Assembly: GCA_904063045.1 (NCBI GenBank)
Contig: CAJFCJ010000031.1
Coordinates: 248,001-312,000 of the forward strand
DNA length: 64,000 bases
Source: Dimorphilus gyrociliatus
Taxonomy: Eukaryota; Animalia; Annelida
Reading direction: 5' to 3'
Shown here: positions 1-64,000 of the stretch, piece after piece
How positions within the stretch are numbered: the first letter of the stretch is position 1
Layout: every line of letters starts with the position of its first letter
Translations under genes and position numbers: made by a program
The notes under the pieces: model-generated
What the model was told of the DNA's origin: nothing
The model's database searches: none
The model's input: the letters and a program-made list of their open reading frames with translations, nothing else

Positions 1-465
1 CGTAATAGGAAAACTCGTTTTCCCATTGAACAATTGCAATTATAAATAGGGAGTATTTACAAGTATGATATGGCCTTTTTCGATATAGTATAAGTAATTG
101 TTCATGATCACTCTCATTTTCGTTTTTAGAAAGAACTTCAAGAGCTTTGGGACAACCTTTTCCGTCAACTCCAACATACTTTTTATAGTAAACTGGAATT
201 AGCCTTGCTTTTCTTTCCTCAAATATTTCACTTAGATCTTCTTCATTTTTTCCGTGGCCCAAATGAAAATATATATTACCTTCCAACAATTCAGTATTAA
301 TATTACAATCGCAGGGAGGTATACTAGCGTTTCGGATGAAGGACATGGCTAATTTGCCGAGTGGAATAACAAGAAATTAAAAGAACTCATTTAATTAATA
401 CTAATTTTGTTAAGCATAACTCAGGAAAAAACTTTTATACTACTATTTAAAGGTAAAAATTTCAT

Positions 466-480
466 ATTGTAGATGGCGCT
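466..480 (+). promoter_or_regulatory. CTCF-like motif in UBE2M promoter
   Basis: attgTAGATGGCGCt resembles the CTCF core (CCACTAGATGGCGC type), about 250 bp upstream of the UBE2M ATG. Confidence 0.35.
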
Positions 481-722
481 ATAAGTAGGTTGAAAATATT
501 TTATCGTTAAAATAGTAATTTTAAATAAATTTTATCAGAAATAAAGTTTTAAAATCTAATGGAAAAAATATATTTTTTATATTTTTGGTATAAAAATTCA
601 AAATACGAAAATAATATTTAAAGAAAAAAAAAGCAGTCAACTGACATCGCAATATCATATCCAATAAAGGCGATTGTTTTTTTCATTGGTGACAATCTTC
701 CTGGTTTTTATATACATTGAAT

Positions 723-1478
723 ATGATTAAATTATTCTCATTACGAAATCAAGAGAAAGAAGGCAATGATAGTAAATCCGGGAGAGTTAATCAGAAGAAA
801 GTATCAGCAGCCGTTCTAAGAGTCCAGAAGGGTATGAAATTTCAAGTCATATTAAATACTTTTATCAAACTCTTTTAATGTATAAATTGTAGATTTAAAC
901 GATCTAAATCTTCCTAAAACGTGTAAAGTTGATTTTCCGGACCCAGACGATCTCCTAAACTTTAAATTGACATTAATACCCGACGAAGGCTTCTATCGTG
1001 GAGGAAAGTTTGTATTCTCTTTCAAAATTCCACCAGGATATCCTCATGAAGCACCCAAAGTAAAATGTGAAACCATGGTATACCATCCAAACATTGATTT
1101 GCAAGGCAATATATGCTTAAATATTCTCAGGTATTTCATGATATATAGTTATGACCTTCTACTCTTGTACTAAAACAATTAATCTAATTTATTCAGGGAG
1201 GATTGGAAGCCTGTTCTTAACCTTCACTCTGTTATTGTTGGGATACAGTTCTTATTTCTGGTATAGTATTACTCAAATAAAATATTGCACACATTTAGTC
1301 ATTATTAATACTTGATTATTCATCATTTAAATAGGAACCTAACCCTCATGACCCCTTAAACGAAAATGCTGCCGAAATGCTAAAAACAAACCAGCGGATG
1401 TTTGAACAGAACATCTTCAAGTCAATGAGAGGTGGTTATATCGGAAGTACATACTTCGAACGCTGTCTCCTTAAATAG
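723..1478 (+). CDS. UBE2M: NEDD8-conjugating E2 enzyme Ubc12, 4 exons (723-831, 893-1130, 1197-1260, 1335-1478)
   Basis: Spliced translation [10 protein letters not shown]...[21 protein letters not shown]...[22 protein letters not shown]...[18 protein letters not shown]. Catalytic HPNID...C motif and Ubc12-specific N- and C-termini; GT-AG introns of 61-74 nt. Confidence 0.97.
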
Positions 1479-1493
1479 AGAAATCGCCACCTT

Positions 1494-1495
<2 letters not shown>

Positions 1496-1537
<42 letters not shown>
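1496..1537. repeat. (TA)n microsatellite
   Basis: About 21 perfect TA units in the UBE2M/MVP tail-to-tail gap. Confidence 0.95.
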
Positions 1538-1542
<5 letters not shown>

Positions 1543-1830
1543 AAGGAGAAATGGTCGAGTGCCATTTAACATTTGGCTATTTTCGTATAATCTAAATGGT
1601 TTTACAATTTATAGTTCAAATCATGCAGATAGGCGTTTCAGTTGTGCGATTTTCTAATACAAAAATTTATTATATTGCGTATGCTAAAACTATTTTTAAT
1701 ATTATTAATTAATGTGAAATGAAATGCAGCGTGTTTGAATATGTCATTCTGTGTATTGGTTTTTTTTTTTGTTTCTCTTTTTTTTATAATAAGAAAGTTA
1801 TAAAGTTCAAAATATCCATTTTTATTCTAT

Positions 1831-4380
1831 CTATTCTTCTGGGACATTTGAGTTTGTGGGAACGATGGCTCCGCCTCCGATTAATCCATTTGCAGTATTG
1901 AAAAGATTAATTGGACTATTTCCATCAGTGATTAAAGTTGATTTGATGCCAAGACCTTGCAATAACTTAGCTTGCATCTCTGGTCCAGCGACGGCGATTG
2001 CCCTGATGGTATCAGCTCCGATAGCATCAATCATTCTCTTGAATTTTTCTACTTCAATATCAGCCAATTCTTTTGCTCTAGATATTTCAAGTCCATTAGA
2101 TTCTTTTGTATATTGAAGGGCTTGAGTCAATCTTTCTAATTCAGCATCAGCCTCGATCTTCAATGCTTTAGCCTTCAGTTCAGCTTGTTCCACATTGGCT
2201 TCTGAATCGATTCGGATAGCTTCAGCTCGGCTCTCAGCCTCTGCCTTTGCCTGTCCTCTGGCTTCTACAGCGGCAGACTGAGCTTGAAGCTCTAGCAGAT
2301 TCTTCTTTGACTTTTCTACCTCAGCTTCGTCTTGGATTCTCTGTCTTTCTAATTTACCCTTAGCTTCTTGTTCTAATCTCTCTGCCTCTTGTCTGGCAGT
2401 AGCTTCTTGGGCTGCAACAGTGATTTCAATTGCCAATTGTACGGATTTTTGTAAAGCATCCCTCGTCCTTTGATCAACCGGTTCTACCGACTGAATATCG
2501 ATACTAGTAACAACGAGATTATTTTGTTTAAAGAGGAAGGATTCACCAATTTTGTTATTTTCTGTGTAACCGAAAACTGATCCACGGATGATGCGAGCAG
2601 AATTTTTGTGGAAATCATCAAATTGTACACTAGCAACAGCTCCTCTAATACGCGAGGCCATTGCTTTACAAGCATCACCAACGAAATCTGGTACGCTAAA
2701 AATCTTGGCGACATCTTGTTCATTGTCTTTCTGAACTTCAAAGTGCCAATTGTAACTAAGTTGAAGTTGAAGTCTGGCGTGATCAGCCGTTTCAACAACA
2801 ATAATATCTGTACAAAAGTCAGGTCCCAAGAGGAGACAGAGACTCTTTATAACATTTGGTTTCTTGGGTTTCCCTCCAGAAAGAGATAATTGTGTGAATT
2901 GTTCATCAGGATCAAGCATGACCAATTCAGGTCCGAAAATAATTCTAGCTTTTTTCTGCTTATAATCGTATATTTGTACGGCGGCGTTGTGAGGAACTCG
3001 GAAAGTGACTACTCTAGTTTTATCTCTTGGTTTCCCCTCTACACCAGTGGATCTTCTATCAGATCGGTCTGCAATAGGATCTTTACCAGTGGTCAATAGA
3101 CCCTCAACTACTGGGGGTAATTTCTTTTCCCAAAGTTCCTCATCTTGTGTAAGCATATAAGTACCGCTGGTGACAGCTCTAACTTTTCCGTTCTTAATAT
3201 TTCTCACATAGATACCTTCATTCTCATCCAAAGGTATGGCAGTTCTCTTGGTTACTACCTCTACTTCAACTGGTGGCATATATTCGACAGGTCCTCTAAT
3301 CATCCACTTATCACCTGGTTGCCTGGTAACATCGCCATCTTGAAATAATTCGTTGGATTTCAAAATCACACCTTCGTTTTCTCCTAAAACGTATACATTT
3401 TGAACACCCTTTTCCAGCGATTCTCCAGGTAAAAGGAAGAAACTTTTTTCTCCTCTGACTAGCTTCTTTTTGCCTAATTGAGGCTTGTTATGTTCATCAA
3501 CAGGATCTAGTATCACACAGTATTGGCGGTTTGTTAAAGTTGTAATATCTACAAAACCCATAACTTTTTCGTATACGTGTGGTATATGAGTTTCAGTGTC
3601 AGATAACTTGATAAGCCATTCTTCTCCGTTTTTTCTTGTGACATTAAAGTCGTCTTTAAACGTACGACTGGCCTGCATATGTAGAGCTCTCTTTTCGCTC
3701 AATACGTAAGCGTTGACGACATCAACAACTTCCTCGTAAACGCCAGGAAGATAGGCGCCCGTATTCTTTACTAACCATTCTTCTCCCGTAACTCTATTAA
3801 TGCCTTCGAAATCCTCACATTCCTTTCTAGCTCTAAGTTTCAAGGCTTGATTAGGCATAATAACAGTTGCTCTAATAGTTTCATCAACGACAACTTCTTT
3901 TCTTGGGATATAAGTTCCCGGTCCCTTGAAAAGCCATTCATCACCGGCAATTCTTTTCTTTCCTTCCCCATCAGTAAAATCCAAGACAGCTCTCAATCTA
4001 AGAGCAGAGTTTGCAACCACAATAGTAAGGGGCTTTACTGGCTGTAATAAAACTTCTCCAGGGTACAAGGGGAAAGGATCTTGAGTTAGACGAATTTCTT
4101 TATCGGCATGAGCCAACTTTACTTGACCATATCCGTCTAAGATTACTTCACCATCGCCATTTCTTTGAACAGGATTTTCAATAATACAATATTGTCTTGG
4201 AGGAACTGTTATCATTCGTTCCGGTCCCAATACGACCCTTTCATTATCTTGTCTAATGTATGTTTTTGGACCAACCTCAATTCGAGATACATTGGTATTT
4301 TGATCCAAAACATGCAAATAGAAATAGGGAGGAATACGGAAGAGAGAATTATCTTCCTGTACAGTTTTTCGGAGAGACAT
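1831..4380 (-). CDS. MVP: Major vault protein, single coding exon, 849 aa
   Basis: Vault repeats ([33 protein letters not shown]; [18 protein letters not shown]), shoulder domain ([32 protein letters not shown]), cap helix, and C-terminal [22 protein letters not shown]. Confidence 0.98.
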
Positions 4381-5985
4381 CTTACAGTGTTTTCAAAAGA
4401 AGCTGGCTGAAGAATGAATTATATGCAGCCCGGCCGTCAATAAAGAGCAAAAAATTATCTTGATTGTGAAATTTTACTTTTTGAATAATCGCTCAAAATG
4501 TTTAAGAAATAATTGTACAAGTGATGTTTTTTCAAAAAAGTGACTCATCAGTCTGTCTAGCTGAGTTGGCGCCTCAGTCGCTTGCACAACTCTTACAAAT
4601 TACCTTTAGGCCTATCGTCATAGCAACTTCAATAATTTCGAATATAATCAATTTATCTGGACTTCACTTGACAGACAAGAAGTATTATTTAAATAACTTA
4701 TTACTGTTCAACAATGCTTTGTCTGGAAATGAGAGAGAGAGAGAGGGAAACCTATTTCTTTAATGTTGAATCACTCTTATCTTACATTTTAGAAAGAGTA
4801 GATATCGCTGTGTTTAATCAGCAAAATTTTCAATTTATGACACGTTGTCTCAAAAAAAAATACTTATTTAGTAAATTTTGCAGTAAGTCTACAGTAATTT
4901 GCATATTAACAATACTCCTTGCAATAAAACTCTTTGAAGAGTTATGCCCTTCACCTTCAAATTCACAATAATTCCTAACAAATACTGTAAAAATGTTCTA
5001 TAAAACTTGACAGGCCAAAATAAGCTGTACAAAAAAAATAGCTATTAAACTTAGGAAAATAACCTGTGATGATTAATAATTCTTTAAAGAATATTACTAA
5101 ATATCTATATTTCATTACAAATCTAATGAAATATCGTGCAATAATTCCTCGAGAATATTCTTTAAAAGAATTGCTCGAAATTCGATTCTTTTTCTTATTT
5201 ATATTGTTTGAGCACATTATACTAACATTATATTAAGTATTAAATTTAGTTTGAGTGTATAATAATTTCAAAATATCAGAAACAGCCTCATTTTGAAATA
5301 TGATAAGAATGTTTATTAATTTATAGAGGCATTTATATTCGAACGAAAAATCACCGAAAAAGCATATAAAAAATAAAGTAACTGTATTAAAAAAAAAACA
5401 AGGAAGTTTATAATTACGAAAAGTTATATTGAAAACAAATTGAAAAAATATGTAAACAGTAATCGATAATAAAGGAAAAAAGATTAAATATTCTAAGTGG
5501 GCGTAAAAGATAAAAAAAATATAAAGCAAAAGAGAATAAAAATACAATGTTAAATGACAAATGAAACATATTAGTAGCACCATGTATATATAAAAAAGAA
5601 TAGAGATAGTTCACAGAATGATTAGAGTGGAAAAACACCCCCTAAACGACTGTTAGTAGAATTGATAATCTGATGAGGTTAACACAGTTTAGAAACAGAT
5701 ATTGATAATAAACAAAAGTTTTTTTTTGAGAATTCTTTCAAAGAGTTACTGAATTCAAAACGAATGGTATTGTATAGTATAAAATAAAACAACAGATCAA
5801 CATTTGCATTGGGTAAAGATATTGAGAGAGAGAGTGGGGAGTATTTATTAAAGGGAATGAGCAAAATAATACTGCATAAAAGAGATAAATTGTTAGCTCT
5901 CTTTATCTTAACATATACATATATATTTATACTAATTTAGATGATAATAGAAGTGTATTCTTTTTATTATATAGGGGAATTCGTG

Positions 5986-7480
5986 TTAGACAAGAATTGG
6001 TTTAGCTTGAGCAATACTGTTGCACCATACGTAAGTGCGATTGCCGACCATAAAAGTTGCGTCGTAATCAAACCCATTAATGTAGTCTCCGTTGATTCCA
6101 TTGAGCTTAATCTCAGTATTTTCAGATTGGAAATACATTGGAGGTAGAACGCTAAATATTTCATTGATACGTTTTGTTGTATATTGGTTGCAATTTTCTA
6201 ATATGATATCGAAAATAGGTATCTTTTTAGCAAAGACAACGTCAAAATTTAATCTTTGAAAGAATGGCTGATTTTGCAAACTGTAAATATCGTGAAGCCT
6301 TCGCCTGCTATCTTTTTCTAACAGATTTTTAACAATATGTTTAGCTTCATTAGAATAATTTCCGTAAAACGGTAATTCGTATGTACTTTGTGAACACATT
6401 TTGGCCATTTCAAAATGATCTTTTCCAGGTTTCACTGGAAAATGACCGGCCAATAGAGAATACATAAGAATACCTAATGACCACCAATCAGCTGAATGCG
6501 TATAAGTTTGCATAGCTAATACCTCGGGTGCTATGTATTGTAACGTTCCACAAATTGTTCTTGTTCTTTCTCCAATTGACAAGCATTTAGATAGACCAAA
6601 ATCAGTAATAGAGATGTGGCCTAACTCATCCAGTAAAATATTCTCCATCTGTAATCAATATAATATTATTTACATAAGCGAAAAAAGGTCATAGTCTGTT
6701 TACCTTCAAATCTCGATAAATAATACCATTTTTGTGTAGGAAATCTGCAAGTTATTTAGTAAAGTTAAATAACTAAGTGAAAAATTGAGCCTAAATAGAA
6801 AGATAAAAAAAAACCAACCAAGTCCTAGAGCTATTTCGGCTATATAAACTCTTGTTAGATTCTCGCTAAAACGATCACTCTGTTTCCATAAAGCAAAAAG
6901 ATCACCATTAGGCTTATATTCCATAACTAAAAGAAAAACAACAATTATATTAGTAAATTTTAGTATATCTAGAATAAAAAAAGACCTACGAATGTTTAAG
7001 TTGTCCATGTCTTGGAAAAAAGAAAAAGCTTTAACAATAAATGGATGTTTACTAAAGGAACTTTGAATTGATGCCTCATCTTTAACCCTCTTTTTAGCTC
7101 CCAACTCGCTTATTGTCGATTTTTGCATTACTTTTAAAACTAATACTTTGTTATCAGTCTTTCTGTGAACTTTGAAAACATTTCCATAGGCTCCCTTGGC
7201 TATAATAGTTTCAATAACAAAGTCTCTCAGAACGTCATATGCACCTGAACAGTATTCAGGTAAAAAGTCTGATTCCTTATTCTTAGGGTTTGGAGATGAT
7301 GGGGATTTTAAATTTTCTAACGATTGAGCTCTCTTTCGTTTACTAAACTTGGACGATGTTGGGAAATCCTGTTGTACAAAAACATAGCGAAGTTAGGGTT
7401 CTGCACGAAAAATATACTTAACTAACCTGATCAGGTAGAGATGCAAAGTTTTTGTGGAGTTTTGGTTGAGTGTTCCCCAT
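5986..7480 (-). CDS. RSKR: Ribosomal protein S6 kinase-related protein (SGK494/RSKR-like AGC kinase), 5 exons
   Basis: Spliced: MGNTQPKL...FLPEY...[13 protein letters not shown]...HPFIV...IIYRDLK|[21 protein letters not shown]...[14 protein letters not shown]...ADWWSLG. RDLKMEN, CGTLQY and DH.EM motifs match the RSKR family. The MG start is a possible myristoylation site. Confidence 0.85.
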
Positions 7481-8476
7481 ATTTATTATTTTTATATAAT
7501 ATTATACGACATTGTTCATATATATATATCCATTTTCATAGAGATTCTTCTAGTAAACACATTTACGAGGTATAGGTAGCGCTAACTCCCAAAGTCTTAT
7601 TGAATCTCTTGAAAATTACCTATTTTACTTAAAAAACTACATTCTAAAATACAAAAAATTTGTTTAGTAATAATTTTTTTACTAATATTTATGTTATGAA
7701 AATAATTTTTTTTTCAAAAAAGGTACTCATTGACAAGAAAAATTTCATTGATATTTTAGTTCAAGTTAATATACAGAGCACTCTAGCTAAAAATTATAAA
7801 TAAAAAAATTTTTTTTCCATTGAAAAGCAAGTTAATTTTAATTTCATAAAAGATAATTTACTTCAGTAATCTAGTGTGACCCTGGTACAAAAAGACGGCC
7901 GAACTATTTCTTGGGCTTTTAAAGTATTCTACATCGACCTATTCTTTTTCTCAACTGGTAAGTATTTTTATGTCGTATTTAAAAAGGGTGAATTAATATC
8001 CCTTCGATATAAACGGGGAATTTTTCCGATAAACGGCCGTCTTGGAAGGAAACTGTTTGAAAGTAAAAGAAGCGCCAAAATATAGAAGCAATTCATTGAT
8101 ACGAATTATCTACATTTTAGCAAACTTGAGTTTTTGTTACAAAATTCGTTTGATTAGATATTTAGATAAGTATGTGTTTATTGGTAGAGCATATATTTGT
8201 TTAAGGAACATTTCATAAAATAATAAAAATTTTTAATGAGCGATAAAGCAGTTATAAGGCATAAATTAGAGAGGTTCGCTGATGTAGTTTGCTGCAGCAT
8301 GGCTGCTTTGTTTCGGAGACAAGATCCATGTTTAAAATTCGTCTGCTATCCTACATATTATTGCAGACATATTTAACGATATTGTTCGCTTTTCTTTAAA
8401 TTAAAGCCGATCGGATTGCCATTTCGTCAAATTGACTTATCCTGGGGCACCGTAGAGGCGATCAGAAAGAGAAAAC

Positions 8477-11400
8477 ATGAAGAAATCAAATCATGTAATG
8501 ATCGACTCGGATAGCGATGATGAACCCTTGGCAAAAAAGGCTACTTTATCTGAATCAGAAAGGCAAGCTCTCAAAGCCAAGGATGAAGCATTATCCAACG
8601 TCAAGAGAAGGGAATCAGCATCTCCATCGAAAAGAAAGCGAAAAAAGCTAAAGCAGGTTTGATTTCATTGCATAAATATTAATGATTTAAACAATGGATA
8701 ACTTGAGACAATAAATGTGATAATACTGATTTTTAGACAAAACTCTTCGATATGCTCCCGAAAGGGAATGCATCAAGGCCTCGAAGAAGTACACAGTCGC
8801 CCCAAAAAAAGCCATCAAGCACCTCACCTAGGAAATCACTTACAAAATCCGTAAGTAAAATTAATATACAATATATCTATTCATAAGAGAAAATTTTTCT
8901 TAAGACACCGAAAACTGTACCTATACCAAAACCCAGTCTCATTAACATCGAGTCAGAGAGTGGTGTATGCGATTTCGAATTTGCCGATGTATGCCTTATA
9001 ACGGAATTTTATTCGTCATTTTATTCCATTTTGGGGAATTTTGAAAAACCTCTTACTATTGTACGACTGTCGCCATGTAAGTTTTCAATAATATTTATTA
9101 TTTCTCGGGATTTTTTTTTAATAACTGTTTGCAAATGCAAGAATTGACAATATTTTCTTTCAAAAAAGTTGATCTTCTTGCTGGCCTGTGCGATAAGAAA
9201 GCCGTATATAATTGCGTAAATGATGTGTTGGCTGGTTTTGTAGGTTCCTTGTTACTTTGGAGATATAAAAAGGTTCGTTAAGTTCATCATTGTGATGAAA
9301 CGATCAATTAATTAAAAAATCACTTTTCAACAGAGAATACAGTTTCTTAATAAGCCTCTTTACGAATTTGAAATAAATAAATATAACGTTGAGCAAGCAC
9401 TGCGTTTAATTATCATTTATGAAAGAAATAGAACCGCTAATTCAGTGGATGATGAACCTAGTTTTATTGCGCAATGTTTATCTGTAAGTGATCGCTAGCC
9501 TATTCAGTATATAATTTTACTTTGAAAATATATTTATTATACATTTTTCTTTAAAAAAAGGTCGAAGAAATAGCACAGTATTTGGATAATGTTCAATTTC
9601 GAGAATTATGTGCGTCGTCTCAACTTTCGCTTCTTTTAGCCATGCATCAGCAATTGGTTGATAGCGATTTTTTAGCAGTAAGTCTTAATTATAGTAAAAG
9701 GATTAGGTTGACTTAATTAACCTATTTTTATGTGCATATCTCCAACAATTTTAAGCCGTTTTCTTTCCAAAGCTACAAATTGATCAGAAACAACTAAACG
9801 TATATCAATTATGGAAAGATCGTCAACTCGCTATTAAACAACGTAAGGAGGACAAGAAAAAAGATCTAGAGGAATTGAAAAGTAGCTCCCGTAAGATAAA
9901 TTTATTAATTATAAGGTTGTTTTTAATAATTTATATCACTAATTTGCATAGATATGATGAAATATTTGGATAGAAACGCTAATGCTGATAAAGCGGAGAC
10001 AACAGAGAGTCCAGAAAAGATAAAGTATGCTATATTTTTACGTTATAAGAAATATAAGATTATAATAATCCTGTAAATACATATTTTCTTTAAAAAATAG
10101 AGACCGTATGAAAGAAAAGAAAAATAATGATAAAAAGGAAGAAGAAGACTTCAAAAAGAATATAACGGTTAGTTAATTTTAAAAATTTCATTTGTAAACC
10201 AACACTATAATATATATGTATTTATGTATATATATATATACTGCAGATGGCTGAGTATATTGCCAAAGTGACCCTAAGATCATCACCTTTGGGCGAAGAC
10301 CGAGATTACAATAGATATTGGTATCTTTCTTGCTGTCCATCGCATGTTTTCGTTGAAATTTCAAACGACTCTGAACGTAAAATATGGAAGGAAATCGAAC
10401 AACATTCGAACAAGAAGAAGAAGTATATTTTTCTTTCATTTATTATCTATTTTGCTAATAATGTGTTAAAATATTTTTTTAGCGCTCCTCGTGCCCCTCC
10501 TCCAGACGATCCACGGTTACGGAATAGGGCTTGGGCCTATTATAATGACATTAAAACGTTGAAACTAGTGAAATTGGCCTTAAATGCAAGAACAGAAAGG
10601 GAAAAAAATTTGCGGCATAATTTTATAGCTATTTTTAATGACATCAATAAAACCATTACTGAGTAAGTTTTCTTCTATAAAATAATCTGCATATTTTTTC
10701 ATCACTAACAACTACTATTATTGCTATCCAGGGAAGCCGCTGCGATCAAAGAGAGAGAGAAGAAGGAAAAGGAGACGACAAAGGAGAGGGAGAAGGAGAA
10801 GGAGAAAGAGAATGAAAATGAGAAGGAGAATGAGAATGACAACGATAATGAGAACGAGAATGAGAATGAGAGTAAGAATGAAATTAAAAATGAAATTAAA
10901 AATGAAATTAAAAATGAAAATGAGCATGAGAGTGAGAATGCGACCGAAAGTGAGACTGGTTGCGTAGAAATGGAAAATGATAAGAAAGATGAAGCTGTGG
11001 AAGGGCTTTCCGACTCTTTAAAGCGAATCATGTATGAAATGAGTGAAAAAGTAACTGCTTCTGCCCTGGGAGGAGTAGGGTTTCGAAAAGAGGAATTTAT
11101 GAAATTGGAAAACTTGAAGGATTTGGTAAGACAACCTACTTCAAATGCATTCAATACCTAAATAACTAACAAATATGTCTTTTTTATTAAAGCAATCAAA
11201 CCTAGTTTTGCTGAAGGAACAAGTTTACAATAGATTTTTTAAGCCATATTTTCGGTTTTCAGGTAAGAGAATAGCTATTGTTATTGTTACTATTATAACA
11301 AATATTTAAAAACACCCAGGCGAAGAGGATAATGAAAATGAGAGTGTTCAGATGTGGATGGAGGCTGTAGCTGAGTGTAACTGCTTGCCTGAGTTACATT

Positions 11401-13259
11401 TACTTTTTAACTACCTTTACGACTCTGTTGATTGGTCCAAATCAAACGAAAATTCGGTACTCAATAATTTTATACAAATAATTAAATTAGCGAAATTATT
11501 TGTTAAAACATTTGTTTATCAAAAAAATTTTAGAAATGTAAAGTTTGTCGCAAAGGTGGAGAAGTGATATTATGTGACAAATGTAATGCTGCCTTTCATC
11601 TGACCTGCTTAAGACCGGCGTTATTTTCCATTCCAGCGGGAGAATGGTTTTGTACTTCCTGCAATGTAAGTAATTTAAGGAAAAAGAAAACAATAACGCA
11701 TCTACGTATCTTTTTATAGCCACAAAATAACGAAAAAAGATCTCGACGGCCCAGGTATGCAGAGGATGATGAGGAAAATGGACTAAATAATGACGATTAT
11801 TTATTTAGGTCTATGAGACCAAGAGTAAGTTCTAAAATAGAAAAAAAGAATCATATGATAGATTTAACTTTTAAACTTGTTTTTATTAGCGATCCACTGT
11901 AACTTGTTGTATATGCGGATCAAGTGAACGACCTGTAAATAAATGCATGAGCTGCAATGCCAGTCTACACTATTGGTGTAATGATCCACCTTTTGAGAGC
12001 GAAATGTCTTTCCAGAAACAATATGGTTGTATGTTATGCAATGGTAGATCCAGACGCTCTCTTCGATCTAACAGAACTTTAAATGGAAAAGTTGAAATGA
12101 CCGAAGAAGACAAGACCAAGTTTGAAAAGGAAGCCAGAGCTGATAGAGCTGCGAGGAGAGCTGCACTTAAAACAAACGTCTTACCTTCAAGTGATGATGA
12201 TATGGGTGATGATGAAAAATTAGAGGACGGGGAACCTTATGTAAAAATTTCTCGAAGGCGAACGTCATCGGCTTCATCCGCTTCATCAACAGCTAGTTAT
12301 CATCTTGTTGATCATTCCTATCCATCGGGAAGAAAAAAGAGAAATCGTTCTCGACAACCCCTATATGCCAACAATTACGAATCTTCTGATTCAAATAGTG
12401 AATATCCGGAAGATCCTTTAAAAGTAAAAATGAGCCTAAGAAAGAAACAGCGGCCGCTATATATGGAAACAGATTATTCCTGTGATACGGAGGAAGATGC
12501 ATTTTCTAGGGATTTAAACGATACAAATAATCAATATACCACAGAAATTATTGTTGATGAAAGTTCTTTAACTGATCAAGTACCAACTCATAATAATAGA
12601 AATACTATCATGCTAGATGGGAAGACTCAGGTTACTATTATTTCGCCTAAAAAGGAACGAGCAAAGCCAAAACCAAGAGTAGCTGACGAACAAGCAAAAT
12701 TAAAGGTATCATAACAAAAACTAAAAATCGTCTAATTTTAAGTTAAACGTTTCCATTATTTTAAAATATTAGGAAATGATTGGCTTATTAGCAAGAACTG
12801 GACGACAAAAGTGTGCTTGGCCATTTATCGACCCTGTTCGAAAAGAAGACGTTCCTGATTATTATGACGTGATAACGAAGCCCGTTGATTTGTCAACGCT
12901 CCGTAAGAAGATTGAGACTCATCAGCTTAAATCTGTGAATGATGTAGCTGCTGACGTCGCCCAGATGTTTGATAATGCTGAATTTTACAATGCTGTAAGT
13001 AATTAGTTTACTATAGAAATTATAATATACATTATTATTGAACGAATAGGTTGGAGATATTGTGTATAATTGCGTTGAGCCTGTTGAAAAATTCTTCGCC
13101 AAGCATTTCAAGGTTATGTTCCCAAACGATATCTACAGACGAGAAAGACGCTATAAGGAAACCGAAAAGGCAACAAATGGAGATACTGAAGAAGCTGTTG
13201 TCCCGCAGGAGACAAGTATACTCGTCAATGGTGATAATCAGACGTCGATTGAATCCTAA
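8477..13259 (+). CDS. BAZ1B: BAZ1B/WSTF-like chromatin remodeller subunit: DDT, WHIM, WSD, PHD, second PHD, bromodomain; no WAC domain found
   Basis: DDT-like [18 protein letters not shown]; [11 protein letters not shown] (cf. WSTF ELWKERLAVLK); [12 protein letters not shown]; W.EAV..C..L.ELH.L...L.DSV.W; [22 protein letters not shown]...GEWFC; bromodomain AWPFIDPV...PDYYDVI..P.DL...AEFYN. Multi-exon and in frame. The 5' end is uncertain. Confidence 0.85.
10741..10940 (+). repeat. Coding low-complexity E/K/N repeat, including (AATGAAATTAAA)x3
   Basis: Encodes [43 protein letters not shown]; the 12-mer is repeated at 10877-10912. Confidence 0.9.
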
Positions 13260-14443
13260 TAATCTAACTATGTTAGATTATTAAATAAATAAAAAATATG
13301 GAGAAACAGAAAGTTCACCCTCAAAGAAAAAAACAACTGCAACCTTTTCTTTTGATATTCATCGTCACTGCCGTCCAGTAAACAGGAAGAAAGAAACAAA
13401 AAAACAAAGTTGCAAATGGGTCCCGAAATAATCTTAAAACATTTTTTCCTAAACGAAAAAAACATCCGCCCTTTCATCCTTTTTTTCCTAACATTTAGGT
13501 TATTTAAAAAAAAAAGGGGAAAAAAAAACAAAACCAATAATCTGAAATAATTTTAAATCTTATTGCTCAAGAAGAAAATTTTATTAAACATTTTTTATAC
13601 TTTTAGAAAGAAATATTGTTTTGTTTTTTTTTTTAATGTGAGAAGTTTTTTCTTATTTCATTTTATTATAATCGCATATATATGTATATATATATATATA
13701 TATATTTGTATTGTTTTATTCACCCATTTACTTGAAATTATTTTTGTTTCTTTTTTCTTTTTTTGTAAAAAAAAAAAGGGAAAGATAAAGTTGCCATATT
13801 CTTTGCTCTAGCCCTTTTGTTTATGTTTTTCCCTATATATACAAATATTCATTTCATGGGTAAACACTGACATCTATAGTATGACAACAACAGCAGTAGT
13901 AGCAACATGTCTGTTTCTCTTTATCTCTTTTTCCATGTATATGTATATTTAAAGTATATGTATTTATTTTTATATATCTGAACATATCATGTGTATTCAT
14001 TAGTCTTTAAATCGTGTTTTTATGGTGTTTTGTACTATTCTATGTTGTTTTAATCTGATATAGGTGTACATCGAAAATAAATACAATAAAGGAATATACA
14101 TGTATATACTGTATATGTCATATATTACTACTTATATATATAAATATATATCTATATATATATATACGTATAATATTGCATTTATACAAAATAGATGGAC
14201 GCGTGCACTTTCTATTTATACTTTATAAACCTATACCCATATAGAATTTGTATAATAGTGTTTGAAGTGAAAAAAACATAAAATTTCCAGATTGAAAAAC
14301 AATAGAAATCTATAATTCCCAGGTTCACAATAGTGACCATATGTTTTCAAACCAAGTAGCTTAGAGGATACTAACGAAGGAGTATGTATACAGTAACAAA
14401 AAAAATCGTCACGTCAGTTGCTACCTACCCCATAAGGGTAATA

Positions 14444-14655
14444 ATGAAAAGAAGTTCTCATAGTCAGCCAGCCAGTTCTTCGACACCGAAGCGTAAGACT
14501 TTATAATATTAAAAAAGGCGTAAATTCTACAAGTGTCATGTTTTTCAGAGTCTTCTGTAGTGAAAGGATCGTCGTCTTCTTTCATGTATTATTTCAAATT
14601 CATTATTATATCTATTTTGGGCATTATCATGTTAAGAATTATGGGCTACCTTTGA
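14444..14655 (+). CDS. Candidate 51-aa tail-anchored membrane micropeptide, 2 exons (14444-14492, 14549-14655); alternative in-frame ATG at 14384 gives 71 aa
   Basis: 56-nt intron GTAAGA...TTTTTCAG joins MKRSSHSQPASSSTPK-Q-SSVVKGSSSSFMYYFKFIIISILGIIMLRIMGYL*. Ser-rich N-terminus and one C-terminal hydrophobic helix. No family recognised. Confidence 0.5.
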
Positions 14656-15081
14656 AAAACACCCGTTTGTTTTAAAGTATATTTAAAGCATGACTTCGTA
14701 ATATATAATAAAGTATTCCTATCTATTCTATGTGCGTTTCGGGTTAAAATATATTAAATGTGAAAGAATAGAGATATTTGTTCTTTTAACAATTTTATTT
14801 ATATGGTGACATCTTCATAATATATTCTCACAGGCAAGCACGATTATGAACATTTTAAAAAACAATATATATATACATATATATATATATATTAGGTAAA
14901 ACAAGCTAAAAGAGAATATTTGCTTAAAAACAAGTTCAACTACTATTTACAAAAAACAAAGTGAACACGAATAAATGAAACAGCTAAAAGTGACATAATA
15001 ATATTCTAAAAACTGAAAAAAATATACAATAGACAGAGACACTTACCTGGATCTATAGAAAGACTACCGGTCTCCTTCTGT

Positions 15082-18000
15082 TTAATCCGCCTCTTCTTCA
15101 TCCTCTTCTTCTGATTCGGCTTCTTCCAACCAAGTAAGCCACTGATTGACTTGAAACAGTGCCTGCCCTTTCCCCGGATATTCATCATTAACTTCCTCTT
15201 TCCATTGGAAGAAAGCGTCCTCTTCCACAATTTCCTCGTTGTATAGTTGCATGAAAAGCCGTAATATTAAGCCTAATGACCGAAGAAATAATAAGCAAAC
15301 AAATAGATATGATTTATGGTTCATAAATGAAAAGGTGAAAGTATAGACTGGTGAATAAATAGAGTGGCATACAAATTCTCACCTTTGGGAAATGATTTTT
15401 CATAAGCGAATAGCTGAGTTGCGTATAAAGTAAATTTTTGTAGCTCAACATCATCTCCTATAAATCTTGATAGAACAGGTTTGAAGCTCGATAAAAGTGC
15501 CTTTTCGTCATCGCAATGTGACTTTTTGGACACTGCCGATTCGCAATCTATACCGTTAACAGTACTTGTTCTAGTCGTTACGTATTCCATAATACATTTG
15601 ACGAGTACAGAAACAAATTTTGGTCTTTCTTCCTTAGAGATGTCTGTATTTTCCTCAACCCAGTCAGACAATGAATTAGGATCGTAATTTTCTTCTGTTA
15701 ATTTCTTCTTTAAAGACCTTTCAAAAATCAGAAAGGGTACCAGAAAATCTAATTCCCTCTCTTGTAAAATGTCCACTAAATTAATATCGTCTGCACCTGA
15801 TATATTAAATAACCTTTAAAAAAGAACAAAACAATTATTTACACCTTATTACTAACCATTTAAAAGAAATTTAAAATCAAAATTAGAGGAATCAACAAAA
15901 TTCTTCAACCAGGACTTATTCTTTAAATGAACCAAACATTGGAAGAGATTAAGAATAAATTGTTGACGAATTTGAGACGATTGCGTCATATCCGTAACAT
16001 TTTTTAAAGTTAATACAGCATTATCGAGTATTAACAAATTTGCGCATAATAACGGCAATTTATAAAATTCGTTATTATTTTCATTCTCTTCTAATTTAGC
16101 CAAAGTAACTTTTAAAGCATTTTGTAGAGGATCTGAGGTTAAAAAACTTGAATTCATCAAAAATACCACTACAGATATAAGCAATTCTTCTCTATCTTCC
16201 TGTAGTATTATCTTTACATTCTGTTTTGCAATTGTTGCCAAACATAAGTTGATAATTAGCTCATCTAGAAATTTCTTTAAGCATTTATTATCGTTAATAA
16301 GTTTTTCGATTTCAGCAAATTTATCATCATTCACAGCTGTGAATATTGAACGAATTGTTTCGGTAACTTGTTGTTTATTAGTGACTTTTTTAACTGTTTG
16401 ACGTATTGTTATAGTTCCTTGCTTATGGATCATGGGGGCAGTTGGTGTAGTTTCAGTCTTCTCCGAACTGGATGGCTCTTGAGCAGATTTTGGTAAAGCG
16501 GTAGGACCAGCAGGCTTAAGGACGTTAAAAACACGCCCAGATGGCCTTAATGAGACAGTATCCTTACCATTTTGAAGAGAACCGTTAGATTCTTCATCAT
16601 CTCCGTTCGAGATACGCTGCTGGTATCTAGAACCCATATTTCGATTGTTTTTCAACTGATTATTATACATTCTATTGTTCATACGGTGATTATTTCTCGA
16701 ATCATCAAACATCTCTGAAAAATAGAACAAAATATTGATAGCATTGTACATCCCATTCAAATAACTTACGTTTTGATATAATTGACTCGTTAGAAATAAT
16801 TCCCGCATCGGAATATAAACTGAAATTTGACAAGCTATTCGGGCCAGAATTATGAAAAAGATCATTAATTTTCTTGGCACGCTCCTGCTGAAGTCTTGCT
16901 TGACACGAAACCAAGTTTATGGGCGTGCTTGAATTATGTAAAGAATATGAGCTATTCGAAATAAAGAGGCCATCTCGAGCAGCTTCTTCCCGAACTTGAA
17001 CTATAGTCCTAGGTCCATTATCCCTATAGGACTCCCTTGGAATCCAATGATGAGAACGCAATTCAACTATATCCTGTAGTAAAAATCTAACTCTGGGTGG
17101 TAATTCTTTGCTCTTCATAAACATTTCGATTCTATCGAAATACTGATTCATCCATTGCTAATTTTTAAGGGGGAAAAAAACATAAAATGACTCATTAAAA
17201 TGATTGATTATAGTAGTAACAAAAAAAAATCAAAAGCTTTTTACTTTTGCAGGTTTCGTATCGAGGCGACGGCCAACAGTTTTCATAATTTGACATAAAC
17301 ATTCTAAGTCTTCTACCATATCATTAACGTTACTACTCTTTTTCTTCTCCAACAATTGCTTGATGCATTTATGCAGTACGCCTTCGTGAACCATATCCAA
17401 CTTACCGAGTTCGCATATAAATTTGATATTTCCGAGCATTTTACGCTTCGCAATATGCAACTCCTCCATCTCCTCATCAGTGAGAATCGCTCCTCCTTTC
17501 TCCAATCTTTCTGTATCCTTTCTTCTATTTTCAAATTCATCTTGGCACTTATTTAATAGTAAACGTTTGAACGTCTAAAAGTGGAGAGAATGAGAGAATT
17601 GATAAAATAGCACGCATAAAAGAGAGTTTCTATTGTAAAAACAAACATTTGAAGAAGAATTTGGCGGATCAAAATTTGGTGCCTCCTTTGATAATCTGTT
17701 ACACAATTGTGCATAAAGAGAGCTATATTTCGGTTCTTCCAATGCCTTTTCAAATATCTATGGGAGCACGTAGAAGAGAAAGAAATTTTAAATTAGTCTT
17801 TGCTTGAAACAAGGTCAAAGTAGATTTCTAAAGCGGGTACTAATAAAATACTATACATATATTATACAGTATATATTTATAAACATGTACTATATATAAT
17901 CTATATAAGAGGGAAAGAAAGGTGAGATATGTATTTAAAAAAAAGACTTTTTTGTAAGATACGTACGAGTAAGATTATTCCAGCTAAGATGGTTTGGGAA

Positions 18001-18395
18001 TCGATGCCAACATGCAACAACTCGAAGCTTAGCTTGTCAAATTTCTGCGGCGTAAGCTTGTTGAGAATGCTGTTACGTGCATGTATTAGTAATAATGACT
18101 ATTATCTAAGCAAATTACGTAAAGTTCTTAATAACTACTTACCCACGGACTTTTCGAAAAATAAAATCATGAAGTTCATGTTGCAAAGGGGATAGTGATT
18201 CTCGAAATATGCTGCTTGGTGGAACCCAGCGCTTATTCCAAAAGGCCTGGGGTTGAGAAAAGGGGGCAGATTGCTCCTCCCTTGTAGCAATATTAAATAT
18301 AGAATTAAATTAAATGTCAGATTTCTTAAAGAAAATGCTAAAAACCTGTCGGCAGCACGACGAGATGCACGCCCCAGTTGATGCACAGAGTCCAG
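15082..18395 (-). CDS. EIF4G2: Eukaryotic translation initiation factor 4 gamma 2 (DAP5/NAT1/p97), predicted CUG start
   Basis: MIF4G domain (FRKVRGILNKLTPQKFDKL...ALEEPKYSSLYAQLC...KMLGNIKFICELGKL), divergent MA3, W2 domain ending WLEEAESEEEDEEEAD*. No in-frame ATG before the MIF4G; CTG at 18395-18393. Confidence 0.93.
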
Positions 18396-18754
18396 TATTA
18401 GTCAAGTAATAAAAGAACGGGATTGTAGAAAAGGTTACGATGCAAAATATACCCCGATTAAGATTTTTATCCTGTGTCTAAAATTTAAAAAATAAGACTG
18501 CCATTTAGTCTGCATTTGTTTACATTAACGACATTACTAATTAAGATATTGCGGCATATATTTTTTGATTAGATAATAATACGATAAAATTCATCATTTC
18601 TATATCGAATAGGAAAGTTACTAAAGACATATAAAGAACAATTTACCTCTCAGTTCGTCGTCTGCGGCTTAAAAAAACGTTTTTATTGTGAATTAGAAAG
18701 GAAATATGGAGACGGTATGGTTCCAGTTATGACGAAGAACGAACAGGTAAACGT

Positions 18755-18790
18755 TTAAATGGACGACTTGTTTACGGAGTAGGCGGCCAT
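18755..18790 (-). other. Candidate upstream ORF (MAAYSVNKSSI*) in the EIF4G2 leader, overlapping a YY1-like motif
   Basis: aatATGGcc has A at -3 and G at +4. It lies about 45 nt downstream of the NRF1-type site and upstream of a GT donor near 18646. Confidence 0.35.
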
Positions 18791-18833
18791 ATTTAAAATA
18801 TATCCACTCCTCGTCTCTTTATAGACTCTCAAA

Positions 18834-18843
18834 GCGCATGCGC
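18834..18843. promoter_or_regulatory. NRF1-type palindrome GCGCATGCGC (EIF4G2 promoter)
   Basis: Perfect GC-rich palindrome in very AT-rich DNA, directly upstream of the EIF4G2 leader. Confidence 0.55.
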
Positions 18844-19988
18844 AAAGTGCGGATACTGAAAAAAAGCACGTTGCGAACATTTTTCAATTCATAGGCCTAG
18901 TTTAAACAAATATAGACATAAAATTGTTAGAATCTCTCCACTCTTCGTTAAATTAAGCCCATTTAAAATATATTTAGACGGTAGATTACAAAACAGGAGG
19001 GTAAAAATAATATTTAATAACATACATCGGACAAATCGATTACCGGAACAATGGAAAAATAGAGAAGAAAATAATTTCCACAAGTAAGGAATTATAAAAG
19101 AAAAAAACTGGAAGATCATTCTAATATATTCTATAAAAAGGGAATATATATTATAATAAAAGAGAAGAGAAGGGGATAATGTTTGTGTATTTATGTTATC
19201 AAACCCTTTGCATAATCAATATAAATAAACGCCGATATTTGACGTTGGAAATACATCATTATTAAAGAATTTATCACGCTTTTGATATGAGATATAAAAT
19301 ATCCTACCCATAAATAAAATATCATATGACGTGGAAAATTGGTATAGTATATTAAACTACATTATTATTACTCTTTAGCAAGGTTAAAAGAGTATTATTC
19401 ATTAATCTAATGTATCATTTAAAGAAAAGCCAATTCCTAATTACTAATGTATTAGTATAAATGTAATTAAAGTATTAAATGAATATTAAACATCTCTGTA
19501 TAGAATTCTATACAATATATTGTAGAATCGTACAAACAAATCGTACAATGCAGACGAGCTTTTTCTTTTTTCCCCCACCCACCACCATATGCTCTTAAAC
19601 ATTGTTCATACTATAATCCTGCATTAATATTCATAAATTCTTCGGATAACGATTGCGAAATTCCTTGACCTTTAATAATCAATACATATTCTCAAATTTA
19701 ATTTTATTTAACATTTTTATATATAAATGATTAAAACTTAATACTATGTTATTTTTAAATTAATTTTTCTCTAAAGGTTTCTTTATTATTTGACTTCTGT
19801 AGACGATATTCAATAAATAAACGTGAATATATTCATACACCTGTTTAATAAGTATATATCTTCCATTTTCCAATAATAACTAATGATTCTTATTGTATAC
19901 TAACGTCATTAAATACAATTTCATCTTCGAAGTTTTGGAAAATATCATAGTTTACACAGATGACATAACTTTTCTTGGTGCGTCTGTA

Positions 19989-20010
19989 TGTGTGTGTGTG
20001 TGTGTGTGTG
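19989..20010. repeat. (TG)11 microsatellite
   Basis: Seen directly in the sequence. Confidence 0.95.
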
Positions 20011-21729
20011 TTTGAATATTTTTCATAGTTCTTCTAGTCGAAAGTGTAAACAAACTCTATCTGTAGAAGAATATAACATATTGAAAATATATTAAAGCGT
20101 ATCATCAGGTAAGGAAACACAATCTTACTTATAATAGCAACCTCAGAAAAGGGAAGTCGATAATACGTTATAATGAATTCTACCTCAGAGCTATCTAGGC
20201 CGAGTTGGTTTCTTTTTGTAATTCAACGTCATAAATCCACAATAAGAGAGTAACCTCATCTTTTCAATAAATTGCTAATAGTCGTGTATAGCTTATTTAG
20301 CATGAAATAATGAGAAAAAATAATATTTATTATATAAGTTAACTAAAGCAATTAAAAGTAATTTTGTTATTTCTTGAACAAGAAAAACAATCGATTAAAA
20401 TCCTTCAGCAAAACTCTTTTATTTGGAAACCGTGTAACTAGCAAAGTTCATCTACATTATGATGCCATCATGGGCTCGAACAGTGACGAACGACAAAAGT
20501 TTTTAAAAGAACAAAATCAAATTCAAAAAGATAATAAATAAATGATAAATAAATCATTCCATTATTCAATTAGCCTAACTGCGTTTAAGCACAATGAGGT
20601 AGGCTGGTGTTAAATTAATTAAATGGGTGTTTCAAAAATATAACATACATATAACATTTGTGAGGCAGAAGATGCTTTAGACAAAAAATTAACTTTTCTG
20701 GATATTCAGTAAGGAGAAAATACATTAATACATTTTTGGAGTGGAGAATACAAAAAATAGATGCATTTTGAGCAGAAAATGTTCATCAGACATGTGCGAG
20801 AACGATATAAACCCTTCACCACTTTTTAATTGGATACTTTCCATACAATGTACGGAAATATATCGGTTATTAAAATTTACACGAAAGTATGCAAAATTTT
20901 AATAACATTAAAAACAAAAACTCAAAAATAAGATAAATAAGCATTCATTCTTAAAGAAATGCATTAACATAAGACGTCTGAGTAAATTTACTCTTAACGA
21001 ACATTTAGATAAATGCACTCTTAATGAAGATTTAAACAAAATAAAATATAAACTCTATTAATTTAACTATTGCAATGTCATTGCTTCCGGAACGCAATTA
21101 CCGGACTATTGTTCTATGTGTTCCAGGGTCCAGGGGCCAAATTCAATTCGCCACGTGGTTTTACTTGTTACAAATTTCGTTGGCATTCTTAAGAAAATGT
21201 TCTATTAAGTTGTTTATATTTAGCATTAAGCAAACTATTATTTTGCATCTGTAAAATTTCGATCTCTAACGACTTAACAAATTCATCCAGTCCACCGGAA
21301 CGAACATGTTCTAAAATTTAAAAAAAAAATTAATATAATGCATTTATTAATTGTATTTTAAGTATTAAATTAATTTGCAACTTACAATTCCGTCTATAAA
21401 GAAGGCCAAAATTCAGCGCAGGCATGGTTATACAAGGTAATGTTGACGAGATATTATCGCCACGTGATTGTGGTGATAGTGCAACAGGCTTCCGATATTT
21501 AAACTATTAATCGGTAAAACTTCTAACCGATTTAAAAAACTGGTAGAAGTTCAATTTTGACGATTAATTAATCGAATCGAAAACATTTAACTTTAAGTTA
21601 CTTTTTAAACAAAAAACAATTTAAATTTAAAAATATTTAAAAATTTAAATTCAATATATGGAAAATAAATCGATTCTTATTGATTTTCATATCGCAGATT
21701 CAAAAACGTCGTTGACCACTTGATTTTAA

Positions 21730-21770
21730 TGCGCATGCGCCAAATCTGTAAAACGAACTGTGATTGGTTT
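21730..21770 (+). promoter_or_regulatory. PLK1 proximal promoter: NRF1-type TGCGCATGCGC and inverted CCAAT box
   Basis: TGCGCATGCGC at 21730-21740 and TGATTGG near 21761, about 80-110 bp before the PLK1 ATG. Confidence 0.5.
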
Positions 21771-21842
21771 TACAAGAATTTGTTTTTTTTCGTCATTTTG
21801 TCTTTAGCGCTTAATCGTTCGTAATAACACTGGTAATACACT

Positions 21843-23969
21843 ATGTCTGGATCTGGCAGTGCAGCAGCAGAAATACCTGATATTGTGACTGATCCTAAAA
21901 GGCCGGACCGACGATTCAAAAAAGGAAAATTCTTGGGAAAAGTAACTATTATTTAAAGTACCGGTAATGTTTTGAAATGAAACTATCGTTTTTCTCTTTA
22001 AAAGGGCGGATTCGCAAGATGCTTCGAAATGACCGATTTCTCATCAAATCGGATTTATGCCGGAAAAATTATTCCCAAAACTCTTCTTCAGAAACAACAC
22101 CAAAAAGAAAAGGTAGGATTAAACTGAAATGATTAATCAAAGTACTATCATTTCTCCTTACATAGATGAGACAAGAAATAGAAATCCATCGTAACATCTA
22201 TAATAAGAATATCGTCAAATTTTATAGCTCCTTTGATGATGAAAATTTTGTGTATATCCTTCTCGAATTATGCAGCAGACGTGTATGTTTCCAGCAAAAA
22301 AATTAATTCCCTTTCGAATGATCTAATTGATATTATATTTTAGTCGCTTATGGAACTTCACAAAAGGAGAAGAGCTGTTACAGAACCAGAAGCGCGTTAC
22401 TTTTTTAAACAGATAACTGAAGCAGTAAAATACCTTCACGATAATAATATTATACATAGAGATTTAAAATTGGGAAATCTATTTTTAAACGATAACATGG
22501 ATATTAAAATTGGTGATTTTGGCCTAGCGACTAGATTTGACGGTGAAAGAAAAATGTTTGTATACATTTTAAAATAAACGACCATTGAACCCATAGTAAT
22601 TTAAAATGTCTTTAGGACACTCTGCGGTACACCAAACTACATTGCCCCGGAAGTTCTTTGTAAAACAGGTCACAGCTTCGAAGTGGACGCCTGGTCTATG
22701 GGTTGCATTTTATATACCTTACTTGTTGGGAAACCTCCTTTCGAAACAAGTAACTTGAAGGAGACATACAATCGAATTAAGAAGAATATTTATCAAATTC
22801 CAAGATCAAAAGTTTCACCCACAGCCACCTTATTAATTCAGAAATTACTTAATAGTGACCCCTTGAAACGACCTTCTATGGGTGATGTGTTAGTTGATCC
22901 TTTTTTCGAAGCCGGTTACATGCCTTTGGGTCTACCAATAAGCTGCTTAACAATGACTCCAAGATTCGATCAACTAGCAGAAAGAAAGCCCATGTCGAAT
23001 GCTTTGGCAAAATCAATAAAGGTTGGTGCGACTGAAGAGAAACTTCCAAAGGTAGAGCAAGTTGCGCAATCAGACTCAGTTGATTATCTTCAAGAGTTGT
23101 ATGCAGCTCTAACAAATCTTACAAATATGACAAATTTTAAAGATGGAGGCATTAATGGAAATTACGGTACGTAAATCCGTAGAGAACAATGCAATAAAAA
23201 GTAAATATGAACTTGTTTTCTTACAGAGGACAGTGAAGATCCTGCAGCTGTTCCGATCTACTGGGTTAGTAAATGGGTAGATTACTCTGATAAATATGGA
23301 CTTGGGTATCAATTATGCGACAACAGTGTTGGTGTATTGTTCAATGATTCTTCCCGCTTGATTTTAGCTGGAAATGGAGAGTGAGTATATGTTAAATAAG
23401 AAACTTTCTCTTTTCTCCCTTTCCAATTGTAGGATGCTCACTAAACACATACTATTTAATCTTTAGGAATATGCAGTACATCGAACGAACTGGCCAAGAA
23501 CATTTTCACACACTTAAATGTTATCCTGAAAATTTGCAAAAGAAAATGACGCTTTTGCGTTATTTTAGGAATTATATGACTGAGCATCTCCTTAAAGCTG
23601 GCCCAAGTCAGATACCAAGAGAAGGTGATGAAATGACAAGATTACCTTTCATGAAATCGTGGTTTCGCACAAGAAGTGCTATGGTCCTTCAATTAAGCAA
23701 TGGAACCGTTCAGGTATATTTCCATAAGTGAACGCTAATCTCATCTAATATATGTTGTTTTATTTGCATAGGTAAATTTCTTTCAAGATCATACCAAGGT
23801 GATAATTTGTCCAATCATGCAAGCCGTTTCGTTCATCGATGACAAAAGAAATTTCCGCACATTTAGATTCACTTTAATTGAACAATTTGGCTGCCCTAAG
23901 GACTTGTTATCACGACTGAAGTATGCCAGAGCTATGCTAGAGAATCTAGGAAATCCATCTTCACGATAA
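21843..23969 (+). CDS. PLK1: Polo-like kinase 1 (kinase domain plus two polo boxes), 8 exons
   Basis: FLGK|[86 protein letters not shown]|VNFFQDHTK. Confidence 0.97.
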
Positions 23970-24376
23970 GGAGAATCATATCATAACCTGTAATTAAACT
24001 TGTGTAAAACGCTTGTATCTTATATTTTTTTATACATAATTAGTTTTTGATAGGATAATCATAAACTTGAACGAAGTTGTATACGAAAGTTACTGTTAAT
24101 ATTATTATATAATAATATGCCAAAGAGAGTAACAAGTCTTTTATCGCGATTATGTTATTTGTTCTTATTTAATCTTCTAAATCTAACTCTTATATCTTTT
24201 GAAAGTTTAAACAAGAAACGAATTATAGGGCTATGTACCAAATGACCTTTTCAATAAATATGGGAACTAGACACTTATAAATCTTATGTTAATGTCGAAA
24301 ATAATAAACGAGTTTTTAATATTAAATGGATTAATTTAATCAGGATTATAAATAGACAATTAAAAATTATTAATCG

Positions 24377-24390
24377 CCGCCAGATGGCGT
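24377..24390 (+). promoter_or_regulatory. CTCF-like motif in CKAP5 promoter
   Basis: CCGCCAGATGGCGT closely fits the CCASYAGRKGGCRS-type consensus; about 140 bp upstream of the ATG. Confidence 0.5.
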
Positions 24391-24526
24391 CTATGAAGAC
24401 TGTTTAAAATACAGCTGTTTTATTTCCGGTTCCGCTAAGCTGAAAACGGTCTTATAGTTGAGAAGCTAGCGATTTTTACCAATTTTTCTGTATTAACGTC
24501 AGTTGTTTTTATTTTAAATCTTCAGC

Positions 24527-27500
24527 ATGAGTAGTGATAAACAAGAAGACGAATCATGGAAAAAATTACCGCCCGAAGAAAAAGTGAAGCAATCGGTTTG
24601 TCTTTTAAATAATTTTGCAGCCGTTAAAACTATTTTTCAAAATAATTTCTGAGTCATTTCTGAGTAAAATGTTAATTACATTATACTACATTACACTATG
24701 TGATAAATAACAATATATTTCTACCGTTTTTCAATTGGTAAGCTTGATAAAGCTATAATATATTCTAATGGTGACAGAATTGGAGAGCTCGTGTGGAAGG
24801 GTATCAAGAAGCTTCAAAACTATTCGAAAGAGAAGATGAAAAAAGTCCTGTATTTGATAAATATTTAGGTGTTGCCAAAAAATTTATCATCGACTCCAAT
24901 GCTCCTGCTCAAGAAAAGGGTGTTGAAGCTATGCAAAATTTTGTCAGAAATGCTGCTGTTGCTCGCAAGTCTGTTTATTTTTATTACCATGTAATAATAA
25001 TAAATCGAATATAAAACATTCGTTTTTTATTTATTGTAGAACGGCTGGTGAATGTGTAAATGCTGTTGTGACAAAATGCTTTAATGCACGCCAAAAAACA
25101 AAAGAAATGGGTATCGAATTGTTAATGTTATACATAGAAATTGAAAAGCAAGAAACTGTTATAGAAGAACTACTTAAAGGATGCTCAAACAAACAAGATA
25201 AGATAGTCAGAGCCAGTATATATACTATTAAGGAAGCAATGCGACAGTTTGGCCCCAAAATTATTAGCCCTAAACCTATTGTAAAACTTTTACCTAGCCT
25301 TTTGGAAGCTAAAGATTCTGTAGCTCGTGAAGAAGCTAAAGATTTAGCTGTTGTTATATATCATTGGTTAGGAGACCCTGCTCTTAAGTCGACGTTAGCA
25401 GCAGTGAAACCTCTCCTGCAAAACGAATTACAAAGTCTTTTTGAAGAAGTTAAAACTACCAAACCACAAAAATTAAGGTTTTTAAAATCTGAACAAGACA
25501 AAATTGAAAGAGCTCCCCAAGGTGAGGGATCTCAGGATGCCACAGCAGAAGTTCAAGTTGAAGAAGAAATCGATCCGTTAGCCTTTATTAATCCTGTCGA
25601 CATTTCAAAAGACATACCAAAAGATTGGTCGGATCAAATTGTAAGTGATGTTTATTTCGGTGTAATTTTAGTAAAGATAAACTAGTGACCAATTGATCAA
25701 AACCTAAAAGGTCTCGAAAAAGTGGAGTGATCGTAAAGAAGTAATTGAGAAAATTTCAAGCCTTGTTGAAGTAAATCCGAAATTAGAATACAACGATATT
25801 TATAAAGATATTGTACCAGCTTTGAAAAAAGTAAAAGAATACTTCTATTTGTTTTAGAAATTCTTTTATTGATTTATTTTCTCTTTCTTTTTATAGGTTT
25901 TAAGCAAAGATGTTAATGTCATGTGCGTTACGGCAGCAGCTAAATGCCTAGGGCTAATTGCCAATGGATTGGGGAAAAAATTTGGTATTTTTGTTCAAAT
26001 GGTAATCTAATATATTTTAAATAAGAGTTTTATTTAAATAAAATGAATGTATTATTTAAAGCTGTTAGATGCAATCCTTGATAAATTTAAAGAAAAGAAA
26101 TCTGCTGTTGTAACTGAGCTACGTACGGCCATTGACGCTGTCGCTAAAAGTGTATGTGTTAATTTTTATATTTTTTATTTGTTGACTATTTTAACATTTT
26201 TTTTTAATTATAAATATTTCAGACTACTCTTGATTCAATGAGCGAGACTTGTCTAAGTCATCTACGTCATAAAAATCCCGATATTCGTATGCAAACTTCA
26301 GCTTTTCTCGCAAGGTTTATTATATTTTATCTATTTTTTTTTTATTGTCTACAGTTTCTTTACATACTCTTTTAATAAAATTATTCTGTTTTTAAATAAT
26401 AGGTTTTTTCTCCGAACGAGTAAGTCCTCTTTGCCAAAAAAACTTTTAAAAAGCTACGTTGAAGCTTTATCTGCTGTAAGTAATTAGAGTTGTTATATAT
26501 TTTAAATATTAATAGTTGTTCTATGTTAAACATAGAATCTTAATGATACCGTTGAAATAAGAGAAGCGACTTACGAAGCGTTAGGAAATTGTATGAAAAT
26601 TGTAGGTGAAAAGGCGGTTGAAATATTTATTGGTGACAATGTAGAAGAAATTAAAAAGGAAAAGGTAGATATATTTAATTTTATTTTTAAATACGTAATT
26701 CCGTTGATTTTTCGTTTGTGTTTTTTTTATTCTAATCATTAAAGATTAGAGAATACAGTAACAAGACTATCGTCGCTAAAACGGATGGTGGAGCAAAAAA
26801 TGGAGCAAAAGAGGGTTCGTCTGGATCGGCCCCCCCTGCACCTACCCAATCAATTGCAGGTCCAAAGAAAGTTCCAATGAAGGGAACTAGAACTGCAGTA
26901 AAATCATCTGGTAACCTTGGTAAAAAAACTGATGCAAAACGTACTGCTAAAAAAGTATCATCCGAACAGGTATATACATACTGTATATATACATGTATAT
27001 ATATATAATATAACATATAAAATTTGTTTTATATTTTTTCTCTATATTTTAAATTAATTACAATTTAAATTATTACTTGCAGGAAAATTCAGAACAGGCA
27101 AATAGCTTTTTTTTATATATATATTTTGTCGCTTAATTTTTACCAATTTAAAAAAAATAACCAGCTTGTGTCCTTCTAACTGAATGTGATCCTCCTGTGT
27201 ATTTAGTTCTGTTTTAAACAATTCTTTAAAAAATACTACAATAACATAGATATTTTCTATGTAAATTTGTAATTTTATTTTTTAACAAACAAAATAGAAA
27301 ATTTTAACATAGTTTGTTTTGTAAAAATTTTCATTTTGTTTTTTTTTTAATTTATTTTACTTTGTTAAATATTTGATTTGGAAATAAAATTTTTACATTC
27401 AATTCTCAAAACAGAAAGAAACATCGAGTGGTTTTGAAGAGAGAGTACTATCTGTAAGTTTAATTGATTTTTACTGTATTTAATATAATAGAGTTAATTT

Positions 27501-30500
27501 GAAAAGGTTTTTTTTTATATTATAGGATGCAGATGTTGAATCGTTGGTTGCAGCTTTCCTTCCGGGTGATACCGTTTCAAATTTTGCCGCTCAGAAATAT
27601 TCTGATCGTCAAGGTGTTGTAGAAGATCTTATAGAAGTACGTAATGGAACAGTTAATAATGTATAATTTATAATTTTTTACATTTTCGTTGCATTATTAT
27701 AGAAAATAGGCAAAAGCTGTCGTGAAGATATACCTTGTCAAGCTATTATAAACGTTTTGGCACGTAAGCCAGGAATGCAGGATTGCAATCATTTGGTAAT
27801 GATATTGTTTTATTTAGCAGTGGAAATGTTTCTAATTTAGAAAATTTTTTTCGAAATTATTAGGTTATGAAATCTAAATTAAAACTAATTGAAGAGCTGG
27901 CCGTAAATGCTAATTTCTCAAAACTCTCCTGCGATTTGGTGCTAGATGGAGTAATTGATCAGTTAAGTCATCCAAAAAATAATCAACTTTCAAAAGAAGT
28001 TTTGTACGCCATGGCAGACACATTGGGTTTCAATAATATTTCAACACAAGTAAGTTTATTCATGGTTTTCATTTTGTTCAATGTGGCTTTTTCCAAGTGT
28101 TTTTTTTTTAATTGACCAAATTTCTCTCTTTTAGATTGCTGAACAATGTTTAAAAGCCAAAAACCCAACAAAGAAAGCAGAAGGCTTAAATTGCTTAAAC
28201 AATGGATTGGAATTATATGGTATTAAAAGTGTACAAATTCAAACTGTTATCGATTTTGTTAAAAATTCATTTCAACACAGTAATGTAGTATGTATACTTA
28301 TTATATTTTGTCTATCTACCAGCTTTAAGAATGAAATTGATAATCGTCTGTATTTTGTGACTTTCAGAATGTAAGGCAAGCCGCTTACGAACTGACCGCT
28401 ACCCTTTTATTGTATACCGACGATGTCGCAAATTGTTATTTTCAAGCTGAACAGGATAGAGTCAAAACTGAAATAAAAAACATTCGAGAAAAACAAAAAG
28501 ATCGAAAAAAATTACCTCCTAGTCGAGGTAAATTATCAGCTGCTGCTAAAGGTACTACATCTGGAAACGATAAAAATGGTGCTGCAAATCAAGAGGATGA
28601 GGAGGATGAAGATCCTATTGAAATGAATGTTCCCAGAGTTGATATAAGCGCCAACTTTACCGATGAATTTATGCAAAAATTATCACATCAAGCTTGGAAG
28701 GAAAAAAATGCTGCACTTGATACACTCATAACCATTCTGAAAGCGAATGCATTTATAAAACCAACTATTGGTGACCTATGCAATATTCTCAATCAGAGAT
28801 TAAAGGAATCTAACAAAAACCTGGTGGCAAAAGTAATGGACATTATTCTCATGTTAATAACTGCTCTCGGCCCTGGTGTTAAAGACTATGGAAGAATGTG
28901 GGCATTAAATATCTTATTAAATTTTGGTGATAAAAAAGCTCAGTTAAGGTCAACTGCCTTAAAGGCTATAGATGGTATTACGAACTATACAAAAATTAAT
29001 ATGATTTTCGAAAATGAAATTATTTTTGATGCTTTGAAACCTGAAAATCCTATGTTGAAGACAGAAATATTAAAATGGTTAACTGTAAAGTTAACTGATT
29101 GCAAGAGGCCGCCTGTTGCTGAATTAAAATTAATTATTCCAATTGTCTACTCCTGTTTAGAAGATAGAAATGTAGATGTTCGACAAGCTGCAAATGGAAT
29201 TTTAGCACCACTAATCAGAATTGTTGGATTTGACTCATTAAAAAGAGCTGCTTCTAAAGTGTCCAAAGCCTCGCAACAAAATATTTTAACAATTATACAA
29301 AAGGCTAAGGATAATCTACCAGCCATTTCAAAACCAGCTTCAGCTCCAGTTCAAACTACCAAAGTTGAGGAGAAACAAGAATCTTCCAAGCCTTCCAATG
29401 CTTCCGATTCCTCAAAAACAACGAAACCTAAAGAACCGACAGAGGAAATATCAGAAAAATCTTCCAAATCTAAGTTAGCTAAATCTAAAGTTCCAGCTCC
29501 AAAAGCTAAACCTGCAGCGAAGGAAACTACAACGGAACCTGTCACTCACCTGAAAGAAAATGCTGAAAAATCTGTCAGAATAAAGATGGAAAAAGACCGA
29601 AAGGTAAAAACCATTAATTATAAATAAAACATTCGATAATTACTAAAAATAAATTTTCTTTTCTTCATAGACGCTTAGATGGGACTTTTCAGGAAATAAG
29701 ACCGAATATATAAGACAACTAAAAACTCAAATGGAGGGATCATTCAGCAGAGAATTTATTGATATACTCTTCCACGCAACAGATTTTAAAGTTTACGTAA
29801 AAGGAATTGAAATGTTATATAAGGTAGGAAACATGTTCTATTCTTAAACTGGGTGAGAACATTCGATTAAAATTGGAAAAAAACAAATACTTATTTTAGT
29901 GCTTAACGGAAGAACCGTTATCTCTGACTTTATCGAATCTTGACTTGATTTTACGCTATTTTACTATACGCTTCCAAGAAAATAATACAACCGTCTTGAT
30001 AAAGATTTTTGACTATTGTGATGTAAGTACTAGATTGAAATTGGTGTTTTATACATTAAACTATATTACCTTTGTGTTTTAGAAACTCTTTGCCGAACTG
30101 CTTAATTCCAACTACGTTCTACTTGAATACGAAGCTTACAGCTTTCTACCTTTCCTTATTCTCAAAGTAATTAACACTTTTGTTATTAATCTATATTTAA
30201 ATATGAATTTTTTTAGATTGGAGATACTAAAGAAAATATTAAACGAGCTGCAAAGTCTTTAGTACAACAATCGGCTAAAATGTATTCGCCTTTTAATATA
30301 TGCAAATTCGTTGTTGATGGTTTAACTTCGAAAAATTTAAAATTTAGAGCTGGTAACGTTTTCCCTTTATTAATTGTATTAAAAACAATTCGTAATTGAT
30401 CTTTTAATTTAATTTTACAAAATAAGAATGCATCGATCAAATTGGTATGCTGATACAAGAGAATGGAATGCAAGTGTGCTATCCGAATGAAAAAACTCTA

Positions 30501-33066
30501 ATGAAGAGTATAGCTGAGCAGATTGCATTGAAAGATCATGCAATTAGGGAATATTCCTTAAACGCTCTAGTTATAGCCGTACAATATAAGGGAAAAGATG
30601 CGATCATGAAACACCTTAATTACGTTAGTAAAGTTGTTAAAAATATAATATCTATCTCTATTGAAATAATCGATATATATTTAGCAGATATATATTATTT
30701 CTTACTAATTACTTTTTTAAACAAAAATCATAGAAAAAGCAGACACAGGTTTATCTATACTTTTTAAAGGCTTCCTTATTTTTTAGATTTAGATTTAACC
30801 AAACTTTTATTTTTATTTATTTTTTTTATTTAAAACTGTCTATTTGTAACGAAAACTAATTATATTTTTTTTCGACAGCTCCCACAAGCTACAATCTCAA
30901 TGATTGAAGAACGTTTTAAAAGAACAACAATAATGTAAACAATTGATTTTTTATTATTATTTAATTATTTTTACCCGTAGATAGTTAATTTGATTTTTAA
31001 AAATATCGATAAATATTAATTTTTTCAATTAGGCCTAAGACTGAAGTTAGACCTCAATCGCCTAAAAGACAGAATAGGACTCCTTCTCCGAAACCGAAAT
31101 CTAGACAGGTTAATTCGGCTTTGGAACAAATGAAAATAGTATCACAGTCACAATCTTCTCCCTCAACTAATAAACAACGTGTCAGTTCACCTGAACGATC
31201 ACCAATGGGTAATTTACAAAGGCCAGCTACCTCACCAGCCTCTTATAAAGAAAATACTAGTCCTGTCAAGAGGAAATCTGATGCGAACGACAGAGAAAAC
31301 TTTTATCTACAAATGAAAATTGAGGATAATATGAAATACGTTGCAAAGGAAACCCCTAAAATACCATCTCGATCAGCCCCCATTGAGCAAGCACTAAAGA
31401 AAAAAGAGAGAAATGCCATATTCTCTCTTACTGAAGTTGGTCTATATTTATCTAAGCGTATTGACAAACTAGACATAACAGATATCACGAAAACAAACGA
31501 AAATCTCAAAGAGGTTTGCATGATTTTAGTTTATCCTTTTCTTTTTGTAAAAATTATTCACATTGTCAACAGATTGCTGCAACTGTCGAGGCCGTCGGAA
31601 ATAATGATATGCAGACCGTTTACAGAAGGCTAGCTCCTTGCCTTATTGCGGCTACAGGTTCCGATTTTGATCGGGCCGCCAAAAAGGTTATAAGTGGAAC
31701 CGATAAACCGACGGTTCGATCGCCCTATCTCGACTACTGCCAATATCTTATTGCAATTTTTGATGAGATATTGACTTATAATGACATTTTAAAGAATATC
31801 GAGAAGAAAGAGCTTAGAATCATCGTCAGGCCTTGTTTAGAAATATTAGGTCTATCTAGTAGGGTAAAAACGGATAGCGTTAAATCTCTTGTTCGTCTTA
31901 CGCAGTATTTACTCACAAGCCTGCTTACTAGTTCCGATATCGAAATATTTTTACGGTACGAAAATTACCTCTTTACAATAATAATGTTCAATTAGAGAAA
32001 TTACTCTTATATCTATTATTATTCCACACAGTATTATCTATGATTGGGTAAGTTTTAAAATAAAAGAAGATTATCTCCCCGACTCTGGTGTAGGTCCAGT
32101 TCAACCAGTGTTCAAGGTAACAAGGATTTTCTATTTTGTTTATCATTAGACTTTTTAATAACTTTCTCCTTGAAATTGTAGTTCCTGGCTAACTCCCTTA
32201 GTAAAAATAAATCCAGTGGCTTAAAAATATACAAATTGGACGCTTTTGTATCGTTAATGGCTGAACTTCAAAAACTGGCTCATGAATTACCTGAAAGTCT
32301 TGCAGGAAAGCAAAATGCTATTATTGAACATTTCCTACATATTGCATATATTCAACACGGTCCAGCTCTTTTGCAAGAAGCCGAGTTGTGCTTATCGAAA
32401 GATCATGAAATTATTTTAAAAATAGTTGAAGCTAAAGCGTCCCCAGCGTCTTCTGTAAGATTTTCTCTTAATCTATTTTTAAAAAAAATAACAAATAACA
32501 TCTATTTCTTTCGCATAGCCGAGCGATATAAAGAAGCAATTAGCGAAAATCTTTAAAATGTTTTCGAACAAAGAGACGATGGACGACGCAGCGAGAGAAT
32601 TACTGAGGTGGACGGATAGAAATCCAGGCGTTGACATCTGGAAATATACTGAAGGGCCTGACGAACAGTTTAAAAGATTTATAGATCAGAAATTGGCTAG
32701 GTTAAAATTGGAAACAAGAAGTTCAAGACCGAATAAGAAGCTTAGTTGTCACACTTTACCGCCAAAACATCAAAAGAATCCTCACTATAAAATGCAACGT
32801 CTTCTAATGTTAAAAAAACGTATAGATGACGTCATCGATAGAGACGGTGTTATAAAGACTAGCAGCTGTAAGTAAAGTTAATTTTGTAAATGTCTAATAG
32901 CACACATTTTCACTATTGAATAATACTTGTATATTTTGTTTTTTATTCTATAGCTGACCGATACGTTGATCAATCCAACTCATCCAATTCCGATTCGACC
33001 GATAAATTGGCATCGGATCAACAAAATGATATTTATAAACATGATAAAGTAGATCTATTAGCATGA
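24527..33066 (+). CDS. CKAP5: XMAP215/chTOG/Msps microtubule polymerase with multiple TOG domains, many exons
   Basis: TOG1 WKKLPPEEK...NWRARVEGY...DSNAPAQEKG; TOG2 KWSDRKEVIE...VLSKDVNVMCV; further HEAT/TOG blocks (AWKEKNAALD...ESNKNLV; CLEDRNVDVRQAA); TOG5 RWDFS...LLEYEAYSFLPFLILK|IGDTKE; C-terminal domain LAKIFKMFSNKET. Confidence 0.93.
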
Positions 33067-34219
33067 TTTCTTTCTTAAATATTTTTTTTTACCGCCAAAA
33101 ACAAAATATTAAAATGTGATTTTTTTTAAACGTCTACATTACTATACCGTAAAGTGCTCCTCGTTTTAGATTGTCTCTGAAGCTAATAAAAACCGTCAAG
33201 GCTTTTAATGTTTTTTTTTTAACCATCTTTGTTTTTAATATAAATTTGTTTAATTTATAATTAAATAATAATTAATTTTATCCAATTAAAAAAAAAAATG
33301 CCTTTCTCTATAAAACCTTTTTGTTGATAATTTTGCTTCTCCTACTATTTTTTATTTATTTAAAGGAGCAAAAGGAAGAGAAAAGTTTATGTAATATATT
33401 ATCTAAAAGTAGTAAAGAAATATGCAGTTGTCATTACTCAATATAATGTATTATATGACTTTGAATGCAGTAGAAAAGGCGTTATAGGATTTAATATTTT
33501 GAAAAAAAATAGGAAAGAATGGATAAGTTTCTAATTAATTAACAAATATGGTCGTCTGTATAGTAGGAGAGAAACTAGTAAAATGATAGTGACAGTATAT
33601 TTTTCGTATTCCCTTCGTATATAGTAACAAACAACGTAAAACAAAGAAAAAGACGTTTCTAGAATTTATCGCCTCTCTTGTTCAATTAATATAGAAACTC
33701 GTGGGAATTTTAAAGTAGAATATTTGCTGTATATATAAAGAAGAGAGAAGGAAAAGGGAACAAGAGCTTTCTTCTCTTAAACTGAAAAAATTTTTCAATA
33801 AGAATTTCCCTCAATAGTTTGTCTACAAGGAAAAAAAAGACTGACAAACTAACATGTGTGTATAACTTTTAAGCCTATTACATTTATAATATATATTAAT
33901 GCTATCCATATATACAGACTTTATGTTAGACCAGCATTTGCAGTAATAACCTTTGATTGACTGTTTATAACGCAGTACAACAATGAAAATAACACCTACG
34001 GTTAAATATGGCCATTATTTCTTTTTCTTTCTTTCTTTCCCTCTCTTTTCTCCTTCTGGCTCTCCTTTCATGTTTTTTATTAACTTAAACGAGTAAGCCT
34101 ATAGTATTGAAAAATTAAATGTAAAAACAATTGGAGATAATTTTAGTTACTAGTACAAAATAAAATACAGTGCTATATTTTATCAGTGTACACCTAATTG
34201 TGACAATTTAATTAATCAA

Positions 34220-34233
34220 CCGCCAGATGGCTG
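34220..34233 (+). promoter_or_regulatory. CTCF-like motif between the convergent CKAP5 and CUEDC1 3' ends
   Basis: CCGCCAGATGGCTG; its first 12 nt are identical to the 24377 site. Confidence 0.45.
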
Positions 34234-34925
34234 AACAAGTTCTAAAAATGTTACGATTATGTATCAATTGCGTCTTCCTGATTAAGTACAAAGAGAAAAA
34301 TACAGATAATTAGTTCTTATTTTTAAACAATGGAAATACTTTCTGCAATTGACTATTGTTAGTAATCCAATATCTTAAGCTGAGCGCATGAAATGAAGAG
34401 AGCGGGAGGGGAGAATTGAAAGGAGGATATAACTAGCAAAAAGGAAGAAAGCTTCCATAGCGGTTTAATTAAAAAGAAAGATACGAATACCTAAGTCTGC
34501 TACTACTAAAAGGTCCTGCTGTTTTCTAAAGTTTAATTAGAATTGTCTTAAAATGAATATAAAAAATGTTTGACAAACAAAACAAACAAAAAGAATATAA
34601 AATTTATACAGTTTCTGAAAATATATTTTCATAAACATATCAATAATTCAATAATTTAGTTCACTAAATATTTTTTTTGTGGACTAGTTAAAAATTGCTG
34701 AAAAGCAGAAAAAAAATAAATCAAGTTTGTTTGTAGTTTGTAAGCAAAATTCACTGATAAATGAATATTTTGGAGGTGAAAAAAACACAGCATTAAAACA
34801 GACTTATATATATATATATATATATATACTATACATATCTATATATAGATATGTAAAAGTAGTGTGTATATATATTAACCTAACATAAAGAAAAAGAAAA
34901 ATACAAGCTGATCTTCTTTCGGCGA

Positions 34926-36442
34926 TTAACTGCCACCTGAGGAATAGAGTAATAGAATTTTAATAGTATTAGGTACGTATTGGGAGCAAACATACTGTTT
35001 ATTATTTTCTGATCACTGTCCTCTTCATTTTCCAGCAGATTGAAGGAAGATGGTGACGAATTGTCTTTTAATCTATAAATAAAAAAAGCAACGTACATAA
35101 ATATAATATATATATATATATAATACTATATGTATTTTGTCATTATCACACTTACACTGATGGTCTATTTGACTTCTTTTTTGCAAAAAATTGTTTAGCA
35201 GCTGCCGTTAATTTAGTCTTCCTCGATTCTATTAGCAAGTATAAATGAAATTTATAATCTAAATAATATTATTAATTGTATAAATGCTACGTTTTGAGAT
35301 TTGTCTTCCCTTAGAATCTTCTAGAATATCTGTATAAGATGAAAAATATTTAAATTGTTGGTAAGAAATTCGATAACTTATATATATATATTACGTAGTA
35401 CCCGATTCAGTTTCATCTGTAAATTTTGCATATGATCCAAAGCGATTTTGTGATTTTCCATCTTCTATAGTAAAATTTTGGGGGAAAAAGATGAATTAAA
35501 TACCGACAAACTCAATTTTAATTTATTAAAATAATAATAATAATAATAAAGATGTAAAAATTATACCAATTTCATTCTGATTCATCTCGCACATTAATTC
35601 ATCGTTTTGGAGCATTGTAGCGAATTGTTCATCATCTAAAAATTGTTTTGTAACCCTATCGTTTTCCGAATTATCATTTAGCGATGATCTACGTCTAATA
35701 TTTTCTTCAACTTTAGTTTTTATAGCATTAAGTGATCTTCTAAATGAAGAATGAGCCTATAGGAGAGAAAACAGAGAATGATTAATAAAAAATACCTCAT
35801 TCTTCCTTTGTTTTTTTGGAAGAGGGGAATTAATCAATAAAAAGATTGTAACATGTAAAAATAACACAAATTGAGAAGCACGATTATCTTAATCATTACA
35901 CAAAAATTTTAGCCTTTTGAAGCCAATAGTAAAAAAGAAGTAAGAAAAAAAAGAAAAAAGAAACCCAGTCATACCGGCATCCTACAAAAAGACCTGCTTG
36001 TTAATTGGAAGGAACGGATAACGTATTGTTTTTCAGTCGACTTAAAAAAAGTCTATCTTACCGTTTCGTTGTGACGACGGAAATTAGTTTCTTCGTCGCT
36101 CTCCAAACTAATTCTTAGAAATTCATCTGGAAGACTTCTTCGATAGTGATAGCGTTCTGCAACTTTCTTAGCGACCGGTGACAAATTTCTATAACTAGAA
36201 GATGGGCAATAGTCATTTTCAACAAGATGACATGCCTTAGGAGTAGGAGAGCCATTGACTTTCATATCTTCTTTCGAATCCGAATGCATTCTTAGCAAAT
36301 GATCGATTGTAGCTTCAACAACGCCATCGTGCGATCTGAGGACTGATTCGATAATATCGTCGTTCAAACCAGGGAACATAATTTTAAAATCTTTCATAGC
36401 AGAATGAAACTCCAGACCGTCTTCACTACTCATATTATCCAT
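34926..36442 (-). CDS. CUEDC1: CUE domain-containing protein 1-like, about 7 exons; 3' end approximate
   Basis: CUE domain LEFHSAMKDFKIMFPGLNDDIIESVLRSHDGVVEATIDHLLRM; downstream exons FLDDEQFATMLQNDELM, SRKTKLTAAAKQF and SSFNLLENE match CUEDC1 blocks. Confidence 0.8.
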
Positions 36443-36759
36443 CTTCTCTGAAACTTTTACCAGAAGTACTGTTCACCAATTACGATAATTAAAGCTTATG
36501 AAAATTAAGTTTTCCCAATAATAAACAAACCAGACATACTCTTTATTTAGCCTGGTTTCAACTCTGAGATTTCTGAATTGTATCTTATTGTTCCGGGGAA
36601 CAAGGAGCCTATTAATAGATGTCGCTACTTATTCTCTTTTATTTTAACATTCTCAAACGGTCATCACGTCACTAACCGGTGAAGTAAAAGTATTGCAGAA
36701 ATCCGCGCTAACCGGGGAGTTTGAAGGCAAGGAGCGATTTTTTACGAATCAGGGCTAGC

Positions 36760-39700
36760 ATGGCGGGCTATATGGTCCTTGCTAAGCCACCAAGTTTAGT
36801 ATCAGTGGCCACAACCGGTTTGTATTGAAAACTTGTTAACTTTCATCAAGTGATCAGGGCTTTTCCTCCTGTTAGGGCACTTCACTGCTAAAAATGGTAT
36901 CAACCTTGTTATCGCAAAGAATTCAATTGTAGAGATTTTCGAGCTCACTCCCGAAGGTCTGAAACTTAGAAAGGAGTTTAAAGTTTTTGGATCGGTTGCT
37001 GCAATGAAAATGATGTTACCACCAGTAAGCCCGCTAAAATAAAAAAAACTTTCTCTCCCTTATCACATTGATTTCAGGGCTGTGAAAAAGATGTCCTATT
37101 TATTGTCACCGAGAAAGGTGATATAACAATGTTAGAATGCACAGAAGACGGTGATGAACTTTCTATAAATACTTTGTGCTCGAAAAATGTCTTGGTAAGT
37201 TTCAAAGGCGTTTTAAAAGTCCTTTTATGTACCTTTAATCTCTCTCATTCTTTTTTCCATTGCTACTTCTTCACTTCCGTCAGCGAAAAACTGGAAGACT
37301 CACCGAATGTGGATTCAAGTGTTGCGTTGACCAGTATTGCCGTTATATCGTTGTTCATATCTACTACGGCTTATTAACGATTATACCTGTTTCAAACGTC
37401 GGTGTAAATGGCTTGAACGCAAGCGGTACATGGAATTCCACTAATGTTATAGTTGACGAAATGGAGATTCTTGATCTTTGTTCCTTGTATGTTGAAGATA
37501 CACCAACTATCTCCCTATTATTTAGAGTTCGTTTAAAAGCCGTTTCCATAATTATACTAATTCTCCTCTTCAACAACAGGAAGATGGTTCGTATTACGTA
37601 GGGACCTACGAAATTGAAGAAATGACCGAAGACGAATATATTATAACTGAAGGACCAGGAAAGCGTCATAAAGTAGACGATGGTGCACAATTTATTGTAC
37701 CTGTACCTTGTCCAATTGGCGGTATGCTTGTCTTGGGGGACGATGTAATATACCACATTAGTGACAATGGCATGAATATATCAATAAATTGGAAACCGCA
37801 TGCTATAAGAGTAGGATTTGTTGCGCTTTTTGACTTTTGACAACAAATATTATCTAAACTAATATATACTTTTTTTTCAATGTAGAATCAAACTATAAGA
37901 GCTGTGGAGATGGTCGATGCGGACGGGAAAAGGTTTCTCGTTGGTGATTCATTTGGTCATTTATACATTCTTATTCTTGTTGCGGATCCAACATCCGCAA
38001 CTGGTATTAGGGAAATACAAGTTGAACTACTTGGAGAGGTATTTTAGACTTATCCTATCTTTTAAATTGCTCATAGATCATTTTTCCATATCAACTTTTA
38101 GACAAATATACCAAGTTTAATAACGTATTTGGACAATGGATTTATATTTATTGGTTCGTGTAGCGGTGACGCCCAACTTATTCGTGTAAGTAGAAAAAAA
38201 GTATTTTGTCTTTTTTTGAGTTGCCAACATCCAAAAAAACGAAAAGCAGGCACGAACATATGCTAATATTCTTTTTTTGTGTTGAGCTCCATCAAATGTA
38301 TGTCCAGTTTGAATTTTTGGACAAAAACACTTAAAAAATTCAACGCTCCAGCTTTTAACCTTTGTCCAAATCCTAGACAAACCCTAGATGATTTTTTTAA
38401 CATGTTTATTCCATATCTATTGAGTAGAAGTTTGGGTAAAAAAAGGTCTTGAGCGAGATGCTCAAAAACAACTAGATAAAAAAGCAATCTTTACAAAAAA
38501 ATATCATCTTTACCAAAAAATAATCCTCATTAATGTCAAACTGTGAACTTTTTTGCTTTTTTTGGTTTTTTTTTTGACTTTCAAACGAAAATTGTTACAG
38601 TTGTTGTTACATTTGAAAAAAGTGAAAGTGATTATGAAAGACGTTTATAAATGCTTTTTTTTCTTTTTTTTTTAAAAACAACAACAAACAATATAGAATT
38701 ATTGTAAACATTAATTATCACTTTTTTCTAATTTCATTAACTTTTTGTTTACAGTTAAACAGAAAGAAAAATGCGGTAACCAATAGTTATGTGGAAGTTA
38801 TGGAAAATTTTGATAATTTAGGTCCAATTGTTGATTTTGTCGCTGTAGACGTAGACGATATGGGTCAAGAACAAGTTAATTTTTTTAATATCATACTTTA
38901 TAGGGTTATTTATCATTCTTTTTTTTTGTAACGTTTTCGAGTAGTTGATATGCTGTTCGGGTAGAGATAAGAATGGATCTTTAAGAATTGTTCGTAATGA
39001 TATGGAGATAAAAGATATTGGAACGGTTGAACTACCAGGTATACTTGGTGTATGGGCTGTCTCTTTATTCTCTTCGGGATCTTTTGACGACTCACTTTTC
39101 GTTACGTTTCCCGATGAAACAAAGTAATTTGCTGATAAAAATATTATCTTTATTTTTTCTTTATTGAATGAATATTTTTGTAGAATAATATTGATAACGG
39201 AAGAAATGGAAGAGATTACCGTTCCTGGATTCGATCATAAAGTAAGAACATTGCACGTTCACGAAGTTATCGAGGACCAAATTATTCAAATTACGAGGAA
39301 AAATTTAATATTATGGAGTTCAACTATGAGAAAGCAGGTCTTCCAATGGAAATTCGAACAAGATAAAAATATTTCAGTTGGTACTAGTAACCGAGAGCAA
39401 ATAGTCATTGCGTCCGCAGCTCAATTTGTGTACTTTGAAATAATTGACGGCTCAGCTCAAAAGGTTAATTTAACATTATAGATAATTGATAATCATTAAC
39501 GCATTTATATTTTTTGATAGATAAATAGCCTGGAAATTGAATATGAGATTGCGTGCATGGACGTAACGCCAAGAGGAACTTCGAATCGTACAAATATTCT
39601 TTGTCTAGGCGTTTGGACTGATATGTCTATATTTATATTTGAATTACCAACTCTGGAGAAGCTTTTTTATTATAAACTTCCCGGTAATATTATCCCAAGA

Positions 39701-41678
39701 TCGATTCTGACGGGAGTTTTTGGAGATGTTCATTATTTATTTATCGCTATGGGCGATGGAAAATTATATCATTTCTTATTGAATAAGGATAAAGGTAATA
39801 TCTGATGGTATTTATAGTAGATGTTATATTATTAATTCTTTATTATTTAAGCTTCTTTACATAACCGAGTGATGTTAACACTTGGATCTTTGCCACTTCA
39901 AATGTCGAAATTCTCATGGAAGGGTACCGATTGCGTATTCGTTTGTTCTGATAGACCAGCTGTTGCATTTCCTGTAAATCATCAGCTGATCTTCTCCTTT
40001 GTCAATATCTCGACAGTTCGTCATATGACCTCGGCCATTTTACGCAACAATCGAGAAAAGTTTGTTATTAATTTTCTTTATTAAAAAGAAGTGAACTATT
40101 TACAATTAATTTCTGTTATATTTTCAAAAAGAATTTATCTAGTCAACGAAACTGAACTTCTTATTGGTGAGATGAATGAAATGCAAAGGTTACAAAGTCG
40201 AGTTATTCCTTTAAGAGAAAGTCCTAGAAAGATAGCCTATCAACCTGAAACTAACACTCTTGCCGTGCTAACTAGTCGTTACGATAAACAGAAGAAGGGG
40301 ACTGAGGAAACAATCCTTCTTGATCAGTCTGCCAGTACGTCTGATGTGAAATCTCGTTCGTCGTTTGTCGAAGTTGGACCTTTTCCCTTGCCTCTTTTTG
40401 AGGATGATAGTCTTATTGAAATTTATAATTTATTGATTATGCATCAAGATTCCTTTGAAATATTTCATATACACCAATTTCAACCTCACGAATACGCTCT
40501 ATCTCTTTGCAATGCTAATCTTGGCGATCACCCCGAACAATACTTTGTTGTTAGTACAGGCATCATTAGACCTGGTGACGATGAGCCAAGATATGGGAGG
40601 ATTATGGTTTTTAAAATATCCTTGGGCAGAGCAGTTATCAGATCATGTTTAGATATTACGGGTGCGGTTTATGCTATTCAACCACTGTTGAATAATAAGC
40701 TAGTGTGTTGTTTTGACGATGCTACAAGAATTTACGAACTTGATGATAGGATGAACATGAACCTTATCAATACATTCTCTGATAATATTGCAGCTTACAA
40801 CATTGCCGTTACCGAGAGAAATCGTATCTACGTTGGTGACTTATTTCGAACCATAACAATTCTTGATTATATTCCAGAAAAGAAACGACTACGATTGGTT
40901 GGTCGCGATGATAATCATCGTTGGTTGTGCACTTTAACTTTGATTAATGAAAATACTATCATATGCGCTGATCAAGCCCAAAATTTATTTATATGCACAA
41001 GAGATGATAAGGAACCCGATGAGAGCTCATTAAAGAATGATGCGTTCTGTCATATAGGCGATACAATTAATGCAATTAAACCCGGATGTTTAGTTAAAAA
41101 GGAACTACTTAACAGAACAATATGTTTCTCTGACATGAGAATATTTGTTACAACTTCCGGAGCAATAGGTTAAAGTTTATAAATAATAGTTTAGCACAAT
41201 AAGAAAAACTAACAATACAATTTTTGATAAACAGGAGTGATTGTACAATTAAAAGACGAATATCAAACTCTCTTTTATCAACTTCAACAACAACTTCTTC
41301 AGAGATTAAATTGGCCTGGAAAGATTGATTATAAATGGTCCCTATCTATTATTCTTATTTTTCCTATTCTTATCAAAGTAATTGTTTTTTTTTTTATAAA
41401 CAGGTTTAGGTCGAATTCTAAACCGAATCTACGTTATCATGGTTTAGTTGATGGCACTATTGTTGAAAAATATTTAACTATTCCATCAAGTTTACAGAAA
41501 GAGATCTTTCACGCCATTGCGGTATTATAATTCCTTTAATTTTTTAATGCTATATAAAAAATTGAACTTGATATCATATGTATTAATTTTTTTACAGGCG
41601 GAGAAAGAGGTTACAGTCCCTGTGGTTGATCATAATCATCTTATACGTCTTGTGGAAGAGATAAGCTCTATTTATTGA
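36760..41678 (+). CDS. DDB1: DNA damage-binding protein 1-like (CRL4 adaptor, three beta-propellers), strongly divergent, many exons
   Basis: MAGYMVLAKPP...GHFT...NLVIAKN...TPEGL; TYLDNGFIFIGS..GDAQL; NLGPIVD; GSLRIVRN; CSDRP; ESPRKIAYQ; HQFQPHEYALSL; C-terminal HLIRLVEEISSIY*. Exon junctions are in frame. Confidence 0.85.
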
Positions 41679-42103
41679 AAAGTAGAGAATGAATGTCTTT
41701 TGTTTATGCCATCTCTCTTTCTCCCTCTTTGTTCAGCTATGTGCTCCTAATGAAAAAAAGTGTCGTTGGAAATCAGCTTTTAATCTTGATTAGTGTGTTA
41801 GAATGAATGTCCTGGCTGTTGTTTTGAAAGTTTTGTATTTGTCCGCCAAAATATTGGAGTGATCTGATTGGCTGCCAAGTAGTCAAGGTTACAAACGCTT
41901 GGGCTAGGAAGACTAAATTGCTCAACTTATTTGGTAGATATATATTGTGAGAGTGATTGAAATCGTTAAAGGTAATTCTTGTTGTACGAAAATGTCTCTT
42001 AATCTAAATAAACACGTATTTATCAGTGACAACTAATATTATATTCATAGATATCTGACTTTTCTACCGCAGTAGTGCATTATCGCTCAACAATTAAAAA
42101 GTT

Positions 42104-43387
42104 ATGGGAACTGCTAAAGATCAAACTGCAATATCTAGAGTATTGAATCTTTTAGCCGAATGGGATAAAGGATCAAAGGCGATAAGAAAGGCCCTTTTAA
42201 AAGATTTCATAAAACAGAATAAAAATAAAACAGGCCCCGAGTTAGAGGCTGAATTTGCTCAGGCAGCAAGTTTGTTTCTCACTAGAATTACTGCCTCTTT
42301 ACGGTTAACTTACATGACAGGAATAGCGTTAACTGAACATTTGCAAGCTGTCAATATTTTCATATCGGCGTCTAGTGGTCATAAATTTCTGGGAGAGTTT
42401 CTAGAAGTTGGCGGTATATTAACAGTTCTTGAGATTATAGGCCTGAAGCAAGCAAGAGAGATAGACAAACTAGAAGCATTAACGAATTTATCGAATATTG
42501 CGGAAGCCGGTAGGAAGTTTAAAGAACTTATTTGCGAAAGCTATGGAATTAGAGCAATTGCCGAATGCTTAGCCAAATCGAAGAGTGAACAAACGCAGGA
42601 TGCGGCTAGAAATCTTTTAGAGAAATTAGCTAGAGGAAATCCAAAATTCGAAAATCAAGTTTATAAAGGTCTTATCGCCTTATTGCCATGTTCATCTCCA
42701 AAAGCTCAACAAATGGCTGCTCATACGCTGAGGATTGTGCAGCCTATAGTTGAAAAAGCTAATCCGAATATCGTTGATCCATTATTGAATCTATTACGAA
42801 CATTGCATTTAGAAGTTCAGTACGAAGGTAATTTTCTTTTATTGTTTGAAATGTGCGCATAAATTAAGAATTCTCTTTGTACAATTTTAGCCTTGGAATT
42901 AATCAAAGAGCTAATGGAATACGAAGAGGTCAAAGAACTTATACCCGTCAGTCTTGTTAAATTATTGAGACCTTCAAAAGAAGATCGACTTAGAAGACCT
43001 CAAGAAATTCTCGAAGATCCCGAAGTTGGAAAATTAGCAGAACCTCTACCAGTTTTCGTACAACAGGCAGCATCAGCCAAATGCATAGGAATACTATGTC
43101 ACGATGACCTTATTATATGCGAAAAATTCCTCCAATTGCAAGTTGTACATCATCTCATGTTTGCAATGGGCAATACGGAATATGCTGACAGTCAAAGACA
43201 AGCTAGCTTAACATTAGAGCGTCTATGTAGGAATTTCCCCCTAGTAGACGAATCCGTAAAAGAAGCAATGGGAGACATTCTTTATACATCATTTATGAAA
43301 GATCCCGAAGCACTATACGCATCGCTAACGCCAGTACAAGCGGATGTTCTAGTTTCCAATAAATTAGACGCCGCAACAAAATCTTAA
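42104..43387 (+). CDS. ARMH1: Armadillo-like helical domain-containing protein 1, 2 exons (intron 42829-42890)
   Basis: AISRVLNLLAEWD...KTGPELEAEFAQAASLFLTRITASLRLTYM; EFLEVGGILT; KELICESYGIRAIAE; NQVYKGLIALLPC; AMGNTEYADSQRQASLTLE. Confidence 0.9.
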
Positions 43388-44034
43388 ACAAACATATTTC
43401 CTTACAAAATATTTTCAAAAGGAAAGAAGAAAGAGTATTGTATTCCTGAGCAAGGAAGATAACAACGCATAAAACAATTGTAAAAATTATACATAAACAT
43501 ATATATATATATATATATAGAAGTTTCTATTATTAAATATACGAAATTATTTAATTTAATCAATAGATAGCATATCACAGATGAGATGAACGTTTCTTAT
43601 TATCAATCCTATTGAGTAAGTTCCTCGTTAAGATTAAATTTCATTCATAATATTTATATTTAGCTCTTATGTACACTTTCATCCTTAGTTATTTATATAC
43701 AATTTTCTTGTTTTCGCCTGGCAAACAAATATAATTCCTTAGAGACCTATTTATAGAAATAAGAGAAGAAATAATATCCATCTACAAAGGTATATATATA
43801 CTGTATATACTGTATACTGTATATACATTTATATATATTTATCGAATATTGGTTTAATTAATTATTTCATCTTTTCCAATGAAATATTGTATTTTTTCTT
43901 CATCCTTTTCTGCTCTTTTGGTATTCTAATTAGAAAATATATACGTAGAAAGGCCTAATTAAGATACTTCATAGTTCAAATAGTAAGTTCTTTTTTTTAA
44001 TATACTTTTTTTAGAGAGGGCGCCACCAATTTCC

Positions 44035-44049
44035 GTTACTGTTAGAAAC
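44035..44049 (+). promoter_or_regulatory. Possible RFX X-box-like site upstream of PIFO
   Basis: GTTACT-GTT-AGAAAC loosely fits the GTNRCN-N0-3-RGYAAC consensus, 33 bp before the ATG of a ciliary gene. Confidence 0.25.
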
Positions 44050-44081
44050 CAAGTAAACGATCACATCAAATAGGAAAAATA

Positions 44082-44934
44082 ATGTTGGGAGAAGGTAATT
44101 AGAGAAAAGATTACATAGACATTGTCAAATAGTTTGTTTTTATTCTATTTTAGAAAATCCAGCAAAAGCCAGAGTTGCATTTGGAGCTACAGGAGATAGA
44201 GAAGTATTTCCTACTCACGTACCTCATAACAAAATAGGAGCGGAATTAAATCCAATAAGAGGATGTCCAGAGATCGGTCCGGGAACATACGAAAATGAAA
44301 AGCAAACAAATTTTCAATACGAAATAGATAACTTTATAACAAGTAAAGAAGGTTATTCATTAGGAGCTAGAACCGCAAACCGATTTCCCAAGACTCATAA
44401 GGTTAGTTAATTATATTGAGTTTTCAAAAAGGCTAATTAAATATTAAGCTGCTTTATGATTATAGTCAGATGCTCCGGCACCTACAGCATATCAGAGTGA
44501 TAATACATCATTAAGAACATTTGAAACCGCCTACAAACCATTCTGCGCTGCTTCGAAACGTTTCAAAGACGATAGTTCGGATGAAAAGCCCTCGTGAGTT
44601 AATAACTTAATGATCAAAGAGATAATAATTCTATTTATTATCGTTTTCTTTTCTATTAACTACTTTCCCCAGACCTGGAGCTTACGAACACGAATTAAAA
44701 TTGAATCGTAAAGTTGAATGGCATCAATCTTTCGGATCTGCACCAATCAACCTCCCCTCTGCCAGTAAACACAGTACAATTGGAAAAAACACTGATAAAG
44801 TATATATTAAACAATATGATTTGTTTGATTTTTTTAGTCATTTTATCAATTTTTTTTCTCCATTAAAGCTTAAAAGTACAAAAGAAGAGAAGAAATTTCA
44901 AAGGAATTTGGCATATCTTAAATTGTATTATTAA
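44082..44934 (+). CDS. PIFO: Pitchfork / ciliary microtubule-associated protein 3, 5 exons
   Basis: Spliced: MLGEENPAKARVAFGATGDREVFP...IRGCPEIGPGTY...TSKEGYSLGARTANRF...PAPTAYQ...KPF...RF...PGAYE...KFQRNLAYLKLYY*, matching pitchfork (CIMAP3) motifs GY.LGARTA.RF and AYL.LYY. Confidence 0.85.
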
Positions 44935-45326
44935 AACAATTAAAAACATTGAAAATATGACCAAAACATTTTATTATATATCATTCTTGATACGTTTTAC
45001 TTTATCATTAAAATAGAAATGTTTTTTAAAAAGACAAACAAAAAAAAATAGATAACTTTAAATAAAATACTGACCTCATTGTTTGTTTACCTTGACTATA
45101 GTTTATAAAGGTGAAAAAAGTAGATGATAAGGAACAATAAAAGAATTTGTATAAGGAAGATCTTATTCTTATAACAAAACAAACAAAAACGTAATACAAA
45201 TAAATTAACGACATCGATTCGTCATTTTGAGAAATATGGAGAGAAAGAATGAAGTGAATAGATAGATTGTGTATAATTTTGCCAAGTTATTATTGATCCC
45301 ATAATTTGAAAGCGAGAAGAAGTTGT

Positions 45327-46333
45327 TCAACCTTGATAAGAGTAGTCTGCTTTGTTATGCATTACAAGACGATCTCCAACAAAGTAAAAACTATCCGACC
45401 GAGTTTGGAAAGGATTAGCAATCATTTCTTCCACTATAGATAATAAAGAAAAAGTTGAGATATTAGATATTTGAATATATTTTATAAACAATTTAAAAAT
45501 ATACTACCGTATTATAACGTTATACATATAAATCAATTTGTTTTAAGAAGTTAGGATTTCTATTATATACGAATACTTACTTAGTTGCTTTTCTAGCTTC
45601 GGGAACTCGTAAATATGTTCGACTGTATTATTACTGTTTGGAATGCAGAATCCAAATTCAAAGTCAAAGCTTTTAAGCAATTGGTCACGGAAAAAGTGTC
45701 GTTCTATCATGCGAAAATTCTCAACTGGCTTGTCGCCAATGCTAAATCGTACAGTTGCTCCAACATGCCGTAATTCCAAAAATTTAGCAGGAAATTCGTA
45801 CCGAATGTATCGGCCTATATTAGGATCCGCAGACTCATCTTCTTCGTTGTCGTCTATGAAAAGCAAAAAGAGCATATATATATATATATATATAGACTAT
45901 ATATAGACTGTATATACAACATAAATATGTATAAACTACGCCTTAACATAGAAACAAAAAACAATAAAAAATTATTAAAACTTTGAAATTCTATACAACC
46001 ATTGTCATCTCTATTAACATCGAGCAAAATCATTCCAGAATCTACATCTCTCAACTTGAAACCAGTAAATTCGATATTGTAAACGTTAGCATCATTCGGG
46101 CATAAATAACCTTTAATGAAACAATGTCATTCGCTTAATGTCATTGATTTCTACTAAAAATAAAACTTACTTTCAGTTATTTTATCTAAATTTAGAACGT
46201 CGTCTGGCGTTATACATTCCTTTCCTTTTAATTCTTCCTCACTTACTATTTTGTCCTTTGCTCTTCTCGCAAGAAAATCGTTTGATTTCTTCTTTCCTCC
46301 AGAATTTCCAGTTCTGGTCCCTCGGCTACTCAT
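45327..46333 (-). CDS. UNC119: UNC119 myristoyl-binding trafficking chaperone, 4 exons
   Basis: [31 protein letters not shown]; GRYIRYEF...[28 protein letters not shown]; [22 protein letters not shown]. Confidence 0.95.
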
Positions 46334-46880
46334 CTTTTAAATTCAGTACTAAATCGTTGACGTTGAATGAAAAAATTTCTTATTGTATAAATCGATTGAA
46401 ATTTTTTCAAAAAGCACTGACAATTTCAATCAGTGCAATAACAAACAAAATGAAGGAATAATAATTTTCGTATTTTTTATTTTTAATATTAAAAAAAAAT
46501 TCGAAATTTTCCGTAGACAAGGAAAATTCTGACTGAAATATTCCAAATAAATATTCAAAATAGACAGAGGCGACATCTATCCGCAAAAAACGGACTCCAT
46601 TATTCGATGCTTTTCCCTTTCTTCTCATCTTAGGCTACTTAATTATAATTCATAACGTAAATTGTAGATATTTTTGATTTTAACTTAAAATTTTTTTTAT
46701 GTTTTTTTTTCTCCTTCGGACATTTGACTTAAGAGACTTTAAAAAAATTTACCTAGTTAATTAAGAGAGCTTTGCAGAGAAAAAAATGTTTAACAATCGA
46801 AGGTCTCAACAAGACGAAACACTGCAGGATAAAATACGAAAAAAAAGCAAAAACAATAAAACTTTCCTCCAATAAATTCT

Positions 46881-48375
46881 TCAGTGATCTGTTTGAATGT
46901 CACACTTAACATTACTTTGGAACAATGCAGCTCTATTTTGCTTTTCGCCTTTTTTAACCCAATGACTATAAATTTTAAAAGCGGCAGCATCAATTAGTTT
47001 TCTTATACCCTTCACGCAATAGGGCTCTTCTTTCAAACATTTCATTGATATAGGAGGCGGATTTTTATGTAAATTACGCAGTCGCCATATAGCAGTAGCA
47101 ACGAAAACTAATGCTCTAAATTTTCTTTTTGGAAAAAACTCTTTCATTTCGCGTTCAATTCCTTCCTTATAGAAAAATGGATGACACAATGCTTCCTTAG
47201 CTGTTATTCGCTTTTCCGGTTCAACTTGCAGTAGCTTTTCAATTAAATCTTTGGAAGTGTCAGAAAGATCTAACCATTCTGCTGTTGACGTATTATATTT
47301 GCCTTCCATAATAGCTCGCAGCATTAGCATTTGCTTTCGATGCCAAAACGGTGGGCAACCAACTAGGAGAGTATACATAATCACACCGCAGGCCCAAAGA
47401 TCAACTGCAGTTCCATAGCCAGGTTCATCCTCATACATAGAGACCTTAAGGACTTCAGGAGCTAAATAACCAGGAGTACCGCAAAGCTCAGTAAGTTCGT
47501 GCTGAGAATTAATAACTGTGGCAAAACCAAAATCTGAGAGTTTTACATTCATTTTATCATCTAATAGAATATTTTCGGGCTGCAAATGAAAAAAGCATTG
47601 TAATTTCATTAGCGGGGAATAATTGACAAACCAACTTTGACATCCCTATGAACTATATTTCTAGAATGTATATAGGCTATGGCGTCAAGTAATTGCTTCA
47701 TAATGATTCTAGACAGAAAGAAAACAAAAATTGAAAAAACATTAAAGGCCTATTCTTTTGTTTCTTTGTTCAAATGTTTTTATTATATTTTTTTTTCAAC
47801 TCTTTCACCTTTTACCTTGTTCGCTTTTCTGATAATGTTACGACCTGAGTGAGAAAATCAAATAGCTCGCCCTTTTGACAACTGTAGCAAAGTCGAATAA
47901 AAATCATGAATTAGAAAGATTATATTTAATAATGGGTAAAACTTACAGCTCGAAAACTAAAAATATAAACGTTGGAGATTCAAACGTATTATGGAGTTCA
48001 ATGATATTTTGATGTTGTGCACACATGCGAAGGACATTTATCTCTTTTTTCGTAGCTATTCTCAATTCTTCACGATGATCGTTCTCTGAGTCTTTATCTC
48101 CTGTTAAGTCAATAATTTTTACTGCATAATGATGACCTGTCTCCTTTTCTGCGCATCTCCTGACTGTACTTGATATACCTCTGTATTGCGAAATTGCGTA
48201 AGTTTATTTATTTAAAAAAAAACAAACAATTTAAACAAAGTCATTTATTAAGGAAATCCACTTTATTCTTAGCTTACCGTCCCAGTACTTCTTTGGGCTC
48301 GTATTTGGCATAAAATTCTTTAGCTATGTCCTGAGCGGGCAAATCTTCGTCTAAATTTAATGATTGTTCTGGCAT
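46881..48375 (-). CDS. PHKG: Phosphorylase b kinase gamma catalytic subunit, about 5 exons
   Basis: FYAKYEPKEVLGR|GISSTVRRC; GELFDF; PENILLDD; ELCGTPGYLAPEVLK.SMY; CPPFWHRKQMLMLRAIMEGKY; C-terminal calmodulin-binding region ending QNRAALF. Confidence 0.93.
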
Positions 48376-48717
48376 ATCAAATATTTCTTCATTCTCAATT
48401 AGACAAAAAAAATAAAATTTCTATATCAGCCGAAATGCCGATAAAATCTTCCAAAAAAAATCAACTTAAAGAAAGTTGGTATGGCACGAATTAAGTCAAA
48501 AAAGGACCAAAAGAGGATCAACTCCGTAATGACATTGTGGCCGAGTGTAAGATCGCATCGTAAAATGTTTCACGACGAAATATATAAACCAATACCAGTT
48601 TTTCTAACTAATGGCAGCCAAGGTCGATGTCACCTTTAACAAAGCCTGAAAATCATCAACTTTTGAGAAGATCGGAGAAATCTACAGACCCATAACTGTA
48701 TATTATCAACTTTAAAT

Positions 48718-49798
48718 ATGCAATCTGTGTTCGGATATGGCCGTGTGTTGGCTAGAGTCTTAACGACAGGTGTACATAATGAGATCCAACACATAGCTAA
48801 TGCTCCTTCGCCGTTTTCGAAAAAGAGCAGAGATCTGCATTTAATAACAGCCGCGTCTGGCATATCGAAATGTAACAGTGCTCTATCCTTTAATACAAAG
48901 AGGTCCTGTGGGGACGATGCTTGTTTTTTAGCTAGTCATCAACTGGGAGACGTCATAGGTTAAATTTCATTTTATCGCTCATTCAAAATAATTACGCAGT
49001 TGAAATTTTCAGGAATAGCTGATGGTGTTGGTGGTTGGCGTTCATACGGTGTGGATCCATCACTCTTTGCTGTCTCTCTAATGGAAGCCTGTGAGCGATT
49101 AGTGACGGAAGGCTCCTTTCAACCCACCCTTCCAATCCGTCTCCTTGAAGCTGCCTACGAAGAAGTGATAGAAAATAAAACACCGCTAATCGGCAGTTGT
49201 ACAGCGTGTGTGGTCTGTTTAGAACGAAATAAGAACCGTGTCCATACGGCAAACTTAGGGGATTCTGGTTACGTTGTTGTGCGACACGGGGAAGTTGTCG
49301 AAAGATCTGAAGATCAGCAACATTATTTTAATACACCTTTCCAACTATCAGTAGCCCCTCCTAATCTACGTCACTTGACACTTTCGGATTCTCCCGCTTC
49401 CGCTCGAACCTCAGTATTCGATGTACACGATGGCGACGTTATACTCGTTGCTTCAGATGGTCTTTTCGATAATCTTACAGACGAAATGATACTGCATCAC
49501 GTTAGACGGATGACAACAAAAACTTATGAAAATGACTTGAGAAATACGGCCGTATCCCTCGTAGAACATGCCCATACTTTGGCCTCCGATCCCGATTACT
49601 TATCTCCCTTTTGTCAAAGTGCCGCTAAAAGCGGATTAAATCTAAAAGGTATTTAAATATATTACGTTAATATTATTATACCTATACTAATGGTATCTAT
49701 ATATCCGATTGATTACTCTCTATTTAGGTGGAAAACCAGACGATATAACCGTTCTCTTATCAAGAGTTTCCGCAAGGTTACCAGAAACCGCTTTATAG
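48718..49798 (+). CDS. PPTC7: Protein phosphatase PTC7 homolog (PP2C family, mitochondrial), 3 exons
   Basis: MQSVFGYGRVLAR presequence; GDDACF; IADGVGGWR.YGVDPS; TANLGDSG; QQHYFNTPFQL; SDGLFDN; GGKPDDITVLLS. Confidence 0.95.
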
Positions 49799-50082
49799 TG
49801 ATGCAATTTTTGAGACTGAGAATAGGAAATTATTTTTTCGTGCGTAGAAACTGTTGCATAATGAACAAATTTAATGTCTTATATCAATCTATGTTATATA
49901 GTCTGTACATTGTTTGAATTTTTTTTTAAGCAAATGGTTTATGAACATTTATTATTAATGGAAGTGCTAACTTCTTATTATTTCTATATAAAATTGAGCA
50001 TTTTCTTGAGTTCAATAAAACACTCAATAAGATGTATTAAAGTATTGAGAGTATATTTTTACCACTTGTCGGACTTTCCAAC

Positions 50083-50599
50083 ATGGCGTTCACATCTTCT
50101 CTTTTGCCCTTGATCCTTATAGTGGTAGTTTCATCGCTACCAATTAGGAATAGTCAAAAGTCTATGTTTGACGAAGTTAAGGCTAAAGTGAAGGAAGAGA
50201 TGGCCAAGAGGAATGAAACTGTGGACGATCTCATCAGAAAGCTGTGTAAGAAACGAAATATGAAAAATTGCACTGGAGTAGACGATGGTAGCAATTCCGT
50301 TAGGATCAAAGCAACATTACGCCCTGGAAAATGTATAAAAATATGCGAAGATCTACCGAATATGTTAAAAAAAGCTTGCGAACAATCGCACGATAGACCA
50401 GTTTGCGGAAAAGTTGATGAAGTATTCGAAAACCTTGGTAACCGTCGAACAAAACATTATTAAATTTTTTAATTATTGATTTAAAACTCTTTTCTTTTTC
50501 CGAATAGAAGATATCGGCCCAGAAAAGGTTGCTGATGCTGTCTCCGAAGCGTGCTGCGAATACAAGTGCTCCCTTGCACATCTTGCCTTCTTTTGCTGA
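50083..50599 (+). CDS. Atypical insulin/relaxin-superfamily peptide precursor, 148 aa, 2 exons (50083-50437, 50508-50599)
   Basis: Signal peptide of about 18 aa; B-chain-like ICEDLPNMLKKAC; 70-nt phase-1 GT-AG intron; exon 2 ends VSEACCEYKCSLAHLAFFC*, an exact A-chain CC-x3-C-x8-C motif. Confidence 0.75.
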
Positions 50600-50803
50600 T
50601 TGAACTGCAAAACTTTCTCTGCAAAATGCCAAAATGAAAATTGATATACGTCATTGTTTTTGATTGTATCATTTTTTCCTAATTATTTATTGTTCTATCG
50701 AAATGATTTACAAATGGTCTGCTTGTGTTTATTATTCTCTTACCGACTGTAAAATATACATAACTATTAAATACAGATATGCTGTATATTCCTATCAATA
50801 TAA

Positions 50804-50807
<4 letters not shown>

Positions 50808-50867
<60 letters not shown>

Positions 50868-50878
50868 TATATATATAT
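50808..50878. repeat. (TA)n microsatellite with one interruption
   Basis: About 70 bp TA run; it generates the spurious YIYI ORFs in the track. Confidence 0.95.
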
Positions 50879-51337
50879 GTACATATGCGTATATTGGCAT
50901 ATAATATTTATATTTATATACTGTATATGCAGAAATAGTCATAATAAAGCTACATTTTTCTAAGTATTAATCTAATTTGGCCAATCGAGAAAAGTAACGT
51001 ATCAGTAGATTTTTTCAACAGACACATTAAATGGACAACGACTTATTTTTCTAAAAGATTATCTTCGCATTTTCGAAAGTTTGCCACACAGCAAAATGCT
51101 CTTCTCATCTCTTTTACCAGTTTACATTTTGCAGAGTATGCCCTGAACCAAATTTGGCCGTCCTTTGACGGATGAAAAAAGGATCTCAATTTTCTATAAC
51201 ACTATCTTTTTTGGAAGTGTAACAAGCACAGCAAATATCATATGGGCATAATCGGCCTAAAATATATGATAATCTTTACAAAATTGATTTTATAGGTGAA
51301 TAATATTCCCTACTGGAATATCGTTCAGATAACTTCA

Positions 51338-53233
51338 ATGAATGCTCGATCTCTTGCTAAAAGGGAATTTGCAAGAGAGGAAAGTTCAAGTTCATCTGCA
51401 ACCGAAGATGAAGACGATGGAGATGTGTTGGGATTTAATAAGACTGTGGAGAGTTTACGTCAAAGTATTGAATATCTTTTAAAGGAAGATGACATGTTTT
51501 CAAGAGGATATTATCGAACATTAAAAAATGTGCAATCTCACACCAGATACCGACCAGGAGTAGTCATCGGCCAAGAACTAGTCAAAAAGCTCGTGACCTT
51601 CAAGATCGGTAATGTCCTAGTTAGAATACTGAGGAGCACTGAAAGTATTAATATCTTGGAGGAGGAAAATGCAATCGCTTTCAAAATTGTACGGGAGATT
51701 CTCTCGTGTATATGGAATTGTACGCATAAATCTCGACAAATGTGCGAGGATCTAATCGGCTCAACGGTGACTTTAACCTTATGCGAAAAGCTGAATGTTT
51801 TGATAAAAAATTTCACAGTTTGCCTCGTTCGGGAGAGCTCTACTCAGAATGTTGAAGATAGAACTCAAAAAGTGTATAAAACGCAATACCTTTGCAAAGC
51901 GTACCTCAGTATCCTCCATAACGTTGCAAGGCAATGTGCGGACATAGGAAGTTTTATCAAGATTGATTGTCTACGAAAGTTATCCACGTTGGACCTTCAT
52001 AAATTGATTAAAGCAAAAGTCTGCATATTGCTAGCGTACGTAACCACTGGTAACGATTGTAATTATTTAATAATTTCTTCGGACGTTATAGAATTTTTAT
52101 TGCAAATATTGGAGAGAGCTATTAAGATGGAGAACTTTTTCGATCAAGATACCCATTTCGAAGCCTACGAGATTGTAGCTGCTATCAACCGTTTAGCTAT
52201 AAATGATGTCAACAAAGAATTACTTGGAGAAAGTGGAGCTATCGAACTCTATTTGGCCATGCTAAGTGATGGTGGAGCTGAGAATCAACGAGTCGCCGCT
52301 GCCGGTTTATGGATTTTGGCTTTTAATAGACAAAATCGTGTCCGCATGAGATCAAATGATTTATGTGTGAAAATGTTAAGAAAATTGGCTGTTTCTGGCT
52401 GCGACGAAGGGATTCGAAGATCCGCCCGGGCCGCTGAGTTCGTCTTGCGTTTTGAGGCTCCTGAACCTATTCGTACTTTTAGTGAAAATGCTCCGCACGT
52501 TATGTTAAGTTATAATCATTCTACTCAACCAACTATGTTAAAACTATATAAGTTCTTGCAAAAGAAGGGCTTTAATGTTTGGATGGACGTGGATCACATG
52601 CGTGGATCGACATTGGACGCTATGGCTCTTGCCGTAGAAAGATCAGCAGTAATCATTATTGGCGTATGTAAACGATATCAAGATAGCGCTAGTTGTAGAA
52701 CTGAGGGCGATTATGCCTATCAACTTCGCAAAGCGATAATTCCAGTTAATCTCGAAAAGGGCTTTGTCCCTACTGGCTGGCTTGGATGCCTTTTGGGTAC
52801 GAAATTGGCTTACGACTTATGGGACGAAACTCGTCTCGAAGAACAAATGAACCGTGTTGTGTTCGATTTAGGGGAAAGAGGACGTTTGCCACCCCTCGAA
52901 CAAGCACCACCTGTCCGTATATCTACTATGCGTGAACCAAATCCGAATTCTACCGGATCTGCTATTGTTGCCGCCCATTTGGGTGTGCCTCGTGATGATT
53001 GTACTCGGGTAGCCGAGGAATGGACGACAGAGCAGACTAGAGCTTGGCTCGAACGTAATAATATTCCGGCTACTGGATTTTTGGAAAGTTTGGATGGTAA
53101 ATTATTGGTACAGCTTCGAAAAATGTATCAGGCTGCCCCTGAATGCTTTTATCGAGCTTTAAAAAGCGACCTAGACTACGATGTTGTGGCCGCTCTAAGA
53201 TTGGCAAACATGTTGGATAGCATAAATCTATAA
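51338..53233 (+). CDS. Armadillo-repeat, TIR (TIR_2-type) and C-terminal SAM-like protein, single coding exon (frame open from splice acceptor at 51296)
   Basis: ARM-like AINRLAINDVNKELLGESGAI...QRVAAAGLWILAF; TIR HVMLSYNH...GFNVWMDVDHMRGSTLDAMALAVERS...SASCRTEGDYA...IIPV...GWLG; SAM-like EEWTTEQTRAWL...LDGKLLVQL. Confidence 0.85.
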   Translation: MNARSLAKREFAREESSSSSATEDEDDGDVLGFNKTVESLRQSIEYLLKEDDMFSRGYYRTLKNVQSHTRYRPGVVIGQELVKKLVTFKIGNVLVRILRSTESINILEEENAIAFKIVREILSCIWNCTHKSRQMCEDLIGSTVTLTLCEKLNVLIKNFTVCLVRESSTQNVEDRTQKVYKTQYLCKAYLSILHNVARQCADIGSFIKIDCLRKLSTLDLHKLIKAKVCILLAYVTTGNDCNYLIISSDVIEFLLQILERAIKMENFFDQDTHFEAYEIVAAINRLAINDVNKELLGESGAIELYLAMLSDGGAENQRVAAAGLWILAFNRQNRVRMRSNDLCVKMLRKLAVSGCDEGIRRSARAAEFVLRFEAPEPIRTFSENAPHVMLSYNHSTQPTMLKLYKFLQKKGFNVWMDVDHMRGSTLDAMALAVERSAVIIIGVCKRYQDSASCRTEGDYAYQLRKAIIPVNLEKGFVPTGWLGCLLGTKLAYDLWDETRLEEQMNRVVFDLGERGRLPPLEQAPPVRISTMREPNPNSTGSAIVAAHLGVPRDDCTRVAEEWTTEQTRAWLERNNIPATGFLESLDGKLLVQLRKMYQAAPECFYRALKSDLDYDVVAALRLANMLDSINL

Positions 53234-53657
53234 GGTGTATTATTATTTTTTGTATTTGAATGTAAGTTAATTATAAAGTTAATGCTCAACCGTTCATTTG
53301 GAAGTTGTATTTCCTTTCTTTATGACTGGCGAGTTAAGAATTGCATATTTTTTGTGACTTACTTGTTTAAGGTAATCGTTACTGCTTTATGAAGCTTGTT
53401 TACTGATCTGTACTTTGTAAGTTTTGTAAAACAGAGAAAGCGATTAAAAAAAATGAAAATAATAAACTGAGATTTATCTCTGTAAGAAACGTAATTTGAA
53501 TTTTCTTTATTGTTCTTTTGAGTAGGCTAAAGTTTGAAGGAAAATACACATACGCAGATTGGCTATGCGGATTTTTTACTCAGTCAGACGCCGAGTTGTT
53601 TTTTACGCAGAACAAATTTTTTTAAATAAGTTTAATTTGGCCTTAACAGCACCCTCT

Positions 53658-53698
53658 TCTCTCTCTCTCTCTCTCTCTCGCTCTCTCTCCCGCTCTCT
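53658..53698. repeat. (CT)n microsatellite (GAGA-type) upstream of innexin A
   Basis: ctctctct... run with a few interruptions. Confidence 0.85.
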
Positions 53699-53932
53699 TT
53701 CTACCCACTCACTTAAAGTTGACCGACTCAACTTAAACAAACAACTGTATTGTGAACAATAGGAAGATTTCGTCTTCTTCTCTTTGTAGATATATGCAGG
53801 GGGTATAGAGGTAGAGGCGGAGAAAGAGTCTCGATTTAAGTTGTCTAATTAAGGCCTATTTGTATTATTACAATTACTTTTGATGATAATTAAAGCATTT
53901 TGGAGAGAACTTTTCAAACTGGAATAAGAATA

Positions 53933-55138
53933 ATGGATAAAGTCTTAGAAGTTGTTGAAGGTTTTCATCCAGACCTAAAGGATGACGATAGCGTCGATAG
54001 GTTGAATAGCCGATGGACTGTTATTATTCTTATGATATTTTGCGTTGTTGTAGCTGGTGAAACTTACGTTGGAACGCCCATCAAATGCTGGGCTCCTCAA
54101 CACTTTACCGACTCTCATGAGAAGTATATGAATAACTTTTGCTGGGTGAAAAACACCTATTATTATCCAATGCAAACTGACTTACCGTTGATAAGCGAAG
54201 GTGATGAGGGGAAACATTTTATACCATACTATCAATGGATACCGTTTATATTGTTAATTCAAGCTGTACTTTTCTATTTCCCGTCGGTTATATGGCGATC
54301 GTTTAATCAATCGGCTGGAATCGATGCTGATAACATTCTAAAAGCGGCTTTCGATCTTGAAAAGGTTATTGAACAGGATATTAGGGAAAATAGCCTCGGA
54401 GTTATAGTTCAACTCATGCATCGCTATTTAATAAGTCGGAGTAAGAATCGCAAAGTATTCTTTATATGCTCCCGACGTTATGGTTGTTATTTACTAGTGC
54501 TGTACCTTTTTTCAAAGCTTCTCTATTTAACAAACGTTACTATACAATTCCTATCATTGTCCTACATCCTTGGTACCAGCTATGGAATTTACGGAATTCG
54601 GGCAATATACGAATTCAGATCATTAACAACACCGTCAAATCCCACTTTTCCTAGGGTAACAATGTGCGACTTTAGGACTAGACGATTAGGTAATGTTCAC
54701 CGTTATACAGTTCAGTGTTGTCTTCCTATAAACATGTATAATGAAAAAGTCTACGTTTTCCTTTGGTTTTGGTTCCTTTTCGTTGCCTTATTAACGACTT
54801 TGAATCTTTTACTATGGATTGTTAGAAGTTTGTGGTACGGGGGTAAAGTAAATTACATATTTAATCATCTATCGAAGGACGACAGAGAAAGTCTAGAAAA
54901 TACTGGCAATAGTAAAAGATTACAGAAATTCGTTACTCGCTATTTAAGAAGCGACGGAGTGTTTCTTATTCGATTGATAAATCACAATATGAGTAAAAGA
55001 ACAACCGATGAGATAACTTCAATGCTATTTAATTTATGGACTCAAGAATTTAATGATACTATTATCAATGGCAATTCAATGTTTGGAGAAGATCAACCTG
55101 ATAATCAATTATTCGACGATGAACCCGTTAACTTGTAA
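53933..55138 (+). CDS. Innexin (gap-junction protein) A, single coding exon
   Basis: DDDSVDRLN, G.PI.CW.P..F, YYQW, FPRVTMCDF, CCLPINMYNEK, FLWFWF; four hydrophobic segments. First ATG at 53933 (the track starts at a TTG). Confidence 0.95.
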   Translation: MDKVLEVVEGFHPDLKDDDSVDRLNSRWTVIILMIFCVVVAGETYVGTPIKCWAPQHFTDSHEKYMNNFCWVKNTYYYPMQTDLPLISEGDEGKHFIPYYQWIPFILLIQAVLFYFPSVIWRSFNQSAGIDADNILKAAFDLEKVIEQDIRENSLGVIVQLMHRYLISRSKNRKVFFICSRRYGCYLLVLYLFSKLLYLTNVTIQFLSLSYILGTSYGIYGIRAIYEFRSLTTPSNPTFPRVTMCDFRTRRLGNVHRYTVQCCLPINMYNEKVYVFLWFWFLFVALLTTLNLLLWIVRSLWYGGKVNYIFNHLSKDDRESLENTGNSKRLQKFVTRYLRSDGVFLIRLINHNMSKRTTDEITSMLFNLWTQEFNDTIINGNSMFGEDQPDNQLFDDEPVNL

Positions 55139-56570
55139 ATAACAATTGCTGTTTAAATAATAAGAAGTACGTACCAGATACGAAGACTATAGAACATTTT
55201 AATATTTATAAATAGAACAAAAAGGAAAAAAAAAGAGAACGAGCTTAAAATACAATGATGAAACTATTTTTCTCTCAGATTTTAATTTAATTAGTAGACA
55301 CTTGAAGAAGTTTTTTCTGCAAGTGAAATTTAAGAACTTCCCAAAGACAAAAGGTTTAAGAGTGTATCGTCTATATTTATCTTTAAAATTATAACAAAAG
55401 ACAGAATGAAAAATTAAGAAATGAAAGAGGATAAAGTTGAGGATAGTATAAGAAAACGAGGAGGGAGGGGAAGAGGGAGGGTGAGAGTTAACTTATCTCT
55501 GCTGCACATATCTTGTAGGCGGCCTTCTTTATTTAAATATTAGTTTTAAATAAAAACTAACTTCCTATTGGAATATATATTTAGTAAGTGGGCGAGAGAG
55601 AAGAGAGAAAATGATATTACTATTGGCTAAAAGAAGAATAGATAGTCGTATATAGAGAGATAGTAAATGCGTATACTCTCAACTCTCGCTCACTCGAAGC
55701 GCATAATTTTATACATATTGTTCTGGAATCTTTTTTCGACCCTTATTTGGGTTGCACTTTTTGGTGCCTGTCGTCTGCTAACCCAAATTTTGAACTTCCC
55801 TTGCACTTTCTTTGTTCAGAACCCAAAAAAAAACTTTATCATACGAACAGCGCTGCGTAATATCTACTCTGGCCGTTTCATCATTTGACATTCAAGCGCC
55901 GACCTCTGCGATAGGTAAGTCTAAAACAAAAAAAAAAGTCTAATCGAACTTTTCTCTCCGCACTCTATTCTTAACGATCTTTATTTTCGGCACTACTCTT
56001 AGGCTCGTAGTAAAATCTATTATTCAGGTATTATAAAACGCCCTTATTTAACTGCTAAATCAAAAGCAAATTCCTTCTATTGGATAAAGTTCTACGATTA
56101 TTCATCGAACAGGTAAAACATTCTATAGGAAGAAATCGTGGTATAAGGAATGGAAGAGCATGTGTATTTTTTATTGAACTAATGGCGTCCGTGCAATTCT
56201 GATTTTAGTAATATTATTAATATAAACATATATATATATATATAAATTATATATCATTTATAGCTAAGTGCGATATAGAATGTTTTATTATCGACAATTT
56301 TTTTATAAACTTAAACTGATAAATAGAGAATGTTCGATTTAAATAAAATGTAAATAGTAATAATAATTCACTAGATATTGACAAGTGCACGTATCTCTAA
56401 AACTATTAGATAAGAACGCTGGCCTTTTTTTCTCTTTGCGCACGTGTTTATTTACATTAAAAAAAAATTTAAATGAACTTTGCATAAACTCTAAAGTCAA
56501 CGTTTCTTTCTTTTTTTAATATTATTTTAAATATTCTCATTGACAGTCTCGTTCAGCAAGGTCTAGGACT

Positions 56571-57785
56571 ATGGATAAGATTGTTAAAGTTGTTAAAGGA
56601 GCCTCTAAGGGTGATAATGTGAAAAGAGATGACGATTGGGCTGATCGTTTAAGCTCTAGATATACTGTAGCGATAATTGTAGCATTTGCAATTATCGTAT
56701 CAGGCCAACAGTATTTTATTGGGAAACCCCTTAACTGTTGGGAGCCGAAACATTTCACCGGAAGTCATAAGAAGTATATGAATTCTTATTGCTGGGTTAA
56801 AAATACTTATTATCTTCCATTTGATGATTATATACCGAGAGAGCATGAAAATGAAAAAAGAAGAGTATTACCCTATTATCAATGGATACCTTTTATATTG
56901 CTAGGACAGGCTTTGTTCTTCTATATACCATCCTTCGTTTGGCATGGATTAAACGATCGTGCCGGAGTGGATTCGGATGATATTCTCAAAACTGCTCACA
57001 AAATTGCAGATATGAAAGAAAAGAAGAAACGAGAGGAGACCTTAACGTTCTTGTCTAAACAGATACATCGCTTCCTGACAGCTACAAGTGCCAGGAAAGG
57101 AGAAAATAATTCGACCTTGAACAAAATCAAATCTGCTGTGTGTTCCAGACGTTTTTCAGGCTATCTCTTAATGATATTCCTCTTTTCGAAAGTTTTATAC
57201 GCCGCAAATGTAATTATTCAATTACTCGTTTTAAATAAAATATTAGGAACGAAGTATGGAGCGTTTGGAATCGATTTCCTTAAAGGAAAAGAGCATGCAG
57301 ACCATTGGATGAGCTCAGCCAGTCATACCTTTCCTACGGTTACTATGTGCGACTTTTTCGTCAGGCGTTTGGGAAACGTCCATCGCTATTCTGTTCAATG
57401 CGTACTCCCTATTAATATGTATAATGAGAAAATCTATGTCTTTTTATGGTTCTGGTTTATGATGGTTGCTGTTATAACCGTGTTGAACTTTTTAACCTGG
57501 CTGATAAGATCTATCTTACCGAGTGATAAGTTACGCTACATTAAAAATCACTTGGCAACAGCCAGATTTCAAGGAGAGCTCGCCGATGAAAAGATTAAAT
57601 ATTTTGTTACTAAATATCTGAGAAGCGACGGTATCTTTTTGATTCGTCTTATCGGTCATAATTGTAATTTTATAACGACAAACGATATTACTGCCGCACT
57701 ATGGAAAGAACATATACAGAATTTACCACCGGAAGAAAAAAGTAATGGACAAGATCAACTTATAAAGGATACAGAAGATGTTTAG
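56571..57785 (+). CDS. Innexin B, single coding exon; tandem paralogue of innexin A
   Basis: DDDWADRLS, GKPLNCWEPKHF, YCWVKNTY, YYQWIPFIL, FPTVTMCDF, CVLPINMYNEKIY, YLRSDGIFLIRLI. Confidence 0.96.
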   Translation: MDKIVKVVKGASKGDNVKRDDDWADRLSSRYTVAIIVAFAIIVSGQQYFIGKPLNCWEPKHFTGSHKKYMNSYCWVKNTYYLPFDDYIPREHENEKRRVLPYYQWIPFILLGQALFFYIPSFVWHGLNDRAGVDSDDILKTAHKIADMKEKKKREETLTFLSKQIHRFLTATSARKGENNSTLNKIKSAVCSRRFSGYLLMIFLFSKVLYAANVIIQLLVLNKILGTKYGAFGIDFLKGKEHADHWMSSASHTFPTVTMCDFFVRRLGNVHRYSVQCVLPINMYNEKIYVFLWFWFMMVAVITVLNFLTWLIRSILPSDKLRYIKNHLATARFQGELADEKIKYFVTKYLRSDGIFLIRLIGHNCNFITTNDITAALWKEHIQNLPPEEKSNGQDQLIKDTEDV

Positions 57786-58183
57786 GATTAAGATTTGTTA
57801 GTTAAAAGTTATCTTTTTTTATTTTTACTAAAAATAATAAATAATTAATATACACATTTATATAAAAAAAAGAGAATATTAATATAAACATTTGTATGAA
57901 TGTTAAGATTGTGTAAGCTTATAAGTTTATCTGTATGCCTGAACTGCATATATGTATATATATATATAGAATTCTATATATAGATATAGATAAAAAAAAG
58001 TTGTTATTTTTAAAATTTTATACAATCGTATTCCAATATGATTTCCATTTATGACTAGAAATACATCGTTTTTTTTTGTAAAGACTTGCATAGCAAGACA
58101 CTTCCAAGAAAAAAATTTTTTTATTGCATTTTTTTTTTTTTTGCTGTATGAAATATACAAGCATGAAGCAAGCACGTTGGCGT

Positions 58184-61100
58184 CTAGAAGACGGCTTCGG
58201 CGGAACGAGTTAAATGAACTGGGTGTGAGGGACTACGGGCTAGTCTCTTCTTAGGCAAATGCTTTAATATTGCAAGTACTTCATTATAATTAGGCCGATT
58301 CGATGGGTCAAACTTCCAACAACTCATTATTAAATCTTTTGCGTCTTTAGACGCATTTACGTGCGTTAGTGGTTGTTTTATTCCGTTTCCTGCTTGCCAG
58401 ATTATGGCTTCGGCTGGTTGTTTGTTAAAAGGCCATTCAGAGCAGACTAACTCATACCAAACGGTACTGTAAATAGAAACAAACATCTCCTCTGAAAAGG
58501 TGTAAAAAGAAATATTGAATTTGATTACTTACCCAAAGGCGAACATATCGGAAGCGAATGAAAAAGGCATATTAGGCGCTTTCGGTTGTTGACGTCCAAC
58601 ATATAAGGATCTGAGCAATTCAGGAGCTAAATAACATAACCAGGAGGCGTCTCCTAAGCGCCTATTCTTATAAGTATTACATAATTTTGTTAAGCTGAGT
58701 AGTCCAAAATCCGAAATAACTATCTTATTGCCGACAATAAAGATATTCTTGCTTTTCAAGTCCTTATGTACAATTTGTTTTGCATGCAAATATCCCAGTC
58801 CCTGTATAATTTGGGTAGCGAATTGTATAGCTTTACTCATTTGTACTTTACTTTTACTCTCGTGAATACTTTTGTAAAGGGTATCCCCTTTACAATAACT
58901 CATCACGATGGCGAGTCGAGGGGGTTTCATGCAAGCTCCTTGGAAGAGTACAAGATTATCATGACGGGTTTTTCTAAGTGTGGACACTTCCAACTTGAAG
59001 GCTCTTAATTGCTCATCTTCGTCTAGCTCTTTATCTATATCAAGTGCTTTAATGGCTACCTCTCCATGCCATTTCCCCTTCCAAACACTGCCGAATCGTC
59101 CTTCTCCAATCTTATCTCCCCAAATTAAATCTTCTATTGGAATGTCCCATTCTTTTAGAGCAACTGATATCTATATGTTAGAAATTAAATAAAAGATAAG
59201 ACTTAACATACTAATATCAATAATCATCAATTTGAAATAGTAAATTTATCGAATACTGTTATTTTATCTGTTCTCTTTAATTGAAATAATAAAAAAACTT
59301 ACACTATTCACTCGACTGAGACCATGACCGGTTTCCTCTGAACTCTCAATCGAATCGAATCTCTCAATATTAGATGCTTTATCCGAGGCACTATCAATAA
59401 GTGTTACATCACTCTTATCGCTATCGTTCGATGTACAAGTATTAATAATGTCTTCGTTTTCATCAATACAATTTGAATTAGAATTTTCAGATACAGAATT
59501 AATTTGGTTAGAATGACCGGAATTGCTAAGAACCACCATGGTTGAAGCCTCATTTGTTACAGCTGAAACTGTTGTGCTACTTGACGAAGTGCTAGCAGTA
59601 GAAGGAGACGATGGCCTATAGTCCATCGGCTTTGAACGAAGTATCGCTTGATCTGGAAAAGAAAAAGCTTCGACTGACCCATTCTCGGAAGTTATATGCA
59701 CTCTTGGCGATGGTTGGGCCGTCGAAGACGGAGTATTTGGTACGCTGGCGCTAGGCATAAATGTCGCGGGCGAGGAAGAAGAAGACGAATTGCACGAAGA
59801 AGCCATGGAGACCGTTTCGGCCATTTGAACCGCTTCATTAGACATCGAAGGGTAACCCATGCGTCTTGAAACCGAAGGCGAATCCATACTACTATTTGTC
59901 TCAAGGAAAAAGTCAAGATACTGATCAGGTAGACCACAGGAACGAGGGGGTGTCTTTGCCGCGCACTCGCTATGAAATTTCTGTTTACAATGTTTGCATA
60001 TTTTCCCAAGGGCTACCATCTTTCTTGAGCAATGATCGCAATTATCTCCCAAGAAGAACTTTTTTTGAAACCTGATAACGGTTATAAAATGAATATAAGA
60101 TAATCAACGACCACTTAATTAATCTTAAATTAACAATTCTGGAGGTGTTAAAAAAAAAAAAAAATAATAATGATAAAGATAAAAAAGTAAGATGTAGCAA
60201 AATAGAAAGAGAAGAGTGTGTTAAAATATTTGTTAACTAATCTTCCGTATCAATAAAAAGGATCTGACACCTGTCGCTTATTTAAACAAGATAAATCTTT
60301 ACCAGTAATTCTTCTTTTTTCATCAGGCTCAACTGCAATAGGCTTAAAGAAAACGCAAACAACTGTCAACTGATACGATAAAAACTCGCTATATTAACAA
60401 CCGCCGTAAACAATTATTAGTAATTAGCAATAAATGTACTTACATATGAGTGATTGAGTGCTTCATGCTCCTACGAGGTGTTACATTGATATTCTTTGGA
60501 CTTGTAGGCGCAGGCAATTGGTTCTCTGCAATAAATAACAGATTATAATTGGTATTAATATATTATAAATAGATCTATTAAGTGTATTAATTCATATAGA
60601 TATAAATATGCATCTCCCACATATTAAAAGACTTAAATATTGATTAAATATTGATCTTTCTAATCAAATCATGATGACAATTTATTTTTATTCTATAAAA
60701 TGGTATTGTCATAGAGTGATATTTCCAAGAGTAAGAGAGGGAGAAAAGAGTGAGATAGTATATAGTCTTTTCCAATTTCTTGATTATTAGATCTATTCCC
60801 TATATTAGTTAGATTAGATGGTAATAAAAGTAATATCTAACCTGAAGCCATCCTTTGTAATGTTTCCGGGTCGCCTGCCGATCTTCTTCTCGGCGTTTGC
60901 GGAATTTTACCGTTAATCGACAAGTTGGGCATTGGTTTTTGATTCTTTGACCGATTAGCTTCAGTGTCTAAATGGTGATTAGCCACGCGGGCTGCCAACT
61001 GCGACTCGTAGCTTCTAGATATATGAAGTGGAGGTGGAAAATTGCCCTCAGTTGGATAAATTGTTAAACGTTTATGAGGTGGAGGAGTAGCATTCTTTGC

Positions 61101-61888
61101 CGTTTTATATCGGTTGGCCCAATGACTTGGAGAAGGGGACGGAGACACCGGTGTTGAATGAGAAGGAGTGGTTGAAGTAGTCCTGTAAAACGTATTGATT
61201 GGTTGCTTATTAAAATGCCATTCGGGTTGTTGTTGAGAAATGGTTCGATGGAGGCTAGCGGACGGTGGGGAAGATGACCAATACAAATCAGAGTCTGGTG
61301 AAGAGGTCTCATATCTTCTAAGTTTATTAAGAGCCATTATAAGCTGATCTGTATGCTTCTCACAATCAAAGTTAATTAATACATTTCGAATATCAGCATC
61401 TTCCATACGTAACAGATTGTCCATATAATTAAAGTGCTTTGATAAATTTTCTGCCATCAATTCACTGAAACCAACTACCTTTAGCCATGTAGTTAATTGT
61501 GGATATTGACGTAATTCGCGGGGCATTTCGCTTTCAGGTACATCTTGTTTGGCTTTCAGTTGTAGTGCATAATTCTTAATCATTTTTGCCTAAGGGAGAA
61601 ATATATTATAAATTTATACATTGTTTCTTCTTTTTTTTACATTATCGTGATCGACAATTATAATAAGTCGATTGCCTTTGAAAGAAACATTTTTTTTTTG
61701 TTACAAACCTCCAATTCTTGTATTTCTATTAAGGCTGCGCTTTCAGTTTCGATCGTCATATCTCGCAATTTGATTACACCTTGAGCAGAGATATCTATGA
61801 GCCTTTGCATCTGCTGGCACTGTTCAATCGTCGTTTCCAAGCAACTTTTTTCCTTTTCTTCCTTCATATTTATACGTTCAGCATTCAT
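58184..61888 (-). CDS. KSR: Kinase suppressor of Ras (CC-SAM, C1, kinase domain), about 6 exons
   Basis: CC-SAM CQQMQRLIDIS...IQELE, YPQLTTWLKVVG; C1 CDHC...CK.CK.KFH.EC; kinase GEGRFG..W.GKWHGEVAIK, RKTRHDNLVLF.GAC, HKDLKSKN, SDFG, WLCYLAPEL; terminal HPVHLTRSAE. Confidence 0.93.
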
Positions 61889-62410
61889 TTAAATTTCGTT
61901 ATAAACAAACAGTTAAAACAAGTTGATTTCTCCTTGTACGGTTATATATTTCCATTATCTTTTCTACGTCGTCGTCGTCGTTATCAACTGAGAAAACTCA
62001 ACCGCCATATTAGCAATATTACCGGGTTGGTCTAAAAGACGGGCGGCGCAATAGCCAGCTAACGTTGTGACAAGAGCAGCTACTAGAGATCGTATTCCTG
62101 ACGCTTTTTACATTTTCCTATTTCTATTATTAGTTGTAATGTTTTATCTTTAAAAGATAAATATACGTGTGTATTTGAAATGACAAAAATTGGGCTAACA
62201 AAGTCTGCAATACGATGCCTTATTGTTTTTCCGCAGTAAAGCTTTTAAGTTTAACTGCTGTTAGTTTATTCTTTTATGGTATCAATCATAAAAAAACCCC
62301 AGATATTTTCATATTATTAGGACTATTCTCAATATGCTTTGTTATTTTCCTTTTAAATAAATTGCACTTTCAGCCAAATTAAACAACCTTAGGATTAAAT
62401 TGTATTAAGA

Positions 62411-62424
62411 CCAATAGATGGCTC
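62411..62424 (+). promoter_or_regulatory. CTCF-like motif upstream of KSR
   Basis: CCAATAGATGGCTC, about 520 bp upstream of the KSR ATG. Confidence 0.35.
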
Positions 62425-62937
62425 TGGTTCATTGATTGTTCGATAGGAGTGTAATTAGTATGCAGAATATTTAATATATATTGTATATATATATACATTA
62501 ACATTAAAAAAACAAAAAATTATTATGACGCTTATAACTTATATTAACGTAAAGTAGGTTTTTCTTTACAGGTTTAAATCTGCATGACTTATGACTAGAA
62601 GATAAAAATAAAAAGGCTTTAACACGCATATACATATGTATATATATGTAAGAATCACAAATGTAGGCTCAAGGACTCACATATGGAATATATAAACAGC
62701 TTCTTAGCCGTATGAAGTTGTGTGTCACGTACAACATCTACAACGATTAACACGCACAATAATTAAATTTGTAAATATTCTTTGACTTAGTTTACATTTT
62801 ACAGAAGAGAGAAGAGTTGATTGGGTCTAAAATATATATTCAGAAAGAATTATTCCTCTTTTCCTTGTTTGTTACTCTATATTCTCCTTATTTCCTTCAC
62901 ATTTTTACACCTCCAAATTTTATTTTCTTTATCTTGT

Positions 62938-64000
62938 TCATTTATTCTCTATTAATTCGTGCAATTTCCGAACAAGGTCACGAGCAATAGACAAAACTTC
63001 CTTGGCATTGTGCCTTTCAGCCATTTCTGTAAATAAAATAAGAAGGAAATAATGAAAGCTATATGCCTACGAAAAATTATTCTATTTTTTCCATCACGAT
63101 CTGAAAAATAATAAAAACTTACCGTTAAAGAATTTTATAATATCTGTAAAGTCCATATTATTATCGAGTATAATACCCCTGTAAGTTTGAACTAGAGCCA
63201 AGGCAATAAATGAGACAAAATGTTTAGAGCTTATATGCGCTGCTGCCCAAATTGTTTCCCAAACGCTAAAAATATCTTCATAAACGAGTTCTATAGGAAA
63301 GATAATAAAATAAGAACATTAATTATCTTTGTTATATGATTATAAACGAAATTTATTAAATAGATTCTAAAATCGAAATATAATGTAACTAACCCCTTTT
63401 GAAGTCTAATAGAAACCATCTGTAGCAGAAGTAAAAGTGGGTATAATCACCATTATGATGCATGTGTTCGAAAAGTTCGGAATCTAAAATCTGTTAGGAA
63501 GATTTAAACTTGCTCTATAAGAGGGAAGATGTTCGTTTTTTTTTTTAAAATAAATAATTACCTGTATAAGGGAACGCATATTAGCGAGATGTTGATCCAT
63601 TGCAATTCCATGAGGGAAATTTGCAGACATTCTCTTCATTAGTTCGCAAAAGCAACTATATGTTAGTTCTTCATCGTCTAGCACAACAAGAAGAGGTGCT
63701 ACCAAATCGCACATTCCCTGAACGTAACCCACGTCTAAACGCTCCCATACATATGTACACATAATATTACGCAGCTTATCTAAATTGACAGATGTTGAAA
63801 AATAGGGATAGTTTCTGTCGCAACGTTGTACATCCTTATCTATTCGATGCCAATTAAGAGCAACATTTTCCAACATAGCTCCTGAATAAACACCACCATT
63901 TGACGCTGGTGACGTAGGTGTAGAGTGTGGAGTTTGGGTAGCAGGCGGCAGTAATGGGGGTGGTGAACCTAATGAAGTAGGCCGATCTACAGACATCTCA
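62938..64000 (-). CDS. SGSM: Small G protein signalling modulator (RUN-TBC RabGAP), partial: last 4 exons, 5' part outside the window
   Basis: TBC domain [12 protein letters not shown]...GYVQGMCDL; [16 protein letters not shown]; VWETIWAA; [23 protein letters not shown]...K*. Confidence 0.92.

Follow-up and report, generated by a model that had tools for sequence, protein, structure and literature searches.

Among the described systems closest to the locus reported here, IGF-type members of the insulin family are single chains with six Cys residues and D/E domains, and the beta-type insulins of C. elegans carry an N-terminal F peptide, which provides a precedent for a domain that follows the signal peptide and precedes the B chain. 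Every insulin gene is interrupted in its C domain by an intron of phase 1 (Veenstra 2021, PMC8286064). The gonadulin of arthropods is insulin-related and is characterized as fast evolving, with a structure that is poorly maintained (PMC8286064). For the annelid D. gyrociliatus, five insulin-like peptides (ILP1-5) have been published, and all of them have 11 residues between the B-chain Cys (PMC7854359). ILP1 is of the molluscan-MIP type with 8 Cys; it reads ...CGDNLKTMLQTVC... and ends ...KCSLNEMAQYC-stop (PMC7854359). The gene described below is not among these five ILPs. Neither its N-terminus nor its A motif was found in the Supplementary Data files of the genome paper (PMC7854359), which give the ILP1-5 precursors, and an exact look-up of its 126-aa open reading frame (ORF) in a protein collection returned no record.

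The locus lies in a 64-kb stretch of D. gyrociliatus DNA that was analyzed as a whole (hereafter, the window), where the ORF listing gives the 126-aa ORF at 50083-50463 of the + strand. A G+C content of 30-38%, short introns and the dinophilid-like relative described below fit with this species. The original prediction held that a 70-nt phase-1 intron (50438-50507) interrupts this ORF, and that its removal adds a second exon ending in a perfect A-chain pattern, CC-x3-C-x8-C. Both points stand: the intron bounds and the frames were checked in the sequence and have comparative support from a related species, and exon 2, read in frame, ends CCEYKCSLAHLAFFC-stop. The coding part of exon 1 (50083..50437, + strand) encodes the signal peptide, an N-terminal extension, a B-like segment and the start of the C domain in 355 nt, that is, 118 codons and one base, and the intron is therefore of phase 1. 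The intron itself (50438..50507, + strand) starts as GTAAC, with GT at 50438-39, and ends as ATAG, with AG at 50506-07 and the pyrimidine tract CTCTTTTCTTTTTCC ahead of it. Its length of 70 nt is typical for D. gyrociliatus, in which the median intron is 66 bp (PMC7854359). When the intron is retained, translation runs into an in-frame stop at 50461-63. The coding part of exon 2 (50508..50599, + strand), including the stop at 50597-50599, reads in frame DIGPEKVADAVSEACCEYKCSLAHLAFFC-stop. This frame is open only from position 50480, being closed approximately 30 nt upstream of the exon, and contains no ATG; therefore, exon 2 is translatable only once it is spliced to exon 1. A tandem acceptor, TAGAAG, is located at 50505-50510, and an isoform lacking one codon (E119) is possible.

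Exon 1 served as the query in a word-index protein search, in which the sole relative was P0001, at 57% identity; it is an ORF called without splicing on four Logan contigs (L001-L004) from one related dinophilid organism. When 1.84 billion representatives were searched exhaustively with a HMMER profile, this sister-species protein was again the only match, and thus known ILPs are not linked to exon 1 by any intermediate forms. Across the locus, the four contigs do not differ from one another, and they appear to be genomic, as they also retain the intron of the upstream gene. Since this upstream gene, a PP2C phosphatase gene, precedes the locus in both species, the two loci are orthologous (syntenic). 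In L001, exon 1 is also exactly 355 nt and is followed by the same donor (TTG followed by GTAA), and the intron interrupts the coding sequence at the same codon and measures 90 or 102 nt, depending on which of two in-frame acceptors 12 nt apart (3727-28 and 3739-40) is taken. Exon 2 of L001 is in frame and ends ...VCCEYSCSLAHLSLFC-stop, with the stop right behind the last Cys. All ten of the 10 Cys are kept in the relative, compared with 53% identity at the non-Cys residues (chance p ~0.002).

Substitutions between the two species were of the coding type in both exons. For exon 1 versus L001, dN was 0.30 and dS 0.85, with identities of 0.69/0.78/0.63 at the three codon positions (Fisher p 7.7e-5, synonymous versus non-synonymous). 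For exon 2, dN was again 0.30 and dS was saturated, the corresponding identities were 0.79/0.79/0.24 (Fisher p 6.5e-8), and nearly all of the changes were at the third codon position. This pattern indicates that exon 2 is a coding exon that can be reached by splicing only. The excess of synonymous change shows that both exons are under purifying selection; for the ORF, dN/dS was approximately 0.3 and no frameshift was observed at a dS of approximately 1. A neighboring PP2C exon gave a dS of 0.96 and a dN of 0.014 for the same species pair, indicating that neutral sites are near saturation, and the dN of the present gene is approximately 20 times that of this neighbor. Short of direct RNA proof, we regard it as established that the D. 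gyrociliatus locus is a real two-exon protein-coding gene, the splicing of which we infer from the comparative evidence.

The product is best explained as a secreted precursor of 148 residues, approximately 130 without the signal peptide, with ten conserved Cys. Counted through the splice, these are C55, C63, C84, C88, C99 and C108 in exon 1 and C134, C135, C139 and C148 in exon 2; the ten Cys originally predicted, four of them extra (C55, C63, C84 and C108) and one of these inside the C domain, were thus all confirmed in position and in the relative. The predicted signal peptide (aa 1-18, 50083..50136, + strand) has a hydrophobic core at residues 7-16 (LLPLILIVVV) and V-S-S ahead of the likely cleavage site, as judged from the residues there, with small residues at -3 and -1, and it is 83% identical in the relative. 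It is followed by an N-terminal extension (aa 19-80, 50137..50322, + strand), which in D. gyrociliatus contains KR at 42-43, KKR at 56-58 and the sequons N44-E-T and N62-C-T. The extension had been described as a pro-region with KR and KKR sites and two sequons. These residues are present, but MR and KKG replace KR and KKR in the relative, and only the N44-E-T sequon is conserved, together with C55 and C63. Without conserved KR and KKR sites, the extension is probably not a cleaved pro-region and probably stays part of the mature protein.

The B-chain-like segment (aa 81-101, 50323..50385, + strand) is arranged as C84-x3-C88-x10-C99. As originally reported, its C-x10-C in ICEDLPNMLKKAC lacks the invariant Gly, and the same is true of the relative. 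A B chain has 11 residues between its Cys, usually starting as C-G, and neither species shows this spacing; a one-residue deletion would be the simplest reading. The hydrophobic residues I87, L91 and L/M95 are conserved and, when mapped by eye, fall at insulin core positions. The equivalent of the C domain (aa 102-133, 50386..50551 on the + strand, split by the intron) contains the conserved C108 and is free of dibasic sites. Indeed, no KR, RR, KK or RK occurs in the C99-C134 interval of either species, in agreement with the earlier claim that dibasic sites are absent around the C domain, and a single-chain product is therefore expected. For exon 1 alone, AlphaFold gave a pLDDT of 39.7, which is unreliable, with helices at 25-42, 47-56, 91-101 (the B-like segment) and 106-116. 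Other assignments of the Cys pattern were considered and rejected. C108-G109 could be taken as the true B7-B8, but a second Cys at the right distance is absent, and the Gly of this 'VCG' is not conserved in the relative. An insect-OBP-like pattern fits the spacing partly, but a Pfam match is absent and the family is arthropod-specific, and a saposin-like or 2S-albumin-like helical bundle gave no significant match.

The A-chain signature CCEYKCSLAHLAFFC is encoded at 50552..50596 (+ strand), with the stop directly after it, and its counterpart in the relative is CCEYSCSLAHLSLFC-stop. It fits what we take to be the insulin A-chain pattern of PROSITE PS00262, C-C-{P}-{P}-x-C-[STDNEKPI]-x(3)-[LIVMFS]-x(3)-C. 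The pattern occurs a single time in the six-frame translation of the window, and the expectation per shuffled 64-kb window is 0.01 for the strict pattern and 0.05 for the Cys spacing only. By itself, the motif would have approximately ten chance occurrences in the ~74-Mb genome; what makes the locus more than chance is its conservation in a related species, not the rarity of the motif. The A motif is the best conserved segment of the protein (80% identity, versus 53% at non-Cys residues overall). When CC is aligned with A6-A7, V/L is found at A2, S at A12, L at A13 and A16 and F at A19, all conserved between the species, and, with the mapping made by eye, these agree with the known core positions of insulin. 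The sole intron is of phase 1 and lies between the B-like and A segments in both species, which is what the family rule (PMC8286064) prescribes and what was originally claimed as the classic C-domain position of insulin genes.

Searches of family and structure databases gave a less complete picture. With exon 2 alone, the sole Pfam family match was Insulin (PF00049), covering the A-chain end of the profile (positions 61-81 of 81) with an E of 0.0095 and 17.3 bits, which is below the gathering threshold of 23 bits. The relative's exon 2 gave no Insulin match even at E 10, and exon 1 and the B-like piece matched no Pfam family, giving only noise far below threshold; the RBD, Cys_rich_VLP and UBA-like matches obtained with exon 1, the B-like piece and the relative's exon 2 were rejected for this reason. 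A PDB sequence search with exon 2 alone had zero matches, as did the B-like profile, and the exon 2 profile gave nothing significant (DILP2 B chain, E 0.4; SAM synthase, E 3). The PDB matches of the exon 1 profile (a designed helical repeat, paramyxovirus F and conglutin) had non-significant E-values and were treated as noise. The ESM Atlas had no usable match for exon 1 or for the relative's exon 2. No ILP motifs were found elsewhere in the window. The designation of the product as an insulin-like peptide is thus supported in part, by its A-chain signature, intron, signal peptide and by-eye likeness to ILP1, and not by the B-like segment, which has no Pfam or PDB match and an irregular spacing.

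The gene is flanked by conserved non-coding sequence. Its 5′ flank, a putative promoter and 5′UTR (49960..50082, + strand), has a TATA-like box, TATATAAAA, at 49985-49993, approximately 98 nt upstream of the ATG, and is ~95% identical to L001, compared with a synonymous divergence of approximately 1 nearby. An AATAAA is also present in this flank at 50014-50019, and the PP2C transcript may extend at its 3′ end into the promoter/5′UTR of the gene. In the 3′UTR (50600..50790, + strand), positions 50631-50680 are identical in the relative and an ATTAAA at 50766-50771, a putative poly(A) signal, is conserved; over 50631-50790 conservation is ~90%, versus saturated third codon positions in the adjacent exon. 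The conserved block may be a post-transcriptional control element; RNA folding of it gave a z of -0.75, and the structure was not significant. The flanks are far more conserved than the coding sequence of the gene itself. A (TA)n microsatellite at 50806-50870 occupies the same place in both species, and an Rfam search of 49500-51300 gave only sub-threshold mir-297 matches on this repeat, which were rejected as low-complexity artefacts.

Immediately upstream lies the PP2C/SpoIIE-type phosphatase gene (PTC7-like, 49000-49798), whose dN of 0.014 contrasts with the 0.30 of the ILP-like gene. Its last coding exon (stop 49796-98) and approximately 55 nt of its 3′UTR form a block (49726-49852) that is 100% identical to the relative. 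Over these ~127 nt there are zero synonymous changes, compared with a synonymous divergence of approximately 0.96 in the preceding exon, which points to constraint at the nucleotide level. RNA folding of this block was not significant either (z -1.05).

Three other explanations of the locus were weighed. That there is no gene at all, and that the ORF arose by chance in the 3′ region of the PP2C gene, is scarcely credible. The ORF is unannotated, begins approximately 285 nt downstream of the PP2C stop and follows the AATAAA of the 5′ flank (50014-50019), as such a reading would have it; however, the substitution and Cys-conservation tests have effectively refuted it already, as the frame has a dN/dS of ~0.3, stays frameshift-free at a dS of ~1 and keeps 10/10 Cys, and the signal peptide and a Kozak-like ATG context are also conserved in the relative. 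Alternatively, the intron might be retained, giving a 126-residue product that ends ...FENLGNRRTKHY and leaving the A-like stretch as 3′UTR. All four contigs of the relative are indeed unspliced, though apparently genomic. Nevertheless, we consider retention very unlikely, since the substitutions in exon 2 are those of coding sequence read in precisely the frame produced by splicing. The relative also keeps the donor, the intron phase and a stop right behind the last Cys. If left unspliced, the ORFs read through into tails of 8 residues in D. gyrociliatus and 23 in the relative, which are mutually unrelated in sequence.

The main rival is a different kind of protein, namely a lineage-specific, fast-evolving, Cys-rich secreted helical protein without insulin ancestry, such as a factor of reproduction, immunity or the matrix, with the CC-x3-C-x8-C tail being convergent or its similarity fortuitous. 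Such an orphan would fit with exon 1, 80% of the protein, having no family match and no relative beyond the sister species, with the wrong B-chain spacing, with an Insulin match of 17.3 versus 23 bits that is found in one species and absent in the other, with a motif expected 0.01-0.05 times per 64 kb and hence several times per genome, and with a dN 20 times that of the neighboring gene. However, the match exceeds the Cys residues: positions A12, A13, A16 and A19 are occupied by S, L, L and an aromatic residue, the stop follows the last Cys just as it does in ILP1, and it is the A motif that is the most conserved segment. The lone intron has the phase and position of the insulin family, and a Cys-bracketed helix with L..(M)L spacing lies at the right distance upstream of the A motif. 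An unrelated orphan Cys-rich protein with a convergent tail thus seems to us improbable, if a good deal less so than retention of the intron.

We favor the reading that the gene product is a strongly derived, single-chain protein of the insulin superfamily, to which we assign a probability of roughly 0.65. Because the near-invariant B-chain spacing of the family is absent and the insulin fold is a putative one, we do not file the product as a proven family member. Under the favored reading, the C-terminal half would be a strongly derived insulin/IGF-superfamily domain consisting of a B-like helix (C88...C99), a 34-residue unexcised connecting domain and a canonical terminal A chain. By analogy with insulin, disulfides would be expected at C134-C139, C88-C135 and C99-C148. 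The remaining C55, C63, C84 and C108 would presumably form two further bridges, and C84 and C108 flank the B-like helix. These extra bridges may tie the ~60-residue N-glycosylated extension and the connecting domain to the insulin core, and the product may serve outside the cell as an IGF-like ligand made of one chain. The gene most likely arose when an ILP1-like gene was duplicated in the dinophilid lineage and then diverged rapidly (dN 0.30 versus 0.014 in the neighboring gene). More tentatively, it could represent a new structural subclass confined to dinophilids, a single-chain hormone with five disulfides in which a glycosylated, Cys-bearing N-terminal domain is covalently tied to a shortened, Gly-less C-x10-C core, perhaps serving as a signal linked to sex or reproduction or as a modulator of the canonical ILPs. 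The role of receptor antagonist put forward in the original prediction is pure speculation. D. gyrociliatus shows extreme sexual dimorphism, which is the context for a putative sex-linked signal.

The gene would raise the ILP count of a model annelid with a compact genome above the five published, and homology- and cleavage-based peptide screens miss such divergent members. It is a structurally odd candidate, so far from two closely related species. As it evolves rapidly yet strictly conserves its Cys, it is a candidate for a role in signaling specific to its lineage. If the insulin fold is true, the limits of the scaffold would be extended to ten Cys, a B helix one residue short and without Gly, and a retained N-terminal domain, which bears on how much drift the fold and its receptor-binding surfaces tolerate. 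If the fold is not insulin-like, the product is just another orphan Cys-rich secreted protein.

Comparison with known systems places the protein at some distance from each of them. No sequence, synteny or receptor evidence connects it to gonadulin, and no sequence similarity to IGF-type members was detected. The IGFs differ from it in that they have 6 Cys, their B chain is canonical, and they carry D/E domains at the C terminus instead of an N-terminal extension. The likeness to vertebrate and arthropod IGFs lies in the secreted single chain, the unexcised connecting domain and the phase-1 intron in the C domain (PMC8286064). Extra disulfides on an insulin core, as proposed here, are also a feature of the eight-Cys ILPs, namely the octinsulin and multinsulins of ambulacrarians (PMC8286064) and ILP4. 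A limited full-text search of the literature for insulin-like peptides with ten Cys returned none. Octinsulin, the multinsulins, ILP4 and the C. elegans beta-type insulins have one extra Cys pair versus the two here, and they keep C-x11-C and KR convertase sites.

The published ILPs of the same species were compared by eye (ILP1-5, Supplementary Data, PMC7854359). ILP4, which is dilp7-like, has a C-x3-C ahead of the B helix, as does the protein described here. ILP1 shares with it the signal peptide, a B helix with L..ML...C, and an A chain with CC..KCSL....(Y/F)C followed by a stop. On visual comparison, EDLPNMLKKAC looks like a version of the ILP1 stretch GDNLKTMLQTVC that has lost its Gly, and KCSLAHLAFFC-stop is similar to KCSLNEMAQYC-stop. 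In contrast, ILP1 has C-G-x10-C (11 residues between the Cys), KR/KKR around the C peptide, an extra Cys before CC and no extension, whereas the present protein has a Gly-less C-x10-C, is free of cleavage sites, and bears Cys residues both in its extension of 60 residues and, as a single one, within the C domain.

Follow-up and report, generated by a model that had tools for sequence, protein, structure and literature searches.

An intact ARM-TIR-SAM gene of the annelid Dimorphilus gyrociliatus belongs to the ARM-TIR family and contains a facultative, frame-breaking intron

The ARM-TIR-SAM protein described here is a member of the already catalogued, widespread ARM-TIR family and no new kind of protein, and its gene is intact and transcribed. 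A facultative intron in the ARM-coding region, which an earlier sequence-only reading of the same DNA had missed, is a new observation. The TIR domain is a candidate NAD+-cleaving enzyme. All positions refer to the window, the 64,000-nt stretch of D. gyrociliatus DNA that was analysed.

The gene and its transcript

51338-53233, forward strand: ARM-TIR-SAM coding sequence, stop codon included (ORF list; 631 aa from the ATG)
51193-53404, forward strand: long transcript, minimum extent, with 5′ UTR, coding sequence and 3′ UTR (X3 contigs)

The reading frame can be opened by the ATG at 51338 or, upstream, by a GTG at 51296, and in both cases ends at 53233 on the forward strand. The database protein P0001 (631 aa) is 100% identical to the product of this ORF. 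The X3 contigs covered positions 51193-52035 and 52092-53404 at 100% identity, and no X3 contig covered the intergenic positions 50920-51103. The 70-nt intron of the neighbouring gene is spliced out in X3, which thus behaves as RNA. Innexin genes adjoin the gene here as well as its orthologue in one relative.

Domain architecture

51425-52453, forward strand: armadillo-repeat solenoid, residues about 30-372 (AlphaFold model, Foldseek, family profile, Pfam Arm)
52499-52849, forward strand: TIR domain (Pfam TIR_2), residues 388-504 (E 3.4e-16)
52703-52705, forward strand: GAG codon of Glu456, the putative catalytic Glu in S-A-S-C-R-T-E (family alignment, profile alignments)
52871-53017, forward strand: disordered TIR-SAM linker, residues about 512-560 (low pLDDT, poor conservation)
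53018-53230, forward strand: C-terminal SAM-fold domain, residues about 561-631 (profile, models, Foldseek)

The domain order ARM-TIR-SAM, proposed by the sequence-only reading, was borne out by the Pfam TIR_2 match, by ARM and SAM profile matches and by AlphaFold and Foldseek, all of which agree. For two of these domains, searches with the single sequence lacked the necessary sensitivity and family profiles were needed; a phmmer single-sequence search against the PDB returned nothing below E 0.1.

In the AlphaFold model, residues 28-371 form stacked helices with pLDDT values mostly between 80 and 90, and Foldseek matched this solenoid to designed ARM proteins and APC-ARM. The family profile likewise found designed ARM proteins (6e-27), Vac8 (7e-18) and ODAD2/ARMC4 (1e-14) in the PDB. 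The Pfam Arm match at residues 289-328 was borderline, just short of the 20.6-bit cut-off, in the scan of the whole protein (19.9 bits) and exceeded it when the N-terminal part was scanned alone (22.3 bits). At the sequence level, no specific similarity of this region to the ARM domain of SARM1 was detected.

The TIR domain belongs to the TIR_2 class, as had been claimed: Pfam TIR_2 matched residues 388-504 with 60.3 bits (cut-off 28), whereas the classical TIR model PF01582 reached E 0.011 at best. In the AlphaFold model the domain adopts a beta-alpha fold, and residues 418-423 form a low-confidence loop that, judged by its position, can be read as the BB loop. The best PDB match of the TIR profile was the bacterial TIR Cat1 (4.9e-5), followed by TIR-1 (8e-5) and, over part of its length, human SARM1 TIR (0.004); the TIR of RPS4 was also among the matches. 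Glu456, singled out by the sequence-only reading, does not vary among the 55 aligned proteins, which range from cnidarians to echinoderms, and neither does the surrounding C-x-x-E-x-x-Y. In the profile alignment it stands opposite the Glu of Cat1 'CwdE' and TIR-1 'hkE', at the catalytic position on helix alpha-C. The residue four before Glu456 is Ser. The Pfam scan gave no LRR match in the protein, and the most hydrophobic 19-residue window lies within the TIR domain and contains charged residues, so there is no transmembrane segment; both absences had been anticipated. The protein is cytosolic.

Within the linker, residues 521-552 have pLDDT values below 50, and the linker shows poor conservation in the family alignment. 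In the domain that follows, single-sequence scans of the C-terminal piece stayed below the cut-offs of Pfam SAM. With the C-terminal profile A3, the top PDB matches were all SAM domains, including liprin-beta (1.3e-8), SMS1 (2.8e-6, 75 of 85 positions) and SARM1 (2e-4); the SAMs of liprin, ETV6 and SMS1 scored above that of SARM1. The domain comprises about 70 residues, has five helices in both models and folds into a five-helix bundle in the C-terminal AlphaFold model, the best 21 Foldseek matches of which were all SAM domains (Scm, PHC3, Ph and others), with weak E-values of 0.2-1.3, a TM-score by target of about 0.56-0.72 for 19 of the 21 and a probability of about 0.8-0.99 for 20 of them. 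In the family alignment, W562 is nearly invariant and W570 invariant. The C-terminus therefore has the SAM fold that the sequence-only reading had expected of it. The structural neighbours Scm, Ph/PHC3 and Shank are polymer-forming SAMs, which gives only a hint that this domain may self-associate.

Membership in the ARM-TIR family

Outside the TLRs, few TIR proteins of animals are as widespread as the ARM-TIR proteins, and to our knowledge none of the latter has a known role. Like them, the protein has an ARM solenoid N-terminal to a TIR_2-type TIR, and it carries the family motif H-V-M-x-S-Y ... V-W-M-D ... C-R-x-E-x-x-Y ... G-W-L-G. Full-length matches to coral ARM-TIR proteins were found at E 1e-59 to 1e-50, and the 55 homologues at E 1e-39 or better share 28 invariant columns. 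The C-terminal SAM-like domain is common to coral and sea-urchin members, with whose C-termini it aligns, placing the protein in an ARM-TIR-SAM subgroup. Sea-urchin proteins match the TIR and SAM part over 98% of its length at 36-38% identity, and paralogues of the same genome were absent from the matches of the search restricted to this part. Identity to cnidarian ARM-TIR members is only 24-30%, which indicates a divergent dinophilid lineage. The protein also lacks the N-terminal M-G-x-x-x-S start of many coral members, and its gene differs from the family in its paucity of introns, with a single one that is facultative and breaks the frame.

Immune-gene surveys of oyster and Aplysia list ARM-TIR as a class of its own (PMC4346834, PMC9334734). 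The class also figures in coral surveys of this type. Table S2 of a recent preprint lists a D. gyrociliatus protein whose ARM-clan region spans 83-372 and whose TIR, at 385-511, contains Glu456 (Hurieva et al. 2026, bioRxiv 10.64898/2026.04.20.719644), which we equated with the present protein by coordinates and organism name. In this coordinate-matched entry, Glu456 lies 0.87 Å (C-alpha) from E85 of ThsB and the structural criterion of the preprint is satisfied; the superposition of Glu456 on a catalytic Glu, on which the sequence-only reading had made its case depend, is thus supported by structure for this entry and by alignment to Cat1 and TIR-1. The large cluster of the entry, represented by Arion vulgaris A0A0B7AZE4, spans cnidarians, molluscs, bryozoans, flatworms, echinoderms, amphioxus, fish and green algae, and Table S2 gives a count of at least nine ARM-TIR genes in D. 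gyrociliatus (Hurieva et al. 2026). The protein had been presented as an uncharacterised invertebrate module; its relatives are indeed found in marine invertebrates, but in view of these surveys and of Table S2 the module had not gone unnoticed. A literature search combining TIR-DC, armadillo and SAM found no paper.

A candidate NAD+-cleaving enzyme

With slightly better than even confidence, we consider the protein to be an NAD+-cleaving ARM-TIR enzyme in which a Glu456-dependent TIR, SAM clustering and ARM restraint or sensing together give the best explanation of its architecture. The TIR would cleave NAD+ in an active site requiring Glu456 and TIR-TIR contacts. By analogy, we infer that the single SAM self-associates and acts as the oligomeriser that would bring the TIRs together. 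The ARM solenoid might restrain the TIR in the manner of SARM1, or it might sense a ligand or an interaction partner, roles proposed purely by analogy. The output would be either NAD+ depletion or a cADPR-type signal.

RUN1 and RPP1 are established NADases. Both were missed as controls in the 2026 screen of isolated TIRs in E. coli (Hurieva et al. 2026), and a negative result in this screen is therefore weak evidence. None of the four TIRs from the same 40%-identity cluster as the D. gyrociliatus protein, namely those of Branchiostoma, Lepisosteus, Phallusia and Chlamydomonas, was scored active, while in neighbouring clusters the TIRs of a 639-aa oyster protein (A0A8W8J0Z4), of Clupea (herring, A0A6P8EVF3) and of Latimeria (coelacanth, H2ZXV5) made cADPR or depleted NAD+, and according to the preprint activity was Glu-dependent in all cases (Hurieva et al. 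2026). These three active TIRs, which belong to other 40%-identity clusters and are likened to ours by their TIR motifs, share H-[VI]-M-[IL]-S-Y, VWMD, C-x-x-E and W-L-G with it. Four residues before the Glu, both fish TIRs have S or N, as in the ARM-TIR family, and the oyster TIR has Tyr; a Trp at this position is thus not required. NADase activity of the D. gyrociliatus protein is what we infer by analogy from these relatives. The earlier proposal of a candidate NAD+ hydrolase was a fair reading. The accompanying statement that relatives lacked functional characterisation has been overtaken by these mixed data.

The same data leave some room for a non-enzymatic adaptor, a tentative alternative that we regard as possible but rather unlikely, in which the TIR would scaffold TIR-TIR assemblies of the MyD88 type, ARM and SAM would bind proteins and the Glu would have a structural or binding role. 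In its favour, ARM and SAM are classically known as modules for protein interaction. The four TIRs tested from the same cluster showed no activity, and TLR2, IL-1R9 and IL-1R10 keep the Glu and yet have no NADase activity (Hurieva et al. 2026). The absolute conservation of Glu456 and its C-x-x-E-x-x-Y context across the family argues against an adaptor, as does the activity of the nearest tested clusters. The inactive TIRs weigh little here, because the screen yields false negatives for known plant NADase TIRs and because isolated TIRs often need oligomerisation, the would-be source of which, the SAM, lay outside the tested constructs.

A facultative intron in the ARM-coding region

52036-52091, forward strand: facultative 56-nt intron (exitron), GTACGT...TTATAG, encoding residues 233-252 (X3 joint, X2 skip)
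51923-51932, forward strand: contig-end zone, possible internal transcription start (three taxa; suggestive, as contigs cannot show RNA ends)
52127-52129, forward strand: in-frame ATG, Met264, in a strong AAGATGG context, possible start of a 368-aa short isoform (ORF position)

Some of the transcript contigs lack the 56-nt intron: an X3 contig joins 52035 to 52092 across GT..AG borders, and the relative X2 shows a 56-nt skip, while contigs that retain the intron occur in X3 (record 12) and X1 (record 3). With a median intron of 66 bp in D. gyrociliatus, its length is ordinary. Since 56 nt do not make up a whole number of codons, splicing breaks the ORF from 51338, which then ends at 243 aa; hence only intron-retaining long transcripts can make the 631-aa protein, and a large part of the mRNA may not encode it in full. 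The intron lies inside ARM-coding sequence, in a stretch over which the family alignment shows conservation (LAY..N.LI motif). In a related species, 85 nt are skipped in the equivalent region, and its contigs L001-L004 contain the skipped form only.

A second feature concerns the 5′ side of the intron. An X1 contig starts at 51923, an X2 contig ends at 51932, and L003 and L004 of the related species start at the equivalents of about 51926 and 51929 in a by-eye alignment. These shared contig ends hint at a shorter mRNA encoding M264-L631. The Met264 ORF is the first long ORF of an mRNA from near 51923, whether spliced or retained, and Met264 is kept in the two relatives P0002 and P0003, whereas the ATG at 51338 has a weak initiation context and two ATGs upstream. 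Mean word depth in the X3 contig upstream of the intron was 266, against 2824 downstream, and in X1 it was 3 upstream against 11-12 downstream, in contigs that show neither RNA ends nor levels. The predicted 368-aa short isoform would consist of about 2.5 ARM repeats, TIR and SAM.

These observations would fit an isoform switch conserved in dinophilids, which we judge unlikely though worth considering, with a weakly translated, intron-retaining long mRNA giving the ARM-restrained 631-aa protein and an internal promoter giving an abundant mRNA for a 368-aa, ARM-truncated TIR-SAM form. If true, the balance between restrained and unrestrained (or decoy) protein would depend on which promoter is used and on whether the intron is kept. 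More doubtful still is that the short isoform is the main product, made from an internal promoter near 51923-52000 with the intron in the 5′ UTR and Met264 as start, and that the 631-aa form is minor. The clustered contig ends of three taxa, the higher depth downstream of the intron, the conservation of Met264 and its strong initiation context and the skipped-only contigs L001-L004 all point in this direction, but a 3′ bias could explain the depth gradient, and an ARM-truncated form might, by analogy with SARM1, have constitutive activity, which is hard to reconcile with high expression. Moreover, P0002 is 69% identical over its full length, the N-terminal 260 residues are included in this conservation and can also be aligned to coral proteins, and the long form is consequently under selection.

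A decaying gene, in which the frame-breaking splice would mark a locus becoming a pseudogene and the ORF a relic, could be read from the spliced form, which cannot encode the full-length protein and was the only one assembled in one relative, but was rejected as very improbable, since the 1.9-kb ORF is unbroken in the window and in a genomic contig of one relative, 23 of the 33 listed differences from the close relative X2 affect third codon positions, the family-invariant residues are all retained and two runs (X3 and X1) contain the intron-retaining form. This distribution of differences shows a reading frame that is evidently under purifying selection.

Comparison with SARM1 and bacterial TIR proteins

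Current understanding is unchanged by these results, which add one well-described member of the family and one regulatory oddity. As a small annelid that can be cultured and whose compact genome has at least nine ARM-TIR genes, D. gyrociliatus would be a convenient system for studying ARM-TIR function; it could separate SARM1-like NAD+ consumers from makers of cADPR-type signals and could explain why the 2026 screen found isolated TIRs from the same cluster negative. Its facultative intron, which breaks the frame, provides a testable handle on how a potentially dangerous enzyme of this kind might be restrained.

The protein shares its module types (ARM, SAM and TIR) with SARM1, dSarm and TIR-1 and has Glu456 at the position of E642, and ARM restraint together with SAM-driven TIR clustering is plausibly a further likeness by analogy. 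However, SARM1 has the order ARM-SAM-SAM-TIR with a tandem SAM, in contrast to ARM-TIR-SAM with a single SAM. SARM1 chains came first in the Foldseek search with the whole model, but with TM-scores of 0.18-0.29 and an rmsd of about 25 Å, so the domain arrangement is not shared. Neither the TIR nor the SAM is specifically closest to SARM1, the SAM being no closer to that of SARM1 than to many others. The protein is not a SARM1 orthologue. Of the earlier label, a domain-permuted SARM1 analogue, 'analogue' is the right word, and descent by permutation was rejected on the single SAM, on the lack of specific similarity in any of the three domains and on a TIR profile no nearer to SARM1 than to Cat1.

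With the bacterial NADase TIRs Cat1 and ThsB of Thoeris, the protein has the Pfam TIR_2 class in common, and Cat1, which ranked first by sequence when the TIR profile was run against the PDB, aligns with it at the C-x-x-E glutamates, with Trp in place of the Ser four residues before the Glu. The gene here differs from the bacterial ones in being eukaryotic and in combining its TIR with ARM and SAM partners rather than with a CRISPR- or Thoeris-type sensor. As a rule, TIRs of the Cat1 and Thoeris type are activated by higher-order assembly.

Gene and domain architecture

The ARM-TIR-SAM gene lies in gene-dense, AT-rich surroundings (~34-39% GC), with a PP2C-type exon and a small cysteine-rich gene upstream and an innexin gene downstream. 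Its features and those of its neighborhood are as follows.

51296 (GTG) or 51338 (ATG) to 53233, forward strand: uninterrupted ORF, 631 residues from the ATG
52036-52091, forward strand: facultative intron, 56 nt, GT..AG (GTACGT...TTATAG), joint 52035>52092, in run X3
52703-52705, forward strand: GAG codon of Glu456 in the motif S-A-S-C-R-T-E
53900-55138: innexin gene, 3′ of the ARM-TIR-SAM gene
L005 (genomic contig of a relative), 4083-5261 and 7000-8220: two innexin genes, 3′ of the ARM-TIR-SAM orthologue
Residues 388-504: TIR domain (Pfam TIR_2, E 3.4e-16)

The 631-aa database protein P0001 is 100% identical to the ORF product. A Pfam scan gave no LRR match in this protein and no transmembrane segment was found in it, in agreement with the cytosolic protein described in the sequence-only reading. 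Innexin genes follow the ARM-TIR-SAM gene both in the window and on L005, so the local gene order is conserved, with no sign of a functional link.

The proposed ARM-TIR-SAM order and TIR_2 class were corroborated by Pfam, family profiles and structural models taken together; the classical Pfam TIR model reached E 0.011 at best on the 631-aa protein. One Pfam Arm repeat (residues 289-328) was borderline with the whole protein and passed with the N-terminal part alone, and a profile of 55 homologues matched designed armadillo proteins (6e-27), Vac8 (7e-18), ODAD2/ARMC4 (1e-14), beta-catenin and APC in the PDB. The AlphaFold model (mean pLDDT 77) contains a continuous helical solenoid at ~28-371, which Foldseek paired with designed ARM proteins and APC-ARM, and a TIR-SAM linker of ~50 residues that is predicted to be disordered. 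The C-terminal piece of the single window sequence had no SAM match in Pfam; coral homologues gave sub-threshold SAM_1, SAM_2, SAM_3 and SAM_PNT matches at the aligned position. When a profile of 22 C-terminal sequences was compared with the PDB, SAM domains alone headed the list (liprin-beta, 1.3e-8; SMS1 SAM, 2.8e-6 over 75/85 positions; SARM1 SAM, 2e-4; ETV6 SAM was also among the top matches). The model of this domain has five helices (pLDDT 75), and Foldseek paired it with a SAM domain in every one of the 21 best matches (Scm, PHC3, Ph, L3MBTL3 and others), with TM-scores by target of ~0.56-0.72 for 19 of the 21 and weak E-values (0.2-1.3). These profile and structure matches uphold the SAM fold suggested for the C-terminus.

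Putative catalytic glutamate and candidate NAD+ cleavage

The glutamate codon in SASCRTE was confirmed, and Glu456, C453, R454 and Y459 are invariant across 55/55 aligned proteins. Profile alignments pair Glu456 with the glutamate of 'CwdE' in Cat1 and with that of 'hkE' in C. elegans TIR-1, the latter corresponding to human SARM1 E642, so that its assignment to the catalytic position holds. A recent survey defined a TIR as putatively catalytic if its Glu C-alpha lies ≤3 Å from ThsB E85 after TM-align, and its Table S2 lists the D. gyrociliatus protein A0A7I8WD60_1 with TIR 385-511, Glu456 at 0.87 Å and an ARM-clan region at 83-372 (Hurieva et al. 2026, bioRxiv 10.64898/2026.04.20.719644). Because these numbers agree with our analysis, this entry is very probably the window protein, judged by coordinates rather than sequence. 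SARM1, plant TIRs, AbTIR and Cat1 carry a Trp four residues before the Glu, whereas the window protein has Ser and corals have Asn; active fish TIRs have Ser or Asn there (Table S4, Hurieva et al. 2026), and the absent Trp was therefore not counted against catalysis.

On balance, we lean toward a TIR that would cleave NAD+ at this putative catalytic site, would need SAM-driven clustering to do so and would be held back or regulated by the ARM solenoid, a view based on the folds, the Glu residue and the activity of relatives, with the ARM and SAM roles taken by analogy from SARM1. The main alternative, a non-enzymatic scaffold, appears less likely. The hydrolase proposed in the sequence-only reading has the architecture and the Glu in its favor, together with neighboring-cluster TIRs, among which cADPR production was seen with an oyster 639-aa protein and one from herring, and NAD+ depletion with one from coelacanth; against it stand four isolated TIRs from its own cluster (Chlamydomonas, Branchiostoma lanceolatum, Lepisosteus and Phallusia), none scored active (Table S4, Hurieva et al. 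2026). The RUN1 and RPP1 controls were likewise not scored active in Table S4, and the authors stress that native oligomerization is absent from isolated domains (Hurieva et al. 2026), so the negative result weighs little, and especially little here, since SAM, the family's oligomerization module, was cut from the constructs.

A facultative intron within the ORF

Contigs of three sequencing runs (X1, X2 and X3) were aligned to window positions 50000-55500. The X3 matches are 100% identical, leave intergenic DNA uncovered and lack the 70-nt intron of the neighboring gene, and X3 thus behaves as a transcriptome of D. gyrociliatus. This neighbor, the small cysteine-rich gene (an insulin-like peptide candidate), is transcribed and spliced, as its GT..AG intron (50437-50506) is removed in an X3 contig; no retained form occurs among the listed contigs.

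In the ARM-TIR-SAM gene, X3 has a contig skipping the 56 nt and also a read-through contig of similar word depth (1401 vs 1107). X1, a coral-metagenome RNA run, yielded a contig reading through the intron, and X2, from a relative with contigs 90-99% alike, shows the same skip. The segment encodes residues 233-252 and aligns with a family-conserved L-A-Y...N-x-L-I stretch, and thus both codes for protein and is open to removal by splicing. As 56 is not a multiple of 3, the ORF of the spliced form from 51338 stops after 243 residues, and the long ORF left to it opens at ATG 52127 (Met264) and spans 368 residues. A more distant relative is represented by L001-L004, four contigs of four runs that encode the homologue P0003; all lack ~85 nt in the same region, again with the frame shifted. 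The equivalent 85 nt on L005, from a species 85% identical to P0003, are bounded by GT at the 5′ end and AG at the 3′ end. With a median D. gyrociliatus intron of 66 bp (10.1101/2020.05.07.078311), the 56-nt intron is of ordinary length. It is new here, is the sole unusual regulatory feature of the gene and deserves a bench test. Gene decay was rejected, given the position of 23 of 33 listed CDS differences from X2 at codon position 3 and the frame-preserving indels listed downstream of the 52035>52092 joint.

X1, labeled a 'coral metagenome' metatranscriptome, carries D. gyrociliatus transcripts at ≥99% identity (window 51487-53647), so the sampled coral or its tank was also home to this animal or to a strain very close to it.

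A possible short transcript

Contigs end at 51923 (X1), 51932 (X2) and the equivalents of ~51926 and ~51929 (L003 and L004), and word depth upstream is far below that downstream (266 vs 2824 in X3; 3 vs 11-12 in X1). This pattern is suggestive of a shorter mRNA starting near 51923, although contigs show neither RNA ends nor levels. In such an mRNA the 56-nt intron would be part of the 5′ UTR, and the encoded protein would be Met264-Leu631, spliced or not. The context of Met264 is strong (AAGATGG) and that of the annotated start weak, with two upstream ATGs (51242 and 51266) ahead of it in the long transcript's 5′ UTR. In the same UTR, an acceptor-like TTTTATAG ends at 51295, immediately 5′ of the ORF-opening GTG. 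An ARM with the autoinhibitory role it has in SARM1 would make high levels of a truncated form surprising, which is one more reason for care with that analogy.

Relatives and comparison with known systems

Of the two nearest proteins, P0002 (69% identity) comes from a genomic contig that also bears innexin genes downstream, and P0003 is 74% identical over the C-terminal 59%. Next are ~50 coral proteins with the same layout (24-30% identity); sea-urchin proteins reach 36-38% over 98% of the TIR+SAM part. Immune-gene surveys of oyster and Aplysia already recognize 'ARM-TIR' as a class by name (PMC4346834, PMC9334734), and the cluster containing A0A7I8WD60_1 includes at least nine D. gyrociliatus proteins (Table S2) and members from sea anemone, hydrozoan, octopus, slug, bryozoan, flatworm, sea urchin, amphioxus, gar and green algae (Hurieva et al. 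2026). The novelty implied by an uncharacterized immune or cell-death module was therefore overstated, and the gene is a well-described addition to a known family of functionally unproven ARM-TIR proteins. The algal members Chlamydomonas reinhardtii A0A2K3E7X5 and Gonium pectorale A0A150H4E2, the latter also annotated with an ARM-clan region, share the 40%-identity TIR cluster with animal ARM-TIR proteins (Tables S2 and S4, Hurieva et al. 2026), which points either to very old ancestry or to algae-animal transfer.

An M-G start occurs in 17/61 collected proteins (P0005, P0006, P0018, P0035, P0039, P0042, P0044 and P0050-P0052 among them), many being coral ARM-TIR-SAM members with M-G-x-x-x-S/T and often Cys at position 3, resembling a signal for N-myristoylation or palmitoylation. 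Such a start is missing from the window protein and its two close relatives, suggesting a different localization. P0058 (710 aa, JGI metagenome) is a predicted cNMP-sensor and TIR fusion, with a cyclic-nucleotide-binding domain (E 9e-17) joined to a TIR_2 domain 43% identical to the window TIR.

The architecture and candidate chemistry of the sequence-only reading stand; its link to SARM1, like its novelty, went too far. Whole-model Foldseek TM-scores against SARM1 are 0.18-0.29, the TIR profile is equally near bacterial Cat1 and TIR-1 with a partial match to the human SARM1 TIR, the SAM profile scores better against liprin, ETV6 and SMS1 than against SARM1, and there is a single SAM. These differences speak against a permuted SARM1: the window protein is outside the SARM1 orthologue group and works, if at all, like SARM1.
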